From Promethearchaeota archaeon (lineage in GTDB: Archaea > Asgardarchaeota > Lokiarchaeia > Sigyniarchaeales > SOKP01), in contig JAHPZJ010000021.1 of the NCBI GenBank assembly GCA_019058245.1, positions 1-17,230 of the forward strand: a stretch of 17,230 nucleotides of DNA. The letters run 5' to 3'. This document shows, in pieces, positions 1 to 17,230 of this stretch. The notes under the pieces were generated by a model. The model saw only the letters and a list, made by a program, of their open reading frames with translations. It was not told the DNA's origin and did no database searches. Each line of letters starts with the position of its first letter. Position 1 is the first letter of the stretch. Made by a program: the position numbers and the translations under genes.

Positions 1-119
1 AAATTTATTTTAAATAACTATAGTTTTAAATGAGGTTATTTAATAAAAGAAAAATAAATAAAAGAATAAAAAAGAGACGATTATTAATGATTAAAATTAG
101 ATAATTAAGTTGACTCCAA

Positions 120-1556
120 ATTATAGAACCTAAAATTGAACCTAAAAAATCTTTTGAAGTCGGAGAACAGTTAAGAAGGTCAAGTTGGAGAAAAAATAAG
201 AAGTATATAAATTATCTTATTAATATTAATATTCTCATATTATCATTAATACTTCTATTAACAGGTCTGCTCAAATTTATTGAGATATATTCAATTAATG
301 ATAATTTAAATTATATTGCAGCACTCTTATCAGATTTGCATGATTGGTCAGGCATCATCCTGGTCTTTTTAATTGTTCTTCATTTATTTCTTCACCGGAA
401 ATGGATTTTGAAAAGTACACGGAATCTTTTTAAGTCCAAGCATTTTAATCGAAGAAAATTAAATTATTCTATTGACATTGGTATGTTAATATCATTTGCT
501 ATAGTTCTAATTACTGGAATCTTAAAAATTCCTTCATTTAACATTATCAGAACATTAAATTACACCTATTCTTCCCGGATAATGATTTTACATGACTGGA
601 GTGGATTAGTTCTTTTAATTTTCATAATTTTTCATATTCTACTACATTTAAAATGGATGACGGTTATGACAAAAAGAATATTTTCTAAAAAAAATGCTCC
701 AAAGTTAATAATAGTTACACTTTCAAATGTAATAATTATAAGTCTTGTATTTCCCTATGGAATCTTTATTCCTACACCAAATGAGCCAACAATTTATATA
801 GGTTTTGAAGAAATTGATAATCTCGATTTCAATGCTGATGAGATTGAATCAAATAGACCAGATTTGTTTAAAAACGGTAGTTTTTCTGTATTTGATATAT
901 TAGTAGATTTTGATAGAAAAGGAAAAATTGATATGCGATATCATTTTGCGTCCGATATGGATACTTATGTGATTGATGCTATAAATGGAATAAAGAATTG
1001 GTGGTATTATGCTTGGTACCATGAAGGATGGCCTGAACCCAATGTATTTCGAATGGATCATTATCCTTATAAGCCAAAAATGAGAATTCAGCTTTATCAA
1101 ACAAGTGAATCACATTTACAAAATATCTATAATAGTTTTCGCAAAGAAATAACAAGATTACATTCAAATAATGGAGATATAATAATACCCGAAGTAATAA
1201 TAAAAACAGAAAGAGATCGTATGTATTTTTATGATGTTAAAGTGGTTCCCTATAATTTAAGAAACGATACATTCCAAGATGATGTAATTACTGCGTTAGA
1301 TGTGATCTTGACTTTAGCAGATGCGGGATTAATATCATATGGAATATATTGGTGCGATAAAATAGGTACAGCTGAATTTAATAGTTATTTTGTGCTATAC
1401 ATTAATGGATCTCATCTAGAGGGAAGGTGTGGATTCGTTTATGAAGAGGGTGATTGGGATTTTGAGGATGTTAAAGGGAACCATATCCATATACCTTCCG
1501 ATATTCGTATATTAACCTCTCCCGAATATGAAAAGTGGTTTTATGGTTGTGTTTGA
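120..1556 (+). CDS. Membrane protein with two DUF4405-like (cytochrome b-like, bis-His) repeats, a further TM helix and a C-terminal soluble region with two possible DUF4430/transcobalamin-beta-like units; true start upstream of 336
   Basis: The frame is open from 114 (after TGA 111-113). Upstream codons read KKYINYLININILILSLILLLTGLLKF...LHDWSG..LHLFLH, matching repeat 2 RRKLNYSIDIGMLISFAIVLITGILKIP...LHDWSG..FHILLH. There is no in-frame ATG/GTG/TTG before 336; candidate starts are ATT120 or ATA123. C-terminal units are SVFDIL..YVIDAING..WWYY and TALDVI..YFVLYING..GFVY. Confidence 0.7.
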   Translation: MIEPKIEPKKSFEVGEQLRRSSWRKNKKYINYLININILILSLILLLTGLLKFIEIYSINDNLNYIAALLSDLHDWSGIILVFLIVLHLFLHRKWILKSTRNLFKSKHFNRRKLNYSIDIGMLISFAIVLITGILKIPSFNIIRTLNYTYSSRIMILHDWSGLVLLIFIIFHILLHLKWMTVMTKRIFSKKNAPKLIIVTLSNVIIISLVFPYGIFIPTPNEPTIYIGFEEIDNLDFNADEIESNRPDLFKNGSFSVFDILVDFDRKGKIDMRYHFASDMDTYVIDAINGIKNWWYYAWYHEGWPEPNVFRMDHYPYKPKMRIQLYQTSESHLQNIYNSFRKEITRLHSNNGDIIIPEVIIKTERDRMYFYDVKVVPYNLRNDTFQDDVITALDVILTLADAGLISYGIYWCDKIGTAEFNSYFVLYINGSHLEGRCGFVYEEGDWDFEDVKGNHIHIPSDIRILTSPEYEKWFYGCV

Positions 1557-1570
1557 AATTTGAGCTTAAA

Positions 1571-1765
1571 TTATAATTTATCTATAAAATCGTTAACTTC
1601 TTCCATTCTTTTTTCATAATATTCTTTTAAATCTTTTTCTGAAACAAAAGTGGGTATTACTTTTTCTGTATAGAGATCAAAAATCGTACTTAACTTGGTT
1701 TTGTGTTTAAGGGTTTCAAAAAATTCTTCTCCTAATTCTTTAAGTTGTTTTAAAAATTCGGTCAT
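1571..1765 (-). CDS. Small helical hypothetical protein (64 aa), last gene of the activase operon
   Basis: ATG at 1765 lies 4 nt after the activase stop and is preceded by GGGAGGT. The product MTEFLKQLKELGEEFF...DFIDKL is charged and amphipathic. The ORF-track start at 1813 overlaps the upstream gene. Confidence 0.65.
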   Translation of the reverse strand: MTEFLKQLKELGEEFFETLKHKTKLSTIFDLYTEKVIPTFVSEKDLKEYYEKRMEEVNDFIDKL

Positions 1766-1769
1766 TTGT

Positions 1770-2792
1770 CTAAAATACCTCCCACTTTCCACATCTACTG
1801 CCCCAACGAGCAATTACTTTATTTTCATCTTGAGGCATTTTAACTTGAACAATTTCACAATTATTTGGACAATCTCCACAATGAAATGTTGAAGTTTTAA
1901 ATTCTATATCTCCTACGTGAAGTCCACGGAATAATGTCTCTGTTGCATTATCTAAGTAATAATCTCTAACTAATATTGCCATTCCTAATGCTCCCATCAG
2001 AACATTATATTTCGGTACAATTACTTTACAACCTAGATGTCTTTCAAAAGCCTGAATTATCCCTTTATTATATGATACTCCACCTTGAAAAACAACTGGT
2101 TCATTTAATTCCTTTCCTTTTGATAAATTGTTCATATAATTTCTAACTAATGAGTCACATAACCCCGCAATAATGTCTTCTCTGGAATATCCCGCATTTT
2201 GTTTATGAATCATGTCTGATTCTGCAAATACAGTACATCTTCCAGCAATACTTACAGGATTTTTTGACCTTATAGCATAATCTCCAAATTGTTCAATTGG
2301 TATTCCTAATCTTGAAGCTTGGTGATCAAGAAATGATCCGGTACCTGCAGCGCATACAGAATTCATTGCAAAATCAACAATTATCCCATCTCTTAAAATA
2401 ATAATTTTTGAATCTTGTCCGCCAATCTCTAAAATTGTACTTACATCTGGATATAAAGATTGTGTCGCTACAGCATGAGCGATAATTTCTGTTTTAGCTA
2501 GATCTCCTCCGACAATCGCTTTTGTTAAGTATCTTGCTGATCCCGTAGTTCCACAACACCGTATGGCATATTCTTGGAGTTCCTCATTCTGTTCAATCTT
2601 TATTCTTAAATCTTCCATACCAGCTTTAGCCGATTCAATAGGAGATCCTCTATTACGTAAAAAAACACTGGTAAGAACACTACCATCAGTATCCATTAAA
2701 ACAAATTTACAGGTAACACTTCCAATATCAATTCCAAGAAAAGCATCCCGCTTCCCATCTTCATTTGCTACTTTATCTGAGACTTGTACTAT
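1770..2792 (-). CDS. Acyl-CoA dehydratase/reductase activase (BcrAD/BadFG, HgdC-like ASKHA ATPase with Fe-S cysteines) with a C-terminal Cys cluster; 340 aa if it starts at ATA 2792
   Basis: Motifs FLGIDIGSVTCK (upstream of ATG 2696), TTGSAR, EIIAHA, EIGGQDSK, MNSVCAAGTGSFL, RCTVFAESD, FQGGVSYN, MGALG, and C-terminal CGDCPNNC...GSRC. Confidence 0.92.
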   Translation of the reverse strand: MVQVSDKVANEDGKRDAFLGIDIGSVTCKFVLMDTDGSVLTSVFLRNRGSPIESAKAGMEDLRIKIEQNEELQEYAIRCCGTTGSARYLTKAIVGGDLAKTEIIAHAVATQSLYPDVSTILEIGGQDSKIIILRDGIIVDFAMNSVCAAGTGSFLDHQASRLGIPIEQFGDYAIRSKNPVSIAGRCTVFAESDMIHKQNAGYSREDIIAGLCDSLVRNYMNNLSKGKELNEPVVFQGGVSYNKGIIQAFERHLGCKVIVPKYNVLMGALGMAILVRDYYLDNATETLFRGLHVGDIEFKTSTFHCGDCPNNCEIVQVKMPQDENKVIARWGSRCGKWEVF

Positions 2793-2798
2793 CTTTTT

Positions 2799-2804
2799 TC
2801 ACCT
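2799..2804 (-). promoter_or_regulatory. Shine-Dalgarno AGGTGA for the activase gene
   Basis: Minus strand reads TGA-AGGTGA-AAAAAG-ATA-GTA-CAA: an archaeal anti-SD match 6 nt before the in-frame ATA. Confidence 0.65.
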
Positions 2805-3992
2805 TCATTTTACCTGTAATAATTGAATACATTCATTATAGAAATTATCTCCATAATGAGGATATATTTTTTTATTGCCATTAGCTTGAAATTCTGCATT
2901 ATTTTTAATTTCTTGCTTACGCCTATCATTTATAAGGTCAACAAAAGCTTCTAAGCGTGTACGAAATCCTTCCATACCAGATTGCTCATCGAATGAGAAA
3001 TATATAATTGGAAGATCATATATTCGTTTTAGTTTATTGGTAATGATTGTTCGTGCCGTTACCTCAGGCATACAGGTGAAAGGGTACGAATGAACAAACC
3101 CGTCGAACCCTGCTTTAGCTTTATCGATGTATTCACCTAGTACCCACACACATTCCCCTCCAATATCCATAGGGACATAAGGATGGGATAAATGTTCTAA
3201 CCATTTTCTATGATAATTCAAGTGAAATTTATGAACCACCCAGTCGTATAGACTTAAAGATTGATGAATTTCGATCCCCATTTCACCTAATTTACGTCGA
3301 ATATCAAGATTTACATATGGTTCTAAACTAACATGAATTTCACCAGAAAGACCAACTCGTAAAGGACTTATAGTTTTATCCATATCAAGATTATTAAAAT
3401 CTTCTTTTATAACGTTTTTAAAATTTCTTAATCCTTTGAGATTATTTGTTTGATCAAGTTTATCTAATAAATTTTTGACTATAATTGTGGTATCTCCTTG
3501 ATTTCGTTCATATGCACGAAATAAACCTTCTGCAGTTTGAATATCATTTAATAATTTTGCTTTTTTCAAGAAAAATATAACTGCTTTCACATATTTTGAA
3601 TAAGCAAATAATCCATGTTTACCACTAACTTCTTGAAGTGTCTCGAGCCATCGAAACTCGAGAAGATCTGCCTGGTCCAAGGGGATTACACGTACATTCT
3701 TATAACCCATATCATGTAAAATGCGTTCTTGCACAGCATGATAAAACCCAAAACGACATGGACCACAATCTATTGCCATTACGAGTGTGTCGGCTCCCTT
3801 CTTAATAGCACTTACAAAATCTCCAAGAGTAGCTTTAAATGGAAAACAAACAAATTCTGGGCTATATTTTACTCCGATTTTGATAGCTTCCCGATTAGTA
3901 GGATCAGCTAATACTACTTTTATATCAAGTTGTTCAAACAGTGTTTTGAAGGCATAAATACTGCGACCCATATTTGGGAATGAGAGAATCAT
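2805..3992 (-). CDS. COG3581-type / PlsR-like 2-hydroxyacyl-CoA dehydratase-family Fe-S subunit
   Basis: Motifs SFPNMG, SPEFVCFPFK, DCGPCRFGFY, GEIHV, IGGE, PFTCMPE, FDEQSG..GFRTRLEAF. RBS GAGGAG at 4004-4009. Adjacent to the activase. Confidence 0.88.
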   Translation of the reverse strand: MILSFPNMGRSIYAFKTLFEQLDIKVVLADPTNREAIKIGVKYSPEFVCFPFKATLGDFVSAIKKGADTLVMAIDCGPCRFGFYHAVQERILHDMGYKNVRVIPLDQADLLEFRWLETLQEVSGKHGLFAYSKYVKAVIFFLKKAKLLNDIQTAEGLFRAYERNQGDTTIIVKNLLDKLDQTNNLKGLRNFKNVIKEDFNNLDMDKTISPLRVGLSGEIHVSLEPYVNLDIRRKLGEMGIEIHQSLSLYDWVVHKFHLNYHRKWLEHLSHPYVPMDIGGECVWVLGEYIDKAKAGFDGFVHSYPFTCMPEVTARTIITNKLKRIYDLPIIYFSFDEQSGMEGFRTRLEAFVDLINDRRKQEIKNNAEFQANGNKKIYPHYGDNFYNECIQLLQVK

Positions 3993-4061
3993 GTATTTTA
4001 GAACTCCTCTAATCTTCTCAAATCTATGATTAATGTATTGTAAGATTAATATTCAGGTTTA

Positions 4062-4077
4062 CTTAAATAAACTTTTG
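4062..4077 (-). promoter_or_regulatory. Putative BRE/TATA promoter of the 3992-1571 operon
   Basis: Minus strand CAAAAG-TTTATTTAAG about 70 nt upstream of ATG 3992. The AT-rich background limits certainty. Confidence 0.35.
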
Positions 4078-4185
4078 TTTAAATAACAAAGCAAACAATA
4101 AAAAATTACCCATTATAAACAAACTATCAAAAGTATGAATGGTTTTATTAAAAAACTCTAAGATGATTAATAAATTTAAGTTAAA

Positions 4186-4734
4186 TTATTCCTTTTTAAT
4201 TTCAGAACCACAAACCTCACAAATAATTTGATTTGGATCTGTCGTTATTTTACCACAGTTTTGGCATTGACGGATAATTTCTCTTTTAGGAGGTTGAGAA
4301 CTAATTTTTACAGGTTTTTTAGGAAAGCGAGATATAATTGTTTCAAATTTCGCTTTAGTACCAGCACTATGAGTTCTAACTTCAATTTTATGATTTCCAT
4401 CAGTAATACTTATTCTATTGGGTACTATAAGTGTTAATTTATCTCCAATTTTTAAAGAGTTATCGTAAATTTCTGTTAAATATTGATTAGGGTAGAATAT
4501 GTCATTTAATTTCACATCAAAATCGTTTGAGTACTCTTTTACATTATAAATACTAACATTATCTATTTTGACAATTATATCTTCAAGAAGATCTTTAACA
4601 TTTCGCTTTTGTGTTAATGAAGGAAAAGTTATTTCTAAATAGTCTCCTTCAATTGAGACATGTACCAAACGTTTTGCGAATAGATTTGGTAATTTCTTAA
4701 GTTTATTTTTTAAGTTGTCAATAACTTTGGGCAT
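4186..4734 (-). CDS. Hypothetical protein with a beta-rich core and C-terminal zinc ribbon
   Basis: CQNCG-x9-CEVCG at the C-terminus after a Pro/Lys linker. ATG 4734 is preferred over TTG 4746 because a TATA-like TTTATTTA lies about 25 nt upstream. Confidence 0.75.
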   Translation of the reverse strand: MPKVIDNLKNKLKKLPNLFAKRLVHVSIEGDYLEITFPSLTQKRNVKDLLEDIIVKIDNVSIYNVKEYSNDFDVKLNDIFYPNQYLTEIYDNSLKIGDKLTLIVPNRISITDGNHKIEVRTHSAGTKAKFETIISRFPKKPVKISSQPPKREIIRQCQNCGKITTDPNQIICEVCGSEIKKE

Positions 4735-4787
4735 AATTATATTCAAATCTATAATAAATAAAAGATTTATTAATCTCTGATTAAATT

Positions 4788-5162
4788 CTAATCAATTCTG
4801 ACTAATAAGATCTGGGATATTTTAAGATAAAGAAAACCTCCTATGAAAGTAATAATAATACTTAACAAAATTATTAGAAATATTGCTAAGATTTGTGCTT
4901 GAAGTGCTGTTGAATATTTTGCCAGTGCTTCATAATACAATTTTTCACCCTCGATGATATTCTTCCCTAATCCTCCGGTGACTTCCCAAAAAGTAATTTT
5001 TTCAACCCATTGTCTATTTTCATCAATAATTTGTTTTTGTTCCGCCATTATTTCCTTTTGTTTATTCACTTCAAATGAAAATAAGATGATAAGCGAACCA
5101 GATAATATTATGAGTATAATTCCCAAATATATATTAAGAACTCTTACTTTTTTTTCTTTCAA
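4788..5162 (-). CDS. Hypothetical two-TM membrane protein with a helical loop
   Basis: Hydrophobic segments VLNIYLGIILIILSGSLIILFSF and ILAIFLIILLSIIITFIGGFLYL. AAGGTTGA lies upstream of the TTG start. Confidence 0.7.
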   Translation of the reverse strand: MKEKKVRVLNIYLGIILIILSGSLIILFSFEVNKQKEIMAEQKQIIDENRQWVEKITFWEVTGGLGKNIIEGEKLYYEALAKYSTALQAQILAIFLIILLSIIITFIGGFLYLKISQILLVRID

Positions 5163-5413
5163 TGAATTAATTCAACCTTTTCGTAATTAGATCTATAACT
5201 AACATTATTCCAATTACTTATTTAAGATTTCTTAAATAATTATATAAAAAAATAGTATAAACAGAATTAGTTTTAATTAGTTCTCAATTTATATTAATTA
5301 CTAAAATATAAAAGTAAGAATTTTTTTGAGAATATCAATAAATTAAGTAATAATTTTCAATAATTCTGAAATTCAACTTATAATTAATCGTTAAGTTAAG
5401 GGTTGTATAGATT

Positions 5414-5788
5414 ATGAGCAAAATCGAAGAAGTAACAAAAATACTTCAAGAACTTGAAGATAAAGTATCTGATATTATAGGTTCAGCAGTTATCCGAACA
5501 AATGGATTAGTAATTGCTTCCGCATTGCCAGGTGAATCAAATGAAAGAATGATTGCAGCAATGTCAGCAGCTCTCTTAGGTACATCTAAAAGGTCTGCAG
5601 AAGCGCTTTTTAATGGAAGTTTTAAAAGTCTAAACTTAGAATTAGATAAAGGAAATATGTTCTTAATCGGTGCTGGACGTGTAATATTAGTGGCAATTAC
5701 ACAAAAAGAACCCAATATTGGGTTAGTTACTTTAGAAATGGAGGACACAAGTAAAAAGATAGATGATATTTTCAAAGTTGAGGAGTGA
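5414..5788 (+). CDS. Roadblock/LC7 (MglB/LAMTOR-like) domain protein
   Basis: Canonical pattern L..L....DIIGSAVIRTNGLVIAS...IAAMSAALL...A..L..G......LE...G......AG...L.......NIGLV..EM. Confidence 0.93.
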   Translation: MSKIEEVTKILQELEDKVSDIIGSAVIRTNGLVIASALPGESNERMIAAMSAALLGTSKRSAEALFNGSFKSLNLELDKGNMFLIGAGRVILVAITQKEPNIGLVTLEMEDTSKKIDDIFKVEE

Positions 5789-5795
5789 GAATATA

Positions 5796-6266
5796 TTGAG
5801 TGAAAGATTGAAACAAAGGTTAAAACAATTAAAATTCATCTCTTCAATGTTTAATATGGCAATGGATGAATTTGATAATGTGATGGGTCCAGAGACAATT
5901 CAAACGATTTTCCGGTTAATTGGAGAGCGTCAAGGAGAAGCAATGGAAGAAAGATTACGTAACAAATATGGAATTGATAATTGGACTTCGGAACTATTCG
6001 CTGAGAAACTAACAAAAGATGTAATTGATGCAGCAGTAGGAACAGGGACTTCAGAAATAAAAATTAATGGCAATGAATTATCAGTTATAGTTAAAGATTG
6101 TCCATTTAAAAGAGCTGGAATAAAAATAAGTAATAAATTTTATTGTACTTACACCGAGGGATTAATTGAAACTTTTGCAAAAAAAGCACTAAATATTAAT
6201 GAATTTAAGAGTATAAAATTACGAGCTGTAGATAATTGTGATTGTAGCTTCCTTCTAAAAGTATAA
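5796..6266 (+). CDS. V4R / methanogen output domain 1 / TRAPP-Bet3-like fold protein, probably Zn-binding
   Basis: Helical N-half (MGPETIQTIFRLIGERQGE) followed by DCPF...YCTYTEGLIETF...NCDCSF, the V4R-type Cys pattern. TTG 5796 follows the RBS GAGGAGTGA, which overlaps the roadblock stop. Confidence 0.8.
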   Translation: MSERLKQRLKQLKFISSMFNMAMDEFDNVMGPETIQTIFRLIGERQGEAMEERLRNKYGIDNWTSELFAEKLTKDVIDAAVGTGTSEIKINGNELSVIVKDCPFKRAGIKISNKFYCTYTEGLIETFAKKALNINEFKSIKLRAVDNCDCSFLLKV

Positions 6267-6340
6267 AAATTTTTATACTTTAACAATAAATCTTTATTAA
6301 ATAATTTTTTTTAATGTATTATTTAATATTTTGTTTGATA

Positions 6341-7069
6341 ATGATTCTTTCAATCCTAATCTTAAAAAGAACCGGTGAAAATCTCTGCAGCAGAACTTTT
6401 GGAACTGAAAAGTGGAGTGAAACATTAACAAGTGGATTTATTTCTGCGACTTTTAACTTTACTCAACAGACATTCGGTTCTGAAATTAATGATATTGAAT
6501 TAGGACCATATCGATTATTATTTGAACCTACTGAGGATATTATTATTGTTGCTTTCTATGAAAAAACTGATAGTATTATTAATATTAAGAAGAAATTGAA
6601 TGAATTAAAAGAAATTATCTATTCAAAATATGATAATGTATTAAAAAATAAGATCTGTAGTCATGAAGATTTTGAAGGATTAAACGAGATAATTGATAGA
6701 ATAATCACAGAATCTTCTGAAATTGATATTACAGAGCAATTAAAATTACAATATAAAAATATTTTGGATAGTTTTCGTTCAAATGCAGAAATTTTAGATT
6801 GTGATCTAATAACAAGTTCTGGAGTTCCTTTAACAAAAGAATGGAACAAGGAATTTTTGGATCTCTGCCTAAGAATCATAGATGCATTTTGGAAATCAAA
6901 ACATTATGTATTAGATCAAATTATTCTCACCTATGAGACACGTCATTTAATTTTGTATAAAATAAATGATAATTTTGTTTTATCAGCACTTATTAGGAGA
7001 AACACACCAATCGGATTAGCAACATACATGGTTGAAGAAACTTCCAATATTATTGCAAAAGTTAATTAG
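6341..7069 (+). CDS. Longin-like domain fused to a C-terminal roadblock domain
   Basis: The N-half MILSILILKRTGENLCSRTF..LTSGFISATFNF..INDIELGPYRLLF..IIIVAF..LNELKEII has longin topology. The C-half ILDCDLITSSGVPL...QIILTY..LILYKINDNFVLSALIRRNTPIGLA has roadblock topology. ATG 6341 fits the domain start better than 6314. Confidence 0.75.
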   Translation: MILSILILKRTGENLCSRTFGTEKWSETLTSGFISATFNFTQQTFGSEINDIELGPYRLLFEPTEDIIIVAFYEKTDSIINIKKKLNELKEIIYSKYDNVLKNKICSHEDFEGLNEIIDRIITESSEIDITEQLKLQYKNILDSFRSNAEILDCDLITSSGVPLTKEWNKEFLDLCLRIIDAFWKSKHYVLDQIILTYETRHLILYKINDNFVLSALIRRNTPIGLATYMVEETSNIIAKVN

Positions 7070-7103
7070 AATGTAAAATAGGAAAGAGTTTGAAAAAATA
7101 ATA

Positions 7104-7511
7104 ATGGGAATTTTATCAAAAATATTTGGAAAAAAAGAACAGGCAAGCATCCAAGAAATAGAATCAGATATGGCAAAATTAAAGAAAAAAATTAATGCTG
7201 AAATGATTGCTATTTTTGGAATTGGAGGAAGATTAAAAGGATTACCATTAATTTATGTATGTGAAGATGATACTGATTTGAAACAATTCTCAGCAAGATT
7301 ATATGAAGTAATTGGACCTCTCGATAAATTAGCGAATGAAAGAATATTACGGGATTTTATAATTAATTATAGCGATTCAATTCTGTTTTATAAACGAATT
7401 ATGAAGAATATTGGATATTTCGCAATATTCTATAATAAAAATGCTCTCTTGAATATTAAGCAATGGATTTATAAAAAAGAAGAAATCCTGAAACAATTAC
7501 TCCATGATTAA
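7104..7511 (+). CDS. Divergent roadblock/profilin-like fold protein with an N-terminal amphipathic helix
   Basis: N-terminus MGILSKIFGKK, then an alpha-beta-beta-alpha-beta-beta-beta-alpha pattern (AEMIAIFG..GLPLIY..helix..RDFIINY..ILFYK..IGYFAIF..helix). Confidence 0.6.
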   Translation: MGILSKIFGKKEQASIQEIESDMAKLKKKINAEMIAIFGIGGRLKGLPLIYVCEDDTDLKQFSARLYEVIGPLDKLANERILRDFIINYSDSILFYKRIMKNIGYFAIFYNKNALLNIKQWIYKKEEILKQLLHD

Positions 7512-7515
7512 AGTA

Positions 7516-7525
7516 TTTTTTTTTT
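7516..7525 (+). terminator. Oligo-T archaeal-type terminator
   Basis: T10 tract 4 nt after the stop at 7511. Confidence 0.55.
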
Positions 7526-7640
7526 CATTACTAGTTTAGTCTTATTTTTCCTAAAACAAACTTTTTTATTCAAATTGTTCCATTAGATTAATAGATTGGA
7601 ATTGTTAAATCTTGTCGAAATAAAAGAATGATGTAATAAA

Positions 7641-9050
7641 TTGAGTTCAAAGCCAAAAAAAGAAAAGAAAAAAGACAAAAAGAAAAATTTATTGGTAAAA
7701 AAAGAAAAGAAAGATGCTAAGGATCAACAGAAACCAAACAAATCTGACATTCTTTCTAAATTAGATGAATTAGATAGTTTTAGTGAAGAAGAAACTCGTG
7801 CTACTGAAGAAATTTTAAGAAAAGGATTAACAGAAAGTAAATCGACGGAAACTGAAGAGGATTCCAAGAAAATTGAGATAAATATTAGTAACATAAAAAA
7901 TGAAATAGAAAAACTAAAGGATATCAAACAAAAATATTATGACAATGGTGAAAACGACAAAACCTTAGAAATAAGCAAAAAAATCATAGATCTTGCTACT
8001 AAACATAATATGGCATTTGCAGCTACTGAAGAGAAGAAATTTTTTGATCAATTGCAAAATAAAATCAATGATTCTTCAACGAAGCTTATTAGGGAAAATA
8101 TTGATAATCTAAAAAAAATAAGACATAATCATTATACTCAAGAACGATACGACAACGCCATATTAGTATCAAAACAAATAATAGATTTAGCTATAAAAGA
8201 CAGTTTGATTGCAATTAAAAAGGAAGAAGAAAAATGGTTATCTTTAATGCAAGATAAAATTGAGGCACAAACTTCTGAACTCAATAGATTAGAAGCTCTT
8301 AAACTTAAAATTGCTAAGCAGAGTCAAATAAATCAAGATATTGTAGAGGAAAAAGCTAATATTGAATTCGATAACAAAAAGCTTGTTAGTAATAATATTA
8401 CAACAAACTCAAAACAAAAGTCTGAAGTTATAACTAAAGAGTTTAAAGCAGTAAAAGATGAATTTGAAGAAGAAAAGCTAAAATTTGAAGAGGAAAAGCT
8501 AAAATTTCAAGAAGAAAAAGAGTTATTAAAATGGGAAAGACAGATGATTGAAGAAGTAAAGCTTAGATTTGAACAGGATAAATTAAAAGACAATGAGATA
8601 GTCGGAGAAATTAAACTGGATTCAGAATCAACTATGAATGAAAATATAGAGAAGGATAGGGAAGAAAAACTAATAATTGGAGAACAGAAAAAGTTACTTG
8701 AACAAGAGAAAAAAAATTTTTTAGTAATGGGTGAACAATTTAAGCAATTAAGGATGAAATTTGAAGAAGAGAAAAAAGTATTTGATCAAAAAGTAGCTAA
8801 ATTTGAAGAAGAAAAAGAAATTTTGAATGAAAAAAAACTTAATTTTGAAGAAGAACGAGAAAAGTTTAAAGAAGAAAAATTAAACCTTGAAGAACAGAAA
8901 AAAATATTTGAAGAAAATTGGTTGAACTTCGAGGAGGAAAAAATTAAGCTCAAACAAGAACAAGAACAATTTGGAGAACAAAAAAAATTATTTAAGTGGG
9001 AACAGCAGATGTTTGAAGAACTAAAAAATTATGAGAAAGAAAATGACTGA
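7641..9050 (+). CDS. Highly charged coiled-coil protein with a Lys-rich N-terminus, two helical (TPR-like) repeats and FEEEK heptad arrays
   Basis: KPKKEKKKDKKK start. A ~63-aa duplicated unit (IEKLKDIKQKYY..ISKKIIDLA.. / IDNLKKIRHNHY..VSKQIIDLA..). Many FEEEKLK-like heptads. Motif LLKWERQMIEEVK / LFKWEQQMFEELK occurs twice. Confidence 0.8.
   Translation: MSSKPKKEKKKDKKKNLLVKKEKKDAKDQQKPNKSDILSKLDELDSFSEEETRATEEILRKGLTESKSTETEEDSKKIEINISNIKNEIEKLKDIKQKYYDNGENDKTLEISKKIIDLATKHNMAFAATEEKKFFDQLQNKINDSSTKLIRENIDNLKKIRHNHYTQERYDNAILVSKQIIDLAIKDSLIAIKKEEEKWLSLMQDKIEAQTSELNRLEALKLKIAKQSQINQDIVEEKANIEFDNKKLVSNNITTNSKQKSEVITKEFKAVKDEFEEEKLKFEEEKLKFQEEKELLKWERQMIEEVKLRFEQDKLKDNEIVGEIKLDSESTMNENIEKDREEKLIIGEQKKLLEQEKKNFLVMGEQFKQLRMKFEEEKKVFDQKVAKFEEEKEILNEKKLNFEEEREKFKEEKLNLEEQKKIFEENWLNFEEEKIKLKQEQEQFGEQKKLFKWEQQMFEELKNYEKEND
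8463..8520 (+). repeat. Intragenic 21-bp tandem repeat (about 2.7 copies) encoding FEEEKLK heptads
   Basis: tttgaagaagaaaagctaaaa / tttgaagaggaaaagctaaaa / tttcaagaagaaaaag. Confidence 0.8.
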
Positions 9051-9228
9051 TCTTTATTTTTTTATATTCCTCTCCTGAATTCTTGGCTTTAATAAAGAAT
9101 CTTTTTTTGAATAAAAAATATGGTTTTATATTTTATTCCCTCTTAATTAACTAAGTGTATAAATGTATTTATTCATATCTTACTTTACATTTTAAATAAA
9201 CATTATATTTACATCAAGTGGTATATTT

Positions 9229-10716
9229 TTGATTGACTTTACAAATTTAGGAGCTCCACATGAATTTTGGGAGTATTTTTATCAGATCTCAAAAATTCCA
9301 AGATGTTCTAAGCATGAAGAAAAACTTAGAAATTTTATTAAAGAGGAAGCAGAAAAATATGGATTTGAAAAAAAAATTGATGAAATAGGAAATATTGTAG
9401 TAAAAATTCCAGCTGCAAATCAAAAATTAAAATGTATTTTACAAAGCCACATGGATATGGTTTGTGAGAAAAATGAAGCAACAATACATGATTTTTCAAA
9501 AAATTCATTAAAGTTAAAAATCATTGATATTGATAATGAAAAATGGATTACTGCTGAAGGTACAACATTAGGTGCGGATAATGGAGTAGGAGTGTGCTAT
9601 TTATTAACTATAATGAAAAAAATTCATCAGGATGAATTAAAGTTCAATTCATTAGGATTAGATCTATTATTCACTGTTCGTGAAGAATATGATATGGCTG
9701 GAGCACAAAATGTGAATTCAAGATTTGTTAATGGGAATTATTTAATAAATCTCGATTCAGCTCGACAAGCATTGACAATAGGATGTGCAGGAGGTATTGG
9801 ATTTCATACTAGGATTAAATGTGAAAGTATCTTCATAAATCGAGATCAATTAACTCTTATCCCTATTAATATTTCCATTTTTGGATTAGTTGGTGGACAC
9901 TCAGGAGGATGCAATAGGGGTCAAGCACATGCAATTATTATTCTGAGTCAAATTCTATGGAATTTGAATAAGAAATATCCAATTTTTATTAGTAAAATAC
10001 ATGGAGGTGATGCGGCAAATGCTATTCCTAGAGAAGCGTATTCAATTATATTTATTGAGCAGAACCATTTCGAACAAATAAGAATGTACATCTGTAAAAT
10101 TTTCAGCGAAATTAAAACTCTTTTTGATGGAATCGAAAAAAATATGGAAATTAGTATAAAGAAATTAGAAGGATTCTCAAGTAATAAGGTTTTTCCCAAA
10201 AGTGTTCAAGATAAATTACTAAATCTTTTATATATTTTTCCTAATGGTCCTATTGCCTATCATCCAAAGATAAAAGATTTGATGTTTACTTCAACAAATT
10301 TAGGAAAAATAAGAACTAAAGAGGATCATATTAAACTAAGATGGTTACACAGAAGCCTAAGTGAGTATTATAACTATGATATTTACGAACAAATTTTAAG
10401 CTTATTAGAATTATCTGGTCTTAAAAAAGAAAATACATTTCGTAATAGTTATCCTCCATGGGAACCAAATTTTAATTCTAAACTCTTGAAAATCGCCAAA
10501 GACTGTAATAGGAAATTGTATAAAGAAGAAATAGATATTAAAATAGTTCATGGAGGATTGGAAGCCACACTATTAATAAATAAAATTCCTAAAATTGATG
10601 CAATAGCATTTGGAGCCTACTTAGAAGCACCTCATTCCCCAGATGAGCGCCTAAAGATTAAATCAGTTGAAAAAGCTTGGAATTTTCTAATATATTTACT
10701 TCAAAATTTAAAGTAA
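9229..10716 (+). CDS. pepD: Aminoacyl-histidine (beta-Ala-His) dipeptidase, peptidase M20C
   Basis: Motifs KIPRCSKHE, LQSHMDMVCEK, GTTLGADNGVG, FTVREE, NLDS, GGHSG, NAIPRE, STNLG, YPPWEP, HGGLE, HSPDE; 495 aa. Confidence 0.92.
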   Translation: MIDFTNLGAPHEFWEYFYQISKIPRCSKHEEKLRNFIKEEAEKYGFEKKIDEIGNIVVKIPAANQKLKCILQSHMDMVCEKNEATIHDFSKNSLKLKIIDIDNEKWITAEGTTLGADNGVGVCYLLTIMKKIHQDELKFNSLGLDLLFTVREEYDMAGAQNVNSRFVNGNYLINLDSARQALTIGCAGGIGFHTRIKCESIFINRDQLTLIPINISIFGLVGGHSGGCNRGQAHAIIILSQILWNLNKKYPIFISKIHGGDAANAIPREAYSIIFIEQNHFEQIRMYICKIFSEIKTLFDGIEKNMEISIKKLEGFSSNKVFPKSVQDKLLNLLYIFPNGPIAYHPKIKDLMFTSTNLGKIRTKEDHIKLRWLHRSLSEYYNYDIYEQILSLLELSGLKKENTFRNSYPPWEPNFNSKLLKIAKDCNRKLYKEEIDIKIVHGGLEATLLINKIPKIDAIAFGAYLEAPHSPDERLKIKSVEKAWNFLIYLLQNLK

Positions 10717-10732
10717 TTATAGAGGTAATAAA

Positions 10733-11458
10733 ATGGAAAATAGTTTAAAAATAGCCATTATTTCAGATATTCATGCAAATAAATATGCTCTAGAAGAATT
10801 TCTTAACTACATCGAAGAAAATTTTAATGCGGATAAAATCTTAAATCTAGGAGACTTTGTTCACATTGGACCACACCCAAAGGAAGTTGCAAAAATAATA
10901 TTCAATGATATACGATTTGAAAATATTATTGGTAATAATGAAATGATTCTATTAGGAAGACATGAACAAAATAAAGGAGCAGAACTCCATATTAAATGGA
11001 CAAAAGATCAGCTTGGAGATAAACTTCTTAAAGAAATTCAGAATATTCCAATTTCAAAAACACTTACAATCGAAGGGCAAAAAATTTTGATGATTCATTC
11101 ACATTTTTATGATACTCCAGGACGTTCAATTCAAGACAATCTCTTACTCTACGAAGGGAAAACTTTGAACGAATTTCTGGATGACTATCCTAAAGAAGTT
11201 AGTATTGTTTTAGTTGGTCATTCCCATGAACAATTGTATATCTCATGGAAAGGGAAAATAATCATAAATCCTGGTTCGATCAGTATTACTTGGAAACCAA
11301 AGATTTCATTTTGTCTAATGGAAATCAATTCTTCAAATAACATAAATTTAGAATTTAAAAATATTCCTTACGATACCTCAAAATTAAAAGATGACTATAA
11401 GTTAAGAGATGTTCCAGAAAAAGATTTCATAATAAAGTATTTTTACCCCTTTCTCTAA
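10733..11458 (+). CDS. Calcineurin-like metallophosphoesterase (YfcE/MJ0936 family)
   Basis: Motifs ISDIHAN, LGDFV, GNNE, MIHS, GHSH, NPGS. RBS GAGGT upstream. Confidence 0.9.
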   Translation: MENSLKIAIISDIHANKYALEEFLNYIEENFNADKILNLGDFVHIGPHPKEVAKIIFNDIRFENIIGNNEMILLGRHEQNKGAELHIKWTKDQLGDKLLKEIQNIPISKTLTIEGQKILMIHSHFYDTPGRSIQDNLLLYEGKTLNEFLDDYPKEVSIVLVGHSHEQLYISWKGKIIINPGSISITWKPKISFCLMEINSSNNINLEFKNIPYDTSKLKDDYKLRDVPEKDFIIKYFYPFL

Positions 11459-11468
11459 AAGTAATAAA

Positions 11469-11477
11469 TTTTTTTTT
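11469..11477 (+). terminator. Possible oligo-T terminator
   Basis: T9 tract 10 nt after the stop at 11458. Confidence 0.35.
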
Positions 11478-11498
11478 GTTCCAATTCTCTAGATCAAT

Positions 11499-12005
11499 AT
11501 GGAAATTACAAAAAGAGAATTAATTAATTTTAAGGATAGGAATTTCCCTAAACAAATATGTTTTAAACCAATTGGTATAATACATACTCCATTTAAAACT
11601 ATTAAAGGTATTCCTATTCAGTCATCAATGTCAAATCAAAAGGGTACTATTGAAATTTTTCCAGAATATAAATCTGGTTTAAAAGATTTGTTCGAGTTTT
11701 CTCATCTTTATTGCCTCTATTTTTTTGATATGGTAAAATTGCCTGTTCCACTTCAATCAAAACCTTTTTTGGACAACAAAATAAAAGGAGTTTTTGCTAT
11801 TCGAACACCATTTCGTCCAAATCCTATAGGTATTTCAATTCTTCAAATTTTAAATGTTGAAGAGAATAAAATTGAAGTTAATAATGTTGATATTCTAGAT
11901 TATACTCCCATCTTGGATATCAAACCTTTTGTATCTGAGTTTGATAACGTAAAAACACATAAGATTGGTTGGTTAAAAGACAGAATTAAGTATAAAATAA
12001 GCTGA
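11499..12005 (+). CDS. trmO: tRNA t6A37 N6-methyltransferase TrmO (TsaA/YaeB family)
   Basis: Motifs FKPIGIIHTPFK, GLKDL..FSHL, GVFAIRTPFRPNPIGIS, DILDYTPILDIKPF, GWL. Confidence 0.9.
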   Translation: MEITKRELINFKDRNFPKQICFKPIGIIHTPFKTIKGIPIQSSMSNQKGTIEIFPEYKSGLKDLFEFSHLYCLYFFDMVKLPVPLQSKPFLDNKIKGVFAIRTPFRPNPIGISILQILNVEENKIEVNNVDILDYTPILDIKPFVSEFDNVKTHKIGWLKDRIKYKIS

Positions 12006-12010
12006 AAGCT

Positions 12011-13435
12011 TTATTTAAGTTTTATATCTAAATTCAAATTTTTTTGAATTAATTGACTGTTTTTCTCATTGCGAAGCCTTTTTGCTTGAATAGCAATGGT
12101 TTCAAGAAGCCTACGTTGATTTGTTGATATCCAAGGGCCTTCACAATCAATTGCAGCATAAGGAATCTCACTTTTATTGGCTAGAGGTCGTATTATAGCT
12201 TGAGAGTTCATAGCGGGTTGGCAATTGAAAGTTCCTAAATTAATTAAACCGTCATAAATCCCCTCTTTGATCGAATGTACATATCTCCCAGTTACTAAAG
12301 GAGTTTCAGTACAACTGCTTAAAGAGACATATTTATTTCCTTCATGAAATAGATCGATAATGTCGATAAAAGGATCAAATAACAATTTTGATTTTTTCAT
12401 GAGCCTTCTAAACATCTTTAATTGTGAAATTAGAAAATTGAAAGTATTCTTATTTCTTTTTACTCGAATTACTTCCTTTCGCTCAATTTCACTCAAACCA
12501 TCAGTTTTGAGTAATTCATCTTTAAATTGATCTTTTGGATTAATGTATCCTTTTTTAAATCCAAACCGTATAGTACTTTCAGCTAATATTAAACTCATAG
12601 TTTCCACAATATCTACAACTTTTGTAATAATTCCTCTTTCAAGGAAAAATTCCTCTACTGGATAATGATCAAACATCAAATTTAAACCACCAAAAATTAG
12701 AACTTTTGGTGTTTCTTCAACTGTTGATTTAAGAGGGATTTTACTAATTTCTCTAGCCCATTTTAATAAAGATGTATTTATTGTCTTCTTCCCTTCTCTT
12801 ATGTTTTCAAATAAACTATTTGTCAATTCCTCAAATTTTTCTAAAGCTTCGTTTTTATTCTCAGCAACGCATTGTAAGGCATTTCTTGCTTCGGTTATAT
12901 ATTCCCCTAATACAAAATATACATTTTCCCACGCTATTAAATCAGAATTTAATCCCAAGTATTTATTCGTATATTTTGGGAATACGCCAAATATAGCGTT
13001 ATTTAAATTTAATCTCTTTGCAAATGTTTCCCAAAGAACGGGCCATGCCCCATTTTGGCATGGACCATGTTGATCTATAGGAATTCGATAAATAGTTATT
13101 TCATTTTCATCTCTATAATCATTTATATCCTTTAAAACAGCTCCTGCTATAGCAAAACTTGGAAGACATTCTCGTCCAGAACACATATTTTTAGCATATT
13201 GTAAAATTGATGCATCAGTTTCTCTGCTTATTCTGATATTTCTATTATATTTTTTAAATAAATCTATTACAAGTCGCCGTCCATAATAGTTTCGAGGTTC
13301 TGGATTTACATATACTATTCTAGGGTCATTAAAATCAACTTTCTGACCATCACTGTCAATAATAAATCTAAAATCTTCTGAAAATTGAGCTTGTCTAAAC
13401 TCTTTTAATTTTTCTACTTGTTTTATTTCAGTCAT
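12011..13435 (-). CDS. PlsR-like / COG3581 2-hydroxyacyl-CoA dehydratase-family Fe-S subunit (partner of the 985-aa gene)
   Basis: Motifs CSGRECLP, GPCQNGAW, ETPLVTG, YDGLINLGTFNCQP, IDCEG, RLLETI. It starts 2 nt after the upstream stop. Confidence 0.8.
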   Translation of the reverse strand: MTEIKQVEKLKEFRQAQFSEDFRFIIDSDGQKVDFNDPRIVYVNPEPRNYYGRRLVIDLFKKYNRNIRISRETDASILQYAKNMCSGRECLPSFAIAGAVLKDINDYRDENEITIYRIPIDQHGPCQNGAWPVLWETFAKRLNLNNAIFGVFPKYTNKYLGLNSDLIAWENVYFVLGEYITEARNALQCVAENKNEALEKFEELTNSLFENIREGKKTINTSLLKWAREISKIPLKSTVEETPKVLIFGGLNLMFDHYPVEEFFLERGIITKVVDIVETMSLILAESTIRFGFKKGYINPKDQFKDELLKTDGLSEIERKEVIRVKRNKNTFNFLISQLKMFRRLMKKSKLLFDPFIDIIDLFHEGNKYVSLSSCTETPLVTGRYVHSIKEGIYDGLINLGTFNCQPAMNSQAIIRPLANKSEIPYAAIDCEGPWISTNQRRLLETIAIQAKRLRNEKNSQLIQKNLNLDIKLK

Positions 13436-13437
13436 TT

Positions 13438-16395
13438 TTACATCGCAATATTCTGCATTAATATTTTTTTAACATTCTTATTAGAATTTCGATGTCGTTC
13501 TTCAATGATATCTAAAAAAGCACCAACTCTGGTTTCAAAACCCGCATGGGCTGTATGAGAATCTATTTCAAGATAACAAAATACATGGCCTTCTAATTGT
13601 TGTCGAAAATAATGATACATTGTGCCATCAGGACCACACGAAAAGCAAGATACAAAACAAATATATAAATTAGGATTTTCTTTCACATGCTTAACCGCAT
13701 TCTCAATTTGTTGGGTAAGATTCCATACATTCCTTGAAATTGATTGTCCTTTATTTAATAAAGGTAACAAATCAGATGGAATTGCATTATATCCTCTACT
13801 CACAATTTTACGGGGAAGTGCTATATTTATATCTGTAGGATAAACAACATAAGGTCTACCTGCAATAATTACTGATGGTTTTTTTAATAAATCTTTTAAT
13901 GTATTTTTCCCATACTCATAATATCTTTCTTTATACTTTTTATAATGAGATAACGCCGCTTTTCCGGCATTAATACCTACTTCTTCTTCTAATCCTAATA
14001 AGCAAGCAATTTTTCCAAATTCTTTTAAGGTTGTTTCTATAAGGTCGTCCGTAAGTCCTATATGAGGGGACAATATCTTTTCACTTTCATTTTCAAAGGC
14101 TGCACGGATAATGTCAGGAATACTTGCTGTGGAAGGACAAGTGTAACCATGAATATATCCTGATGGGATTTCCAATTCAACTACATAAGGCAAGAAAATA
14201 TAATCTACATTTTGATTAATTAGATCATTTACAGCCCCATGAACTAGTTCACCTGGATAACAAATAGGTGCAATTGTCTTTGTATTTCCTAATTTCGAAG
14301 GATTTGATAAAATAACATTGTATCCAAGCTCATTGATGAATTTAGTATATAATGGGAAAAGAATATGAGATGTTAAAGCCATTGGTAAACCTATTGTTCC
14401 TCGAGCATTCTTTAAAGTAATAGCACTAAATTCCTCAAACATTATCTTATTTCTTACTTCTATGATATCCTGACCTTCCTCTATTTCCACACCTTTTTGA
14501 CGCAGTAATTTATATTTAGAGCATAAACCACCAAAAGGATAAACTTTTCCTCTAATTAAGATTCTTTCAATTTCACAATTATTTTCACACGCCTTACATC
14601 TAAAAGTATCTTTAATTTGTATTTCTCCTTTTATTAAGTTTTTAAGATTATAATCTCTTTCAGAAATGATATTATTTTTCAGTAGATCTTTTGTCATAAG
14701 TGCTGTACCTACTGCCCCCATAAGTTCAGGATGTGCTGGCACTATCACTTTTCGCTGTGAACGAGCTGCTATAGCTAATGCGACTGATTTATTAAGAGCA
14801 ACACCTCCAAGAAAAAGAAGATTCTCTCCTATGTGACGGGGGCCTACAATACGAGAAATATAATTATCTGCAATTGAATAAACTAAACCAGCAACCACAT
14901 CTCCTATTTTAGCTCCTTGCTGAAGGGCATTTCTCAAATCGGTATTAATAAAAGCAGCACATCGCTCTCCAAATGCAATTGGGTGAGTGCTATTTATAGC
15001 AATATCACTTATATCCTCTACCTTTATACCCATATCAACTGATGCAGATTCTTCAAGAAAACTTCCTGTACCCGCAGAACATCCCTCGTTCATCGCATAA
15101 TCAATAGGAACGCCTTTAAGAAATGAGATGAATTTTGAATCTTGACCTCCAATTTCAAACACAGTATCAACATTTGAAACCTCTTCAGTAGCAGCTCTAG
15201 CGTGTGTTAAAATTTCATTAAAACTCCTACAGTTATCTAGATAAACAGAAACCATCTCTCTGGCGGACCCACTTACCCCGCATTGAATTAATTTGATAGA
15301 TCTATTACCTACTTGTTTTATAAGACTATCGATACATTGTTTAGTTGCTAAAATGGGATTTCCTAACGTTCTTAAATAAACACTTGCATCTACTGAACAA
15401 GTTGATGTGTTAAACAATACAGCTTTGGTTGTGGTAGAACCAGCATCTATTCCAAGAATATATTTAACTCCCTCTTTTACTCTCCTCTCATTATCTACAT
15501 TAACCCGATAATCTAAAAGAGATTCGGATTGTGTGAGGGGTTCATGAGTCTGAAATTCAATTTTTAAAGGTTTAAGCCAATCTTTAGCATTTTTGGAATT
15601 TTTTTGTAATTCAGATGCAAATATAGAGGCACCAAATGCTTCTAAGTATGGACTTTCAGGCAATACCTTAATTTCTGAATTGGGTAAAAACCTGGATAAA
15701 TTTTCAATGAATACTTTATTTTGAGTTACTCCACCTGAAACCACTACTAACTTTGTAGGCCATTGAGCGGTTTGTATCATTTCACTAACTTTTCTTGCTA
15801 AATCGTTTATTAACGTTTTAACAATATCTTTGGGTTCACATTCACCCTTGTTAAGTTTATGAGTAGCATCTGATTTACAATGAACAGAACATCTAGTCGC
15901 TAACTGAGTAAACTCACCCTCTTTACTAATTTTAATTCCTTCTTCTATGGATAATCCCATTCTTTGAAGTTGTTGTACAATGAATTCACCAGTACCTGCA
16001 GCGCATTTTGAAGTAGAGATAATATTTTTTATTATTCCATTTTTTATTGGATAAACACTAAAAGTCTCTCCACCAAGAGATAATAGAATATCCGGTTGTA
16101 AATTGTAAAATGAGAGTACTTTTTCTAAGCATTCTATCTCTGAAATATATGGAAAATTAAGAAAACTCCCTGTAGCTTGTCCCGTTATAACAATTTTTGA
16201 ATTTTCATCAACATTATATTTTTTAAATATCTCTAATATCTTCTTTTTAGGATACCCTTCATGACGTATTACCTCACTCGCTATTACGCCATTGGTACTT
16301 TTACGAACCCACTTTACAGAGACTGCTCCAATTTCTAAACCTTCAAAATATTGAAGTTCCCTATTAGTTGCGCTAGCAAGACTCCTATCTGGCAT
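13438..16395 (-). CDS. PlsA-like protein: two tandem BcrAD/BadFG activase domains, a Cys cluster and a DUF2229 (COG3580) domain
   Basis: Domain 1: GLEIGAVSVK, LGGET, KCAAGTGEF, RCSVHCKSD. Domain 2: LGIDAGSTTTK, EIGGQDSK, MNEGCSAGTGSFL, RCAAF, GGVALN. Then CKACENNC..GGLC, followed by ICYP, YTCP, GRPY, FSCGPD, EIDSHTAHAGFETRVGAF. Confidence 0.92.
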   Translation of the reverse strand: MPDRSLASATNRELQYFEGLEIGAVSVKWVRKSTNGVIASEVIRHEGYPKKKILEIFKKYNVDENSKIVITGQATGSFLNFPYISEIECLEKVLSFYNLQPDILLSLGGETFSVYPIKNGIIKNIISTSKCAAGTGEFIVQQLQRMGLSIEEGIKISKEGEFTQLATRCSVHCKSDATHKLNKGECEPKDIVKTLINDLARKVSEMIQTAQWPTKLVVVSGGVTQNKVFIENLSRFLPNSEIKVLPESPYLEAFGASIFASELQKNSKNAKDWLKPLKIEFQTHEPLTQSESLLDYRVNVDNERRVKEGVKYILGIDAGSTTTKAVLFNTSTCSVDASVYLRTLGNPILATKQCIDSLIKQVGNRSIKLIQCGVSGSAREMVSVYLDNCRSFNEILTHARAATEEVSNVDTVFEIGGQDSKFISFLKGVPIDYAMNEGCSAGTGSFLEESASVDMGIKVEDISDIAINSTHPIAFGERCAAFINTDLRNALQQGAKIGDVVAGLVYSIADNYISRIVGPRHIGENLLFLGGVALNKSVALAIAARSQRKVIVPAHPELMGAVGTALMTKDLLKNNIISERDYNLKNLIKGEIQIKDTFRCKACENNCEIERILIRGKVYPFGGLCSKYKLLRQKGVEIEEGQDIIEVRNKIMFEEFSAITLKNARGTIGLPMALTSHILFPLYTKFINELGYNVILSNPSKLGNTKTIAPICYPGELVHGAVNDLINQNVDYIFLPYVVELEIPSGYIHGYTCPSTASIPDIIRAAFENESEKILSPHIGLTDDLIETTLKEFGKIACLLGLEEEVGINAGKAALSHYKKYKERYYEYGKNTLKDLLKKPSVIIAGRPYVVYPTDINIALPRKIVSRGYNAIPSDLLPLLNKGQSISRNVWNLTQQIENAVKHVKENPNLYICFVSCFSCGPDGTMYHYFRQQLEGHVFCYLEIDSHTAHAGFETRVGAFLDIIEERHRNSNKNVKKILMQNIAM

Positions 16396-16615
16396 TTTTT
16401 TATTTTTACTTAGATATCGATCGATTTAAATAAATACAAGAATAAGAATATAATCTAATTTAAATATTATACCACAAAAAATATGATGACTGATATTATT
16501 CAATGAAGCTCATTAAATAATTCATTATTTTACCCTAATTAAGTAAAAAATTTTTGTTTATTGGTTATTCATTTTTAAATAAAATAAATTATTAAAAAAT
16601 CTATTTAATTTTAAT

Positions 16616-16649
16616 AAAAAAAGAATAGGGGACTTTTTAGTTTATTCTT
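16616..16649 (-). terminator. Possible terminator downstream of the pseudogene: weak 7-bp stem plus T7 tract
   Basis: Minus strand AAGAATA-aactaaaaagtcccc-TATTCTT running into a T7 tract. Confidence 0.35.
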
Positions 16650-16665
16650 AAGAATTAGAAGAAAT

Positions 16666-16679
16666 TGAACCGCGGTTCA
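16666..16679. promoter_or_regulatory. Perfect 14-bp palindrome TGAACCGCGGTTCA, candidate operator
   Basis: Exact self-reverse-complement, GC-rich within an AT-rich intergenic region, and 1 nt from the pseudogene stop. Confidence 0.45.
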
Positions 16680-16680
16680 G

Positions 16681-16990
16681 TCATAAAGTTTTTACAGATC
16701 TTAACTTTTCTGATTCTATAGCTAATTTCTTTTTCTTTCTACGAGCCATTTCAACGAACACCTCGATATGAGTAATCATTCCCGTTCTCCACTATGTTCT
16801 CGATAGCGTTCACGAAATCTCCCAAGGTAGTTTTGAAGGGAAAACAGACGAACTCAGGGCTGTGTTTCACGCCAATCTTCAAATTGTCACGATTCGTGGG
16901 ATCTGACAGAATCACCTCGGCACCCATACACTCGAAGAAAGTCTTGAACGTCGACTACGAATTGCCCATATTTGGAAAAGAAACTTTCAT
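16681..16990 (-). pseudogene. Internally deleted pseudogene of a COG3581/PlsR-like gene (homolog of 2805..3992)
   Basis: From ATG 16990 it reads MKVSFPNMGNS*STFKTFFECMGAEVILSDPTNRDNLKIGVKHSPEFVCFPFKTTLGDFVNAIEN (43/63 identical to 2805..3992 by hand alignment, TAG at 16955-16957). It then shifts frame into EHSG-(1-nt loss)-TGMITHIEVFVEMARRKKK..KTL*, the family C-terminal motif. GAGG RBS upstream. Confidence 0.88.
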
Positions 16991-17004
16991 AACAAAATAG
17001 CCTC

Positions 17005-17229
17005 TCAAAGGTTAAAAAGAGATCCGATATCAAAAAACGAATTTCTTGAAAAAAACTCGAGTCCATTCTTAATGGTGAATCCAACATCTAATTTCTTTGA
17101 TGGATTCAGCATTGTTAAAACTATTGATATTGGTTTTTCAATACTAGACACGAAATATTCAAAATTGGATTTCGACTTAAAATATATATTTTTTATTTCA
17201 TCCGGGACCACATACTTGACATCTCTAAA
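17005..17229 (-). CDS. 3' end of an unidentified gene entering from beyond the window
   Basis: The frame is open to the window edge (FRDVKYVVPDEIKNIYF...DIGSLFNL*). Its stop is 14 nt upstream of the pseudogene ATG, which suggests an operon. Confidence 0.55.
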   Translation of the reverse strand, partial: FRDVKYVVPDEIKNIYFKSKSNFEYFVSSIEKPISIVLTMLNPSKKLDVGFTIKNGLEFFSRNSFFDIGSLFNL

Positions 17230-17230
17230 C

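What the first reader, a model, noticed from the sequence alone, without database searches (positions are those of the whole stretch)
5414..7511. GTPase-less roadblock / V4R(Bet3-like) / longin-roadblock / roadblock cluster: candidate proto-TRAPP/Ragulator-like complex
Seen: four closely spaced co-oriented genes ending in a T10 tract, together giving three roadblock-type domains, one longin-like domain and one V4R-type Cys domain, with no P-loop GTPase in the window. Known: eukaryotic TRAPP is built from Bet3-fold (V4R-related) and longin subunits, Ragulator from roadblock heterodimers, and both regulate small GTPases; Asgard archaea encode each domain type. Inference: these four genes form one heteromeric GEF/GAP or scaffold combining both architectures, with the longin-roadblock fusion as a bridge, acting on a GTPase encoded elsewhere.
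Basis: partly seen in the sequence, partly recalled or inferred. Interest (0 to 1): 0.8.

Follow-up and report, generated by a model that had tools for sequence, protein, structure and literature searches.

The report
Asgard roadblock-V4R-longin GTPase-regulator gene cassette
Four neighbouring genes in this Loki-type Asgard archaeon travel together through about 30 related genomes and encode look-alikes of the platforms that control small GTPase switches plus an exchangeable sensor-fold protein; a sister version of the cassette carries the GTPase gene itself, which names a concrete switch-regulator set to test, but it looks more like a sensor-gated prokaryotic switch than an ancestral TRAPP complex.

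Summary
Observation confirmed. A (roadblock), B (V4R fold, three invariant Cys), C (longin plus roadblock) and D (divergent roadblock, amphipathic N-terminus) stay clustered in about 30 of 161 Loki-class genomes, including cultured Lokiarchaeum ossiferum. The scan found this same module before on other DNA (e.g. e1-5519188, e1-5470831, e1-5393399). No paper found describes it.

Added here: (1) it behaves as two pairs, A-B and C-D. A-B is duplicated, separated or kept alone, and the recurring T-tract follows B, not D. (2) B's nearest relatives are MetOD1-type sensor domains; it lacks the Bet3 C-terminal tail that gives TRAPP its GEF activity. (3) D-family genes mark two sister cassettes in which the V4R gene is swapped; one reads roadblock - XylR_N/V4R - D-like - Ras GTPase (three genomes, four more contigs). 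(4) 'No GTPase in the window' is uninformative: 82% of windows this size lack one.

Best reading (0.5): a V4R-sensor-gated roadblock/longin platform regulating a Ras-like GTPase encoded elsewhere. It works like MglB or Mon1-type platforms and is not a member of TRAPP or Ragulator. Binding, ligand and target are all inferred.

The parts
5414..5788 (+). A: canonical roadblock/LC7 (MglB-like) protein, 124 aa, the most conserved gene of the cassette
   Evidence: Pfam PF03259 E 2.4e-11; phmmer E 1e-11 to 1e-12 to Asgard roadblocks 9JUE, 7F8M, 7YH1; mean column identity 71% over 36 homologues
5796..6266 (+). B: stand-alone V4R-fold protein of MetOD1/ATC-hydrolase type, 156 aa, Cys102/117/150 invariant (probable metal site, inferred), Gly43-x3-Gly47 kept
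   Evidence: MetOD1 in 37/38 members (best 8e-11), TRAPP in 2/38 (0.04); model pLDDT 92; fold searches; conservation
6305..6312 (+). T8 tract in the 74-bp B-C spacer; candidate terminator/attenuator dividing A-B from C-D
   Evidence: sequence; T>=6 in 21/33 and T>=8 in 11/33 homologous spacers against 34% and 13% background (kin not independent); also T7-T10 at the same place in most type II cassettes
6341..7069 (+). C: longin (1-126) fused to roadblock (about 132-242), 242 aa; architecture of LD1-LD2 of tri-longin Rab GEF subunits
   Evidence: Gly12 and Gly32 align with Mon1 glycines whose double mutants lose GEF activity
7104..7511 (+). D: divergent roadblock, 135 aa, with a basic amphipathic N-terminal helix (candidate membrane anchor) and a conserved G-x-x-G-R-L-K-G-L-P-L loop; family confined to the Loki class and almost always in roadblock-V4R cassettes
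   Evidence: hhalign 86%; Atlas neighbours include Robl_LC7 clusters; UniRef names the L. ossiferum orthologue Roadblock/LAMTOR2; hydrophobic moment mean 0.51, charge +1.7, modest (top 5% of genome N-termini with charge); distribution
7516..7525 (+). T10 tract after D, plausible terminator in this genome, not conserved in homologues

Best explanation
A mobile, dispensable signalling cassette of Loki-class Asgard archaea that builds a sensor-gated platform for a small Ras-like GTPase. Step 1 (shown): the genes encode a roadblock, a V4R-fold protein, a longin-roadblock fusion and a D-type roadblock, inherited together as two pairs. Step 2 (inferred from family knowledge and from the swap of V4R subfamilies between sister cassettes): B is the input, a dimeric metal-stabilised domain that binds a small ligand and signals to its coupled roadblock A. 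Step 3 (inferred from established longin/roadblock behaviour): A, D and C's roadblock pair into dimers and C's longin offers a Mon1-like GTPase-binding face; D's amphipathic helix holds the assembly at the membrane. Step 4 (inferred from the sister cassette with the GTPase in C's slot): the output is the nucleotide state or localisation of a Ras/Rab-like GTPase; here it is one of at least 41 such GTPases encoded elsewhere, recruited through C. Whether the effect is GAP-like (as MglB) or GEF-like (as Mon1-Ccz1) is open; I lean slightly to a localising/GEF-type platform because C has the Mon1 glycines and no GP motif in its first loop.
For: Gene order kept in changing flanks across Lokiarchaeales and Helarchaeales; roadblock directly upstream of B in 68 of 74 evaluable loci, median gap 7 bp; B and D co-occur in 30 of 32 B-positive genomes of 161; C orthologue kept on another contig in G069 after leaving the cluster. 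Sister cassette type II: roadblock - XylR_N+V4R (both over Pfam cut-off) - D-like - Ras GTPase (E 1e-24 to 1e-26), gaps -4 to 4 bp between D-like and GTPase, in G039, G072, G036 (two families) and contigs L201-L204; its D-like genes score E 2e-9 to 3e-19 with a model built only from type I D, the next roadblock of this genome 2e-4. Type III: roadblock - divergent B-like (hhalign 89%, N-terminal half) - longin - D-like. B's remote relatives are fused or adjacent to ArsR HTH regulators and histidine kinases. Longin/roadblock dimers are general GTPase platforms (PMC3747258).
Against: The type I cassette never has a conserved GTPase neighbour, and this genome has no full-length orthologue of the type II GTPase. 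Head roadblocks of types I-III are not resolved as one clade (p-AU 0.35), so the sisters may be partly convergent. B stands alone in Freyarchaeota-type genomes, so it can work without A. Type II rests on 3 genomes and 4-5 contigs that may be related. Linked genes are gained and lost together, so co-occurrence is not independent of linkage. Roadblock and longin domains also have GTPase-independent roles (PMC10933270). MetOD1 has been suggested to be an enzyme (PMC5847659).
Confidence: 0.5

Rival explanations
1. Proto-TRAPP/Ragulator: B is a structural Bet3-like dimer that docks on C's longin as Bet3 does on Bet5, with A, D and C's roadblock forming Ragulator-like heterodimers in one stable GEF complex.
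For: B's fold is as close to TRAPPC3/C5 as to DmpR; best PDB sequence hit of B's profile is Thor TRAPPC3, though only E 0.19; all three cassette types with a longin keep V4R and longin together, and Jordarchaeales A-B has a convergent Sybindin-like longin; a Heimdall longin-TRAPPC3 fusion is known (PMC10933270); duplicated A-B gives diverged B paralogues, as Bet3/Trs33.
Against: B ends 4-9 residues after its last Cys with no extended tail, whereas TRAPP's GEF activity comes from the extended Bet3 C-terminus; B is MetOD1-type by sequence and predicted shape; B's tight neighbour is the roadblock A, not the longin; C is absent from or replaced in many clusters; the V4R slot is filled by a XylR-type sensor in type II.
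Confidence: 0.2
2. Two loosely co-regulated pairs: A-B (sensor plus roadblock) and C-D (a split tri-longin-like membrane adaptor) act in one pathway but do not form one stable four-protein complex.
For: T-tract between B and C; A-B duplicated in four genomes, separated from C-D by insertions in three (one a DDE transposase), kept alone in Jordarchaeales; C-D or D-C always adjacent; C slot filled by two different paralogue clades. This is a variant of the best explanation differing only in assembly.
Against: A-B-D without C and A-B-C without D also occur, so the pairs are not strict; all three cassette types join a roadblock-V4R pair to a D gene; D almost never occurs without them.
Confidence: 0.2
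3. GTPase-independent role: B is a small-molecule enzyme or sensor (MetOD1/ATC-hydrolase type) and the roadblock/longin proteins scaffold another NTPase, kinase or cytoskeletal partner.
For: No GTPase linked to type I; ATC_hydrolase hits in 29/38 B members; enzyme suggestion for MetOD1.
Against: GTPase coupled to the D-like gene in type II; Mon1-like glycines in C invariant in 21/21; no enzyme or kinase gene recurs next to the cassette except a divergent DUF3604 gene in part of one family.
Confidence: 0.1

Closest known systems
MglA-MglB (Myxococcus, Thermus) and actinobacterial conservon CvnA-D
   Same: Roadblock protein heading a compact cassette; sensor input plus roadblock plus small Ras-like GTPase (realised in cis in the type II sister cassette); mobile, patchy operon.
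   Different: Input is a stand-alone V4R domain, not a histidine kinase; three roadblocks and a longin; no GTPase in type I; the type II GTPase is Ras-type (Pfam Ras far above Arf) with an extra N-terminal Loki domain.
Tri-longin Rab GEF subunits (Mon1-Ccz1, Fuzzy-Inturned, HPS1-HPS4)
   Same: C has LD1 longin followed by LD2 roadblock (PMC6864590); best structural and HMM matches of C's longin are CPLANE and Mon1; glycines equivalent to Mon1 G232 and G250 kept.
   Different: No third domain in C (D may supply it in trans); no second longin subunit in most cassettes; Glu instead of Mon1's Lys after the first Gly; no V4R subunit in these GEFs.
TRAPP core (TRAPPC3/5/6 plus TRAPPC1/2/4) and Thor-TRAPPC3 (PDB 7YH2, 7YH3)
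   Same: Co-encoded Bet3/V4R fold and longin fold; Cys cluster as in archaeal TRAPPC3/V4R proteins; first Gly doublet kept.
   Different: B is MetOD1-type, three conserved Cys, second Gly doublet incomplete, no C-terminal GEF tail; one longin only; roadblocks are not TRAPP subunits.
Ragulator (LAMTOR1-5)
   Same: Several roadblocks, one with a candidate membrane anchor.
   Different: Three full-length roadblocks rather than two long and two short; no LAMTOR1-like extended scaffold or N-terminal Cys; no Rag GTPase linked.
MetOD1 / XylR-DmpR V4R sensor domains
   Same: Fold, three-Cys cluster, nearest sequence relatives.
   Different: Stand-alone and coupled to a roadblock instead of an HTH, receiver or kinase; ligand unknown.

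Membership tests
Roadblock/LC7 (A) | Pfam PF03259 above cut-off, full-length with both terminal helices | tested here: met
   43.7 bits vs 23; aligns over 7-119 with 9JUE
Roadblock/LC7 (D and C C-terminal half) | profile match over the whole roadblock domain | tested here: met
   C 97%, D 86% with controls under 2%; no Pfam hit; D not folded
Longin (C N-terminal half) | [quoted passage not shown] | tested here: met
   DSSP order; Z 12-16 to longins; Fuz_longin_1 in 12/34 members
V4R/Bet3 superfamily (B) | helical layer on four-stranded sheet, Cys cluster, Gly doublets | tested here: met
   second Gly doublet only half present
TRAPPC3/Bet3 subunit | closer to TRAPP (PF04051) than to other V4R families | tested here: not met
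   MetOD1 37/38 (8e-11) vs TRAPP 2/38 (0.04); nearest relatives MetOD1-type; fold Z-scores tied and so not discriminating
TRAPP GEF core | extended Bet3 C-terminus that enters the longin-GTPase interface | tested here: not met
   B ends at its last strand in all 38 homologues; feature from PMC3747258
TRAPP GEF core | longin heterodimer (C1/C4) | tested here: inconclusive
   one longin per cassette; a second longin-roadblock paralogue lies inside the cluster, inverted, in one genus and elsewhere in this genome; homodimer possible
TRAPP GEF core | Bet3-fold subunit binds the longin; GEF activity on a Rab | not testable with these tools
   needs biochemistry
Ragulator | two long plus two short roadblocks held by a lipidated LAMTOR1 scaffold | tested here: not met
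   three full-length roadblocks; D N-terminus has Gly2 in 19/29 but no Cys; no scaffold gene recurs
Ragulator | Rag GTPase heterodimer as partner | tested here: inconclusive
   none linked; roadblock/longin-GTPase fusions exist elsewhere in the genome
Tri-longin Rab GEF | LD1 longin + LD2 roadblock + LD3 in one chain | tested here: not met
   C has two domains (242 aa); D is a separate gene in every locus read
Tri-longin Rab GEF | alpha1-face glycines needed for exchange | tested here: met
   Gly12 34/34, Gly32 21/21 in the C clade; mapped through Drosophila Mon1 by the 18-residue spacing of G232/G250; small residues here are common in longins, so weak
FLCN/NPRL2/SMCR8 GAP longins | GP motif in the first loop and arginine finger | tested here: not met
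   C's first loop is K-R-S/T-G-E; motif from PMC12290439; arginine finger not mapped
MglA-MglB / conservon operon | small GTPase gene in the operon | tested here: not met
   absent from type I; present in the type II sister cassette

The most novel reading that the evidence does not exclude
The four proteins form one stable membrane-anchored complex in which a V4R/Bet3-fold dimer contacts a Mon1-like longin-roadblock plus separate roadblocks and acts as a ligand-gated GEF for a Rab-like GTPase: a living archaeal intermediate joining the building plans of TRAPP and tri-longin/Ragulator GEFs, with C+D as a split tri-longin subunit.
Probability: 0.2. Interest if true: 0.85.

Novelty: new variant of a known kind. 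Interest (0 to 1): 0.6.

Why it matters
Asgard archaea carry dozens of small GTPases, roadblocks and longins, but Tran et al. 2024 (PMC10933270) note that genome layout rarely says which regulator serves which GTPase. This cassette family names partner sets, is present in cultured Lokiarchaeum ossiferum (NEF87_003731-003733 plus the adjacent roadblock) and in Ca. Harpocratesius repetitus (MCF2138678-81), and its type II form puts roadblock, V4R sensor, D-type roadblock and a Ras GTPase in four touching genes, so a GAP/GEF assay can be set up without guessing the target. The swap of V4R subfamilies suggests the Bet3 fold met GTPase platforms first as a ligand sensor, a testable route to TRAPP.

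Tried and rejected
Complex prediction of A with B, 1:1, with alignments: verdict 'no answer', score 0.16 against a mark of 0.32, controls not folded; no evidence either way. No RNA holder listed for the stretch. Searches for longer, fused forms of B and of D found none; the tool calls this weak. Pfam TRAPP finds nothing in this 76%-complete genome. Direct A-versus-D profile comparison was weak (3%) until a diverse roadblock profile was used. HMM searches of B and D against PDB gave no significant hit. Sigma-70 promoter scan equals shuffles and does not suit archaea; no conserved promoter motif seen by eye in spacers. Tree of head roadblocks unresolved. GTPases near type I clusters (L067, L075, L117, L119) rejected as conserved partners: opposite or distant, single genus, and expected by chance. 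XylR_N/V4R homologues outside the three type II genomes mostly have unrelated neighbours. Literature searches with fold terms and with L. ossiferum / H. repetitus accessions found no description of the cassette; the library lacks most subscription papers. Small-share sequencing runs not used.

Full report
1. Observation. The window is the whole 17,230-bp contig C21 of a 3.09-Mb, 76%-complete genome; the closest named loci are Promethearchaeota (Loki-type Asgard) MAGs. Four co-oriented genes lie at 5414-5788 (A), 5796-6266 (B), 6341-7069 (C) and 7104-7511 (D), gaps 7, 74 and 34 bp, followed by T10 at 7516-7525. The domain reading holds. A is a roadblock. B folds confidently (pLDDT 92) into the V4R/Bet3 fold; TRAPPC5, DmpR and BcsD tie at Z 11.8-12.6 and Thor TRAPPC3 scores 9.8. 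C begins with a longin (Z 16.4 to a CPLANE chain; Mon1 E 2e-4) and ends with a roadblock. D is a divergent roadblock (hhalign 86%, E 5e-6, reversed and shuffled controls under 2%) with a modestly amphipathic, basic N-terminus kept across homologues. The absence of a GTPase says little: 82% of 17-kb windows of this genome have no GTPase-motif ORF although it encodes at least 41 Ras-like GTPases and about 60 longin/roadblock ORFs.

2. Conservation. B orthologues occur in 32 of 161 class genomes, D orthologues in 31 with strong scores; 30 genomes have both. The order A-B-C-D (Lokiarchaeales family f1, Helarchaeales) or A-B-D-C (families f2-f4, including Ca. Harpocratesius repetitus and Lokiarchaeum ossiferum) is kept in unrelated flanks. 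Distribution is patchy (5 of 53 in the own genus). One same-genus genome with the same flanks holds an A'/D' remnant joined at an 11-bp repeat shared by A and D, so loss by deletion happens and the cassette is dispensable. The C clade of family f1 groups with Helarchaeales rather than with f2-f4, which use a different longin-roadblock paralogue; transfer or hidden paralogy, not tested further.

3. Two pairs. A roadblock lies directly upstream of B in 68 of 74 evaluable loci, median gap 7 bp; the exceptions are a distant Freyarchaeota/Jordarchaeia clade in which B stands alone. A-B is duplicated in four genomes, split from C-D by insertions in three, and kept without C-D in Jordarchaeales, where a Sybindin-like longin lies convergently nearby. 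The B-C spacer (median 63 bp) carries T>=6 in 21 of 33 loci against 34% background, A-B never, and the end of D only at background rate (relatives are not independent). A-B-D without C also occurs; in G069 the C orthologue is kept on another contig, in G056 none was found.

4. What B is. By Pfam B is MetOD1 (37/38) and ATC_hydrolase-like (29/38), hardly TRAPP (2/38). Its nearest predicted shapes and sequences outside the family are MetOD1 domains alone or fused to ArsR-type HTH regulators and histidine kinases. MetOD1 shares a three-Cys cluster with phenol-sensing V4R domains (PMC5847659); B keeps three Cys in 38 of 38 and a near-invariant Glu121. TRAPP's exchange activity comes from the extended Bet3 C-terminus (PMC3747258); B ends at its last strand.

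5. Sister cassettes, the main addition. Weaker D matches led to two further cassette types. Type II: roadblock - XylR_N+V4R - D-like - Ras-family GTPase with an N-terminal Loki domain, in three genomes of two families and four further contigs (one with an assembly gap in the V4R gene), plus one partial. It has the same punctuation as type I: roadblock and V4R touching, a longer and mostly T-rich spacer, then D-like with the GTPase, usually within 6 bp. Type III: roadblock - divergent B-like - lone longin - D-like in two genomes. The D-like genes are true D-family members, the family is confined to the Loki class (36/161; 0/239 other Asgard genomes), and only one stand-alone copy was seen (L161). 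So the constant frame is roadblock + V4R + D; the V4R subfamily is exchangeable, and the fourth slot holds a longin-roadblock, a longin or a GTPase. Most type II D-like proteins lack the amphipathic N-terminus. A look-up with type II proteins returned no earlier scan note on them.

6. Mechanism. Longin/roadblock dimers are general platforms for small GTPases. C has the LD1-LD2 order of tri-longin Rab GEFs (PMC6864590) and keeps glycines equivalent to Mon1 G232 and G250, whose double mutants lose exchange activity (PMC5216073), and lacks the GP motif of GAP longins. I therefore read the cassette as a V4R-sensor-gated roadblock/longin platform, anchored by D, acting on a Ras-like GTPase encoded elsewhere (0.5). 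Shown: genes, folds, linkage, the GTPase-bearing sister. Inferred: every physical contact, the ligand, membrane binding, the target and the direction of regulation. Rivals: proto-TRAPP geometry (0.2), two separately acting pairs (0.2), GTPase-independent role (0.1).

7. Known and new. Each domain type is known in Asgard archaea, including crystal structures of roadblocks, Thor TRAPPC3 and a Heimdall longin-TRAPPC3 fusion; the same paper says MK-D1 GTPase genes are generally not in operons with these regulators (PMC10933270). I found no paper on this cassette. The scan has reported the type I module several times on other genomes, and unchecked notes describe V4R-roadblock-GTPase operons in Anaerolineae and Thermoplasmata; if right, the pairing is a wider prokaryotic theme rather than an Asgard invention. 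In this genome a separate V4R gene sits between two Ras-like GTPases. It works like MglB/Mon1-type platforms; it fails defining tests for TRAPP, Ragulator and tri-longin GEF membership.

8. Verdict. Real, conserved, undescribed combination; new variant of a known kind; interest 0.6. The proto-TRAPP label is premature; the type II sister cassette is the quickest route to a decisive assay.

Noticed in passing
L163:2821-5343, L164:2686-5072, L165:3114-5436, L201-L205: Type II sister cassette: roadblock, XylR_N/V4R sensor, D-like roadblock, Ras GTPase with N-terminal Loki domain; L202 has a second Arf/Rag-like GTPase directly after it, L165 and L201 have further GTPases close by.
   Followed up: yes
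L160:2261-4217, L162:1767-3914: Type III sister cassette: roadblock, 196-aa divergent V4R-like protein with insertions, lone longin, D-like; G039 carries both type II and III.
   Followed up: partly
L143:797-2843 (G000:C31:24533-26579): Own genome: co-oriented Ras-like GTPase, thioredoxin-like CxxC protein, V4R protein, Ras-like GTPase, followed by a TBP-like gene.
   Followed up: partly
L167:4193-4570 (G024:C5): Deletion remnant of the cassette, A N-terminus joined to D C-terminus at an 11-bp repeat present in both genes; flanks match the window.
   Followed up: yes
L075:7754-8524, L083:6341-7114, L117, L122, L125: In one genus a different longin-roadblock paralogue lies inverted between B and D; the same clade fills the C slot in families f2-f4 and stands alone in this genome (G000:C8:56999-57757). 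Candidate longin partner of C.
   Followed up: partly
L003-L020: A third longin-roadblock paralogue is nearly universal in the genus at a fixed place beside translation-factor-like genes; longin-roadblock fusions as such are common in Lokis.
   Followed up: no
L089-L093: Jordarchaeales keep A-B, then an 83-97-aa unknown gene in some, then a convergent Sybindin-like lone longin.
   Followed up: partly
L148:2221-6128 (G000:C14): 170-aa and 490-aa genes (the latter with an amphipathic-looking N-terminus, no Pfam hit) near a roadblock; unexplained.
   Followed up: no
window 7641-9050 (+): 469-aa Lys/Glu-rich coiled-coil protein with heptad-like repeats, no Pfam hit; follows D only in close relatives.
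   Followed up: no
window 1770-3992 and 12011-16395 (-): Two sets of genes that by sequence look like CoA-dehydratase activator (BadF/BadG/BcrA/BcrD-type ATPase) and partner subunits; from reading only, not scanned.
   Followed up: no
window 336-1556 (+), 9229-12005 (+): DUF4405/cytochrome-b-like membrane protein with a long unknown C-terminal part; M20 peptidase, metallophosphoesterase-like gene and TrmO-like gene.
   Followed up: no
L075:4766-6670, L077:4780-6669 and others: A 630-aa DUF3604 gene is divergently upstream of A in several genera of family f1; probably old synteny.
   Followed up: partly
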